A stretch of DNA of 64,000 nucleotides from Diplonema japonicum (Eukaryota; Protista; Euglenozoa: Diplonemea). Below are positions 1-64,000 of this stretch, one piece after another. The notes under the pieces are model-generated. The model saw only the letters and a list, made by a program, of their open reading frames with translations, made no database searches and was not told the origin of the DNA. Position 1 is the first letter of the stretch. Each line of letters starts with the position of its first letter. The translations under genes were made by a program, and so were the position numbers. The stretch lies in the NCBI GenBank assembly GCA_964019335.1, contig OZ025687.1:62001-126000 (forward strand), in the 5' to 3' direction.

Positions 1-311
1 ACGAAGATCTCGACGAACGACACGTACAACATGACACCGCTGGCGAGGGCCAGCGACGAGGCCAGAATCTTTGCCTCGGCAATCTTCCTCAACTGGGGGA
101 AGAAAGGCGTAGCACCGCCGATAGTGGTGGCGAGACCTGTGCATGTTAGTCTTTAAAAAATACCCATACCAGCTGCCAACGAGAGAATCACGGCGAGCGT
201 GACGTTCTCATCCTTGTCATCAGTGCTGTCCTTCTTTTCCGTCGTTGCCTGGGCCGCTACTCTGCTCAACAGGCAGAGCCCATACAACAAACCGATCGTC
301 TTCTTGTTCAT
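1..311 (-). CDS. zupT: ZIP/ZupT (GufA-like) zinc transporter, N-terminal part (runs off window start); intron 137-169
   Basis: ATG at 311 with a signal-like N-terminus. Removing the 33-nt GTATGG...ACTAAC...CACAG intron gives LSLAAGLATTIGGATPFF...ILASSLALASGVMLYVSFVEIF, the typical ZupT TM1-TM2 signature. Confidence 0.85.
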
Positions 312-460
312 TATAATATCCTGTAGGAAGTAAAGCCGGCATGGGGCGGCACAACTACACCTAAGCAATGTGTACAAAGTGTAAGTGCTGAGCACCTACG
401 TCTAATTTTGGGACGTGAGTATCTGCTCCCAAGGACTAATGAGAGAGGCTGTGCGGTCGT

Positions 461-3400
461 TTAGCTTCGTAAGCTCCAGGAGCTTCTCTTCTGAGGTAGC
501 ATACGACCCTGCTTGTGTTTGAGTTGCTCTGCGGTAATACCTTGGCTTTCATTCACAAATGAGACGCATGATTGCAGGCAAGTGACAAGCCTCTGCACCA
601 CATCAAGCATCTCGGTGTTAGATGCGTCACGTGTCGCCGTGCCCTCAGGGCACGGAGTCGGGACCGGTGGCGTGCTGTAGGTGCTGTCGGTGTGAAACTG
701 TTGCATCCGCTGCTCCATTTCAGCGATGCCAGATTCCTTGGCCAACTGCAACACAGTCGCCAGCAGGCCTGACGTTTTCGTGGCGCACACCGAGGTGTCG
801 ATAGGGCTCAACGTAGGCGATGCTTGAGACGAGTCGAGGATTTGGTTCCGCACGCTGCAAAGTAAAGGGTACATAAAGGGTATACTCACGAGCGGCACAT
901 ACCTCGTCTCCACGGCCTGCACTTTGTCAACAAAAGTGTTCACCTGTACTACTAGGCAGCAGCGTTCGGTGCGCCACTCCTGCGGGGTCGTGTCTTGACT
1001 AGCGTGACATACCTCAAATGTTTCACAAACAGGAAGAGAGGCCACGATGCTGGGTAAAGGTGCCTCCGTTCTAAAACACAAGACACGAAGCCCTTCATCA
1101 GGCTGCTGTCCAGCATGTGCTTCGAAGAGCCCTCTGCCGTCACGCGTGTCGACCTGCTTCACAGAAAGCACACGGAACACATTATCATCTTCAGGCTCCA
1201 GCGCTTCTTGCTTCACAGGAATATTCTCCGCATAAGCTCTCGAGGGGATGTATGTGCTGTGCATGATGTTGTGTGTGCCTTGGAATGCATACCTTTCCTC
1301 TTCCTCGTTGCACTCCGGGCACCGCAGTACATACATCTCCTCTAAGCCTTGCAATCGCGAGTTTACAAAAAAGTAGTTCTCAGGGGCCGGTGTCGTGAGC
1401 ATGGACGCCCTGCGCAGTGACGTCCTGGAAGGTGCCGGCTCCAGCTTCTGTATGGTGTCATGTGGCATAGCAAGCATACCATACTAACCTCCTCGATGTC
1501 TGCTTCAGCCGCCGCGACCATCTCCTTTAACACGGCTGCTGTTTCATAATTGCAAACACGTGTCAGGAGTTCCGTGGCCTGTGTTGATAAAAGGATCTTA
1601 AGAAGCACACCTGTCTGAGGTTATCGATCACATCCATCAGCGAGGGCTGATAAGATACATGCAGGTACTTAACGTAGTAATTCATGTGGTCGTCCGTTAC
1701 CATGGCGGGTACTACGGGGATCAGTTTGTACAGTGTTTCATGCGGCAAGATGCGGTGGACCTCTTTGGGGAGGGCAGGCTTGCCTGCTTCCCGAAGACAT
1801 TCAGACAGATGCAGAAGGAGAGCTGCAACAGCTATGTGTGTTCTAGATGCTTCTTGCGAGTCGAAATGGTACTTGTGTGCCAAGACAAGCTTCCGCATCC
1901 ACTCGATGCCTTCCTCAAGTGAGTAGGCGTCAAAGCAGATGCGAGAAACATGGAGTACAATTCTCCCATGCTCTTCTCTAATGTTCCTCGTTGCCTCTGA
2001 CTGGAGCTGTTCGTTGTGCTCTGCGATGCTGAGTAGATTCTGTGTCAACCATTTCGCTTCCACTTCTTTGCCGTTCTCCAGCTTCAGGAGGGCCCCTGCA
2101 GCTGACTTATCTATCAGCTTCAATGCACTCACAGGAACACCCAACTCAGCTACTTCTTTCATTAAGCACATATTCAGCCTCGCACCCTTCTCAGCCTTTG
2201 ATGCCAGTTTGATGATGGTACTGAGTGCGCTTATTCCGTGTTCAGCGTGGTCATCGCAAAGCATAGGGAAGACAATACCCACTATCTTCTGCATGGTGTG
2301 GTCTGACCACACGTCTGCGGCCCCCATCATGTGGATGACGAGGCCTAACGCCACACTTTTGTACTTGGCGCCGTTCTTACTTGACATCAACAGATGTAAG
2401 GTGTTAATGACGCTGGAAGTGCATCCTTTCGTGTCGCAGTACTGAACGCAGGTGTTCAGGATCACTGCAGTGGCATGGTCTACAAGCTGTATGGACCATT
2501 CGATTTTCTCGTCTGGCGTGCACAGTGCCTGCAACATCTCTGGTAGCACGTGTAGTACGTCTGTGATCTCCTCAATACTAACCCTCTTCTGATCCCACTC
2601 TTCACTGCCTTCTAAGATACCTACTGCCAAAAGTGAAATAGCTCTCATGTCTGCCTCTTCACTCTTCAGCAGTGAATCAAGCCGTTCTTCCAGGTCTGCT
2701 AACGCAGTTTGCTTCGCCACAATAGTCATGGCAATGGTTGTTGTTTCCTCCCTGAATTCCTGCGTTTTCTGCCCGTTAAAGTGGTCGGCTGTACTTTGCG
2801 CAAACTTTCGCATGCTACTGACCTGGTCTTTGTACGTTTTAATTGCGATCTCCAATCGCTCCTTCTCTTGTTCCGACTCTTTGCGGATTCCATGCCACGT
2901 GGTCAGCAACCGGTTCAGCAGTGGCGTGAACAACGTGGTTGCGTGCTGGTACTGCACAGTGGTAAAGGTACCACACCCCACGACGGTGCTGAAGCACTCG
3001 CCTATGACCTCAAGGACGTGGCTGCGGTGCTCTCGTGAACTCAGCTGATCACCCAATCTAATGGCGATGATTGCAATGTCTTTGACGAGAGGCAGGGGGT
3101 TTGCCACGCGTGACACGAATGCTTGTATCGAAGCGGCACTTGCGATGAGGTCCTTGCAGCTTAGCACCTGCTGCGTCAGTATCCCGATAACGTCGGGGCC
3201 GCGCAGAACACCTACGAGATCTGCGAGCGTCTCGCCCCACGTGATGCATACAACAGCTGGCATAGAGGTGGTACTGCATGCCTCAGCAAAAGAGAGGCCC
3301 AAGTTGCGAAAGGCGTTGTGTGCATCATCTGGCATTGGAGATGTCAGCAACAACGATCTCAGCACCAGTTGAAACACATGTCTGTGAACTTCCTTATACG

Positions 3401-5645
3401 CCAGCCCACCCCATATCCTCCTATTCTTCAGACATGAACTAAGCACAGCCAACAAGTGCTTCCACAAGTGGTAGTCATCGTCGCTCGGAACGAGTTCGTT
3501 GCTGTAAACAGCGTCGCAGTACCACGTCAGGGTGCTGGGGTCGGCACTCGCCACTCGACAGAAGATGGTCAAAATGCTGTCGAGGACAGCCTCCGACTCC
3601 GTTTTACACAGTAAGGCAAGAAGGAAGTTCATGACAACTGTGAAAAATCGTAGCAGTTCATCGACTTCGATGCTTGCAATGGAGTCGATCATGCTGGGCA
3701 GTGCGTCGTGGTGGCTGCTGTCTGTACATCTTACTGCCTTTGGCAGCCAGTTCAGCAAGGTGGCTAATTTCTCAGAGGAAGTAGACTGGTTCGGATGCAG
3801 CGTGCTTACAGGTCTTACCGAGAGCGTCAAGCACGCCTTGCCGTTGTCGCAGCAGTCCTTTTCCCGTCTCTCGTTGTACAGCATGTCGTAGTTCTCAGAA
3901 CCGTCATGGATCCTGGCGTAAGATTCGCACCCTGCGGAGAGCACGTGTAGCTCGTGTGCCGATTTCCTCACCAGGTAACCGTTGGGTGCTATGGGGAGGA
4001 ACGCATGGCCAACCAAAACGAGTGGGCTTTGCTTCTTCTTGAAGGATATGTGGTAGATGGTGATGAAGATGTGTAGGTCTGGGTGCAGGCACTCGGGGAG
4101 GGTGATGATGAACTCGTCGTCGAAAGATGGCTCCTTTTGGTGGAAAGACACGGCGGTGTATTGCCTGCTGACAAGACCCCGGCCATCTTTGTCAATCATG
4201 CATTGCGGCACAGGAGGAGCGTGCGTGTTGTGCTTTGTCCTTAACATGACTTCGACGATGAAGGTGCGGATGTCTGTGTCGCTGCGTATCTTCGGCTTGT
4301 ACAACGAGAGGCCATGAATGCGCAGGTAGAAATCGTTTCTGAACTGCTGCGGAGGCAGGGGTGGGACGGGCAGCTGAGGTGCGCAGGCTGTCATCACACT
4401 GCCCGCAACATAGCAATGCCGTATATTTTTACTCCCAAAGCTTTTAGCGGTCGGCGACAATGAGAGGGGGTGCACATGGTCAGCTGACACCTGTTCCATG
4501 CGTAAATTGATACTCACCATGATTTTGTCAAGCTTCCGCTTATCCTCTTCCAAGTGGTGCACGAAACAAGCATCAGCAGGCGTGGTCCCCTTACTCCTCC
4601 ACAGTGAAGAAGTGGCCAAGGCCCGCTCCATCCCATCGCCCCACGCCACATCCCCACCGTACAGTGGCAAAATACACCACCCAAGTTCTGTGCGCGTAAC
4701 CCACGTCCGCTCTGCTACATCCTGTGCTTTGGCACGAAGCTTCTCTGCGTCACTTGACTTCACCTTTGCAGACTTGTACATGTCGCCAACAAAGTTGTAG
4801 TCGTCACCGGTCAACAGCCGCTGCACCTTCAGCAGCAGATAGCACGGCGTGCTGCCAGCGTAAACGGAGTGTGGGATGTGCAACAAGCAGCTCTTAGGCT
4901 CCTTCCGCGAGTCATATTCCTCTTCATCCGGCCTGAACGGTCCCGAGTGAAAGGAGGTCCAGAAGGTTTCACATATCTTTCGTGGCTTATCTTCGTACGA
5001 CCAGCACGAGATGCCCACCCATAGCGGCTCCACGTCGCCATGTGTGTTGTGCAGCACTGTGGAGACGCTGTCGACAGAGACAGAGATCAGGACGGCGGGC
5101 CGCCAGGAAGCAGGGTAGATGAGGGGGTTGGACGAGCACATGCCTCTGCTTAGGAGGCCGCCCGATCCGCGATGGAGGGATTTGTTTTGTTTGTGGAGTT
5201 GGAGGCGTGCGTCGCGGGACCAGAGTGTGGGGGGCTTCAGGGGCACGTGGAGGCGGGTGCGAGCGTAGTGCAGGGGGTTGGCAATGAGGTCGCCAGTCTC
5301 GTCGTTGAAGCTATCGTTGCGAGCAGGCTGCGTGGGGGTGAACTTCTGGGGTGAGTTGGGGCTCGGTTCCGCAGCAGCGCACCTCATTGGCGGCTCGCCG
5401 TCTAGCCACACAGCAGCACGCCCCTTGCGCATGATGGCCACCACATCGTTGTCCTCCTCCACCACTCGGCTGATGTTCAACCACGGCTCACACCCACACC
5501 ACCGTCCCATCACGTCCTCTAGCCCAGCCCCGCTGCTCTTCCTCCTCCATTCTCCGGTCCAACAGCTCTCCCCAACCTCACGCTTCTTTACAATCGCCGT
5601 ATGCTCGTCCTTGAAGATATGTTCCCAGTCATCGCACTCACTCAT
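461..5645 (-). CDS. DOCK-family (DOCK-C/D-like) Rho GEF with C2/DHR-1 domain and divergent DHR-2 region; introns 1579-1610 and 1448-1479 (alternative donor 1488)
   Basis: DHR-1 motifs FRNDFYLRI, YTAVSFHQKEPSFDDEFIITLP, HIFITIYHIS, VGHAFLPI. Two phase-0 GT-AG introns join ORFs 1563-5645, 1363-1608 and 461-1477. Confidence 0.8.
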
Positions 5646-8018
5646 CTTGCACTAGAAATGTAAGTTACATCGGGTTATAAGGATAAAAGGGGAAGATAAA
5701 AATACGTGGAAATCTTTAGGCAGGGGGGAGGGACGAATAATAATAGTAATGAAAAGAAGGGAGCGTATGAAGGAACAAAAAGTAAGAGCGATACAGATCG
5801 TTTTTTTTTTCTTCTTTTTACAACGGTGTCAAAGGGGCGAGAACAAAACGCTGTTGCGTGTCCTCTGCTTCTTCGAGACTAAGGTTGCATGCCATTGTTT
5901 GGTTCTTGTTCGATTCTCTTCTTTCTTTTCTTTTTTGTTCTTCTTTTTAATACGGAAACGGATACAAATACAGACGGGGCCCTCACCTTTCCTAATGTGC
6001 TGTTTTTGTTAACATGGAAACATGGGACAGTCGGCCTGCCCTTATGCTTTCTTACTTTTTATTTCTTTTTTTTGAGACTACTAACTGGCATGTTAAGCAA
6101 ACTAAACTTGTATTCTTCTTCTTTCCCCCACCCAAGTCTGCAAGCAGAATTTCTTTCATCACGTGACCCGGAGCTTTACTTTCCACTCTCTTGGAAAAAA
6201 AAACCACGAGAAAAAAAAGAAGAAAAAGTTGTAGGTTGCAGACGGAGGTAATATATTCATTGTGTTTGTTTTCTCTTTAAATTATGGAAAAGGATGAGGA
6301 AGAGGAGAGAGAGGGGAGGGAGAGGGAGTGGATCCACTACTCGGGTCCCGTCCTCCCTCCGAGGGGTCGAAGTTGAAGTTCTTTTTTTTATTTTTTTTTT
6401 TTTTTTTTATTTTTAACTTTTTGCATTTTTTACGGAATTGAATTTTCAGAAAGAAGAAAAAAAAGAAAGAAAAGAACACGTATCTCTTAGTCCCAATGCG
6501 TGTAAAAAAAAAAAAAAAAAAAATACATTCCCTCCTAATCGTGATCCTTCCACTGTCGTCGGTTTTTTGACCTTTTTCTACACAACAGATTGGACACTTT
6601 TTCTTTTTTTTTTCTTTTTTTCTATTTCTACCTTCCTTCTCTTTGTGAACTTGCCGCTGCTTTTTTCTCCTTTGCGCAACAATAAAAAGATAACATGAAA
6701 CCATGCGCGGAAGAGGCTATGTTTGCAAACAAGTAGAACAGACAAAGGGAAAGGGGAGGTGAGATAAGTAAAGAGAGAGCGAGGGGGAGGGGGGGATCCT
6801 TAAATACATGCCGGAAAAAAAAAAAAACTCTTCTTCTGAGGGTGCTGGTTACCAGGTCCAACAGGTACCTCCCTCCCGCGGGAACCCTTGATCGGATTTT
6901 CACGTTTTTCGCGGCCCCGCCCCTGTTATGGAGGAAGCCGCCGTCCCGTCCAGTCGTTCTACTTTCACAAAGCTAAAGAAAAAGAAGAAGAAAAAAAGAG
7001 AGAGAGAAATACAGTAACACATCGTGACCACGAAAACAAAGCGCTCCTTTTCTCTCAGTAAGCCCTCAGGGAGAGACCCCCCCGAAGCGAAGGAAGGACG
7101 AGAACAGGGTAGCCGGCCCCTTGTTTAGCAGTAAAGAAAAGAAAAAAATAGTAAACAGTCTTTTTTGTTTCGACAAGTCAACGACCTGTTCTAGAAAAAA
7201 GAAGAGAAAAAAAACCACCGATTGGGAGGAAGGGGGGGAGGGAGGGAGGGAGGGAGGGGGTTTTTAAGTTATAGCCAGCAAACTCACCATCTTTTTTCTT
7301 CTTCTGTTTTTTAAGTCCAGTTGATGTAAACTAAACAAGCCGACCCCGTGAAATAGGGGAAGGGAAATAGGAAGAAAAAAAATTGAAACTGAAACTTTTT
7401 TTTCTTCACCCTCCTTCAGAAACACAAGTTACTAGGAGAGAGGAAGAGGAGGGCTAGCCTGATAAAATATTCAGGCGCTTCGCATAGAGTAGCTCACTTC
7501 ACACACAAGAAGGGTTTCGCAAAGGCTAGAAAAAGGAGGGGGGTGGGGAGGTACTCCACCCTAGCCCCATTTCACTACCCTTACGATTCGACAAAACATT
7601 TCTTTCTTATTTCTTCTGCCCTTAACTCTGCTGTGTTATGTACAATAGTTCGCTATTGTTTTTCTTCTTCTTTTTTATTTTTTTTCCTCTCCCTCCCCTC
7701 CCCCAAAAAAAAGTCGTTTTCTTTGGGGAACAGGTAATGCGATTACTAAGTTAGAAACTTATCACAAAACCAGTCTTCTGCCGCACCTACCGGAAACAAG
7801 AAAAAAAACCTTTTTTAAAGTTCTCTAATTGTATGTCTGTTTCTTTTTTTTTTTCCCTTTTCCTTCTGCTTTTTCCCTTCATGAATGATGATCAATCCTT
7901 TCAAAGAAACAGTGGGAGGGGGAAAAAAAAAACGTAACCCCCCTCTTACAACAATCAGGCCACCAACCAATGCTGGCCACTTCGAGGAGCATCGGTATCT
8001 TCGGTAAATCCTACTCGC

Positions 8019-8291
8019 CTACTCGCTGTAGAGGTATGCGGGGTCATCCTCATCTTGCGAGTGATGTATTTCAACAGTGCAGTCTGAAGTGTTGGAAGCT
8101 ACATCAGGCTCTATCTGCACTGCTTCGGGGCTAGCAGTGAGGGGTGGTGTAGGTGGTGCCACCGGATCCATCTTTTTTATATTGCACTCTTCCATGTTCT
8201 CGTTCCCATTCTCTTCCTCTTCTGCGGCACCTGTCCTACCCCGCAAAGGGAAACAGAATAACAGCCTCTTCACACCGAGCACACACGGCAT
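8019..8291 (-). CDS. Hypothetical small acidic/Pro-rich protein (~90 aa)
   Basis: Mixed-composition ORF on the coding strand within AT-rich DNA; no recognisable motif. Confidence 0.3.
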   Translation of the reverse strand: MPCVLGVKRLLFCFPLRGRTGAAEEEENGNENMEECNIKKMDPVAPPTPPLTASPEAVQIEPDVASNTSDCTVEIHHSQDEDDPAYLYSE

Positions 8292-8439
8292 TTGGATACC
8301 TACTATGCTGCTAGCGAAGAATATGGCAACAAAAAAAAAAAACAAGAAGAAAAACAACTTCTGATGTTAAAACATCAGTTGTCCTACATTATACAGAAAT
8401 CAAACTAAAAAAAAAAGGAAGTGGTGTCTTCTTGCTTGT

Positions 8440-10678
8440 CTATCTGGCTTCGATGAGCAAGTCATCCATCTTGTCGCTCTGTGCAGTGCAGTGAGTGTGT
8501 GTGGTGTGGTAGTGACCATACCGTCTGTGTCACTTGCAGGTTGTGGTCGTTGCAGAGGTGGAGAAGGGAGATGAAATAAAGCGAAATCGAAATCTGCGTT
8601 GTGTTGTGTTGTGTTGTGTTGTGATCTTGTACCTCATGGACATGGGCTGCTATCTTCATCTCCTTGACAATGGATTGCATGCCGTTGATCAGCGTTGAGA
8701 AGAGAGTGCTCTCTATCTTCCCGTCCCTCCCTTTTCGCCTGGTCATGCACTTCCACATGGTGTCCTTCAGCTTCTTGATGTCCACTACCTTTGCCTTCTT
8801 GGCGTAGTCTATGTTTAGGGTCTGCACCTCCTTGGGCCGCTCCACAATGTCTATGTCAGTCGGCAGTTCAGGAGGCTTCTCTTCATCCTCTCGTTGTTCT
8901 TCTTGGCCTTCCCCTTGTGGTAGCTCCATCAGGACTGGTGTTTCTTGCAAGGTGCTCATTGTGTTGAGAGTGTTGAAAAGCGGCTCCTCGTCGTTCATGT
9001 CGACGTCGTCATCAGCGCCCCACTCACCCCACTCCTCGTTCCCTGTGTCTTCTGCCTCCCGTGGTGGTGTGGCAATTACCTGCGTGAGTTCCTCGCTCAC
9101 ACCCACTGTCTGGTCTGCCTTCAGGACAGGGTGGTCGGCCTCTGTCCCATCTTGGTACACTTGCTTCTTGTGCACCATATTCCAGTGCGGTAGGCAGTTG
9201 AGCTTGAAAAAGGCCTCTGTGGTAACGAGGTGGTCGTCGGGTAGCAGGATCTTGTTGCTCCTCGCATGCTTCATGCTTACCTCCGCGTTGACGTAGTTCT
9301 CGATGAACGCTTCGTCTTCTTTCCGTTCTTCCCACTTGAGTCTGTCCTTCCCTCGTGGGAGCAGCTGGGCCACCGTCGACTTCGCAGGTGTCAGCTTCTC
9401 TCTGACCTCGTCGGTCATCTCCATAACGATGCCCTCGCTAGCCTGCTTCTTTTTGCGCTGTGTTTCTGTGGCAGTGTGCTGTGTTTGCCGCACCATCCTC
9501 CACCTGTTGGTGTCAAATGGGCCCTGCCACGCACCCACTTGCTTCGTCTGGTGCATTTCCAGAATCTCTGCCTCGCCCTCAGGTGCCAAGTTCAGTGTCG
9601 ACGCCACCAGATAGCTATCTTTGAATACTTTTATGTCTGCTTTTTTTTCCATGTTCTGCAGACGTTCTTCGACCTCTTTCTGCTCTTCCTTATCGGCGTT
9701 GAAGAGGGGTACCTCCTCCTGCACTGTGATCACAGGCCCATCGTCAATCAGCATATCGGGCATTTCGTATCCCTCGCCACCACCGCCACCGTCGTCGGAG
9801 TCGACTTCGTTTGCAGCATCAGGCAGCGCCACCTCTGCGAGGGGGGATGACGGCGGGACTTCCATTAGGACTTCTGACTCTTGCATGGGAGGGGCTTCTG
9901 CTGCAGTTTCGCTGGTCTCAGCTACTTTGGGAACCTCCTCCTTTTGTTTCCCGTCGTCTTGTATTTCCTCCAACACCGACAGATCGACCTCCCCCACCTC
10001 AAGCGGTGGTTCGGTGTCATCCACCGTCGCACCCATTTCCACAGTGTTGCTGTCTATCTGCACGTTCAGGAACTTCCCGAATGGGCAATTCATGAGAAGC
10101 AGCCCATTGGCGCCCCCTTGATCGAACCTGGAACTCGTCCGCGCGAACAATGGATCCACGAGGGCAGTCCTCTCTGTTTTGTTGAGGTTGATTTCATCTG
10201 GTGCTGCAATGGTTGTGGTGAGCACACGTCGTCGCTTCGCCTTCTCCTTCGGCTGCTGCGTCGTGCTTTCGTCGCCTTCAGGGACTTCCGGTTTTGCCTC
10301 TTCGCCCTTTGTAATGGCCGTCTGCACTTTTGAAGATTGCAGCAGCAGGGCGTCGACCTTATACGAAAACACCTTCGCCGCCGACTCGATTGCCACACCG
10401 CTTGTGTGGAAGTCGCCATCTGCACCGAGCTGCTTCGCCAACACGGGCAGGCTCTCGAACTGGTTCACGCTCCACGCGTTCTTTACGTTTATCTTGTTCT
10501 CCGATGCCTTCTGCAGGACGCCACCCCAGCTGTCCTTTATCTCTTTGATGTTCACAATGCCACCCACCACACGCCCCGCTCCTCCTGCCTTGCCGTACAT
10601 CTCGAGGCGGCGCTTTTTCTCCACCTCCTCTCGCTGCGCTTGCCGCTCGGCCGCATCCTTGTCTGCCTTCCTTTTCAT
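8440..10678 (-). CDS. NCAPH: Condensin I kleisin subunit (Barren/CAP-H); introns 8594-8632 and 8479-8521
   Basis: Motifs ENKINVKNAW, AAKVFSYKVD, DPLFARTSSRFDQGGANGLL, IDYAKKAKVVDIKKLK. The spliced C-terminus ISISLYFISLLHLCNDHNL...SDKMDDLLIEAR* matches the kleisin C-terminal pattern. Confidence 0.92.
8597..8622. repeat. (GTTGT)n pentanucleotide microsatellite inside a 39-nt in-frame intron
   Basis: gttgtgttgtgttgtgttgtgttgtg seen directly; it explains the QHNTT repeats in the ORF track. Confidence 0.85.
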
Positions 10679-10761
10679 CTTGTGGACCTGTTTTAAGAGT
10701 TTCTTGAATGAGTGATAAAAGCAGTTGAGCAAACACTCTTACAGCACTCTACTCTATGTCA

Positions 10762-10946
10762 CTATTGCACGCTGCATGCTCCATCTCTCCCTGGGGGTCC
10801 GGGGGGGCCTGGAGGTCCTATGGGCCCTATGTGTGGTTTTTCATTTTCTCATCGAAAGGAATACCAGGTGGACCCCTTGGGCCTGTTGCTGAAGCTGCCT
10901 TTGCTGGTGCTGCTGCTGCCTTTGCTGGTGCTGCTGCTGCTGACAT
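10762..10946 (-). CDS. 48-aa collagen-like (Gly-X-Y) microprotein with C-terminal CaaX; intron 10827-10864
   Basis: Spliced product MSAAAAPAKAAAAPAKAASATGPRGPPGPIGPPGPPGPPGRDGACSVQ*. Removing the 38-nt GT-AG intron keeps the Gly-X-Y register across the junction. Confidence 0.75.
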
Positions 10947-11520
10947 GTGTAAATTATGTGTAGTGCTGTCCGTGCGTCGGGAAGTGACACTTGAGTGGTT
11001 AAAAAAACAACTGAATAAAGGAAACACACATGAAAGTAAAAGTAAAACACAGTCGCTACAAGAGAGGGAGTACTGTTGGCGTTTCTTTTTGATTCTTGGT
11101 CGTTTTCGCTGCTCCGAGTTTTCTTCTTCTTCTTTTTTCTTAATCAAACAAAGGGAAGGGGGGCTCTTCCCCTTAACACTGTTCATGCTTCGCTGCAATA
11201 AAAAGAAAATACTATTTTCACTGATGGGGGGAGAAGTGTGAGCAACGACCCACCATTAGGGAAACAAAAGGGGGGGGGGAAGCAATACAAGAAAAGAAAA
11301 ACTGCATCGAAGCACAAGGGGAGGAGAGGGTGTCAATCACCTGTTAAAAAAAACGGAGAAAAAAACCCCGCATTTTGTTTGACAACCCGAAGGGGGAACA
11401 ACAACTAAAAGAAAGAAAAAAAGCGACTATCAAAAGCACTTCGGGGAGCAGCGAGGTCAGGGGGGGTAGGGTGCCAAGACGAACTGAGTTCACAAACTAT
11501 ACAAAAAAAACAAGAGGGGT

Positions 11521-11830
11521 AAAAAAAAAAATCGATGAAGTTTCAGTGTGCAAGGTGCTCACTGTCTAAGAAATCCATCCTATCGGTCACCGTTCTGCGG
11601 TGTTGCTGTCTGGTGCTCCTGTCATAGCCATGTGCCGTCGGGGCCCATGTCGCAGGGTGTGCACCCTCGACTGAACATTGGCACCCTTTTGCTGCGCAAC
11701 ACGGTCATGATGATCATCCTCTTCGCTCTTGTTCGAAATGGGTATTTGTCCCCACCTCGTGTTTCATCTCGCACACAATTGGCATGGCAGTGTCGGCATC
11801 CATTCTCCGCATCTCGACAAGGATCGTCGC
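11521..11830 (-). mobile_element. Degenerate, internally deleted 3' remnant of the retrotransposon family at 38890-45546
   Basis: Shares tttcagtgtgca..ggtgctcactg, atcggtcaccgttctgcgg, tagcc.tgtgccgtcggg and gtgcaccct-like blocks with 38903-39145. Confidence 0.85.
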
Positions 11831-12009
11831 GAAACTAACTCGAAAAAAACAAAGGGCAGCAATTCCAGACAGGGAAAAGAGTTGGGAGCGGGGAAATAGT
11901 ATAATAGGGCAGTACAAATGGGAGAGGGGAGGGTCATCTAAATATTCGGAAAAAAAAAAATTAAATCAAAGGAAATAGAAGCTCCACACAGACTATAGGA
12001 GCATTATCT

Positions 12010-15000
12010 TCATTCGTCAAATGCGTACAGGTAGCAGCCTCTTGCGAGGATCCAGAGCTCAGTGAACCCGTCGTACTCAGACACAGGACCGGCCTGTGAG
12101 ATGCATTACTGGAAAACCTTACAAACATACATCTTTAGCTGGCGGGGCCGTGAAGCCACAGACACGTTGCAGTGCCGCTAGGATGGCCCCCAGGCCCTCA
12201 GAGCCGTGGATCTCAGACATTTGTGTCTCCTTGCGAACGACTTCTTTCAAGCTGCGAAAAGAGTAAGGGTATAAACAGGACAAAGCGTACCTCTCAGGGT
12301 CAATCTGCAACGTCAAAATCTTCTCTGCCTTGCCCGCCTTCTTCCCCTTAGAGAGCTTATCCTGCACCTTCTTCAACAGTACTTCTCTCTGGGCAACTCC
12401 CATGGGTTGCATCGTTACTACGCACTCTTCGACACCCTGTTCATGTGGCAAGGTGTTCGTGTTCATACCTTCGTGGCGGTCGGGAATATTAACTTCCTCT
12501 TTATGCTTCTCTTGCTCTTCGGCTTGCTGTACTCCAGCCTGTGCGTCGCCTCCCATTTCTTAATGAACTCTGCGTCCTTCACTATCTTGAACGTCAGCTT
12601 CGTCCCGTCGAAAACCTTGCTGCTAGGCGACACCTTTTGTTGGTGTTGTAATACAATGCAAGACATACCGCATGCTGGAAGTTCTCTCTTGTTGCGATTT
12701 TCGTGACTTCTCCGGTTGTCTGATTGACGACCTCAATGATCAGTGCGCCCTTGGGGATACCCTTCTGGCTACTGGCAACTCTCACAGGAACCTCCTCGCC
12801 TCTAGACGGCGGTGCGATCTTGAACGAGAGGCTCCCATACTTGCCGTATGGGTGGCCTGTAATCTTTCGTGATGAGGACCTGCTAACCAGCGAGACCGGA
12901 GACCCAAGTGAGCCAGATCGGCTGGAGCGTGCACATGATACTTCTGTTTCCACTTCATCGTGCTTCGGCGACTCAGCTTGGGGCTGGGGCACACTCTCAT
13001 CAATAGGAGGTGAAGAGGAGGCAGGGACAGTTATAGGGGCGGGTGCGAGAATAGGAACTTTCTCAGCTTCATCAGAGGGCTTCACCTCTTGTACGGGCAC
13101 AGGCTCTGGTTCCTGCTCTGGCACAGGCTCTGCAACTGGCACAACTGGCACAGGCTCTGCAACGGGCACAGGCTCCGGTTCGAGCACAACCTCTGGTTCT
13201 GGGGCAGTCTCTGCCTTAACCTCAACACGGGTCTCCTCGACACGGGTTTCCTCCTTAACTTCGACACGAGTTTCCTGAGCTTCGACACGGGTCGCCTCCC
13301 GCTGAGGCGGGGGAGGGGATTGAATGAGTACTGACCGTTCTTCGGCAACCTCCTCAATTGACACTGCCCTGGGTGACTCCACTTGTGTTTCACTCTCTAC
13401 CTCTGGAATGGTTGGAGGCTCAACAGGCGCAGTCTGCTGTATTTCCTGCAGCCTCTGCAGGGACTCGTAGTTGTACGACACGTCACCGTCGCTGCCAAGG
13501 TACAGCTTCTCCAGATGGTCGATGGTGAGCCCGTTGTCCGAGGCACCAAATGCCTGCAGTATCTCTTTGTACTGTGCCTCATCCAACTCTCCTGACGTGT
13601 CCACCGCGAGCTGCCTCAGCTCAGAGTAGTTCAAGTACCCGTCCCTGTCGACATCACCGTATTCGAAGATCCACTTCAGTTTCTCAGCTTCATCCATAGA
13701 GAGGGACGTACGCTGCTGCTGTGCTGCCCTTCTGGCCTTTGATCGGCCGAACTGTACGTGGGATTGCGCTTGTTTAAATCATAGCATACCGGGCTAGGGG
13801 GTGATGACAGAGGGGCAGATTCCGTAGGTTCCACTAACGGGGAAGAAGGGAGAGGTGGCTCAACAGACCCAGCACCAGACAGCACGGGCGATAAAGGCAT
13901 AGTCTTCACAGACTCAGACTTCTCTGCTGCGGGAGGAGACGTTGGAGGGGACGTCAGAGGGGAGGTAGGTTGGGGCACCATTTTCAATTCTTGCTGCAGC
14001 TCACAAATCCTGTCCTCGTCCTCTCTGCACCTGTCCTTCAAAAGCTCGTTCTCGTCTTCCAGCCTGGATTTCTGCTCACTGAATTCGGTCATCAAATTCT
14101 GGTGAAGGATAATCGCCTCCTGATACATGGTCTCGTAGCTGTTCCTGAACTCACCGACCTCCTCAGTGATATTGAGGAACTGTTCCGTCAAATCGTTCAC
14201 AACATTATTCGCCTTCTGCCGTGCTTCCTGTATAGCGTGATGCGCGGCGCACATGCATACCTCGTATTTCTTGTTGTTAACCTCCACCTGCAGTTGTGTC
14301 TGTTCCAGCTCCTCTTGCAGGGCCTCAACCTCCGCACGATTAACCGAGTCGTCCTGTTGACCGTGATGGGCGTTGAATGTAATACCTGCGTCTGCGCGAC
14401 TACATGGCCACCTGGGAAGTCCGCCATGGATTCTGTTTTGTCTCTTACTATTCTCAGCCCCTCCAGTTCGCCCTTGTAAGTAGCGCACTCTGTCTCGATG
14501 CGTTCTGTGATGTATTGTATGCATTTCAACAGGCATCGCGACATACGGATTTCGGACATCATGACATCCTTCTCCTCGTCAGCAGCGGAGAGCAAAGCAC
14601 GCAGCGTTACGACCTGAAAATCTAAAGTTAATACCTTAGTCATACCTGACTAGCCTGCTCTCTAGCTTCTTCTTCGTACGTGTGCATTGCATCTATTGTC
14701 TGCTTGAGAGACATGTGAGCGATCCTCTCTTCCTGAAGGTCTCTCTTGGCTTGGTGTAGATCCTCACGCAGCCTTCCCTGCTCTGTGACGCCCCTGCTCA
14801 CCTCACTCTTGAGCCCTCGGATCTCACCAGTCGCTTGCGAGGCGTCTTTCTCGAGAAGTGCTATTTTTTCGTTGCGCTCCGCCAAGTCACCAGAATAGCT
14901 GTCAACCACCTTCAACTCCTCTTCACGTGCTTGTGCCCTGCTTTCGGCATCCACAAGCTGTTCCTGCAGCGTCTCTGATTTGGTAAGTAGGTTGTTACGT

Positions 15001-17990
15001 TGAGTGGTCAAGCCGTTAATCTTCCCTGTGGTCACAGTGAGAGACGCCTTTAGCTTCTTCACTTCGTCTTCCAACTCTTTCGCTTCTTCACCCGTAAGGC
15101 CTTCTTCCTTAGCCTCAGCGTAAGCCCTCAATCTCACGCATTCTTCATCGGCGAGTTCGAGGCTATCTTGCAAGTCTTGGTTTCGCAGCTCCAGTGCTGC
15201 GTTTTTGTTCAATTCATTTGCGTGCTGCAAGTTGATGTCGTGTAACTCCTCAAGCAGGGTTTTGAACTTCTTCACGTCGCTCTCTAGCTCTTTATTCTTT
15301 GTCTGAGTGTCATTGTGTAAGGAAACCAGTTTGTTGTACGAGCCCACCTGCTGTTCCAGGCTCTTTTCGAGTTCCCCCATCTTTGCGCTTGTCTCGGCAT
15401 CAGCCTTCTCAGCGCTCTTCTTCAGATCTCCCTGTCGGGTCACTTCGATGTTGAGGAGCTTCAAGCACGCCCATCGCAGCCAGGCATGGTAGGTGGTGCT
15501 CATTGTGAGGCGTGTGCTATGCAGGGTCATGGCACGGGACATTGTCTGCTTCGCAGCGGCGGAGTGCTCGTCCACTTGCTGCTTAACGCTAACGGCAGTC
15601 CGCTGAGATCTCCTGACAAGGCACCACTTAGTCCACTTTGATAAGTAGCATGTCGTTAGGAATAACTCCGTGTTCTTGGCAGTGAGACACAAGCCCTGGC
15701 AGGCAAGCTGTTTAAGCTGCTCCCTCCCAGCTCGCATCAACACGTCCTCCCTCTTAACAGCGTCAGCCTTCATTTCGCACTGAAGTACATCAAGCTCTTC
15801 CTGGAAAGCAAGTTCGCGGCGTGTCGCTGCATCCAGCTCGTCCCTGAGCCTTTGGTTGTCAACGACTGCGGCCTTTAGCTTTCTATTGTTGGAGAAGAGT
15901 TGCAGCAGCGCATAGGACTTGGCAATTGATTTAAGTGCTTCGGCCGAACGCATGGCATCAGCTGCTGCACTGGCTTGCCAAATCCTTCTCTGGCATGCGA
16001 TCTGAAGGTGCTGTTCCAGCTCCATGGATGTGGCTTCCCATTCGGTACGCTCCCTGTTCAGCTTCAGCGTGTAACCAGACTCGCAGTCCACCTGAAGCTG
16101 CGCACGGAGTGTTGATGCCTGCTGAGCAAGTGCTGCTTCCAGACCAAGGGAGCGATCATCACTCTGTTGCAACTTCGCCCGGCAGGATTCCAAATAACCA
16201 ATTGTCTGCTCGAGTTCGATGCGCTGCTCTTGTATCTTCTTATTGAGCTCCTCCACCCTTGCCTCGCTCTGATCAGACGCAACACGAGCTTTTTGAATTT
16301 CGGCAGCCTGCAGTTCGATTGTGACACGTGCCTCGCTGCTCTCGGCCGTTATGGACGCGTAGCCCCTCTCAGAGAGGTCGGACCTCTCCTCAAGTTCTTT
16401 GAGCCTTCCTTCTAAACCTGCCGACCTGTCCTGACTCGCCTGCAGCTGTCCTGCCTGCCTTCCGAGCAGTGCGCGGTTCTCAGCAAGGTTCTTCTCTAGC
16501 TGCATAATCTTGTTCTCAGCATGAGTGATCTCCATCTCCCTCATGTCCACCTGGTTGCTGATAGCTGCATTTGCTGCTTCAAGCTCCACTGAGTTCCGCT
16601 GTGCGATGTCCAACTTCATCTCCAGCGAAGCCCCTAGTTCCTCATTCAGCTCCAGCTTCGTTTCTGATGCGCTCAACAGGCCTCTCAAGCGCCCCAGTTC
16701 CTCAGCATCCTTTTTGCTCTGATCCCTATGTTTCTCCTGTATCCGGCTAAGCTCGGCTGCGGCCTTCATCCGCTCCTCGCCTGCTGCTTCTTCTTGAGCC
16801 AAACCAGCAGCGAGTTCAAGCTCCACAATTCGTGCCTCAAGAGCCCCCTCGCGGCCTTGCAGTCTTTTATTCATGAGTTTCAAATCATTGACCATAAGTT
16901 GGCTTCTCTCGTTTTGCCCTTTCAGCTCCTCGACAGACTGTGCATCAGTTACCCCAGCTATGGAGAGCTCTGCTTTGTGCTTCTTGAGGTCCTCTGTCAC
17001 GTCTTTGTACTCTCTTTTGTAAGACTCGCATTCATTTTCTACAGCAACGAACTCACGCTTCAGACTCTCTAGCTCGGCAACAAGGCTGTCGATCTGCCGC
17101 TTGTTTGCCAACTCCCGTGCCGTGACCTCATCCTCGAACTCTTGTCGCTGATCTTCTACGATATCTAAGTGTGCTTGTTCTAGCTCCTTACGGATGTCCA
17201 AGCGTGTTTGTGAAACTAAATTAGCATTCGCAATTCTATCGCTGTTGGCATCGTCCTGCATGCTGTGAAGCAGCTCCGTCGCTTTCCCCAGCTCTTCTGA
17301 CAGCCTCTTGATCTCGTTCTCCGCAGACTCAGCACGCATTAGGGCATCCCTGTGTCTGCTCTCCATCTCTACGACGCCTCTCTTGGGGATCATTCGAGCA
17401 TCGTTCGTAAGTGCTTTCTGCAGTTGCCGCTGGAGCGCTGCAGCTTTGCTCTCTAAGTTGGTGACCTGGATGACGTGCATCTCTTTCATTTCATTCATCT
17501 TGCCTTCCATCTCAGCAAGTTCGCACGATTGCTGGGCCACAAGGCCTTCCTTCTCTGCAAGCATGCGGCTTGCTCGTGACTCGCGCGTGGAGATAGCACG
17601 CTGTAGTTGCCCCACTGCATCTTCAGAGACGATGCTGCTGGGTGCTTCGTGCACAATGGGTGAAGGGAGGAAGGGTGGTGGGGTAGCCGTAACTGTGCTG
17701 TTGAGCCCAGCTGGCGACGCTTTGCTTACGTTGCGCACTCTGTTCATCTCATCCTGCAGCACTGGGGACCCATCGAAGCGGGCCCCCCTGAAAGCTTTTA
17801 CTCTCGCGACTTCTGTCTTGACTCTGTCGTCCTTGTTATCTATAATGGAGCCCCTCCTTGACCCCCGCGACGCTGCAACAACATCCCTAGCTGACTGGAT
17901 CACGTCGTAGTCGGGAGACGCCCACGAGGCCTTCTCTTTGGCCTTAATCGGCGTGGTGGTTTCGTGAGGGCTAGCTATGCTACGGTACAT
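12010..17990 (-). CDS. Giant (~1913 aa) coiled-coil protein with EF-hand pair, Pro/Glu/Val-rich linker and C-terminal globular region; 7 introns (14614-14645, 14354-14385, 14228-14260, 13752-13789, 12634-12668, 12437-12468, 12094-12130)
   Basis: Six separate ORFs in the track plus a short last exon join seamlessly through seven 32-38 nt phase-0 GT-AG introns. EF-hand loop DVDRDGYLNYSE. Ends WILARGCYLYAFDE*. Confidence 0.75.
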
Positions 17991-18098
17991 CTTGTGTAAT
18001 ACCCCTGGAGGGTGGGTATAGTGTTACAATGGAATGAAGAAACAAACGTTTTATCTTTTAGTGTATATCATGTATTTCATGTGTGTTAACGTACGCTC

Positions 18099-18382
18099 TC
18101 ATTTCTTGCAGTGGCACATGTCGAAGTCAGCGTAGCCCGACCCGATCACAGCATCGATGGCCTTGCTGTTCATTCCCAATTTCGGAGTGGTGAGGTTCGC
18201 TTGCAAGGTAGCCTGCATACTGGCCTTCTGCAGAGATGGTTCGGAAAAAATAATAATTTACATACTGGCATCACAAAGGGGTGGTGTGCCGCAGCGTGAG
18301 CGTGCCCGTGCCCATGTCCGTGAGCAGCATGGGGGTGGGCAGCGGCGTGTCCGTGGGCAGCGTGAGCAGGCGCGTGGGTCAT
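18099..18382 (-). CDS. His/Ala-rich microprotein, copy A (81 aa); intron 18228-18265
   Basis: MTHAPAHAAHGHAAAHPHAAHGHGHGHAHAAAHHPFVMP|KASMQATLQANLTTPKLGMNSKAIDAVIGSGYADFDMCHCKK*. The paralogue has its intron at the same position. Confidence 0.8.
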
Positions 18383-18498
18383 TTTATATAGTGTAGAACG
18401 AGTTTTGGTGTAACTGGGCGGAGGTATGAAACGTTACGACACGTAAGGAACAACTAGTAGTGTACATGTCATGTAGGTGATGATGTTTTGACGAGAGT

Positions 18499-18767
18499 CT
18501 ACTTCTTGCAGTGGCACATATCAATGTCAGCGTAGCCCGACCCGATCACAGCATCGATGGCCTTGCTGTTCATTCCAATTTTCGGAGCGGTGAGGTTCGC
18601 TTGTAAGGTGGCCTGCATACTAGCCTTCTGCAAAAAGTGATGAATACGGCACAAGGAATACTACATACCGGCATCACAAAAGGGTGGTGTGCCGCAGCGT
18701 GAGCATGACCATGTCCGTGGGCAGCATGGGCATGGGCGGGGGCAGCGTGTGCAGGTGCGTGGGTCAT
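18499..18767 (-). CDS. His/Ala-rich microprotein, copy B (75 aa); intron 18628-18668
   Basis: MTHAPAHAAPAHAHAAHGHGHAHAAAHHPFVMP|KASMQATLQANLTAPKIGMNSKAIDAVIGSGYADIDMCHCKK*. Tandem duplicate with exon 2 offset by 400 bp. Confidence 0.8.
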
Positions 18768-18951
18768 TTTAGTGTGTAGAGGTTTTAGTGTGTAACTGTG
18801 AAGAGTCATGAGGTAACAGGCTCTCGTCTATATGGCCGGCGATTCGGGGGGAATCATCTTGTACAAAGTGAAGGGAGAAAGAGCTAAAAGAGGCTCGGAA
18901 AAGCCACAGTATTTCTACAACAATGAAACAGCGAAAAAAGTTTTTATATCA

Positions 18952-21900
18952 CTACTCTTTCACATCTCGCATCTCGTTTGCGGGCGACAGCTCATCCTCA
19001 GTGACTGTGATGGGAACAACGACATTCTGTGCAGGGGACAGCTCGCGGATGAGGTCTTCGCTCACATTGAAACCTCTGTTCTTCGCGATGACTAGACCTT
19101 TGTAAAGCACCTGTTGGAGAGATGACACAATGATGAGCGCATACGTGTCTTGAAAACAGCGAGCACAGCAACACGATGATTGTTAGCAAGTTGATCACAA
19201 TAAGAATGGTACCCAAGTGTGGCTCGTTGCTCACGACAGCAACTTGATGGTACCCTATTCCAGTGTACGTGATGCACAGCGTGAAATACACTAGCTCCTC
19301 AGTGTAGTTCTCAAGAGCGTTCTTGAAAGGGTGATTGTGCACATGTATGCTGAGCGTAAACAGCAAGATGATAGAAGCAGACCATGCTCTGTGTGCGATG
19401 TCATGCATCAACGGTCACATACCTGTACGCTGGCTCGGGCGGCAGGGACAGAAGGACCGCAACGAAGAAACCACGGAAGTGGCATACGACCTCCCAGAAG
19501 TACGAGCTTGGTTTGAAAAGAAAGAACAAAGCACCGTAGCGCTCTACAGCAGTGGGCTCATCCTGTTTGTTTTTAATTGATAGCAGGAGGATGAAAAAGC
19601 ACAACGGTTGACCGATAGTGATCAAGAGCAGGGCAAGCAGCGCAGGCACCAGCAGCTCTTCGTTGTACTTCGAGTTATAACACTCTACGTAAGGTGCGAA
19701 CTCTAAATAGAAATTCGAGTCAGAGTTGTCCTTCTTGCAGTTCAACACGTTGATGACGGTTTTGCACACCCCCGGGTAGATCGTGATGAGGACAAGGATC
19801 GTAGCACGCGTGCACATGGCTAACCATTTATCACTCCTTGTCTGTTTTACTGGATGATCTTCGTTGTATAAAGCAAATGCGCGTGTCTCAGTGCCCTTCC
19901 CGGTGGCGTTCAAAAGGACGTGCCCAATCGCGAAGAGTACGCCCATCATACCAAGCACGAGAACGAACTTCAAGCAAGAAAACGCGCTCTCTTCATAGAA
20001 ACTGTAGCTACTTGCCATGTTGTACTCGATCAGAATGCAAGAAAAGGCAGGCGGCTCGAAAAACACCATGTTGGTAGTGCTGGTTGTCCCGTTCCCTGCA
20101 GAGCGTATGGTCACACCAATACCGCTGGTGAGGGCAATCATTTGGATGTAGAAGATGGCGACACGAGCTGTGCCATCGACACGTGTGGGAAGCTGCTGGA
20201 ATATGTAGCCAATGTATATGAAGAGTCCACAGATGATGGCAGCGAAGATTAGCCCATAAGTCCATTTCGGTGATGGGCACTTGATGCACTTGTTCGACCA
20301 CTGTGTGAACCCTGCTGCACACTCGCTGCACAACCTCCCAAGGTACCCTTCTTCACATGGTAGTGCCATCGAGCTGTTCTGAGGAACACACGATGTCGTA
20401 GCAGGGTTTGAGTCTAAACACCTGATAAACTCCTGCGGGTTTGTGGGATCTGGAACTCCGTAGTATCCTGGCTGGGCCAGGATCTCAGTCTCTTTATCAT
20501 TGCCCGGGCAGACGGCATTCTGAAGGCATGCCGTGCACTGCTTCTGCTCACCATAAAAGCCCGACTTGCACAAGCAGTTCGTGTTGTTGAAATACATATC
20601 ATCGATGCTGACAGACATGTATCTCTCGGAGCCCTCTACAAAGTAGCAGGCATATTCAATGTTCACATCCACCTTTCCGCTGCTCCTCTTCAGCCACGAC
20701 GGCAAGCACGTCATGTCAGTGTTGCATGATTCGTCCACCATCAAGGTATTCGTGACGTTCAGCGTCCGCAGCTGTGACAACTCCCCCCATGACTCGGGCA
20801 GCACACCGGATATGGGGTTGCCACCGATCTGCAGAATCTCTAAAGCAGCAAAGAAGAGCTCGAGTTTTAGCTGCACTAGGCCCAGCTCATCTATGCTCAA
20901 CCTGTTGTCTGAAACATCCAGCTTCGTGAGGGAAGGATATCTAGCCAGCTGGACGTCGAAGATTCCCAGTGTGATGTCCACTGTCACCGTGGACCATGTT
21001 GTGAGCCTGTTGCGCGCCATAGTGAACGTCTGCAGCGAGTGCGCCCACTCGAGACCGATGAGGGTGCCTTCAATCATGTTGTCGTCTAGTCGGAGCGTCG
21101 TAAGCTTCTGCGTGAACTTAAAGAACAGAAAAGGGAACCCCCCGGAGAGCCTGTTGCCCATCAATAGCAGTACTTGCATCGCCGTGTCCGAGGTTGCCGC
21201 CGGGAGAACACCGGTGAATTCGTTGTAACTGAGGTCTAGTTGCTCCAATGTTCCAAGGGTGAAAATATTGGGACTCAAAGGGCCTGTGAACTTATTGTTT
21301 CCGAGCGCCAAGTACCGAATAGAAGTTGCCCCCAGCTGTTGCCAGGGAATATCGCCTGATAGCCTGTTCCCAAAGAGCCATAGTTTCAAAATGTTTGGTG
21401 CATTTTGTATCTGCCCTGGCAGCGAGCCGGTGAATAAGTTGTTCTGAGCCGAAAATTCTACCAAGCCTGAGTGGAAGACCTCTTCTGGAAGGGTTCCGCT
21501 AAGGCGGTTGTTGCCAACTGACAGTTCTTTACAGCGTATGCCAGGCAAGGTCCCTGTGAGCTGGTTCTGCCTGATCTCGAACTTGTCGTAGACTCTTCTC
21601 GTGCTCCTGCTCGCAAACGTGTTCGGAATGCTCCCAGTGAACTGGTTGTTGTGTACCCACACTGTGGTCAAACCCTCGATCGTCCCGAGACCGGAAGGGA
21701 TAGTACCAGACAAAGCGTTTTCCCACAAGCCCAGCGTGCCCAGACTGTTCATCCTTGACCATGAGTCAGGCAGCGTGCCAGATAGCGTAGGCATGTTAGC
21801 AATCAGCACACTGGTCGCATCCGTCATATTTCCTCCCCATGAGTTGGGCAGGCTGCCATTGAACCGGTTATCAGACATGATCATCACTTTTACTTTGCTC

Positions 21901-22937
21901 AAGTCAGCCCCCCAGGAGTCAGGAAGGGTGCCTTGCAGCCTGTTGTTCTGCAGCATTAAAAAAAACAAGGGAAGCTGCTTTCCCGAAAAAAAGTTCTCAG
22001 CCAATGTCCCCGTCAAGAAGTTCTGCGAGAAGTCAAACCAAATCGTGAGCTTTGGCATTGCAGGCACCTCACTCTGCAATCTGTTCCTGCTCAGGTCCAA
22101 ATACAAGGGAAAAGATCCATCACCCTCGTTGTACTTGCTGAGCTGGTTTGACTTCAGCCACAAAGCGCTGGAGGAGCTAGAGTAAGCAGAGGGCACTTCA
22201 CCCGTGATCTGCGTCTCAGTGATCGCGAGAAAGAAATGTGTGTTGGGCGACGGGAGCGTGGGAAGGGTTCCAGTTAGAGGGCACTTCCCAAGCTCTAGGT
22301 AGCCGAGACTGCTCAGTCCCGAGACGGGGGGTATGGTGCCTGTGAGGATGTTCCCGTACAGATTGATGTAGGAAAGCGTGGAGGGAAACGCAGGGATGCT
22401 GCTTCCAATGTTACACCCTGCGGTGCTGATGTACCTCAAACCCGGAGGGAAGGTTAGGGGACCAGTAAGGCTGGGATTCTGCCCGAGTTCCAAAAAAATT
22501 AAATTCGGAAGACAGGACAAGAGAGAAGGGATTCCGTTCTGAGAAGTAATGCCGGTGCTGCGCAAGGAGATGGCCACTACTGAGGTGTCGCTCACACCAG
22601 TGATGTCTACCGAGGCCGTAGCATGAGGAAGCCCACTTATATTGAAGGGATGGGTGGCGGGTACTACTTCCTGCTTCCATTGAGCGCCACATATAACACC
22701 TTTCCACAAGCACTTGTCGAGACCTGTGTTCCATGCAGCACCACTTTGCAGCGTGTTGCAGTTCACCATTGAACAAAGATGCGCTCCGGCATAGTATGCC
22801 TCGTCTGACACAGTCCCGATAGCCCCCGTCGTCGGGTCCCCTATGGACCACAGCGTCTTCAACTCATTCATTGCCTGCTGCTCTGTCCCGCAATTTGCCT
22901 TCAACAGCACAGCAACCACGGTTACGACGTAAAGCAT
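18952..22937 (-). CDS. LRR receptor-like protein: signal peptide, many plant-type LRRs, Cys-rich/EGF-like region, multi-pass TM C-terminus; introns 19389-19422 and 19111-19144
   Basis: Repeated LxxNxLsGtLP units, CEEGYLGRLCSECAAGF, and several hydrophobic helices. Spliced end ...EMRDVKE*. Confidence 0.85.
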
Positions 22938-23278
22938 TGGAAATCAAAAAAGAAACTTGAGTGTTCGGGTTCGTTTCAGTCAATTTCAGCGAACTAACAT
23001 CATCTTTGTCCCTTTAGGTAAGAGGATACACAGCCGTTGGCAACAGAGGATAAAAATAGTTTCAAAAGGCAAACCTAACGGTTTATTTTTTTTTCCTTTT
23101 TTTTTTTCCAAAGCGTGACACTTCCGCGTACCTTATATCCGTTAAAGAGAAGAAAATAAAGTCAGGTTAGAAGGATGCGTTACAATTATGGCACACGTGC
23201 AGCCAACGAGGCCCGCGAAGCGTAAAGCTTGCCGAGCATTCCTACCCCCCCCCCCCTCCTGTTCGTGTCAATGCTGTC

Positions 23279-24250
23279 TCACAGTTTGGATGACGTGCCG
23301 ATGTCAGCAAAGGTGTCGAGCGCCAAGGTTACGCAGTCCGTCATTGCAGGCACCTTGTCACTGTCGGAAAGAAGCGAACCCTTCCCGCCGGCCCTGTGTT
23401 GTCTTGAACGGGAAACCAACTAAACATACCTGTTGGCAAGCACGACGCAGATAGCCCCCGATCTGTACCCCAGGATGCGACTGATGTGGCAGAGCGCAGA
23501 TGTCTCCATCTCGATGTTCACAACCTTTGAGCCCGCTGCCCTCACTCGGGACAGCTCCTGAGGGATGTCGAACCTAATGTCGGACAGCCTCCCCACTTTC
23601 CTCCCTTGGCAGGCGTAGAAACCAGGTGCCGACGCCGTGTGGCCAACCACCATCTTGCGTTGCTTCCTGTCGCCCAACTTCTTCAGCGTGTTGGTGATGA
23701 TAGGATGCGCAGTCGAGACGTAGGGGCTCACATCACGGAGAGCAGTAGCACTCAACCCTCGCTCCAGCTCTTCCATGTCGCTGTTAGAAGTCGACGAGCG
23801 CTTGCTGTAGTACTTGCCTGTGTTGTCCAAACCAATCGCCAGTTGTGTCACAGCCAGGGCACCAGGCTCAATGTCAGCCTGCGGGCAGCCACAGGTTCCG
23901 CACCTGATAATGTTTACCACCTTGGGGCCTGTCCACACCTTCCTCTTCGCATCGAACTCTTTCAGGATGTGGATCTCGGTCAAAACGATTTCCACATTGT
24001 CAGTTCCCATACCCGTCGACATAGCCGTCACTGGGACGCCCTTGTAGGTTCCCGTCATTGTCGCTATTTCCCTGTTGTTGGCCTTGAATCGCACTGAGCC
24101 ACTGTCAAAGAAGCTCGCAACGAAGGGCACCCTCCCAGGATCGCCGACGAGCAAGATGTTGTCAGCAACGTCATCAGACCTGGCTGCGATGTGGTAGACA
24201 AGCCCATCAGCGGAGATGGGCACTTCCGTGTTCATAGTACCATCACTCAT
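23279..24250 (-). CDS. udp: Uridine phosphorylase (PNP/UDP family) with C-terminal PTS1 -SKL; intron 23394-23429
   Basis: Motifs VYHI, LLVGDPGRV, STGMGTDN, IIRCGTCG, GFYACQGR, NIEMETS. The spliced tail ends ADIGTSSKL*. Confidence 0.88.
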
Positions 24251-24366
24251 TTTCTTTTTCTTTTTCTTTTTCTTTTTCTTTGCTTTATGATAATTGTTCA
24301 TTGCGCTTATATTATTTTAAGTGGCTGAACGGGATACAAATACTTCTAACACTGGCAAGCAAGCAC

Positions 24367-25449
24367 CTAAATCTCATCGTCACTGCCACCCATATTGTCA
24401 TCGTCATACCCACCGCTGTAGTTGCTCCCACTGCCAAGGGAGTCCATGTCATCAGCATCTCCGCAGCTGTTGTTGTTTGCCCCACCGCCGTCAACATCAT
24501 CAGCACCCTCGCCACTGTTGTTGCTCGCCCTACTGCCGCCCTCCTCGCTGCATGACCCTTTAGAAGCCGGACTTTCTGCCATCACATCGTCGTCGTCATC
24601 TGAAATCACTTCTATCACACTTGCTTCAGCCTTCTCTTCGGCTTCAGCTTGCTCTTCTTGCATATCCTCGTCCTCTTCCGCGTGTGCCTTCTCGCCCTCC
24701 CATTCTTCCACTTGCATATCCTCGTCCTCTTCCGCAACTTCATTCACCTCTATCTCTCGTATCTCTTGGACCACCTCGGTCTCTTGGACTACTTCGATCT
24801 CTATCACTTCAATCTCTTCGACCACTTCGACCTCCATCTTCCTGACCTTAGCAGCTTGTACCTCTTCTTCAACCTCCGCTTCTTCGTCTCTGCTGCTTCC
24901 TCGGTCTCTGCTAACTGTTTCCTCGGTCTCTGCAGCTTCTTCCGCTTCTTCTTCCTCCGCTTCTGACCGTTTTCGTTTTAAGCTCTTAGTAGTAGGGAGC
25001 TCGGTTGCGTAGTACTTCCCCCAGTTCCACGTCGGACCGGGTGTGGCAGGTTGTGCCGGCGCACTGAGTGGCACGGCTAATGCTGGCATTGGTGTCGGCG
25101 TTTGGGTTCGAGAGGCATCGCTTGCACAAGCCGGCGATGGCACGAAGGAAGGTGTCTCCCTCGGTGGTGGCGACATCGACCTCCCACTGGTTGCGTAGAC
25201 AACGCCCTGCGGCGGGCTGGGTGGTGTGGGCAGCTTGTCGTCAGAACGCTTTCGCGCCTGCTTTCGTTTCTGCCGCCGCTCTCGTTGCTTCTGGTGTATG
25301 CTCATCTGGTCCCACACAAAGCTTATCCCACACACAACTGCTATACACCACGTTCCAAAGTAGCCCTCCTCTGCCCACGCCCTGTAGCATTGCACCGCCG
25401 CGCACAAGGTGCTTACAAGCACCGCGCAGTTGATTGCTGTTTGATTCAT
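24367..25449 (-). CDS. Hypothetical protein: N-terminal hydrophobic segments, Pro-rich and highly acidic low-complexity regions
   Basis: Long ORF on the coding strand, tightly packed between two genes; no family recognised. Confidence 0.6.
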   Translation of the reverse strand: MNQTAINCAVLVSTLCAAVQCYRAWAEEGYFGTWCIAVVCGISFVWDQMSIHQKQRERRQKRKQARKRSDDKLPTPPSPPQGVVYATSGRSMSPPPRETPSFVPSPACASDASRTQTPTPMPALAVPLSAPAQPATPGPTWNWGKYYATELPTTKSLKRKRSEAEEEEAEEAAETEETVSRDRGSSRDEEAEVEEEVQAAKVRKMEVEVVEEIEVIEIEVVQETEVVQEIREIEVNEVAEEDEDMQVEEWEGEKAHAEEDEDMQEEQAEAEEKAEASVIEVISDDDDDVMAESPASKGSCSEEGGSRASNNSGEGADDVDGGGANNNSCGDADDMDSLGSGSNYSGGYDDDNMGGSDDEI

Positions 25450-25546
25450 GTTAGCTGTGAAGGTGAAGGCAGACTGAACCACCCTTTACTGGAAAAAAGC
25501 TAGCTATGGGTGTTTGGGTACAAACCCATTTGCCTGAGTGTAAGTA

Positions 25547-27063
25547 CTAGGCCTTGCTGAGGCATTGATCAACATGGTTACTCATATAGCGTGTGGAGGA
25601 CCCCGCGGGGAAGGCCTCATTGCAGATGGGACATGCAGCATCCTCGCTTGCGGGAAGCTCAACGGGAGAGACAGATGGGGCAGAGACACTGCCTTGTAGA
25701 CGCAGCACAGGTTGTTCTGGTGCGCTTTCCTGCTGCTCGCCAACGCATTGCTCCACGTGGTTGCTGAAGTATCTTTCGGATGACCTGATATTATTAGGTG
25801 AAGTAAGTAGCACAACATACCCTTCAGGCATCACAAGCTGGCAGATAGGGCACTCCATCTTCAAGGGAGGCTTTGTGCAACTGTCCATGTGGTTCGACAG
25901 ATACCTCTCGCTGCAGCCTGTTATGTGGTGTTGAATATCAAGAAAAAGAAAGAAATACCTGCTGGCATTTCTTGCTTACACGCAGGACAGAAAACAGGGC
26001 ACCCGGTCGACACCTGCTCTTCTGGAACTTCGGCAGGCACCTTTATCTCGGGCTTGGGCACGGGCACGGGCACAGATACCGGCACCGGCTCGGGCTCGGG
26101 CGCGGGCTCAGGTGCACTCTGAACCTGAGAGCAGCCACACGACTGTTCTATTTTGCGCTCCATTGTAGACAAACGTAGGGCAGCTGCCGCCCCTGCTATC
26201 TGCGCAGGTGTGGCACCGGTGCGCTTCAACATTTCAAATCGCTCTATGTCCCCACCAAGGGCCGATGAAGAGCTGAATCTGGGGGCTTCTGTTTCGTCAG
26301 TGTCGTCTGGGCGGTAGATGGCTGACCCGCCCAGTCGCTGCCCGCCCCTCCGCCAGTCGAACGCCTCACACTCCTTTACCAGTTGTCTGAAGAGTGTATA
26401 AAATTTTTCGTCATGTGGACCATGCGCGCAATGGGTCAGCTCATGCAGCATGGTGTCCCGTATTTCTTTGTACGGGAGGAACAGGTCGCTGTCATCGGGG
26501 CTAGTGAGGTGCCGTACACGCAGCAATATTACCTCCCCCTTGTTCTTATTCAAACCCAGAAGCTTTTGATCCAGAGGACTTATTTCCATAAGCTTTCCGA
26601 TGTTCCATTTATGCTTTTCTAGGACCCCCTTCACACCTTCGTCAGAGGCAATCTGGGTGAGGATAGCATGTGCCTCCTGCTGACGAGGTAAAGGGAGCGC
26701 CTCAATTGCATGGATATAGTGTGACGTTGCCGGTCCTTGCTGCTTCCGTTTTTTTGTTGCTTCTGATGACAGGTTGATGGGCTTGATGAGGGCCGGTGCC
26801 GGGGCCTTCTTGACCTCGCGCATTTTTTCAACCTCTGCCATGTTAGTACTCATGACAAGCACCTTTCCCCCGTCGCCCACCACATTGCACAGCATCCCCC
26901 GCTCACTGCTGATGTCTTTGCCTTTGCATAACATTCTTGTATTGCACACCCCCAGGTCGGCTTCTGTGTCCCTCTTGAGCACTAATAGCAAATCACTCAA
27001 TGAGTCAGTCTCTTCCATCACATACTCTAGTGTCTTTCCCTGGAACGACACCTTGACCTTCAT
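25547..27063 (-). CDS. WSS1: WLM-domain (Wss1-like) metalloprotease with N-terminal ubiquitin-like domain and three C-terminal UBZ-type zinc fingers; introns 25918-25958 and 25785-25820
   Basis: LLGLNKNKGEVILLR and TMLHELTHCAHGPHDEKFY (HExxH). Splicing yields three C-P-x-C...NH-x-x-x-C fingers of identical spacing. Confidence 0.88.
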
Positions 27064-27211
27064 CGTGAGACCTGTATGAGTTTTCAGCACGAATCGGAGA
27101 GCCCAAGAGGAAGAAGTCTATGGAGAGAGGGAATTAGACATTAACAATTAACAATGGTGGGTCTCCTTGGGAAACAACAAATATTCTATAGGTACAAATT
27201 ACGCGTGGGAT

Positions 27212-29344
27212 CTAACCCCACTGACTAGACATGCTCTGTGCCGATGAGGTGGTGTCGCGCGGGGCGCCAGACCTCCCTACTCGCGAAGACGAGTTCATTC
27301 TTCGTTTCTTCTCGGGACCCTGTGTCAATTTACTTTCGTTGCCATGTCATACCATGTTCTTGCTCTTGTTCAGCAATGCTTGCAAGACTTCGTTCTTCTT
27401 TTTTTCCTCTCGCAGTTCCTTGTGTGCACCCGCAAGTTGAGCTTGCAAGTTGTGCGTTGTAGCCACTGCGGATCTGCGGAGCATTTCGGTGGTCTCGCTC
27501 TTTTCTTGCTGCTGCTGAAGGTCCTCTTTCAAATAGTCTTGCGCCATCTCTGCCCTTGTCAGCTGCGATGCCAACCTCCCAGTTGTCTTAGTGACTTCTT
27601 TGATTTGGCAGTCAAAACTTCTTTCTAATGACCCGGAGCGCTTGTAACTCTTGCCCGCCCGCCCCTTCCCTGAAGGCCGCAAAGGGGAGCACGGTGCTGT
27701 GGCCAGTGCCGTAGCCGGTGCCGTGGCCGGTTTCGTTTGAATCTCCTGCAATTGTTGCAGTTGCTGTGTTTGCTGCAGTCCTTGTTTCTGAAGCTGTACT
27801 ACCTGCTGTTGGCATGTAAGGGAATTCTCTTTTTCTGCCTTGAGCTCCTTCTTCAATCTAGCCACTTCACAATTCTTTTCCTCGACCTCTGCCTGCCGCA
27901 TGTTCGTGTCGCCCTCCAGTTGGGCGACTCGGGCATTAAGTGTGTGTATGTTTTCCTTATGACTGTTCATCAGAGACATGAAGTCGATTCTGGCATCTTC
28001 AGCTTCCTGTCTTTCGAGCTCTGCCTGCATCTTCGCGCGTGACAGCTCGTCGTTTGTGTTCCTCAGGTTTTCGTAGAGCATCTTGTATTCTTCCGACCGC
28101 CGTTCAACGTATTTCAGGCGCTCTCTTGTGGTATCAAGCTGCCCTGTCACCTCGGCGAACTGCTGCTGGAGCTGTTTTACTTTGTTTACCTCCACTTCTT
28201 TCAACTTGTTTTGGAAGGCATTTAAAGTGATGTTCTTGGCACGCATCGCGTACGTCAGCGTCGACTGCGTCTGCTGCTCGTTCGACATCAGCGGCGACAC
28301 CATGGCGAGCATCCTGTGTAAGTGAGTGGCACCACAAGCATACCTTGTACGGCTGTTGCCACCGAAGTTCTCGCTTAGCAACCTGGTCAACTTCGACTCC
28401 CTCAGCATCCCTTTCATCTCATGTATCTGAGTTCCTGTGGAGAAGCTGCTAAGCGCTTTCCCCAGAGCGAGGAGCGACTTGTTGATGTGACTGCCTTCAC
28501 GTCTCCTGAGTCCCTCGGTGCCTGTCCTTCCGATACATTCGCTCCCTGCAAGGTCGACGAATTTTATGTTGGAAATGAGGTTCCCAGATGAGCTGCGCTG
28601 CTTCAGAGTGAGCGTGACGATCATGTGCGAACGGGAGGACTGCTCATTCATCTGAGTGGCGGCTGTCTCCCTGGAGTTGACGCCCATCTTCAGCAGCTGC
28701 ATGGCGTGCTCGCTGCTATCCACTTGCGCCTCTATGGCACCCACAACGACGATCTGCTTTGTTTCTGTGTCCTCGACAAGCATCGGCCCCTTCTCCCTTG
28801 TGTCACCCGCGTCCTTGTCTCTGCTTTTCAAGAGATCCCGCACATCCTCGTTGTAGATTTCCAGCACGGACATGGTGAGGTGCATTTGCAGCGAACGGAA
28901 CTTCATGATCATCTCTTGGCGGTATCTGCACAAGTTCTCAAGGAACCTGGGCAGGAGCCCTTGAGCGTTGGGGCAGAACTCGGCATTAGGAGGGAGGCCT
29001 GCACCCGGAAGGCCAAGGAGGGTGTATGTCTTGCCGGACCCTGTCTGGCCGTAAGCAAAGAGGCACGTATTGTATCCATTCACAGCATCCTCCACCATCG
29101 GCTTGCCATACGCGGAGTAGATGCTCTCCTGCCCGCCTGTGAAGACAGAGTCGAAGCTGTACTCTTTGTTCACACACTTGATGTACTCATTCTCCACATT
29201 TAAAGACATAGCAGGGTTCTCCACTTCATTTGTAGGCCGCACCCTTACGGCCACTTGCATCCTGCCCCTTCCCTCCTTCTTGGGGGTCGCGTCTGCCGTC
29301 TTGATCCTCGGGCATGTGTTCACCTTCTGGGGTGTAAGAGGCAT
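27212..29344 (-). CDS. Kinesin (N-terminal motor plus coiled coil); introns 28314-28343 and 27320-27352
   Basis: VAVRVRP, AYGQTGSGKT, SSRSH, VDLAGSE, INKSLLALG, SKLTRLL. Removing the in-frame 30-nt intron restores GGNSRTRMLAMVSP. Confidence 0.93.
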
Positions 29345-29520
29345 GTCGACACCTGTGTAATGTTAGACAGCACTCACGGTAGCGACGCAGAGGTTACTGG
29401 TTGTTGTTCATTCAAGATGAACCATGCTGCCGGTTTGCTGCTTACAAAAGCAAAGAAACGTTTATCCCTCCCATTACCCATAGGACGCTCGAAAAAGAAA
29501 AAAAAACCCTTCCAACGCAT

Positions 29521-30586
29521 CTATTCAGGAAAAACATAGTTGCACCCAGGCATCCAACATTTTGTTGTTTTTTTATAGCAGTCGCTATTGCACTTCGGGC
29601 AGACCTTGTCCGCGTAGCCCTCGGGGAGCTTGTTAGGGATGTGAAGGGCGGGGGTCTTCTGGGTGGGATCGAAAATTTGAGCAGGAACCACCTTCCCATC
29701 TAGTTTCTGTTCTTCAAGATAGTCGCCGAGTTGCTGTTAATATGTGAAGCCATCAAACACATACCAATACCTGTGCGGTGCCTATGGGCTTCTCCGACAG
29801 CAGCTCAACGGCTTCGACTGCTTCTTTCTCGGACTTGAATGTGAAACGCATCTTTTGAAAATTGTTGAAAAAAACTCTTTTCTTCCATACCACCCCCATC
29901 TGAGTGTCGACCTTGCTGTCCACGGGTTTCACGTTCAGGTTTTCCTGCACCTCCTCTGCGGTGATGTACTCGGGGAGGTTTGCGACCACGACGGACGAGT
30001 CGACAAAAACCTTTTTGTGGTCAGTTGTGGGGGTGCTTGCTGCCTGCTGAACAGGGGGCTTGTAAGGGGGTAACGGGTGGCTTTGATACGCGAGTGGATT
30101 CTTCTTGCGGCGGCGGAGTGAACACGAGGTAGGAAGGGCAACAGGAAGGTTTGGGAGGGCGTTCGGGTGGCGGAACATCTCATCGACTGAAGTGCCCGAT
30201 GCCTCCAAGGCCGTCAGGTCGTCTGCAGAGTCAGTGGGGGCCGACACGTGGGAAAACCTGCGGCTAGGAGGGATGTACACACTTGGGCACTCCATCTTCC
30301 AAACATATCCCCCGTGGCAGGCACCATCGTTGGCCAGCATCGCCTCGTACGCGTCGTCTTTGTTCCAGAACTGCGCGACAACTGTCTTTGTTTGTCCAAA
30401 GTCCTTGAATCTCATCGATTTGCACATTGGCAACACTCTTCTCATCTCTTGTTCCTTCATCACCAAGGCCACCCCTGTCACCGTCACATGCACACACCCA
30501 TTGCGCGTTGCGTCGTCCACAAGCGGCTTGTGCTCCATCTTCCTCAACTCTAGCATCGCAGCTGCACTCCTCTTCCGCCGTGTCAT
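29521..30586 (-). CDS. RNA-binding protein with two divergent RRM-like domains and a C-terminal C4 zinc ribbon; intron 29734-29764
   Basis: VVVANLPEYITAEEV...FTFKSEKEAVEAV (RRM-like). The spliced last exon ends CPKCNSDCYKKTTKCWMPGCNYVFPE*. Confidence 0.65.
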
Positions 30587-30753
30587 CTTATGATCTTTGC
30601 TTTCTTTTGTTTTTCAATCTCCTCTTAACTTCGTGATCACTCATCTGTCATACTTCTTTCTTCTTTTAAAAAAAAGCTCCCTCACCTCTGCTCTCCTGTT
30701 TACATGGCTCTTCTAAGGGGAAAAAAAAAAAAAAAAAAAGAGAAAAAAAGGAT

Positions 30754-31647
30754 CTAAGAGGGGTTTAAGAAAGGGTGCTTTTCCGCCTCACGCATCGTGA
30801 GGCGTGCTTCCTCTGACCTTGTGAGGAGACGAGAGACAAAGGCGGCTGCGTCGGCTGGGAAGGCACGAGGAGGGGTGTAGGTCGTTGTCGTGATGTTAAG
30901 ATAAGTCTGATGAGGAGATGGATGTGCGAAGGGAGGCTCTGTGGCCAGAAGTTCGTGAACAATGACCCCTGTCGCCCACGCATCGATCGGAAAGGAGTAA
31001 GAAGATGTTTCAACAAGAATCTCTGGCGACATGTAATCAAGAGTACCGCATATAGTACTCCTTCTACCCTTAGCAGTATGCATAGCCCACCCGAAGTCGC
31101 TCAACCGCAACCGGCCCTTCTTGTCGATTAACAAATTCTCTGGTTTCACATCTCTGTGGATGATGCCCAACTCATGTAAATAGACAAGTGCACATACAAG
31201 CTGTTTGGTGTAACTTATAATTTCGGGATAAGGGAGTTTATCCTTTACCCTGTCATATAGCTGACCTCCTGGGCAGTATTCAAGAGCTAGGTATAGCCTG
31301 TCCAGGTCGTGAAAGTAGGCATACATTTGAAGGATGTTGGGGTGGTTTAAGTTTCGTTGGATGTCGATTTCCAGCCGCATTTGCCGTTGTAGCTTTTCTT
31401 CGCCTCGCAACGTGGTCTTCTTTATGATTTTCAAGGCGCACACGAATCTGCTTTCTTTTTCCTTCGCCAGGTATACTTTGCTGTGTGTGCCTTCCCCCAG
31501 CTTTGCGCCCAACGTGAAGTCCCCAACATACCACACAGGCTTTTCCTTTGTTTGCTTTTCCGTCCGCCATTTCTCAATCTCGCTTTCTTCACTGTCCTTT
31601 CTTACTTTCGTAATAGGTGAATACCCTGCAAGCGTGAAGGGGTCCAT
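30754..31647 (-). CDS. Aurora-family Ser/Thr kinase
   Basis: LGEGTHSKVYLAKE, QMRLEIDIQRNLNHPNIL, HRDVKPEN, SDFGWA, RRSTICGTLDYMSPE. Confidence 0.9.
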   Translation of the reverse strand: MDPFTLAGYSPITKVRKDSEESEIEKWRTEKQTKEKPVWYVGDFTLGAKLGEGTHSKVYLAKEKESRFVCALKIIKKTTLRGEEKLQRQMRLEIDIQRNLNHPNILQMYAYFHDLDRLYLALEYCPGGQLYDRVKDKLPYPEIISYTKQLVCALVYLHELGIIHRDVKPENLLIDKKGRLRLSDFGWAMHTAKGRRSTICGTLDYMSPEILVETSSYSFPIDAWATGVIVHELLATEPPFAHPSPHQTYLNITTTTYTPPRAFPADAAAFVSRLLTRSEEARLTMREAEKHPFLNPS

Positions 31648-32268
31648 TTTCTTCTTTTTATTGTTCAATTTTCTTTTTATTTTCTTACATGGTTTAATCC
31701 TTTTTTTTTTGTTTTGTTTTGTTTTGTTTTGTTTTGTTTTATTCTCTTTTTGTTTTCAAACAGACTCGTTTTAAAATGTGTTCAAAAAGACTGCAATGAA
31801 AAAGAGAGGGGGGGGGGGGGGGGGGGTGGACTAGGTGGCAAAAGAAAAAAAAACTGAGTTTCTTTTTTCTCTTTTTTTTCCATTCTCTTTTTTTTTTCTG
31901 CAAACGTTTTTTTTTTTTCTTCTTTTTTGTTTCTTTCTTATAATGAGTTAAATAAAAAAGGAGGCAATAAAAAAAAAACGAAAAAAAAAACAAAGCAAAA
32001 GCAAGAACTTTGTTTCTTTTTTTTGTTTTTCTCCTTTTCCTACCCATACCAATTCCGTAAACCCCCGCTACCGTAAAAAAAAAAAAAAAAGTTCGCTCTC
32101 AGTTAATCCTTTTCAACCCCCCCCCCCCATCCGGGGTTCTTTTTTTCTTTTTTCTTTTTTCTTTTTTTTTTCTCTCCCACGCTCCCGTTCTCCCTGCCTA
32201 AAAAACACAACAAAAAAAAAAGAGGGAAGGGAAAAAATGATGGAAAAAAAAAAAAAAAAAATCCGTTC

Positions 32269-33593
32269 TCACTTCCTGTACTTTTCACAGAACTCTGCAA
32301 CACGGGCATAAGCCTCGATAAGCTTCTCCTCGGGTTTGGTGAACACCACTCTGAAATAGTTCGGGATCATGAAGCACGATCCAGGGAGAACCATGACTGC
32401 CTGCTCTCTAAGCAGTTCTTTCGAGAAGTCGATCTCAGACTCGAATGAGGGGAATCGCTTCATGTCAATCCCAACCATCACATACATCGCCCCCTGCGGC
32501 TTCACAGGCGTAAGACCATCAATCGCCTGGAACGCCTTGTAAGTAATATCAGCATTACCCGAGAGAGTCTTCAAGAAGCCGTCGTAGTACTCAGGGGTAG
32601 TCTTGTTGAGGATATCAGGAAGCGCTCCTTGAATAGCAGAGTTGGGACCAAGAATAATGGTGGAAAGTGCCATCAAGCCTGTCATGATCTCGGAGAGAAG
32701 GTTGTGTCTGTCATGAACGGCGATCCAGCCCATCCTCCACCCTGGGACGACATACTGCTTTGCAATACCACCAAGAACGACGGAAGGCACGGTCTCTGTG
32801 AGGGTGGGGATGGAGGTGAACACTTCGCCTTCAAAGACCACGCCGTCGTAGATCTCATCAGAGATGATGGGAAGTTTGAACTCCTCGGCGACCTTGATGA
32901 TGTCCAGAAGGTGCTGCTTTGAGAAGTTGCTGCCGCATGGGTTTGACGGGTTGTTGATGAAGACCGCGCGTGTCTTGCTGTTCACAAGCGTCCTCATGTG
33001 GTCCAGGTCGCACTCCCAGTTCTTCTCGGGAAGCAGGTTGTAAAAGTTGCATTCAAACCCCTTCGAGTCGCATATCGTCTTGTACAAAGAGAACCCCGGG
33101 TTCGGGAGAAGAATGTTGTCACCAGGCTCCAGGAAGGCGTCGAACACCATTTGCAAGGCGTGCGATGCACCGCTTGTCAGGATGACCTTCCCTGCCTCCA
33201 ATGCGTGCTTAGAGTGTCCCGGGAACTTCTTCGCCACTGCCTCTCTTGCCTGTTCATACCCTGCGCTCGGGGGGTACCCGTTGTATGAGTTGTTCCTATG
33301 GGTTTTTATCTTTATTTTTTTTTTTATTGGCCATACTTGATGATATTGACAACGCTGTCTGTGGTCTCTTGAGGGGGGAGGAGGTTGCCGTCCGTGCACG
33401 GGTCACCGATGGACAGGGGGATCGGTGCTTTGTCCGTCTCCGGCTTGATGAGCTGTGGGGTGATTTAGACAATGACAAAAGAAGATAAAACTTTTCTCTT
33501 CCACCCCCGTACCATCTGGTCCACGATCTTCCTGATCGGGTTGCTAGTGTTCTTACTAGCCGCCGACGACTTGAACGCTGCCCATTCGCTCAT
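32269..33593 (-). CDS. TAT: Tyrosine/nicotianamine-type aminotransferase (class I PLP enzyme); introns 33453-33512 and 33296-33336
   Basis: Spliced N-terminus TSNPIRKIVD...IPLSIGDP, YNGYPPSAG, NNPSNPCG, ISDEIY, GGIAKQYVVPGWRMGW. Confidence 0.92.
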
Positions 33594-33994
33594 TTTCTTT
33601 TCTTTTCTCGTTGTCGCCTTTGTTACACGTCAAACCCGGGAGGGGGCGATCCGATAATTGTTAAAAAATGAAAAGCTTACATTTGGAACCACGTACAAAA
33701 CGGAGATAGACGCCCCGTCTGAGAGGGGTTCATCATATTCGCTATTTGAAAATGCTTAGAAAGAAGAAAAAAAAGACCCCCCCCGCGTAATAAAAAATAG
33801 CACTCCCTAGAAAAGGGGGAACAAAGTCACAAAACACGTCATCTCTGGTCACGGGGTCGGCTTTTGGTACAAAAAATGTCGCCCCCCCAAAACCATATTG
33901 TTGCACTCAAGCGATTTTCTTTTAAGGACGCTTAAAAAAATCTCATCTAATAAAGGGGGGGAGGGCAATGGAGAGATCGCACGATTTATAAAGA

Positions 33995-34545
33995 AAATAA
34001 AATATATATGAGTTAAAGGAAGTCTTTGTGAGACGCCCCCTTGTTCTCATCTTCTACCTGCACCTATCCCCTTTCAGCAGCGGTTTCTCCTCCTTTGGTG
34101 GTCTTGCCGGCCTTCTCCCCAGCCTGGCCGCTCTTTCTCTTCGTTCTCTCGCCCATTGTCCTTTCAACGCCTCTAGGTCATGCTTGGTCTTCGGTGATGC
34201 AAATATCGCCCTCCTGTTCCATCCGATCACCGCCTTTGTCCTCCCGATGGATCGTAGTGTGTGCACCCTTGTGCTCGGCTCAGCTGGGAAGGCCCTCCTT
34301 CCTTTCACCTTCTTCAGTACCCTCCCTAGCTCCCATGTGTGCCAGATCTTCTTCATCAGTCCATGCAATCTCCTCGCTTTCTGCTGTACTTCTGCGAGAT
34401 CCCCCAGCTTCCCTCCAAGGGTCTTCCCGGTCACGTTCTCGAAATCCAGTGCCAGCTCCACCGTCGACACTGACGTGTTCCTGTTGCCTGCATACCAGCG
34501 CAGTTGCCGCATCCACCTCAGCACCTCCTTCGTGTACTCCCGTAG
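33995..34545 (-). mobile_element. 5'-truncated copy of a second, related non-LTR retrotransposon family (C-terminal domain plus 3' UTR)
   Basis: Translation WMRQLRWYAGNRNTSVSTVELALDFENVT...TRVHTLRSIG...GWNRRAIF aligns by eye with 38944-39567 (WLRGLRWYDGKKKTSVTTMELAIDYEQTT...SRVHTLRHLG...GYDRRPLF). Its 3' UTR recurs at 45900-46015. Confidence 0.85.
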
Positions 34546-34737
34546 GTAAATAAAAAGAGGGGAAACAACAACAACGTAACACACGCATCTCACTTTTTTT
34601 GGCCGGGGTGGCCGGGGGGGGGGGGGTGAATAAAAATACAAAAAAAATGGGGTAAAAAAAAAAAGAACCCACCAACCTATGACAGTAACCATAGCGATAT
34701 CCTATCTCTATCTCCATCATATTCTTCTTTCATTTCA

Positions 34738-36331
34738 TCACACGAACTTGCGCGATTCTATGACATCACGCCGAAGGCAAGCTTCAAGGAAGGTGACCCC
34801 GAGGTCCATGGCGAACTTTCCTTCTGGGCAGTAGTGGTAGAACCTGTGTGGCGGTGAGGGGGGGAAAAAAATGTCAAAAAAAAAAAACATACATTTGAAA
34901 CACATGAGGGCAGTGGTCCTTGCTGACAGTCTGGATGGTAACACCTGCTTTTTTCGCCTTTTCAACAAAGGTAATGACCTCGTCCACTAGCGGCTCAGCC
35001 GTGGAGTACGAGACGAAGAGCGGCGGGAGCCCTTCGAACGAAGTGTGTGGGAAGGTTGCAGGTGAAAACTTTTCCGCGTCGACCTTGGAGAAGTTGGGTG
35101 ACTGACTGAACATAGACTTGGCAGCATCGATGATTCGAGGCTCAAGGATGAAGTCCTTCCCCCTGTTCCTTTCCCAGGAATCGGAAGTTGTGGTGAGGTC
35201 AACATAAGGCGACATCAGCATCCCGCCAGCAGGCTGCTGAAGATCCTGGCGCTTCCTGATCTCCAACAACGTCAATAAACAAAGCGAACCACCAGCAGAA
35301 TCCCCCGCAAAAACAATTCTTTCCGGTGAGATCTTCTTGTCCACCGTCAGGTATCTGTAAGCTGCCAGTGCATCATCCACAGCAGCTGGTAAAGGGTGCT
35401 CCGGCATCTTCCTGTACTCCACTGCAAAGACGTTGCAGTTCAGCCTGTTCCCGATGGGGGCTATCATGCCTCGGTAGGATCCTGCGGTCCCTGCTACAAA
35501 ACCACCACCATGGAGATAGAAGATCAGTGGTGGGTGGCCCTCGGGTTCTAACGATGTCCGCATGTAATGGCAGACGACCTCTCTTGAAGGGTTCTCCGCC
35601 TTCACCATCCATGTGTCTCTGTGAATGGCTTTCTTGTACCAAAAGAGAATGGCATAGCCCTCGCAGGTCTTCCTGAACATCTCAATGGTGTACACTGAGC
35701 CGCGTTGTCTGGTCAGCTTTACGAAGAACTCAAGGGCACGGAGTTGTGGTGAGGGCTTGCCGTTAGGTTTGACAATCTTGAAGATCTGAGTTGCAATGAA
35801 ATGGCCGACGCCAAGGACATGGAAGAGAACCGCACATGTTGTGTTGTTGATGAGGTTCTTCATTCTTTTAACCTTGTCGGTGCCGCTGAGGAGGATGTAC
35901 AGCGAGAGAGGCATCCATATCGGGGAGGCGATGAACGTTGCGAAGATCAGCAATGGCATTATGCCCGACACCACCAGTACCAAAGGGACCGTGATGAAGA
36001 CCAACCCCATGGGCACCACCACCGCAATCAAGGCCACCGTCGCCGCGTACCTCCAGAAATGCTTCTCAAAATCCTTTCTTAGAAAAACCAGCACCTCCTT
36101 CACGGTCCACCCGTGCTGTTCGGGTTCTTCCCTCTTGGCCTCGTCCTCTGGTATGCGCTCGTCTTGTCGGTTAGCGCTGTCCTTGACGACATCTTTCACA
36201 GCTTCCTCCACGGCAGCTCCTGGTAGCGTGGCCGTAGCAGCTGTAGCGGCATCTCTTGTGATATGCTGACCGTTTCCTTCGGCCTGCTGACCGTTTCCTT
36301 CAGCGGCGGTGGATTTACGTTTCTTCGCCAT
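34738..36331 (-). CDS. Hormone-sensitive-lipase-family alpha/beta hydrolase with N-terminal membrane segments; intron 34844-34892
   Basis: HGGG oxyanion motif, GDSAG nucleophile motif, EYRKMPEHPLPAAVDD, HVFQ. Confidence 0.9.
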
Positions 36332-36547
36332 GAGCTGCTCTATCTGTCTATGTTGGTTCTCTCTATGGAACTCGTGCAGAAAAGACGAAAGGGGAAGCGG
36401 GGGGGGAGACCAAAGAGAACAATATATATATCGACGAACAAGAAACAAGAAAAGAAGAAAAAATACCGGAACTCGGAAAAGCAAAAAAAAGTGAGGGGGG
36501 GGGGGATAATGCGTGAGAGCTGGAAATGTTTCTTCGTTTAAAAAAAA

Positions 36548-37838
36548 TTACTTGGAAAGGTATGAGTCGTCAAACAGTAGCTGGAGCTGGTAGGCACGGG
36601 AGATCAGCTCGCCCAGATCTCTGTCCGTCATGTGAGAGGTGGGGGGCTGCTGGAGGAACCTGTTCAAGAAAAAAAAATTACGCCCCCCCCCTTTTTTTTT
36701 CCGTTCAATCTCATACCCCATGAGACCCACGAAGTCCATCTTCTGGAGAAGCGGTGACCAGCCCTCCAAGAGAGCAACACAAATGTATCTATGAATTTCA
36801 AAAAAAAGGGGGGGGGGCCACATACACAAACAAATCGGGGAAGCCATCACCCTCGCAGATAAAAGTGTCCCAAAACCTGACAAGCAACGGCAGGGAGAAT
36901 TCCCGGACGAAGAGACAATTGATATACCGGAAGACAAACTGTATGGACATGACTTCGTTGGTACTCAGGTGTCGATACAGCAGTGGGTCTACCTGCTTCA
37001 GTAGCTGGTCGATCTTTGTCATTTTCGTCTGAATCCCAGGTTGGTGGTCAGTGTAGTGGTCTTGGATGTGGCTGAGAAGCGACGAGAAGCACCAGTAGGT
37101 ATCTGCCTCGATCATATCCAAGGGGAGGTCCTTCGCAGCAGCCTCAACATTCTTAAGCTTCCCTTTTGACAAGGTGCTCTCGGCAATGTACTCCGAGCTG
37201 AAGACGTACATGAAGGGGATGACAAGGTCGTTCATACCCTGCACGTACCCAGATGCAGGATGCCGTTGGGCCCATACCACTAGAATTCTTTCAATACATT
37301 CTTGCACCAATGGCAGCTGAAAGAATGCGATGTCCGGTGCTGTTCTTGGAACGTCCTTTTTTATCACCTTAACTGCATTTCTCATCCATTCTATGTCCAT
37401 CTCCTTCCCATGGTACTGTGACACGTAGTCTAGGTACTCCTGTCTTTTTCTCGCTAAATCTACTTCTCTTCTTTCTACATCTGTGCTCAGGTGGCCTAGC
37501 AACAGCCTCCAGCACCGTGGGCGGAGCGATGGGGGGATTCCGTTCCAGCACATTGCGCGTAGTCCCGAGTTTGTATTGCTGCCAAGTTCAACATTCTCTC
37601 TGTTTAAGTACTCCTCAAGTTTCTTGTCTTCGCTGTGGTTCTGCCCCGTGTTCGGTGCGCTGCCGTTCATTTTTCGTCTGCCGGGTTTTGACCTTTTGAT
37701 GAACGCCGTGACCTTGCCCCACGCACTGACATGCGGTGTGTCTTCCTCGTAGTCTTCCTCCCAGCTGTTTAGCACACGGGCGTCCTTTTGTTTTTTGCCG
37801 CCGAAGTATTCTTCGTGTAGTTGTACATCCTGGATCAT
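36548..37838 (-). CDS. GYP1: Rab GTPase-activating protein, TBC1D22/Gyp1 type; introns 36789-36825 and 36660-36716
   Basis: WNGIP..LR...W.LLLG, IKKDVPRT, HPASGYVQGMNDL, EADTYWC, QDHYT..QPGIQ, FRYINCLFVREF. Confidence 0.92.
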
Positions 37839-37978
37839 GCCCCTTCTAGAAAAAAAAAATGGTAGATGGGGGGGGAGAAAAAAAAATACAGACACTGCAA
37901 ACAAAAAAGGTGGGGGGTGTATGAATACTGCGGGAAAGGTGCTTTTTTTTTTTTTTTTTTTTTTTTTTTCCCCTTTCT

Positions 37979-38326
37979 TCAGTTGCCTGCACCACCTCTC
38001 AAACCAAACATTTGCTCCATCACTATGTTTTCCTTGTTTGTCGCAAAGAGCATGTTGTCCCCGACAAACAGTCGTTTGGACTCAGCATAGTCGACCACAC
38101 ACTTGTCGCGGCACACAGCGAACTGCACACCCTCAGAGTCCGCAAGGCACTGGTTGTGGCATGTGGTGTACTGTTTCGCATAGCTGCTGCCTTGGGTGTC
38201 ACCCACCTTTTTTTTTTTTTCTCTTTTTTTTTTCCCCCTGTTTGTTCTTTGTTCACATACTAATCTACGCCACTCCATTCGGTTCTCAGAATTCAGAGCT
38301 TCATGCTTCGCCGCAAGCTCTGCCAT
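37979..38326 (-). CDS. Small twin-CX3C protein (small Tim-like mitochondrial intermembrane-space chaperone), ~97 aa; intron 38207-38260
   Basis: CHNQC-x11-CRDKC in a short helical protein. The A-rich 54-nt GTATGT...AAAG segment is read as an intron. Confidence 0.6.
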   Translation of the reverse strand: MAELAAKHEALNSENRMEWRRLVCEQRTNRGKKKREKKKKVGDTQGSSYAKQYTTCHNQCLADSEGVQFAVCRDKCVVDYAESKRLFVGDNMLFATNKENIVMEQMFGLRGGAGN

Positions 38327-38549
38327 ATTGTTACTTTTCTTTTTTTTAAAGCCTTCTTTTTTTGTTTTTGTTTTTGTTAGCACCATGTAAAGAAAGAAAG
38401 CAGGAAAAAACAAATGGACAGTATTTTTTATTGTCGGATTTGGAAAAAAAAGTTTTTTTTCGGGAGGGGTCCTCGGCACGGAAGTACACGGTGGAATCCC
38501 CCCCCCCCCCCCCCCCCCCAGCCAATTATTTTGAGGGAATTCTGTTGAC

Positions 38550-38550
<1 letters not shown>

Positions 38551-38613
<63 letters not shown>
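38551..38613. repeat. 63-nt poly(A)/poly(T) homopolymer next to a long poly(C) run
   Basis: Seen directly. Confidence 0.95.
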
Positions 38614-38615
<2 letters not shown>

Positions 38616-38943
38616 ATCACCCTTTTCACAAGGGTAACAAAGAAACCCGGGAAGAAATGCGTCCTGCGCCTGTGATAAGGTTTCTCCCGATTTTCTTTAA
38701 CTCTTGTGGCCGTTTCTTTTGCACTCAGACCCACAGACCGGAGTGCAAAAAATTCGGAAACTCAATCGAGATTAAGAACAACTACAACAAAAAGAACAAC
38801 CGGTTACATTTCTATTTTGGCCAGGTCCGTGCAATCGCACTGAAGCTGTTTCCCCCCCCCTTCTTTTTCTTCTCTTCTCTCACTAAAGAAAAACTCGATA
38901 AAATTTCAGTGTGCATGGGGGTGCTCACTGTTCAGGTAGAAAT

Positions 38944-39600
38944 TCACACTAATCGGTCACCGTTCTGCGGTTGCTGTCTGGTGCCTGCGGTGGCTGTTTG
39001 TCGCGATGAGATGGACGGCATCTGGGCGAGAAACACTGCTTGGAGTCGTGCTAGGTAGGGGGGGGTTTGGCTCGAGGAGAAGAGTGGTCTCCTGTCGTAG
39101 CCGTGTGCCGTCGGGCCCCCAAGATGTCGAAGGGTATGCACCCTTGATTTGGCGTTGGCGGGGAAGGCTGACCTTCCACAGCGTGCTGAGCATTTCTGGA
39201 TGCGACCCAAGATGTATCGCATCCTTGCGGCCTTCTCCGTGAGCAGGTCCTGATCGTCGAGGGGACCTATGAGTGACCGGCGGGTGGTCTGCTCATAGTC
39301 TATGGCGAGTTCCATTGTAGTGACGGAAGTTTTCTTCTTACCATCGTACCATCGTAGGCCTCTTAGCCACTTGAGGACGTTCTTCAGATGAAAGGTCAGG
39401 ACCGCGCCTGACGCCCCGTTCGCCTTCAGCAACGCTTCCGTCGGAACATCATGTTGCCTCCCTGTCGTTACCTCATCCCAAGGGTTGGAGGTGAGCACTC
39501 TCTTGCTTTTTTCCGCTGCTCTGGCGTCACGGACCGTCACTACTTTCAGGAGGTATTGTTGCACCATCCTGGCACGTTCTTTCCCTGCTTTGTCCTCTTG
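38944..39600 (-). CDS. C-terminal domain of the retrotransposon pol protein, offset by a +1 frameshift near 39595-39600
   Basis: This frame is open from ~39602 (QEDKAGKERARMVQQYLLKVV...) and is homologous to the remnant at 34054-34545. Confidence 0.75.
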   Translation of the reverse strand, partial: QEDKAGKERARMVQQYLLKVVTVRDARAAEKSKRVLTSNPWDEVTTGRQHDVPTEALLKANGASGAVLTFHLKNVLKWLRGLRWYDGKKKTSVTTMELAIDYEQTTRRSLIGPLDDQDLLTEKAARMRYILGRIQKCSARCGRSAFPANAKSRVHTLRHLGGPTAHGYDRRPLFSSSQTPPYLARLQAVFLAQMPSISSRQTATAGTRQQPQNGDRLV

Positions 39601-42600
39601 GGACTATCCCGTGAAGGGCTGTGGCAGCTGGGAGGCCTTCTCGCTTCACCTCTGCGTATTGCTCGCTTTCCAACACACTCCTTGCCGGCTCGCACTCCCA
39701 CAGTGCATGCTCCGTCATGCTGGTCGTTGTCTGGGACCGGTGGTCGCAAACGTCACACGCTAATGCTGGGTTTTCCACACCAGGGCCATCCAATTTTCTC
39801 CCCCACACCCTCGGGTGAGTCGTGAACACTGCACCACTAATGATGCGCCGCAACCTAAAGGACACCAACGGTCTCCGGGCCTGGAGCTTTTTCCACCAAT
39901 AGTTCGTGGACGGGCACGCCCCTGCCTCCATCCCCACGAAGGTTGATCTCTTCTCGATCAGCCTCTTCGCAACTGCCGGTCTGATGGCTTGCCTCACTTT
40001 GTGAGCCACCGCTGTATCTCCGTGCAGGTCGGCCACAAAGGACCATCCCTTCCCCAGAAAGGGGAGCCATCTGTTCCGCAGGACTCCAATCGGACCCATC
40101 ACCTCATCGTCATCACGGTCCTGGTATAGACCAATGATCTCACCAACACGCTGCCGCAAACGCGGAGAGGCCAGGCTCTCCCGGACCAAGCTGTTTATCG
40201 TTCCGTAGATGACCTTCGACAGCGGATGTGCCGTATGCCCTGGCAGCAGAACGCTCAGTACAGACACGGGGTTTCTCATCCCGAACTGGGGGCCCCACAG
40301 GGAGACCACTGCCGCTGTACACATCTTCTTCAGCTGGTCGTCCGAGGGTGCCGCATACGTTGCTCCGTACAGACACGACGGTAGCACAGTGCTCGTCAAC
40401 ATCGTCGACTTGTTCTCAAACCCTAGTGGCAAAGCTCCGAGACGGGTCAGGCGTCCCTCCGCTGCGTCCAGCTTGTCCAGCCTGTGATTCCCATCCATGC
40501 TCAGGTTCACGCCAAGTGATTTGATCTCCCCAGCTACCTTGAACGAGGAACCGGTGCATACTAAACTAGGGCCGATCTCGTTTTTCGTCGAGAATCCCTG
40601 CGACTTCTTTCCGTTGAGGCGCATCTCTGTCCGGTCCCCGAACTCGATCACCTTGTTGGTCGCCCTTGTCAGGACCTCCGCTAAACGCGCCAGGAGGTAC
40701 ACGTCATCCGCGTACGAAAGTGACCAAGCTCCTGGTACTTCCGTCATCACGCACTTCACCATCACCGACACCAAGGCGTTCACCATGATTACCGAGATGG
40801 GGCACCCTTGCAGGATACCATTCGTCACTCGGAACTCTGAGCCAACACCTGTCGGGAAACGGAATCGCCGCTTCAGGTTCGCATACATAGCTTTCAAGGG
40901 GGTCAGTATCCGCTCGTGCAAACCGAGATCTTGCATCAGGCCAAAAGCTATCTGCTGTGGGACTCTGTCGAAGCACTTGACAAAATCCAACGCAATGCCG
41001 TTGAGAGGGGTGCCTGTCAACAGCGCCTCTTCGAGCTGTGTACTGAGCTCCATCAGAATGCTATCCGTGCCTCTCTTCGGTCTGAAACCATGCTGAGAGT
41101 CGTCGATCCACTTCTCTTGCCACAGCGTGATGTCACGCAGCCTCGCACATGCCCACAGCCGATAGACCGCGCTCGTGACTGTGATCGGCCGATGGTTCAG
41201 AGGAGTCCTCTCGCCACCCTTCGGGATCAACGTCACCAGCGCTGTCAGGAGTGCTTTCGGCCACTTCCCTGTCGTCTCGACTGCGTTGAACAGCTCGGCC
41301 CAAGCATCCAGCAGTACTACCGGCATGGCACGCAGTTCCGCCATCCTCCATCCATCCACCCCTGGAGCCGTTCTCGTTGACTTCTTGGCCAACACCGCCC
41401 TCAGATCCTCTCCTGTAAGTGGTCGAAGTTCCATCTTCTGCGACACGATGTACTCCCTGTACCTCGTTCTAAAGGCGTTGTACTGCGGCTCTCCTCGATC
41501 CCCACCGTACAGCTGAAAAATAGGGTCCCACTCCTTGTGCATCATCTTGTCCATCTCTTCAAGATCTGCCGTGAGAACCCCGTCGCCTTCCACTGCCTGC
41601 GTTGCTGATGCCGTTGTGCCCTTCACGAAGGCGGTCACCCTCTTCCGTTCCTCCTTGAAGTGGGTGTTGATCCTCTCTTCATACTTCCTTTCACGCTCGA
41701 CCCTCGCGTCCTTTGCGATCACTCGCGCCAGAGCGGACAGGTCGTCGTCTAGGCGTTGAAGTTTGATGATAATCGTTTCAAAATTGTCCTTCATCAGACC
41801 CACCTCGCATCTCGGAAGCTGCGGGAGCTTCGCTAACACCTTTATAGCATTCGCCCAAGTCCTCAGCAGCTGCTCCGGCATGTTGCTTGCTAGTCCCCTG
41901 TCGAGCAAATCTTGGACGCCCGCAAGGATGTGCGAGACTTTCCGCTTCACCTCGGCGATGCACTTCTGCCAGCCCACTGCCGCACCTGTCGCCTCAACCA
42001 CAGATTTCGCCGACAGGCACTTCTCCTTTGGTTGTCGCGCCACGCTTCTCCCGACGTAGGCCCTCCGTCTCACCGCTGGCAGGTCCCCGATGCAGCATTC
42101 CTCCGAAACGCACGCTAACGTACTATACGCATCGTCAATGTCGCCGTCGCCCAGCTTCTGCGCAAATCCCCCGACCTGTAGCAGCTCAGCAACTCGGTCA
42201 CCATCAGCAGCTTCCATCGGCAACTCCCTCGGGACGAAGTATTTCCTCGTCATGCACTTGAGGGCCGGGATCCGGAGCTGGATTGAGAGGCAGCGGTGCT
42301 CGTTGGTGTAGACTGCGTCGTGTACCCACACCTTCTGTAGGCCTGCCGCCGCGATCGGGTTCAGCAGAACGTAGTCGATACGCGTCTTCGTGTTGGTGGC
42401 CTGCCTGGCAAAGGTGTGGCATGGTTCCACGCCATCCCTCTCGGCTTGCAGCATAGCAGCATCCACCCAATCGCTCCCCACCGCCTGTTGTAGCACTCCC
42501 GACTGTGACACCGCGGTGTTGAAATCGCCTGCCACGATGATCGGTACGTCACCGAGGACGCATCTCATCTTGTTCAGGACCTTATCCAGCAGAGCCTCCC

Positions 42601-43057
42601 GCTGGTGCTTGCCGTGACCGCCCGAGTGACAGTAGACTACGATCAGGTGTAACCACATATCTCGACCATCTAGGTTGATCATCGAGTGTACCCACCTGTT
42701 GTCGTCAGCTCTTCCTGCCGTATCTTTTACCAGAGCAGGTCGGCGTCGCTGCACCAGCAGACCCACCCCGCCCCTCTTCGCCTTATCAGGAGACGCGAGT
42801 CCATCGACCACGATGCCTGGTTGCGGGCTCCCCCACAACGCGCGATACCTACCGTCGTCCTCGACGTGTCTCCCAACCATCTCCTGACCGTGCTCCGTCA
42901 GCTTCACTTCCTGCAGGCATGTCACGTCGCTCCCCATAGCCAGGACCTCGTCAACCTTGTTGCTCAGGGACCCCACATTGAGTGTGGTGATTATGAGCGA
43001 ATCGGGGTCCCTGGCGCCACCCGACTGGACGTCCCTCCGGACGTCCCAGTCCGCACT
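39527..43057 (-). CDS. Retrotransposon pol region: apurinic-like endonuclease, reverse transcriptase and CCHC-type finger; no AUG upstream of the APE domain start
   Basis: APE: IITTLNV, CLQE, AGDFN, TRIDY, EH. RT: APGVDG, LIPK, HRPI, QHGFR, LDFVKCFDRV, GILQGCPIS, YADD. Finger: CDVC...EHALWEC. Frame open right up to the ORF1 stop. Confidence 0.95.
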   Translation of the reverse strand, partial: SADWDVRRDVQSGGARDPDSLIITTLNVGSLSNKVDEVLAMGSDVTCLQEVKLTEHGQEMVGRHVEDDGRYRALWGSPQPGIVVDGLASPDKAKRGGVGLLVQRRRPALVKDTAGRADDNRWVHSMINLDGRDMWLHLIVVYCHSGGHGKHQREALLDKVLNKMRCVLGDVPIIVAGDFNTAVSQSGVLQQAVGSDWVDAAMLQAERDGVEPCHTFARQATNTKTRIDYVLLNPIAAAGLQKVWVHDAVYTNEHRCLSIQLRIPALKCMTRKYFVPRELPMEAADGDRVAELLQVGGFAQKLGDGDIDDAYSTLACVSEECCIGDLPAVRRRAYVGRSVARQPKEKCLSAKSVVEATGAAVGWQKCIAEVKRKVSHILAGVQDLLDRGLASNMPEQLLRTWANAIKVLAKLPQLPRCEVGLMKDNFETIIIKLQRLDDDLSALARVIAKDARVERERKYEERINTHFKEERKRVTAFVKGTTASATQAVEGDGVLTADLEEMDKMMHKEWDPIFQLYGGDRGEPQYNAFRTRYREYIVSQKMELRPLTGEDLRAVLAKKSTRTAPGVDGWRMAELRAMPVVLLDAWAELFNAVETTGKWPKALLTALVTLIPKGGERTPLNHRPITVTSAVYRLWACARLRDITLWQEKWIDDSQHGFRPKRGTDSILMELSTQLEEALLTGTPLNGIALDFVKCFDRVPQQIAFGLMQDLGLHERILTPLKAMYANLKRRFRFPTGVGSEFRVTNGILQGCPISVIMVNALVSVMVKCVMTEVPGAWSLSYADDVYLLARLAEVLTRATNKVIEFGDRTEMRLNGKKSQGFSTKNEIGPSLVCTGSSFKVAGEIKSLGVNLSMDGNHRLDKLDAAEGRLTRLGALPLGFENKSTMLTSTVLPSCLYGATYAAPSDDQLKKMCTAAVVSLWGPQFGMRNPVSVLSVLLPGHTAHPLSKVIYGTINSLVRESLASPRLRQRVGEIIGLYQDRDDDEVMGPIGVLRNRWLPFLGKGWSFVADLHGDTAVAHKVRQAIRPAVAKRLIEKRSTFVGMEAGACPSTNYWWKKLQARRPLVSFRLRRIISGAVFTTHPRVWGRKLDGPGVENPALACDVCDHRSQTTTSMTEHALWECEPARSVLESEQYAEVKREGLPAATALHGIVPRGQSRERTCQDGATIPPESSDGP

Positions 43058-43060
43058 TCA
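43023..43060 (-). promoter_or_regulatory. UGA plus 6-nt spacer plus 12-bp hairpin: candidate stop-codon readthrough signal
   Basis: Sense strand UGA AGUGCG GACUGG(G)ACGUCC GGAG GGACGUCCAGUC lies between the in-frame ORF1 and pol. Confidence 0.6.
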
Positions 43061-45388
43061 ATTGAACTCGGTGTCGATGTCCTGGACAGCCAGGGGGGCG
43101 ACCATCGGGGTTAGCTGCTGCTGCACAGGTGTCCCGCCAGCTGCCGCGGCACAAAGGGGGGTGCTGTTGGGCATGATCATCGGCGTCATCTCCCTGCCTA
43201 TTCCAGCGGTGGGGACAAGGGCACCTGAGGCCGCTTTCTTGTTGCCCGGCTCGTCCTCGCACTTCCTCTTCCCGCCTGTCTTCCTTGCCGCTTTCGCCTG
43301 TGCCTGCATCTCCTTTTGGATTGAGCCCACCGCCTGTGCGAGGTTGTTCACCGCAGAAGCAATCACGTCCAATTGCTCCAGACGTGCAGCCATCACTCCC
43401 ATCTGCTCGCTCAGCGTTTGCACGTTCTGTTGCACGGACATCAACAGGTTGGCCGTCGACGCGTTCTTCCTCTCCATGTCGACGAGCCGGGCCTCCATGG
43501 TCTTCCTCTCCTGTTCGTTCTCCAGTTCCATCCTTCGCGCCCATTCCACGAACTGGTCGGTGGATGCGGTACCGGAGGTCGCAGATGGCGGTGCCGACGC
43601 CGGCGCCTGCATCACCGGTGTCGTCTGCGGTTTGCAGAAATGCGTCGACTGCCCAGACTGCTGCGCTTGCCCAGGCTGCTGTGTCTCGGTCGCTTGTGGT
43701 TGAGGTTGAACTCCCGGTTGGGGTGCTGCAGTTGGATTCGGTGCTGGCCCAGCTTGTCTTCCCCACACGGCGTTCGGCGGCAAGGTGAAGACCGGCGTGT
43801 TCTTCACCTCCTTCTTCTTCTTATTCTTGCCCACCCTCAGCAGGTCCCCTTCCATCGGCTGGATGGCCCACCTCACTCCCTGGACTGTCAACACCAAGCT
43901 CCTTGGTTCGGTCGTCGCAGTCACCACCCACGTCTGTCTGCCACCATGCCTGTGCAGCTTCTTCCTCACCGTTGCTGGCCACCCGGAACGGCTCAGCTTG
44001 CCCTCGAGCTCCAGCCCGTTCATTGCTACCGGGACTCCCTGCACCTCGTAGTGGGCACCCTCCAGCAGGTCTACGGCGGTCGCTGTTGTCTTCAGATCTG
44101 CATGGCGGTCCTTGAGGATCTGCCTTGCGGTGTTGAGTCCGTCCTTTGGCACCCGAACGCCGTACGTGACAGTCTTGCTCGATTTTTTCAGGGTCAAACC
44201 CCATCCGCCGATGTCATTCTTCATCTTCAGGGCAACCTTCAGAGCCGTGTTCTCCAGCCAGATCACTGGCAGCAGGTCACGCGCCTCCCAAGGCTGCCTG
44301 ACGAAAACGCCGTCCTCTCCGCTGCGCGTTAGGATCGCCTTAACGTCTTCCTTCTTTACCGTGATCGGTATTTCTAAAATACCGTCCTTCTTTCTGCCCC
44401 TCTTAGCGAGGTACCTCCCTGCGCGTTCTCTCAGCCATGCCAGCAGACGCGGCCGAGCTTTCTCGGCGTCCTGCGTCGTCTGCGCCAGGAGAAAAAGCTC
44501 TGCAGTGCACGTGGGCTCAGGCTCCTTCTCCTCCGTCTCCTCCATGTCCTCGACAGTCTCGCTAGTGGGCATTGCCGGGTCGCCGTGCCTTGCCGTCACG
44601 TACAGGCGCCTGTACGTCTTGCCACGTCCCTCGTTTGTCACCAGGAGGACCTCCGCCATCTTACCGCAGAAGTAGGGTAATCGTCCCCAGGAAACCACCG
44701 TCGCCGCTGCCGTCCCCTTCAGCCACTCTGCCGCCTGTCGCTCATCACCCTGCGGCACCAGGTACACCGCGCGCTCTTGCACCGTCTCCGGGCCCTGCCA
44801 CTCCTGCACGTGGACCTGCCACTCATCTCCATCGAGGCACCCCTCGACGGGCTTGCGTACTTCTTTCTTCTCGGGCTTCGAACCACCCTTGGCCACGCTG
44901 CGTAGAGGAATGGGGTATCTCGGCCTCGGCTCATACTCATCTGCGTCCGGCTTCCTCGCTCCTTCCTCCCTGCTGAGACACACGTAGTGGTCTCTCACAT
45001 ACCCTAGCCACAGCTCCTGTGTGGTCACCATCCCACCCACCGGCCTGGAGGTGGTGCACACCAGGCGGTCGTCCTGGACCGCGTACACACAGATCACGCG
45101 GCCCATGGCTCGCGCCAGGGCATTCACCGCCATCCGGTCTCCCCACGTCCCCGGAAGAGCCACCAGCCGCTGGTACTCCTTCCACGCCCCCTCCGGGTCC
45201 TCTCCAATCATGAAGGACGAGAAGTCCTTCGTCGCCAGGTCTGCCGCCACTGCCTCCCTTAGGGCAGCGGCCCCGTCTCGCGCTCCGTGCACCGCGTATG
45301 AGGCTGCCTCATACAAGCAGTCTCCCGGCCTCCTCCCCACGTCTTGGACCTTCCAGCCCATCCCCAGCCTGCCGGCTAGGTCGCCCAC
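43058..45388 (-). CDS. Retrotransposon ORF1: N-terminal OTU-like cysteine protease, central globular domain, Gln/Pro linker, coiled coil
   Basis: OTU-like pattern GDCLYEA...LREAVA...WGD...ALA...ICVY...LGYVRDHY. The frame is open from 45520 and the first AUG is at 45361. Confidence 0.85.
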   Translation of the reverse strand: MGDLAGRLGMGWKVQDVGRRPGDCLYEAASYAVHGARDGAAALREAVAADLATKDFSSFMIGEDPEGAWKEYQRLVALPGTWGDRMAVNALARAMGRVICVYAVQDDRLVCTTSRPVGGMVTTQELWLGYVRDHYVCLSREEGARKPDADEYEPRPRYPIPLRSVAKGGSKPEKKEVRKPVEGCLDGDEWQVHVQEWQGPETVQERAVYLVPQGDERQAAEWLKGTAAATVVSWGRLPYFCGKMAEVLLVTNEGRGKTYRRLYVTARHGDPAMPTSETVEDMEETEEKEPEPTCTAELFLLAQTTQDAEKARPRLLAWLRERAGRYLAKRGRKKDGILEIPITVKKEDVKAILTRSGEDGVFVRQPWEARDLLPVIWLENTALKVALKMKNDIGGWGLTLKKSSKTVTYGVRVPKDGLNTARQILKDRHADLKTTATAVDLLEGAHYEVQGVPVAMNGLELEGKLSRSGWPATVRKKLHRHGGRQTWVVTATTEPRSLVLTVQGVRWAIQPMEGDLLRVGKNKKKKEVKNTPVFTLPPNAVWGRQAGPAPNPTAAPQPGVQPQPQATETQQPGQAQQSGQSTHFCKPQTTPVMQAPASAPPSATSGTASTDQFVEWARRMELENEQERKTMEARLVDMERKNASTANLLMSVQQNVQTLSEQMGVMAARLEQLDVIASAVNNLAQAVGSIQKEMQAQAKAARKTGGKRKCEDEPGNKKAASGALVPTAGIGREMTPMIMPNSTPLCAAAAGGTPVQQQLTPMVAPLAVQDIDTEFN

Positions 45389-45403
45389 CGCTTCTCCTTG
45401 CCT

Positions 45404-45546
45404 GGTGGATTCGCCAGACCCCCCTTTTGGCCAGGATGTTGGCAGGTTTGCCCAGGAACCGCCCTCGTGGAGGCTCCACCTCGGCCTTTTGGTGGCATTT
45501 TGTCTTCGCGACTTTTGATGTTAAAAACCCGAAACCCAGTGTTCCC
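45404..45546 (-). ncRNA. HDV-like self-cleaving ribozyme at the retrotransposon 5' end
   Basis: P1 GGGAAC(45546-45541)/GUUCCU with G1-U wobble; P2 GGUGGA/UCCACC; P3 GCC/GGC; L3 UCCACGAG; P1.1 GG; imperfect P4; J4/2 CGAA. Confidence 0.85.
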
Positions 45547-45603
45547 TGGTAAAAAAAATAATTCTACCCGAAACCCAGTGTTCCCTGGAAAAAAAATAAT
45601 TCT
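45527..45603. repeat. Tandem direct duplication (39 + 38 bp) at the retrotransposon 5' junction
   Basis: acccgaaacccagtgttccctgg(t)aaaaaaaataattct occurs twice. Confidence 0.95.
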
Positions 45604-45672
45604 ACTTTTTCTTGTCAAAAAAAAGGGAGGGAATGATGAAATGAAGTAATCTGAAATTATCGCACCCCCTTA

Positions 45673-45772
45673 GGGCTATGTTGGTAAAGAAAACACGTTT
45701 CCAAGCTTTCTTTTGAAAATAAGGAAACGAAAACAACGAAAACGTATCCCGTTTTCCTACCAAACATAGCCC
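45673..45772. mobile_element. ~100-bp MITE-like element with PIF/Harbinger (Tourist)-type terminal inverted repeats
   Basis: Left end gggctatgttggtaaagaaaac; right end (reverse complement) gggctatgtttggtaggaaaac. TTA on the left flank; the right flank runs into poly(C). Confidence 0.55.
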
Positions 45773-45899
45773 CCCCCCCCCCCCCCCCCCCCTCTTTTTT
45801 CTTCTTTCTTCTCTTTTATGCGGTACTTTACAATATGCGTGGCGGGAGAAAGTTAGTGCTTAACATTTTGTGACACACGGCGGGGGAAAAAAAAAGAAG

Positions 45900-46015
45900 A
45901 AAAAAAAAATATATGAGTTAAAGGAGGCCGGTGTTGGCGGCGCCCTGTGAAAAAAAAAAAAAAAAAACATATATATATGAGTTGAAGGAAGTCTTTGTGG
46001 GACGCCCTTGTTCTC
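45900..46015 (-). mobile_element. Two very short 3'-terminal stubs of the second retrotransposon family
   Basis: atatgagttaaagga and atatatatgagttgaaggaagtctttgtgggacgcccttgttctc match 34002-34048. Confidence 0.75.
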
Positions 46016-46373
46016 CTAAATCTCCTAAAAATTAAACACAAGTTTTTTTTCTTTCTTTTTTTTTTTTCTGAAAAACTTTAACAAAAGTGAACCTTTGGAC
46101 ATTTCCTTTTCGATTTTTCCCTGTGTTGCCCCCTGGATTTCACTTACTGAGGAGACTATGGTTTTTAGGCGGGACACTTTACGGATCTGAAGGGTGAATA
46201 AATAAATAAATACATAAAAACTAAAGTAATTCAAGTGCCCCCCACGCTGGATGCTGTGGAAAGTGCGCCTGAGCACCCGGCACCCGCCCGTGGGACGAGT
46301 GAGTTGGCACCTGTGCTATCGGTGACACCGTCCTAGTTTGTTTTATTTTTTTGTTTTGTTTTCCCCACTACTA

Positions 46374-46886
46374 TCATACGTTGAGACTAAAATCGGTAAA
46401 CATGTTACCAGAGTTATCCATTTCCACAACAGCAACGGGCGGGCGGTCACCTTCACTAGACATGTCCGATAAACTATCATCTGGGTCAGGCAGGTTCTCT
46501 AACCTTGTCCCAGACATCCACACCTCAGTGGACATGATCTTAGCAGGGGTCAAGTACTTCTTCTTGTTGCAAAATGACCCGGAGGATAAGCTGGACCCGG
46601 CGGATTCTTTCCTGTCAAAGTCGGACGTGTCACTCGCCATGATCTTTTCCCTGATGTCCTTGGCCCCCTTGGGATGTTTCGGGGTTGACAAGACGCTCCC
46701 CTCATTGTCCGGTTTCTCCACCGGCTTCGCCTTCTTCTTCTTCTTTTTCTTTTTCTTCTTCTTCTTCGCCTTCGTATCAATATCCGTTCTCTTGCTCTCG
46801 AACTCCTTGTTGTTTACCAAATCGGTGAACTCCCCCTTCACGGGCTTTTGTTCATGTTGTTTACTTAACGATGCTGAACAGCCCAT
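46374..46886 (-). CDS. Hypothetical protein with MGCxxS myristoylation/palmitoylation motif and poly-Lys patch
   Basis: MGCSAS start and a 170-aa ORF on the coding strand. Confidence 0.6.
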   Translation of the reverse strand: MGCSASLSKQHEQKPVKGEFTDLVNNKEFESKRTDIDTKAKKKKKKKKKKKKAKPVEKPDNEGSVLSTPKHPKGAKDIREKIMASDTSDFDRKESAGSSLSSGSFCNKKKYLTPAKIMSTEVWMSGTRLENLPDPDDSLSDMSSEGDRPPVAVVEMDNSGNMFTDFSLNV

Positions 46887-47018
46887 ACCCAGACATGAGG
46901 CAACAGTCTCCTGTGCTGTGGGTTATGAGTAGAAAGAACAAAAAAAAAAGGCTAGAAAAGAAAAGAAAGTGGTTTAAGAAGAGGTGTAAAGGAGAAGATA
47001 AAAACAAAGATACTATTA

Positions 47019-48308
47019 TTACCGCCGCTTCTTAGACTCCCCTACCGTTGCCATCAACGCAGACCGCTGTGCGATGTCTTTGTGGTAAAGGTTGAGGGTC
47101 CGCACCAGCTGCTGCATAGGGCGTATAGTGCACATGGTGACCAGCACGGAAACAATGACGACAGCAATGATGATGATGATGGTGATGGTGAGGAGCTTGG
47201 TGCGCTCTGTGGAGATGGTCGCGAAGAGGTCAGACTCGGGGATGAGCAAGCACGCCACCCACGACAAGCCATACCCATCAGTAATGTCTGAAGTGTCAAT
47301 AAAGTACACGACCCCATCAAGGGTCACGGTGTCGCGGTACGACGATGGCAGGTCTTTGAAGGACCCGAACTTGCCCAGCAGCGCGAAAGCAGCCGCCTTG
47401 ACAGGTTTAATCGGCGTGTTCGTGATGGTGTATCTCTCAACGTAGCTGCCGATCCTCTTGTAAGATGGTATCGAGTAGCTGCTGGCGACTATGGCACCCG
47501 TCCGCTCGAACAGGAACAGATCGCTTTTGGGCGTCGGACGGCTTTCTTGTAAAAAGAGCGACACCTTGTCCAAAGTGTGGTCGGAGGCCACAACGCCTAC
47601 CCAGTCCGAGGGAGCCGCGGAATACCCCAACTTGGCAACTGCTGTGACCGCCATCGTCCCGTCGACAGAGGTGTAAACGTCAGTCCAATTCTTCTGCCCC
47701 GGTTCGTAAAAAGCGGCCTGTCGGTACCAATCTCGTTTTGTGGGATCGTAGCCTAGGACCTCCTTCGTCGTCGCGAGCTGTGTGTTGTCCGTTGTGTTCC
47801 GTAGATGGATCTTCAGTGATTTCTCGTTTGGGGAGATCCTTTCCCATGAGTACATGGTGTCTGACTCCACGGACTCGTACAGAAGGATCAGGCCGTTCTG
47901 GTTCGCCACGTAGATAAGAGATGCAGCGTTGCGTGTCGCCTTAAGCTGCGCGGTGAGGTCGTGGAACAGATGGTCGGTGGTCTTTTTATAGTTGCTGAAG
48001 TTTTTGTTCGGGTTGAACGCTGTTTGCAGCGCGCCCCTCTCCCACTCTTCCACAGCAGTGTCGCACCACACTAATGGCCACATCATGAATTCCGTGATCT
48101 GCGTCTCTAAGTTGTTCAAAGCAACATCTCGTATCTTATGCGAAATGCTCACTCCGCACGTCTTCACCTTGTCAATACCTTCCCATCCCAATACCACCCC
48201 CACACCCAATACAAACAGCGATGGCACCAAGAACAGCAGTCTTATCTGCAGGACCAGCGTGTTGACCCTGTCCGTCGTCTTCGATGTCGTTGCTGACAGC
48301 TTCGTCAT
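47019..48308 (-). CDS. Two-TM sensor protein with extracellular dCache-like domain and no catalytic output domain
   Basis: TM1, then YDPTKRDWY...NWTDVY...VGVVASD.TL..VS.FL...LFERTGAIVASS...YGLSW....IPESD, then TM2 and RPMQQL (HAMP-like start), then stop. Confidence 0.75.
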   Translation of the reverse strand: MTKLSATTSKTTDRVNTLVLQIRLLFLVPSLFVLGVGVVLGWEGIDKVKTCGVSISHKIRDVALNNLETQITEFMMWPLVWCDTAVEEWERGALQTAFNPNKNFSNYKKTTDHLFHDLTAQLKATRNAASLIYVANQNGLILLYESVESDTMYSWERISPNEKSLKIHLRNTTDNTQLATTKEVLGYDPTKRDWYRQAAFYEPGQKNWTDVYTSVDGTMAVTAVAKLGYSAAPSDWVGVVASDHTLDKVSLFLQESRPTPKSDLFLFERTGAIVASSYSIPSYKRIGSYVERYTITNTPIKPVKAAAFALLGKFGSFKDLPSSYRDTVTLDGVVYFIDTSDITDGYGLSWVACLLIPESDLFATISTERTKLLTITIIIIIAVVIVSVLVTMCTIRPMQQLVRTLNLYHKDIAQRSALMATVGESKKRR

Positions 48309-48377
48309 TCTAAATGTGTAAATCTGCGTGCAGGGTCAAAAGGGAAACCCGCTTGACGATATAAGCTATTGCGTATA

Positions 48378-49780
48378 TTAAGCAGTGCCGCTCTCTAAGC
48401 TGTGTATCCTTTTGTACAGGACAACTTTCTCCATGTCGGTGACGCGCTTGATCTCGTTGATTTGCTCGATGTGGCGCCGCTGCATGGCCTCGACTTCTTC
48501 ATTGGCCAAACGCAGCTTTATCGTAAACGCATCCCGCATGGAGCGCAGCTCGTCGCTGAGGAAAGAGTCGATGTCCTCGCAATCTTTGGTGTCGACAATG
48601 TGCTGCAGGCGGAGCTTCGCGTCGTTGGCAGAGTTTAGATCGCTTGTCATCTGCAGGAGCTGCCTGCCCTCGGAAGCCCGCCGCCCTAGAGACGCCTCCA
48701 CCATGTCGATGCGCTTGTCCCGCTCTTCAAGCTGTTGCTCGAGCTGCTTGCACTTCTGGGACAGCTTGTTGGTTCTGTCCTGAGTCTCTACCGCCAGGTT
48801 CACGCCCTCTGCCATGGTGTCTGACAACTTCCGGATCCTTTTCTCTGTACCATCGAGGACGCCTCTGTACTCGTGCAACATCTTCAGGTTGTCGTTCAGA
48901 TCCAACGCTATCTCCGTTGCGAGCTTCTCGACGTCCCTGCTGCACAGCGTTGGGTACTGCTCGTTGATCAGTAGGCGCACCTCACGCTCAGTTATTAGAG
49001 ACGCGCGCTTATCCTCCATGTTGGGGGCGGCGCTTTCAGTACTGCGTGATGTGCCCAATGCCTTGCGTGAGGCTGTGCCACTGAAGAGCCGGTGCAATCC
49101 TGACGACGGGAGTGCATCAGCATCCACAGAAGCCTCCTGTGCATTGTTCAGCCTCGAAGTCAACACATGCACGTTCCGTGTTTCTTCTGCCAATGAGAGT
49201 GAAAGCCTTGCCACCTTGTCGCTGGTTCTTCTTTGTTCCTCACTCATGTCATTCAGTTCCTTCCTCAGTTTTCCTATGTCTTGCACTCTTCGGGTGCTCA
49301 CCTTCCTCTCTTCTTCCAGCTCAGTCTCCACTTCTCGCTGCTTCCGCAGGCCGTCTTCCAACGCTGCAGATTTAAGCACTAAATTCTTCTCAAGCTGTTG
49401 TGAGTTTCTTTTTTTTTTTTTAGTGCAGTACTGCATACGTTTTGTATTTGATGCTGCAAGCGGTGTAGTAGCTCTACCTTGCCGCGTGCTTGCAACGTTT
49501 CTTGCATGTTTTCCGCCGCCTCAACCGGATACAGGGGTGTCCCTTCTAAAGGGTCTTTGAACACCGTTCCATCCCCTTTGCTGGTGCACGCTGTGGTTTT
49601 CATAAGCTGCATTATGCTTGTCAGCAGTGCTTCTGTCAAGACCAGCCTTGTTTCAAGAGGGTCACGGTTTCCTCGCATCTGCCTGTCGAGCCACGTGCCC
49701 ATCCCCACCGGTGCGTCAGGCCGCATAGCATGGAGTTTCAAGATGTCATTTTTAACTTGTGTGATCCAATCCGCAGACAT
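48378..49780 (-). CDS. Coiled-coil protein; intron 49395-49438
   Basis: Two ORFs joined in frame by a 44-nt GTATGC...CAACAG intron; heptad-rich. Confidence 0.7.
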
Positions 49781-49823
49781 CTGGGTGTGTAACCACTCGG
49801 CATGCTAGACAGAAGAAAGTTAT

Positions 49824-50762
49824 TTAGTGAAACAACGGTGTGACATGCAGTAGGTATGCATCACCAATGTTGTCAAGCACCGGAAGGTGCCGCCAGAGGT
49901 ATTCAGAGCCGGTGGTGACTCTGCGGAAGCGGAGGACACCTCCTTCAAGGTGGTACTTTAGGCATGCTGTCACATTGCTTGTGCTGGGCAGCATGATGAC
50001 GGCTTGAGACCTTCTTGAGAGATGTGTTGCAAGTGCGTCGAAAAAGCGACAGTCCTGCATAGAAGGCGACGTTGCAAGGACAAGGTCATACGGGCCAAGA
50101 GCGTTGATGCCGTGCTTCGTCGTGGCATTGGCAAAAAGCCAGTCATAGTGTGCAGTGAAGATGTGGAGGGGTGTCCTGTCCTGCAAGGTGCTTTGCATCG
50201 CGGCTACCGTTGATCGCTTGGTGGCAGTTGCCACAACCCTTGCGCCTCTTCGTGCTAAAGACGTCGCGAGAAAGGTGTTCTCAGCAGAGAGTTCCAAAAC
50301 TCTTCTGTGCTCCCATGCGCTCCGTCTTCCTCCCCCCACCATCCATTTTGCTTCGCCTACATATCTCGACATCACCACCTCTGCACATATTTCTCTGTAA
50401 TCCCCTACAATTACATCCCCCTCTACGTACCCGTACCCACGCCCGTGCTCCAACACCCCATCTTCGTTGCTTTCGTCTAGCTCCAAGCCTTTCCCAACAG
50501 CCAACCCCTCTCCCACCCAGAACACCAACCCAATCACTGCAGCAGGCAACACACAGGACAGCCCCTTATAAATCTTAGCTATCTCAATGTGCGTACTTTC
50601 GTCCTCTCGAGTTTGCATATTTAGTATGTCAGCATGAAGTTTGTCCTGCATGGCGTGGGACTGGTAATGGAATCGAAGGGAAACTAAAGAGTCGGTACCG
50701 GTAGCAAATTCTGAGGCGAAAACTGCGTACAAGAATAAAACATGTAAAAGACAGCCCCACAT
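49824..50762 (-). CDS. Divergent class I SAM-methyltransferase-like protein with N-terminal signal/hydrophobic segments
   Basis: RRVLELSAENT (degenerate motif I), ARRGARVVAT, YDLVLA. Confidence 0.5.
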   Translation of the reverse strand: MWGCLLHVLFLYAVFASEFATGTDSLVSLRFHYQSHAMQDKLHADILNMQTREDESTHIEIAKIYKGLSCVLPAAVIGLVFWVGEGLAVGKGLELDESNEDGVLEHGRGYGYVEGDVIVGDYREICAEVVMSRYVGEAKWMVGGGRRSAWEHRRVLELSAENTFLATSLARRGARVVATATKRSTVAAMQSTLQDRTPLHIFTAHYDWLFANATTKHGINALGPYDLVLATSPSMQDCRFFDALATHLSRRSQAVIMLPSTSNVTACLKYHLEGGVLRFRRVTTGSEYLWRHLPVLDNIGDAYLLHVTPLFH

Positions 50763-50846
50763 GAGGACAGCGGAACTGGCCCGGGTAGAATCATAACCCG
50801 TAAAAATGTTGCCAACGTTCTCCTAATGTTTAGACAAATCGAAGAC

Positions 50847-52670
50847 TCATGCTCGCGCAACGCAGTGCTTGTGTGCTAGGCAGTTCCCACCCTGTATGTA
50901 AACCGAAGGCTGGACTAGGACTCCTGCGTTAGTTTTACTATGTTAAGATAATGCATACGCGTGAGAGGATCGATGGCACCGAAGTGGCGACAGTAAGGAC
51001 ACGCCGTCAGGGTCATGCTGTTGACGATGACTTTGGAGCAACTCCGCATCGACTCCAGCGTGGCAGGTGTGCCGTCTTGCATCTTGTGCATCATTGCGGA
51101 AAAGCTTGAGGTGAGGTGCTGCAGGGCAACATGCTTCGTGCGGCCCAACACAAGGGGTGAACTTCCAGTTTCTTCCGCCGGTCCGTGAAGCTGTGTGTCG
51201 TGACTTCCCTTTAAAAATACATACATGAAGCGACCACTTCGACACCTCACCGTCGTCGCCAATGGCAGCGCTCGTGACCTTCATATCAAGCAGCTGTGTC
51301 TTCATCACAGACAAGCAAGTCCCTTCAAGGCTGGACTCCTCTGTCTTCCTGCGTTTGCTAACTGTTCCCTGCAGCACATCAATCACTTGTTTCGCGAGAG
51401 CAGCTGCCTCAGAGCAGTGAGGCGCAACAATGTTTCGCACCCACTTCTTCACAGCAGGGATATCCTCGGCATCGGCACCAGCTGTGCATGCCTCGATGAC
51501 CGCCTCGCAGCACCGCTGGACACCAAGGGCCACAAGTTTGTTCTCTTCGCTGTCCAACTTCATCTCTGCGACTTTGGCGTCCACAAGCAGCACTTCACAG
51601 GCACGGAGAAGGCTCCTCGTCAAGCTGGAATCATTGCTAGTCGTCATTGCCCGCCTACACCGCAGTACCTCGTCAGCCAGCACCGAGATCCTCCTCAGCA
51701 GCGGCGGGCGGTTTTCAGTGCCCATTACAACAGGCACCTCCGCACTCTGCTCTTCTTTTTCTTCTTCCTCTCTCTTCCGCTTTCTATCCAGCAGACGTTT
51801 CTTCTTAGCTTCCGCCTCTGTTTTGAGACGAGCTTCGTCCTCTCGCTTCTTGCTATCCGCGGTTTTCTTCGATTCCTCTTCTTGCCTTGCAACCTCTTCC
51901 TGCCGCTTTTGCTCTTCCGCTTTTTTCCGTTCCCGGTCTTTCTTCTCGGCCTCTTGCTTCTGTTTCAATTGCTCTTCTCGTTTTCGTTCCTCGTTTTTTC
52001 GTTGTTCCTCCTCTTTTCGTGTTGTTTCTTTTTGCTGTTCCGCCCGTTGGGCAACTGTGGCTTGGCTGCTTGAAGGTGCTGTTTTGCTTGCATGCTCAGC
52101 TATTATGTCTGCCGCAGGGCTGCCGTATTGGCGGGCAAAGGTTTCTGCGTTTCTGCCCTTTAAGTCCTTTAAGGTTGTCGAGCAGTTGGCATTGAGAAGA
52201 AGACGCACGATTTCGAGGTATCGGTGGCCAGCAGCCATGTGGAGTGCTGTCTTCTTGTCTGGGCCTGTGGCGTTCACGTCGTGGCCGTTCTTGATGCACC
52301 CCTCAACCTTTGCGATGTCGTTGGCATGTGCTGCAATCGTGATCTCCGGTTGTTGCTGCACTGCCGGGCGCTTCTGTGCCGTGCTACTCCCTGAAGAAGG
52401 GGTCCATTCTGCGATGAACTTTGCCATGGCAGTCTGCTTATACGCCGCAGCGTACTGCTCCGCATTCCTTTTTTTTGAGTCTTCTTTCGACCTGCTCGCA
52501 CCTGCTTTCAGTAGCAGCATCACCACTTCTTTGCGCATATACACCGCAGCATGGTGCAGCGCCGTCTTGCCGTCCGGCTCTACGGTGTTCACATCTGTTC
52601 CTTTCTGCAGCTGCCTTGCCACCTCACCCACATCGCCGCTTGCAGCTGCGCTCACTAGTGGATGCACCAT
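50847..52670 (-). CDS. Ankyrin-repeat protein with charged coiled coil and C-terminal MED27-like Zn-binding region; introns 51191-51224 and 50924-50958
   Basis: Two ankyrin blocks (GKTALHHAA, KKTALHMAA). Spliced tail ...CPYCRHFGAIDPLTRVLVQPSVYIQGGNCLAHKHCVARA*. Confidence 0.75.
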
Positions 52671-52834
52671 CTTTCCTGTGCAGGGCTTGTGGTGTGTGCG
52701 CAGATCATGTGATTGATGACTACTAATGACAAATAAATACTTGAAAGAAACAAGAACGGAGAAACGCAATGTTATGAACAAAGAGTCCGAAGGCTCATTA
52801 AAGGGAATCTAAAAATAAACACCATTGAAGATGT

Positions 52835-55800
52835 TCAGTAGCGTGGGACATCTATGCTGTCCATGTACGAGAGGTGCTCTAGGTTCACGGGGCGAGAGGT
52901 CCTGCGATGCCTGCGAGGGGACGGTGGGGGCGTAACTGGGCGCGGATCCCAAGAGGCGGACCAGACGTTGGAATGACTGATGACAGTCCTCCTAAGGTGG
53001 TCCAACCACTCGGTGCGCTCTGCAACACTCGACGCACAAAAGCGATGCTTAAGCCCGCTATTTGTCTCGATGCTGAACCCCAGCTGCTGGTACTTACTCA
53101 CAGGCGGCGGCCTGCCGGTGTCAATGAACATCTCAATCTCCACAGCAAGTATCTTGTCCAGACTTAGACTTGATACGGGCACGTTGGCACCCCTGGGGAT
53201 AGTGGGCGAGTAGTACAATACACCTTCTTCCTCCTCTATCCACATGAACAGCTGCTTCCAAGAAGCTTTCTGCAGCCCGTCAAGTGATGCTAGCAACCAG
53301 CCACTGCATTCAGCGATGGGGGGCGACGCGGGTCTGCTCGGCGAGGTGTAGGGCTTCACAAGCTTCCGCCGCGATGTGAGCCTTTCGACGAGCTCGTCCC
53401 TGCAAGATGATTCGATCGCCAGTCGCGCATCCGCCTCTTCCACCATGAGCTTGCCGACGACATCGCCTGTCCGCTTTGAGGACCTTGTGAGCTCGTCGCG
53501 CTGCCTTCGCACCTCACCCAATGCACGTTCCAACTCGGAAACCTTACTTTCCTCCAACGAGAGTAGCTCGCGCAGCATGTTGTTCTGTTCTTGCAAAGTG
53601 CTAGCAGGACGCTCGGCAGGCACAGGGGGTCTCCTGCGCAACATGCTGACAAGGTCCGTGCACCCTTCTTGCCACTGTGCCATCAGCGCGTACCGAGCTG
53701 CTGTCTCCAAAGCTATCAGGATGGAGAACTCGGTGCTCCGCGTGGGAAGCAGCCTCTCCACGCGGCTCAGCTCCGATTCATGCAGTGCTGCAACCAGCTG
53801 TGAATCTTTCGCGTGCTGCACATGCCGCTTCCTCACGTCGTCTAGCTGTATAATGAGTTTCTTCTGCTCACGCATGGACTCGTTTAGCGCCTCCTCGAGT
53901 TCTATTCTGCGCCTGCGTTCCCTATCGAGTGTGTCTCGTGTGTCGCGCAGGCAAGCAGCTGACTTGTGTGATGCTAGCTGTGACTCCGCAGACAGCTCTT
54001 CTTGCAACTTCCGCTTCTCCCTTTCACCCCTCTCAGATCTGTGTTGAAGTGCCTCAAGCTTTTCTATCATCGCGAGTTTCTCCTTCTCAGCCCTCTCACA
54101 TCGTGAACGGATATTCTTCTCCTGCTGCATCCAGTATCGTTCCCGTTCTTCTAGCTTCCGCTTCAACTTTCCTTCGGTTTCTATCAAGTTAGTTTCCGCG
54201 GTGTTGAGTTTTGACTTCCACTGCTCCTCTACACGGCAGAGAAGCTCCTGCTCTTCAAGGAGCACATGTCTGAGCCTGCTGTCCGCTCTGTCTATCGTGG
54301 TGCGCATAGAGGCAAGCTCTATTTCGTTGGCATCAAGACGCCCCTTCAGCTCAGCCTTGTCGTTCTCCACCAGCCAGTGCAGTTCAGTCACCCGTGCAAG
54401 TTCGTCACGTGCCCTGGTGGCCTCCCGCTCCAGTTCCACTTGGCGCAGGCGCCACTCCTTGTCGCGGTTGTTCCACTCCCCCTCCCTCTCAGCCATGGTT
54501 GCAAGTAGCCTGTCTGCTTCCTCGAAACTCTCCGCCTTCGCTATCCGAGGCTGCAGCATATTACGCACATCCTCAAGCCTCTTGCTGTGCTCTGATCCCA
54601 GTTCGGACAGTAGCTTCCTTTCGCGTTCCTGTAGCTGGAGAGCTTTTTGCTGCATCTGCTTTTCATGATCTGCTATTCTCTCTTGGTTCCTCTCCCTCAG
54701 TTCCCTCTCGTGTTTTATTTCCTTGTGCAAGTTGGCCAGCTCGCTTGCCACCAATGTGTCGTCCTCGATACTAGTGCTGTTGTTGAAGTTGTACGAAGGA
54801 GTCTGCGTTGCCCTGTGCGGGCTATCCTCCATTGATGTCACGTTGTCCGAGAAAGTGACGCGTGGCACTGTTGGCGGTGCCGATGTGGTGGGGGAGTGCA
54901 CTGGTGTGCCTTCTAGCGAATCGTCCCAATCATCATCGTCTTCGACCACGAAGAAGCCCATCGACGCTTCGAGGTACCTGCTTGCAAGGGCGCCCAGCTC
55001 GGCTTCCTCTTTGGCGGAGATAAGTCGTCTGCCTTTCTCTTCGTCCTCCATGACCCGCCGCCTTCCCACTTCGCACACGTGCGCGTAGTGCTTGTCTCTC
55101 TCCCATTCCAAGTCATGGAACTCATCTGCCAGCTGCCTCTCGACACCCAACCTCTGCAGCACTTCCTCATCTTCGACAGACCTGAACATCAGCAGCTTCG
55201 CAGCATCGATCTCAATCTCGCGGCTCGTGTCCTGCAGCAGCAGCAACGACTCAGCTTCCTCCTTCAGGATCTCTGCCCGTGTCAGACCCTCATCCCTCAC
55301 GAAGGACTGCCGCTGCAGTCTGTGCACCTGGCTCTGCTCGTAACGCTCCGCTGCGAGTTGCCTCTGCCGCATGTCTTCATCTTCACGCTTTGCCTTCAAT
55401 TCGTTCATCTCTTGCCGGTGCCGTTCTTCGGCATCTATCCTTTCCAGCCGCAGCTTTTCCTTTGTTGCAAGCAGCTGCTTCTCGTGCTCCTGTTGTTATG
55501 TTGAATTGTTTCCATCGCATACCTGGCGGTCTTCCCACGCTTGTCTGTCTTCCTTCTCTCGTTCTTCCCTCTCGAGGCTCATCTGGCGCGTCTCCTCCTC
55601 ACGCATGGCTAGGAGTTCTTGAAGCTGTTGGGTTTCGGTTGCTTCTTTTTTCTGTCTGGCCTCTGCTGCTTCCGCGTCATTAATCGCTTTGAGTTCTGTC
55701 ATCTTTGCGGCAAGCGCGATGTCCTGCTTGACACGCCCCTCCTCGAGCGCTTGTTGCTGTGAAGAGAGGCGGTCAGCGGCTTCTTTTTCCCGCGTGGCGC

Positions 55801-56434
55801 GAAGGGTTTGTTCTTCCTCAGCAAACTGGTCCGACGAGGTGGTGCGTTCCTTGGGTGTCTTCTTGTCGCGGGAGCGGGACCGTGCACGAAGGGAGTCGAG
55901 CTCAGAGCGTTTCCGAGAGTGAGCGGCCCGGTGCTCCGTACGCCAGTGGCCAGGAGCGGACTTGCTGTCTTTGATCAGCATGCCTAGCTTTTTGCGGATA
56001 ACATCGTTGACCCAAGGGTAGCTCTGAGCCACTAAGTCGCTTATGTGAAGAGGTGTCGATGTGTCTAAGAGAGGAGTCAGCACCTCACGTGCTATAGGAT
56101 GGCGGTCAACAGGGAGCTCCATGATGATGTCCCAACCTACACCCTCAGCAGCTGTGATGTGTATCATGGAGTCCACCCCTTCGATGTCCACATGCCCAGC
56201 AGGCTGCTGCGTGGTCACGGTTACCTCGTCGCCCTCTACAAAATGGACACAAGGTGCGTCCGTCACCACTATCCCACATTCTCTGAATTCTGTTTCTCTG
56301 TTGCGTCCTTTGTTCAGCTTGATGTACCACCCTTCGCATGTGAACAGAAATTTTGAGGCACCCTCTGCAAGACACGCCTTTACAATTCCATCTCTTGAAG
56401 AGGCCCCGTAGTAGTCATGACCCCCTCCCTCCAT
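52835..56434 (-). CDS. Long coiled-coil protein with C-terminal PH domain; intron 55490-55522
   Basis: PH-like CSGWL...WKQLF...LYY...FSIET...FCASSVAERTEWLDHL. ORFs 55496-56632 and 52835-55408 join through a 33-nt intron. Confidence 0.8.
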
Positions 56435-59131
56435 AAGCCTTTTTTCTTTTGTAAGGTTTTTCGTACAATCATGACGGAAAAGGGGTGGGGAACAAGGTAG
56501 TAAGGTAGGGATGAAAAAATTGAAATGTAGGGTAGGGGGGGCTGGGTGTATATTGGAGGGGGGAGGGTGAAAATAGAGAAAAGAAAAGGGAAAAAAAAAA
56601 AAAAAAAAAAAAAAAAACCGTATCATCATCATCCTGGTATATTCTTTTTTTTTCTTCTTCTTTTTCTTTCCACTGTTTTCCCTCCCCCCAGAAAATATAA
56701 AAAAAAAAAAAAAAAAAAAAAACCATTACACGAGTATTTACGGTCTTGCTCTGTGTAAGAGCCTCGCACGGGGAGGAAAAAAAAAACCCCCTTAAAAAAA
56801 AAAAGAAACGAGAACGGCTGCACTTGACCTTCTCTTCTTTTCCCTCTTGCTCCTAATTATTTTACTGTTGTTTTTGTACCTAGAAAATAATATAGAGGTC
56901 GAGGGGGGGTGGGGGGAAACAAATATTGCGCAGTAAAAAAAAAAAAGAGAAATAAAAATAGAGGAAGAAAAGAAAACCAGGGAGTAAGGGATGAAGGAAA
57001 CTTATAAATAAGAAAATGAGAGAGAGAAATAAAAAAGAGGGAAAAAAAAAACTGGGAGTAAATCGGCAAAAAAGGATAGGCTCTGAAGAAGGAGGGGGGA
57101 AAGAAAAACAAAAAAAAAGAGGAGAACAGCTTCTCATTTCTTTTTGTATTTTCCTGAATATCCCCCCTTCTCGTTAGGTTGTTTTACTCTGCTCTTGCTT
57201 TTTTTTTTTTCCTCTTTTTTTTTTTTCTCACTCCGCTTTGGAGAACGCTTTGCTTTTAAAAAAAGACTTTTTTCTTTGCTGCTAAAAGAAAAAAAAAAAA
57301 GAAAAGAAAAAAAAGCAAATAGTTGTTAATAAAAAACGAAAGTTAATGAGCGTTTAAAAGTACACAAATGCAAAAAACATTTTTTTTTTTTTTTTTCGTG
57401 ACGAGATGAGGTGCCCTTGGCTTTCTTGGGGCAATCAGATCTTTTTGAAACAATTGCGAAATATTAAAAAAAAAAAAAATTAAACAAAAGCAAGAACCAA
57501 GATACTACCCCTACATCTTCACTGGAAAAAAAAAAAATTATTATTACTGTAAACACAAATTATGCTGGGATGACAAACTCCCGGACGCTCTGCCTACGGG
57601 CAATTACAGTGCTCAAACTGGAATCGACAACATGGATCCAAGCACGAGTTCCTTTATTTTCCTTCTATGTCTGTTGCCCGCACTTCCCACATCTTGCGAG
57701 AATCCCAGACGTTTGTCCGTTTCGGCTTTTTTTTGTTTTACAGCATTTCTTTTTTTTCTTTTTCCCGCCTTTGGAGGTCAGAATAACATGTAACAAAAAA
57801 AAAAAAAATCTTTTTTTAAAGCTTGCCCTCATCCCCTTTTTTTCCTCATTTTTTTTCTTGCGGTGTTTTCTTTCTTCCCCTCACTCTTCCTCACCAAGAA
57901 AGAAAGTCAACGTGAATTGGAAAAAAAAAAGGGGGGGAAGATCGAAAAATAGAGAGCAGGCCAAAGGCGAGGAGAGGGAGATAAAGGGAGGTAAGGCGCT
58001 AGAGAGTAATCAAAAAACCTTTCTTATTTTCGAAAAAAAAGGGGGGGGTATTTTGTTATTTTCTTCTTCTTCGCTTTTCTTCCTTGTATCAGTCCATTCT
58101 AAAGTTTTCTTTTTCTTTTTCCTGTTCCACCACTCTTCCCTATTCCTTTTTTTTTTTAAACTTAATTTCTCTACTATCTTCTTGGTGTGCAAAAAAAACT
58201 TCTTTTTTCCTTTTTCCCTTCCCTCGTTTTTCCTCTTTTTTTTTCTTTTTTTTTCCCCTCTAGGAGAAAAACCCAGAAATACAGAAGGGGAGGGGGGGGG
58301 GGGGGGGGGGGAAACGAAATACATGATTCTCTTCACAACAAAATAATAATAAATTGAAGAGAAAGACAAAAAAAAAATGCAATGGGAAAGGGGTAGGAAA
58401 TTTAAAAAAAAATTAAAGAAGGCGAAATCAAAAAAAAAATTCGGTTTTTTTTTTCTTTTTTTTTTCCCCCCCATCCCCTCCGTAAATGTCAAAAGGTGCT
58501 CGTTCCTGTGTGCCTTTAACAATTAGAGAAGGGGGGGGGGAGGGGGGGGGGGGGGGGGAAAAGAAAGAAGAAGAAAATAAAAGTGAGAGGTACTATAGGT
58601 TGGTTTCGAAGTTACTTACAGGGCCTATATAAGATGCAAAGTGCCAAATAAGTGCAACCCAAGGGGGGGGTTCAGGGTCAAGAACAAGACAAGGATAAAA
58701 AGGGGGGGAGGGGGGAGAGGTATTTTTTTTTTTCCCGAAAAAAAGAAATGATTTTTTTTTTAAACAAAGAAAACTCTCAGGTAACATAAACATGAAAAAA
58801 AAAACTCTTGTAGAAAACACTTGGACTGGGTTAGTTCCCCTCCTCCTTTCTCTCTTTTTCTTTTTTTTTCCCCTCCCTCTCCTTACTACTTATTGTATCA
58901 TTCTTCTCTTCCAGACGAATGCCTCGACTTCTTTCTTTGGTGCCCAGACCTCCACGGAGACAGGGTGGGTGGGGGACACAGGCGCTGTTGAAGAAGCTGG
59001 CCATCGCAGGAGAAGAGAAGAACGAAAGCTGAGAATTGAAGAAAGTGGGGAAAAAAAAGAGAAAAAAAACCAAAAAAGGAAAAGATGAAAAAAAACCAAA
59101 AAAGAAGTCTCAAGGTGATCTGTGTCCAGGG

Positions 59132-59164
<33 letters not shown>

Positions 59165-59463
59165 GACGAAAAGGTGCTGGTTGAGTGTGTATTATTATTT
59201 TTACTTTTTTTTCCTTTGGGGGTGGGGGGGGGGCGTATTCTTGCCTATTTGGAGTGAACACGCTGCGACAGCTCATTCATTATTATACTTCAAATTCTTT
59301 TAAAAAAAAGGGGGGGGAAATACAGAAATTTTTAAAAATTCGGATGGGTCTCTGAGTTTCCCCCCCCCCTCTCTTTTTTTTTCTTTGTCTTTTTTTTTTG
59401 CTTGAATAATAAAAAAAAAAGAAATCAACAATAATATTTTAAAAAAAAAAAAAAAACTCCCCT

Positions 59464-60816
59464 CTACAGGGTCTTCTGCCTGCCACCGTGTTCCTCTTCT
59501 TCCTCCGAGAACGAAGTACGGCGAAGGACGTAGCCTTCAGTCTTGATGCGGAAGTCGGCTTCAGAGGAAAACGAATCGTTCCAGTCGTCACCCTCGTCTG
59601 CGTCGCCTTCTTCGTCTTGGTGGGAAGCCTTCACGAAGTAGAGGGAGATGAGGTGGCCTGCAAGGGACTTTGTCCCGTTGACGGCAGCTGCGGCCAAGAG
59701 GGCATCCTCTTTCTTGTCGAACCCAGCGACCACATGGTCGCCAAACGAGGACACCTCGGCAGGGTTGTGCCCCTTCATCACCTCCTTGAGCACCCTTTGC
59801 GCGTCGACATTCTGCGGCAGCCCATGGGCCCCAAGGTAGTGGTACGGGCTTCCGGCGATGTCGGCAGGTGGGACAGAAGGCCGCGCTTCGTTCCTTGCTG
59901 TGCACATTCTTGTCTGCAGTTCTGTGCCTGCGCCGTCCCAGTGCAGTGCGTTGGCGTGCTTGGAGATGACTGCCTCCCACTTCTCGCCAAACAGTGACAC
60001 ACCGTCAAGCATAGCCACTGCTCGTTCTGCGCCCTCGCCGTCTGTGTACTGCACCAGGGCGCAACCCTTGCGCTTTGCCATCAGCTTTGCGCTCACCACC
60101 TCACCGTACATGCCCGCTACCTTGAAGAGGCCCACTGCGTCCAGTACTGACTCGTCGGGCAGCCCGCTCAGCTTCACGCAGTCCCCCACCTTCCCCACAG
60201 GCAGCCCTGCCGTGTTCTGGTGCAGCGACTCTGCAGGCGGGATCGTGCCCTTGTGTGTCTCCCCCTGCACGGGGTCCAACCACCCCTCACCCTTGATGCA
60301 CTGACCCCACAGGAAGTCACGTGTCTGCCAACCCATCTGCCTTGCACGCACCGCCACGTTCGCCGGGAACAACGCACGCACTTCTTCATTGAACGGTGTG
60401 TAGTCCCTGTTGCGGGCATCCTGTTGGGTGGGTTTTTTTTCTTTTTTCTTTAACAAACATACCAGCTTCTTAAAGGTGAGGACCTTGAGGAAGGAGGGCA
60501 CGATCTCAAGACGGCAGCTGCCAGGGGTGCTGTTGGGGGCGAAGTAGTTCAAAGTCCTGCCGTTGAGGTAGGAGAGGGCCACGCCTGCCTGCTGCATGGT
60601 CTCGTACTGGATGAGCAGCTGGTTCTTCGTGTTCTTCGTGAACGAGGAGAGCTTCTCCACCACCCCGAACTGGCTGAAAATCCAGAAGAGGTCATCCACC
60701 ATAACCTGCACACTGAGGTCCTTCAGCACTACAAGAAGGATTCGTGTGGTGCCGGTGGGGATGGGCTCCCTCCTCGACCTGGAGCCCACACACGGAGATA
60801 CCTGTACTGCCTCCAT
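59464..60816 (-). CDS. PTB/hnRNP-L-like multi-RRM RNA-binding protein; in-frame intron 60421-60462
   Basis: RILLV...VDDLFWIFSQFGVVEK...QLLIQY; LFKVAGMYGEV...K...ALVQY...A.AMLDG..LFG. Confidence 0.85.
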   Translation of the reverse strand: MEAVQVSPCVGSRSRREPIPTGTTRILLVVLKDLSVQVMVDDLFWIFSQFGVVEKLSSFTKNTKNQLLIQYETMQQAGVALSYLNGRTLNYFAPNSTPGSCRLEIVPSFLKVLTFKKLVCLLKKKEKKPTQQDARNRDYTPFNEEVRALFPANVAVRARQMGWQTRDFLWGQCIKGEGWLDPVQGETHKGTIPPAESLHQNTAGLPVGKVGDCVKLSGLPDESVLDAVGLFKVAGMYGEVVSAKLMAKRKGCALVQYTDGEGAERAVAMLDGVSLFGEKWEAVISKHANALHWDGAGTELQTRMCTARNEARPSVPPADIAGSPYHYLGAHGLPQNVDAQRVLKEVMKGHNPAEVSSFGDHVVAGFDKKEDALLAAAAVNGTKSLAGHLISLYFVKASHQDEEGDADEGDDWNDSFSSEADFRIKTEGYVLRRTSFSEEEEEHGGRQKTL

Positions 60817-61576
60817 TTATTTGTAAGTGTTTTATGTATGTGATCCTGTAGTGCTTGAGAGTGCATATGAGGCAGAATAGAAAACTACCACCATCGTTGA
60901 ACCAACAGCCTGTTGGAAACTAGGACGATTTCCCCCTTTCCCTTCCCTTTTCTGAGTGGGCAGTTACCCTACAACTAGTTGAATGAACTCGTTTCTTTTA
61001 GAATTTTTATAAAAAGTTATTTTTTGTTTGTGTTTTTTCTTTTTTTCTTTATTATTATTATTATATTTATTGATTGCGCAAAGAGAAAAAAAGAAGAAAA
61101 ACAAAAAAAAGAGGAGACAGGAAATCTTAAGAAAAAGGGATTTAGAAAAAAAAAAGGGAAGAAAAAAGAATTAGAAGAAAAAAAAAAAGAAGAGGATCTG
61201 CCCGCTTTTTCTTTTTTTTTTTTCTCCTTCCCCTTTTCTTTTTTTTTTTCCCTTTTTTTTTCTCATTTTCTTTTTTTCATTCTCCCCCCCTCATTGATCT
61301 TTTTTTCTTCTTTTCTAATTAAAATCTTTTGAGTTTGGTTTTGGTGTGAAGATTTAAAAAAAAAAAGTCTTTTCGTTCTCGAGAAAAGTATTAGTTAGAG
61401 ACCAGACCTTTTTTTTTTCCTTTTTTTTTTCTTTGTGATCAGTTTTGGTTTTTCTTTTTCTTCCTTTAGCAGATGCAACAAATTCTACCTCTGTTGTGCC
61501 TCTTCTGGTTCAAGCAGGGAGGCACTTATGCACCGCAATGCCCCATCGCTAAGCTAGGGGTGTTTTTCTGTGCAAG

Positions 61577-61616
<40 letters not shown>

Positions 61617-61820
61617 CCGGTTGATATCATTTGTAGCCAGTAGAAACCAAAGACAAAAAAAAAAAAAAAAAAAAAAAGAAAAGAGACATTTAAGGGAAAA
61701 AAGAAATTATTTCTGGTCTAAATACTTTCTCCTTTCTTTTTTTTTTTTTCTACCCTATCTTCAAAATGAAATTATTGTATTTTTTTTTTGCTGTAGAATA
61801 TATTTAAAAAAAAAAATTAA

Positions 61821-63377
61821 CCCCTAAAGGCCCGGAGCCTATCTACGGTACCCCCCCATTTTCGTTGTTGCTTTAAATACTCAAAAAAAAGGGCAGCATG
61901 CAACCATAGGAAGGTGCAAGGAAAGGGTACTAAAATTTTCAATACCAGGTGCCAGATTCAGCAGATGGGAACACTTAACTATGTGTGTATGAGGGGGTTG
62001 AGGGTGTACTTTTTATGTCCGATTTTGGGGGGTCTTGTCGTGGGGGGTCCGTGGAGTAATGGCTGGGCTAAAAAGGGCAGCATTCAGCCCTATTTGGTGC
62101 CCTGAACTCTAGGATTGAGGTCAGTCTGGAGACTTTTTGGCTGTGGGATGAAAAAAGCAACTTGTGAGTTTTTTTTCCAGCTGGGGTAGCATGCAAGGGT
62201 AAAAAACACGTTTTGCATAAGGGGGTTTTGCAACAGGGGCACCACGTTTGCACCTTCTTCCCGCACCCAGGAACAGCACAGAGCACCCTCCTCACCTTCG
62301 TTCCGTTCATCATGGTCCCGAAGGTGTGATTTAGGGTCAAATCGAGACGTTTTGGGTATTTCTGGATGAGGGAATCCTCATTGCTAGCGTGTTTGCGCTT
62401 GGGGGTCGGTGACGGTGTTGTCGGGGTGTGTGCTATCGGTTTTTGGGGCATGGGGCATGGGGCATGGGGTATGGGTGAGAAGCTTGCCAACAAGTTCTTC
62501 TTTGAAGCTCGGGAAGCCATAATTTTTGCCACATTCCCTGCTCTTCTTCCAGATTATGGAGGAGTTGGCAACACAGCTTTCCAGGACCCAATAAAAAACG
62601 ACCTTGATGCCCACCGAGTTGTTTTTTCGTGGTGCCATGACTTTTATTGTTGTCGGGATAACACTGTCGTCAACAGACAACCACTTGCCAGGGGTCCGCA
62701 CAGTCCTACACCGGTTGACAATGATGTCAAGAAACCTGCGCATGAGGTGCAGTTTCAGGCCTTCCAAATGTTTTCCAGGTTGTCAAAGGTGAGGTAGCGC
62801 TGTATGTCAACGAATCGGTTTGCTCATTTTCTCGAAAGCCGGGATGCTTAAATTAGAATTTGTTGTCCAGTAGCTCTTCATGTTCGGTGCCGAGCGTAAA
62901 CCCATTAACAGGACCAACCCAAGCCAAATTTTGTACTCTGGGATGGAAATATTCAGATTCCGCTGTTTTTTTGAATCGAAACGACCGGTTCGTGGAAGAA
63001 ACTATGAGCTCAAGTACCGCGTGTGCAAAAAAAAAGATTAAAAACACCCTCCTCATTGGCCGCTTCACTTAGAGGTGTTCTCCCACCCAAGCATCGTTTC
63101 CGGCCCCTCTTTGACCGCCTCATCGTCTTTTTCCCCTTTATCTGACCAGTCGGAGACTCACGTTTTCGCTGCTATTTTGACCATCTGATTTCATTTTAAG
63201 CCAACCCTGCCGGTTTCAATTAAAACATAAATTTTAACGCAAAATATAGTTTCAAGACAAAATAAACCGCGCAACAATGTCATATTTTGAAGTCCAAGGG
63301 CCGTGTTCAAAAAAAAGTACTTAGCGAAAAAGCAAATTTTGAAATAAGGACAAAATGTCCGCGCGGGCCTTTAGGGG
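61821..63377 (-). mobile_element. Internally deleted, non-autonomous piggyBac transposon (1557 bp)
   Basis: Perfect 14-bp TIRs CCCCTAAAGGCCCG (61821-61834 and 63364-63377), each flanked by TTAA, with transposase fragments inside. Confidence 0.92.
62068..63194 (-). pseudogene. Fragmented piggyBac transposase
   Basis: RFVDIQRYL, PGKWLSVDDSVIP (first catalytic-Asp region), FYWVLESCVANS, and Cys-rich tail CAVPGC...TWCPCCKTPLCKTCF..H. Frameshifts and a large deletion are present. Confidence 0.85.
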
Positions 63378-63559
63378 TTAAAAAAAAAAAAATCGGCTGA
63401 TTGTTTGTGCAAGCCGTTTTCACCTACAGTAGGGATAAACGGGCAAGCTGGTTTAAAAAACAAAAGCAAAAAAGAAGAAAAAAAAAAAAGATGTCTTTGA
63501 AGGGAACCTGCAGTATGTGACAGGATCGCCTTAAAAAAAAAAAAAAAAGAGACATTTAC

Positions 63560-63690
63560 AAAAAAAAAGAAAACTCGATAAAATATCAGTGTGTATGAGG
63601 GCGCACACTTTTTTCTGCGCCAAGTGAATGTTGCTTCACCCACTTCTGTGGCTGCTAACCGTTTGGGTGCACCTACCCTGGCCACGTCAA
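63560..63690 (-). mobile_element. Short 3'-end remnant related to the 38890-45546 retrotransposon
   Basis: aaaactcgataaaatatcagtgtg matches aaaactcgataaaatttcagtgtg at 38890-38913, and the hairpin is retained. Confidence 0.7.
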
Positions 63691-64000
63691 TTAACTTCTC
63701 GGAGACCTCTCCCTGAACGGCACTTTTGGTGATTCCCCCCTAAAAAAAAAGGTCCAGAGTTGATTTTTTTTTTTTTTTTTTTTTCCTCTTTTCCTTTTAT
63801 ATTATATATTTCTTTTATTTTTTTTTTTTTTTTTTATTTCACTCTTCTGAAACTATTTCACGTTCGGGGCTCATTACTTCACTGTGAAGTAATAGGGTTT
63901 CCGGGTTTATCAAGCTCCCAAAAGACTTCTGGTAAAATGCAAGCAGCAGAAACGAGGAGCGACTGGTAGGCATGACTGAGACCCTTTGTGACCCCTTGTT

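Follow-up and report, generated by a model that had tools for sequence, protein, structure and literature searches.

A 5' HDV-like ribozyme is known from L1Tc, where it frees the LINE from host polycistronic RNA (excerpts of PMC6765202, PMC4035085, PMC12278014 and PMC3708506) and where the ribozyme region doubles as a promoter (PMC3383444, in excerpt). In the excerpts of the former four papers, L1Tc/ingi elements are APE-RT LINEs of polycistronic euglenozoan genomes, accompanied by short non-autonomous derivatives and encoding a 2A peptide before the APE. R2 also has a large 5' HDV-like ribozyme, host co-transcription and cap-independent translation (PMC6765202, in excerpt), but is a single-ORF, rDNA-specific element that has a restriction-like endonuclease and lacks an APE. 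In L1 and SART1, an ORF1 with RRM-like and coiled-coil parts is followed, after a short spacer, by an APE-RT-CCHC ORF2 with its own AUG, translated by reinitiation; L1 ends in a poly(A) tail, and SART1 reinitiation is served by RNA structure downstream of the stop-start (PMC5972666 and PMC3894237, in excerpt). In MuLV gag-pol, the in-frame stop precedes a structure by a few bases (PMC5009743, in excerpt). OTU domains occur on mobile-element proteins of the DNA transposons Ginger1 and Helitron (PMC2836005, in excerpt), and the OTU-like domain of PRO/DUB of TYMV, an RNA virus, is used for polyprotein processing and deubiquitination (PMC5695851, in excerpt).

The marine diplonemid element described here resembles L1Tc/ingi as an APE-RT LINE of a polycistronic euglenozoan genome with a predicted 5' ribozyme for release, in short non-autonomous derivatives and in the 2A peptide (found in many of its relatives), R2 in its predicted ribozyme and proposed expression, L1 and SART1 in the layout of its two ORFs, MuLV in its stop and downstream structure, and the other three systems in its OTU domain. 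In the literature searched, no description of this combination was found, nor any report of an OTU on a LINE, which agrees with the original prediction as regards the combination; ribozyme release from polycistronic RNA is already known for L1Tc.

Organisation of the element and its family

The window analysed is a stretch of 64,000 nucleotides of Diplonema japonicum (assembly GCA_964019335.1, contig OZ025687.1, positions 62,001 to 126,000), to which all coordinates refer. The LINE occupies 6.66 kb of its minus strand.

38885..45546, minus strand: full-length LINE with two private frameshifts (ORF, domain and contig comparison)
43058..45498, minus strand: ORF1, with OTU, alpha/beta domain, RRM-like domains, linker and coiled coil (profile search and structure model)
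44993..45325, minus strand: OTU domain, Cys-His pair retained (Pfam, alignment and structure match)
43844..44512, minus strand: two predicted RRM/ferredoxin-like domains with a small domain between them (model residues 284-359 and 433-506)
43277..43564, minus strand: predicted coiled coil of ORF1 (structure model)
38944..43057, minus strand: ORF2, with APE, RT, CCHC and C-terminal domain (profile searches)
42985-42356, minus strand: APE (E 2e-11)
41227-40505, minus strand: RT (E 3e-19)
39757-39692, minus strand: CCHC knuckle (sequence motif)
38947..39594, minus strand: C-terminal domain, conserved (modelled with confidence, pLDDT 90; its only matches are weak and winged-helix-like, best Z 4.5)
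39590..39594, minus strand: site where the window copy misses 5 bases that are present in contigs of 4/4 runs, the proteins P0003 and P0076 being uninterrupted there (contig and protein comparison)
38885..38943, minus strand: short 3' UTR with a T-run at its end (sequence and contigs)
45528..45605, no strand assigned: 39-nt tandem duplication (39 + 38 nt) repeating the LINE 5' junction, that is, the LINE start and its T-rich flank (sequence)

Every part listed in the original prediction (ribozyme fold, OTU-ORF1, UGA with hairpin, APE-RT, CCHC, C-terminal domain and non-poly(A) end) was found, in the order HDV-like ribozyme fold, ORF1, in-frame UGA and hairpin, APE-RT-CCHC, C-terminal domain and 3' end, which is T-rich and without poly(A) in the window and in the contigs. 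Of the span first proposed (38890..45546), the 5' end was kept and the 3' end moved to near 38885. Co-orientation with a gene cluster was borne out by the ATG-ORFs of at least 290 aa in the 64-kb window, 23 of 24 being on the LINE strand.

The family is multi-copy, as seen in contigs from the public sequencing runs X1, X2, X4 and X6. Summed contig depth in run X1, which is not a copy number, falls from 15372 near the LINE 3' end to 150-181 across ORF1, and 3' remnants of the LINE are also present inside the window; 5'-truncated copies are observed in this gradient and these remnants. The element is almost certainly a young, multi-copy APE-type LINE of an active family. Compared with the majority form the window copy is damaged, with 11 bases extra in ribozyme P4 and 5 bases fewer at 39592. 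In a search for target-site duplications the best flank match was a 9-nt A-rich word.

Profile search of the window ORFs placed an APE and then a non-LTR RT in a single frame, and among solved structures the best match was L1 ORF2p (147 bits; R2, 98 bits). No Pfam match to RNase H was obtained in the LINE, and a check for a restriction-like endonuclease after the CCHC, as in the R2 group and Dualen, gave, for the C-terminal model, weak winged-helix-type rows alone. For this model Foldseek returned nothing at E 0.001, and no structural match reached a Z of 5.

The ORF1 reading frame extends over 45520-43058 (about 800 codons), and the majority form has 809 codons from the probable start AUG at 45498. 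Its OTU (Pfam E 5e-7) was matched to OTUD3 with Z 15.9 and rmsd 2.1 (124 aligned). Of 15 aligned ORF1 proteins, 9 gave a Pfam OTU match, and all nine keep the Cys-His pair; the third catalytic Asp/Asn after the His is absent from ORF1-type OTUs, and the OTUs linked to an APE in P0005, P0007 and P0029 do have it. With modest confidence, the ORF1 OTU is predicted to be catalytically active. The RRM-like region matched raver1 RRM1-3 (E 1.5e-4), and its structural comparison gave a middling Z of 7.8. A word-based search with ORF1 found no relatives, and a full HMMER search found 27.

The single ORF, RNase H and poly(A) tail of Ingi were not found here: whereas Ingi has no ORF1, an RNase H, a compact 77-nt ribozyme/promoter and a poly(A) tail, the window LINE has an OTU-ORF1, no RNase H match, a predicted 143-nt ribozyme with the probable ORF1 AUG inside it, and an end that is T-rich. 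Possession of an APE and an ORF1 sets it apart from the R2 group (single ORF without APE), and its two ORFs and C-terminal CCHC knuckle are those of the L1 group (L1, Tx1, Proto1). Mammalian L1 and SART1 are not known to have an OTU or an extra C-terminal domain.

The predicted ribozyme and the 5' end

45404..45546, minus strand: predicted HDV-like ribozyme, 143 nt (hand-written HDV descriptor; X1 and X2 contigs stop at 45546)
45546-45540 with 45460-45454, minus strand: P1, G-U first pair, six pairs and a mismatch
45480-45475 with 45409-45404, minus strand: P2
45474-45461, minus strand: P3/L3
45453-45452, minus strand: P1.1 GG
45413, minus strand: putative catalytic C (J4/2 cytosine)
45431..45448, minus strand: P4 region, with 11 bases more than contigs of X1, X2 and X4, a frameshift private to the window copy (contig comparison)
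45496..45498, minus strand: probable ORF1 start AUG in J1/2, out of frame in the window copy and in frame in the majority form

The descriptor matched all the elements of the nested double pseudoknot (P1, P1.1, P2 and P3) together with the G-U first pair and the J4/2 cytosine, and returned a single core, at 45546..45404, when both strands of the 64 kb were scanned. A core was also found in 1 of 30 shuffled windows, a control that is lenient because the descriptor was written after the site was known. The 14 related loci, most of which stop short of a 5' end, gave no core. An Rfam search of the window gave no match at the ribozyme span; the long J1/2 (59 nt) may be missed by Rfam models. The minimum-energy fold of the span did not outdo shuffled sequences (z 0.68 and 0.12), which is uninformative because a pseudoknot is expected to score so.

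Contigs of X1 and X2 terminate exactly at 45546, the predicted cleavage base, in agreement with the ribozyme-defined 5' end originally proposed; the listed contig of X4 ends at 45499 and that of X6 reaches 45558. Among the variants listed for the span, each of the 12 positions lies in P4, in J1/2 or at the end of P1 that is left unpaired. The presence of a 5' HDV-like ribozyme is predicted with good confidence, and it likely excises the LINE RNA from host transcripts of the same orientation. Translation of ORF1 in the majority form likely starts at the AUG within the ribozyme; a six-residue peptide in the relative P0046 is identical to one encoded by the ribozyme core (E 0.025, weak).

The UGA junction and the translation of ORF2

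43058..43060, minus strand: UGA closing ORF1, in frame with ORF2 (ORF reading; unchanged in the X1 contig 42859-43589)
43023..43051, minus strand: 12-bp hairpin, predicted to begin 6 nt downstream of the UGA (folding versus shuffles)

The collapsed X1 contig 42859-43589 (depth 181) has 0 differences over the stop, the hairpin and the leader that lacks an AUG; this unchanged crossing is from run X1 only, possibly the source of the assembly, and the contig of X6 carries a single substitution that is not listed, along with 15 gap letters that are not placed. The UGA is very probably a trait of the family, not a lesion of the window copy. That the active LINE is one long ORF, with the UGA a nonsense mutation, is highly improbable: the window copy does have two other private lesions, and a direct ORF1-APE fusion is known in the lineage (P0050), but these two lesions are visible against the contigs and the UGA is not, P0045, an ORF1 fragment of a sister, stops at the same point (its last three residues are those of the window ORF1), and the ORF1 relatives P0043, P0044, P0047 and P0049 are stand-alone, without APE. 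By inspection, splicing out of the UGA with an intron, insertion of selenocysteine (59-nt 3' UTR, no evident SECIS) and a reassigned genetic code (host ORFs end in UGA) were each judged unlikely.

The in-frame stop is accompanied by a predicted 3' structure and by no usable downstream AUG, the first in-frame AUG of ORF2 being codon 41, inside the APE, and none preceding the first APE strand. The hairpin has a z of -3.05 (2/200 shuffles equally good) and the third-lowest energy among 1906 45-nt windows along ORF1 and ORF2. No pseudoknot is evident at the junction; MuLV, a retrovirus, has UAG and a pseudoknot, whereas the LINE has UGA and a simple hairpin, with readthrough putative. The identity of the stop says little because UGA is the usual host stop, and UGA-A is not known as a classic leaky context. 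Codons 13-40 of ORF2, ahead of its first Met, look translated because 26 of 28 are identical to the sister protein P0001 (remaining APE, 179/220). Readthrough is plausible because no in-frame AUG precedes the APE, and we tentatively propose that it may yield the APE-RT protein.

The closest relatives, P0001 (74%) and P0002 (59%), were grouped with the LINE with support 100 in a quick RT tree (88 rows kept from 169 RT domains and loci after length and redundancy filters). Judged from their proteins, the arrangement is not conserved in these close relatives, as both have a start Met 13-17 residues ahead of the APE motif, at codons that are non-Met in the window and 11-12 codons beyond the position of the window stop; the 3' strand of the hairpin spans the two codons aligned with this Met, and no comparable hairpin was found in relatives (z +1.1 to -1.9). 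Against readthrough, the sisters' Met fits stop-and-restart in an ancestor, and a structure downstream of the stop serves reinitiation too, in SART1. AUG-independent reinitiation is nearly as likely because these two sisters have their own ORF2 AUG: ORF2 would be a separate product of termination and reinitiation at a non-AUG codon just past the UGA, with the hairpin positioning the ribosome and the ribozyme kept. In many other relatives ORF2 also opens with Met, in some followed by 2A, and reinitiation is the described LINE mechanism, proposed for L1 and SART1; start-codon changes are tolerated in caliciviruses (PMC5972666 and PMC4072516, in excerpt). Yet the window has no overlapping stop-start at the ORF1/ORF2 junction, the codons equivalent to the AUG are buried in the hairpin 3' strand, and the in-frame near-cognate codons, at positions 8, 16, 22 and 23, are weak ones.

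It is improbable that the ORF2 AUG was lost recently, leaving little intact endonuclease, with the LINE copied with help from the protein of a sister family or by an ORF2 starting at codon 41. P0001 and the window family have one C-terminal tail in common, so that 3' ends are shared or recombine, and the transcript-derived proteins P0003 and P0076 of the window family both start downstream, near the RT; however, the majority-form ORF2 is intact, 26% diverged from P0001 and best conserved in the pre-Met leader. A codon-41 start would delete the first APE strand, on which a conserved Asn lies, and this counts against such a loss.

In favour of readthrough are the unchanged UGA in X1, the ending of P0045, the stand-alone ORF1s, the conserved leader and the position and stability of the hairpin. 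A ribozyme-released LINE, with APE-RT made by occasional UGA readthrough after OTU-ORF1, is a possible and still tentative model, to which the L001/L012 UGA (below), the P0050 fusion, the P0014 arrangement and the variant positions in the ribozyme span may be added. Host polycistronic transcription would traverse the LINE and the ribozyme would cleave before 45546; the uncapped RNA would be translated from the ribozyme AUG into abundant ORF1 protein, RNA-binding and oligomerising; and the hairpin 6 nt past the UGA would allow a small number of ribosomes beyond the stop, so that a fusion of some 2,200 residues is made rarely. The APE would then nick T/A-rich DNA, an A-rich primer pairing with the U-rich RNA end in a mirror image of L1. 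The OTU would most likely be a deubiquitinase protecting the particle or paused ribosomes, not a polyprotein protease.

The lineage and its junctions

Across the lineage the ORF1/ORF2 junction varies between 2A peptides, an own AUG, OTU fused to APE, and UGA without AUG. In P0014 a weak ORF1 match (E 0.003) is followed by two 2As and then the APE. In the distant family of L001 and L012, an in-frame UGA is followed by 39 Met-less codons, a canonical 2A and the APE; the 6 synonymous and 5 non-synonymous differences between the two in these 39 codons do not discriminate. Among six loci with upstream DNA, L007 and L010 are out of frame, and L003 and L005 are in frame with their own Met before the APE. 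P0139 was rejected as an ORF1-pol fusion, being a host gene joined to an ORF1.

The motifs LQGCP and YRLWA each occur in 147 of the 169 RT domains collected, and neither had an exact match in the RTclass1 supplement, where line breaks could conceal some. References compared by eye were L1Tc/Ingi, Ambal, RandI, RTE, RTEX, CR1, Crack, Hero, R4, CRE and Proto1; the RT of L1Tc is without the lineage motifs, those of Ambal and RandI were rejected as kin, being unlike the lineage, and that of Proto1 (Naegleria) was most alike, as a lead only. In the quick tree, which has long branches and no clade labels, the lineage branches away from the small number of named animal RTs that were retrieved. The LINE belongs to a large lineage, set against named clades by eye only.

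The translation of LINE ORF2 is still called an open question (PMC3894237). Here junction solutions are directly comparable because the lineage sets several side by side in close relatives, in one culturable genus. A speculative and rather doubtful extension would be an unnamed LINE clade of diplonemids and other marine protists whose junction switches between AUG restart, 2A StopGo and UGA readthrough, the window family being the first LINE with a retrovirus-like readthrough ORF1:pol ratio, its ORF2 AUG recently traded for a hairpin, its OTU deubiquitinase guarding recoding ribosomes and its priming a T-tailed mirror image. With its predicted ribozyme and its OTU, the element would extend ribozyme-released LINEs in Euglenozoa past the Ingi clade and add a deubiquitinase-type domain to the LINE protein repertoire, and it points to a large repeat lineage left unclassified in the D. 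papillatum genome paper (PMC10161547).

Reading frames and the ORF1/ORF2 junction

The reading frames of the window LINE were placed as follows.

45520-43058, minus strand: open frame of ORF1, 820 codons, ending at a UGA
43057-39527, minus strand: ORF2 frame, 1176 codons, in frame with ORF1 past the UGA
39757-39692, minus strand: CCHC knuckle
to 38944, minus strand: C-terminal domain, in another frame than upstream ORF2

The original prediction of an OTU-bearing ORF1, an APE-RT ORF2 with a CCHC finger, and co-orientation with a gene cluster was borne out by Pfam matches to OTU in ORF1 (E 5e-7) and to APE and RT in ORF2 (E 2e-11 and 3e-19), by the knuckle listed, and by 23 of the 24 long ORFs of the 64-kb window lying on the element's strand. 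The in-frame UGA plus hairpin joining ORF1 to APE-RT likewise stood: a 12-bp hairpin begins 6 nt past the UGA (z -3.05) and has the third-lowest energy among 1906 windows.

Contigs from 4 of 19 listed public sequencing runs (X1, X2, X4 and X6; 3 studies) were compared with the window LINE, X1 being possibly the source of the assembly. Loss of the UGA from other copies, which would count against the prediction, was not what the X1 contig showed: it spans UGA, hairpin and following leader (42859-43589) with 0 differences. The X6 contig carries 8 substitutions and 15 unplaced gap letters at the junction, none at the UGA among the 7 listed; for X2 and X4, no contig piece crossed the UGA among the matches listed. 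The AUG-less leader matches the protein relative P0001 at 26 of 28 residues, and a sister ORF1 fragment has the same last three residues as the window ORF1; from these likenesses the stop is real and the leader looks translated. A nonsense mutation is a very improbable origin of the UGA.

Readthrough of the UGA is tentatively preferred as the route to ORF2; no case in non-LTR elements was found in the portions covered of a mainly non-subscription literature (including PMC5009743). Non-AUG reinitiation after the UGA is a plausible competitor: reinitiation (SART1, L1) is, with 2A, among the mechanisms of LINE ORF2 translation described in the sections consulted of PMC5972666, PMC3894237, PMC3708506 and PMC4072516. 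Reliance on a protein supplied in trans, or on a shortened ORF2, is unlikely. In the window LINE the first in-frame AUG past the UGA is codon 41, within APE, and no stop-start overlaps the UGA. The initial Met of P0001 and of a second relative, P0002, aligns with window codons 12 and 11 respectively, which form the 3' strand of the hairpin, and the simplest history would be an ancestral stop-and-restart junction whose AUG was lost in the window LINE's family.

A 2A-like motif precedes APE in 9 of 42 ORF2 relatives. Upstream DNA was present at 6 of 14 metagenome loci encoding relatives, and none of the six matches the window LINE's hairpin in strength. In L001 and L012, members of one family, an in-frame UGA is followed by a canonical 2A with no intervening Met; the in-frame UGA of L003 and L005 is accompanied by a Met of their own; L007 and L010 are not in frame. 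A variant 2A-like motif lacking the acidic core was also observed before APE in several relatives from environmental samples (L003, L005, P0031, P0206-P0210), and at L001:97-101 and L012:685-689 the UGA overlaps a -1-frame AUG opening a 19-codon ORF, a possible stop-start element.

Predicted ribozyme, 5' end and genomic copies

The predicted 5' HDV-like ribozyme was recovered as the sole match in the window (45546..45404) of a hand-written HDV descriptor, which was composed after the site was known and also yielded a core in 1 of 30 shuffled windows; Rfam gave no match at this site. Contigs of X1 and X2 terminate precisely at 45546, the predicted cleavage base, in agreement with the prediction; that of X4 stops at 45499 and that of X6 extends to 45558. 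Among the variant positions listed for the ribozyme span, 12 of 12 avoid the paired core. In P4 the X1, X2 and X4 contigs are 11 bases shorter than the window copy, and contigs of all four runs have 5 extra bases at 39592-39593, so that two frameshifts are private to the window copy. In the majority form, which lacks them, an AUG at 45498 within J1/2 shares the frame of ORF1 (809 codons); P0046, a protein relative, shares six residues encoded by the ribozyme core in this frame (E 0.025).

Summed contig depth in X1, which is not copy number, is 15372 close to the 3' end but 150-181 across ORF1, a profile that fits 5' truncation and many short 3' derivatives. T-rich flanks at the 3' end on the element strand were seen in 36 loose-end records of X4, and very short copies preceded by such flanks in 5 and 5 loose-end records of X6.

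Several further repeats were observed in the window. Short diverged 3'-end copies of the family (81-85% identical) lie at 11522-11670, internally deleted, and 63566-63612, both on the host genes' strand with a T-run at the end. A 5'-truncated sister-family copy, whose C-terminal domain by eye looks like P0008, occupies 34004-34540 (minus strand); short 3' UTR copies of that family lie just upstream of the LINE (about 45970-46020 and 45910, minus strand). At 45687-45734 an apparent further short repeat is marked by elevated depth and by loose ends, and a contig joins it to the LINE's 3' tip. A DNA transposon remnant at 61817-63381 (TTAA ends, 17-nt matching inverted termini, broken transposase-like frames) is presumably piggyBac-like. 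Host ORFs at 34874 (alpha/beta hydrolase) and 36798 (TBC RabGAP) end abruptly beside GT-preceded homopolymer runs, probably marking introns.

OTU and C-terminal domains

HMMER returned 27 ORF1 relatives, the long ones being stand-alone proteins (including D. japonicum and D. papillatum) except P0050, an ORF1 without OTU that continues into APE. The Pfam OTU match with its Cys and His is retained in 9 of 15 aligned ORF1 proteins; the third catalytic residue is not retained in the aligned ORF1-type OTUs. OTU stands immediately before APE in 4 of 42 ORF2 relatives. The ORF1 predicted model (mean pLDDT 67) comprises OTU, an alpha/beta domain, RRM-like domains and a coiled coil, the OTU part matching OTUD3 first (Z 15.9), followed by OTUD1, viral OTUs and yeast Otu2; from this fold a deubiquitinase role may be inferred. 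OTUD3 is linked to ribosome quality control, and an Otu2-40S structure was among the structural matches; protection at paused ribosomes is speculation. Processing of an ORF1-pol fusion by the OTU, as originally proposed, may still occur, since an OTU-like domain of TYMV is able to process a polyprotein, according to the part of PMC5695851 consulted. Among the papers listed, the literature search found no OTU with a non-LTR ORF1, related papers concerning Ginger, Helentrons and Leishmania retroposons.

The C-terminal domain is conserved throughout the lineage. Its predicted model (pLDDT 90, pTM 0.77) had no Foldseek match, and a wider structure search gave weak matches only, mostly winged-helix (best Z 4.5); nucleic-acid binding is a guess. 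RNase H placement differs among lineage members: in P0029 it sits within the C-terminal domain, in P0028 it follows the CCHC, and in P0049 and P0053 the ORF1 appears by eye to have an RNase H-like stretch ahead of its OTU.

Lineage and precedents

An RT profile search retained 124 proteins at E <=1e-10 among 7994 candidates scored, the named ones mostly diplonemid and many others environmental. A D. japonicum-labelled protein is identical to ORF2 across 54% of the query, and among the ORF2 relatives many belong to D. papillatum and D. ambulator. In a quick RT tree of 88 rows, from which labelled clade references are absent, the window LINE clusters with P0001 and P0002 (support 100) within a 34-row clade (support 99). 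The lineage RT motifs LQGCP and YRLWA were not found in the searchable part of the RTclass1 reference supplement, and the Repbase 2015 clade table, taken by itself, has no diplonemid-named clade; by eye, the RT of Proto1 looks nearest. According to the sections consulted of PMC10161547, D. papillatum genes form unidirectional clusters, probably polycistronic, and its transposons are not rigorously classified.

That a ribozyme releases an element from polycistronic RNA is already established for L1Tc in the parts consulted of PMC6765202 and PMC4035085; the L1Tc ribozyme region doubles as promoter, which makes promoter independence of the window LINE conjectural. The window LINE falls outside Ingi in having an ORF1, no RNase H match and a T-rich tail. 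It is a real LINE variant, probably undescribed, in which, the LINE-borne OTU and possible readthrough aside, every part has clear precedent.
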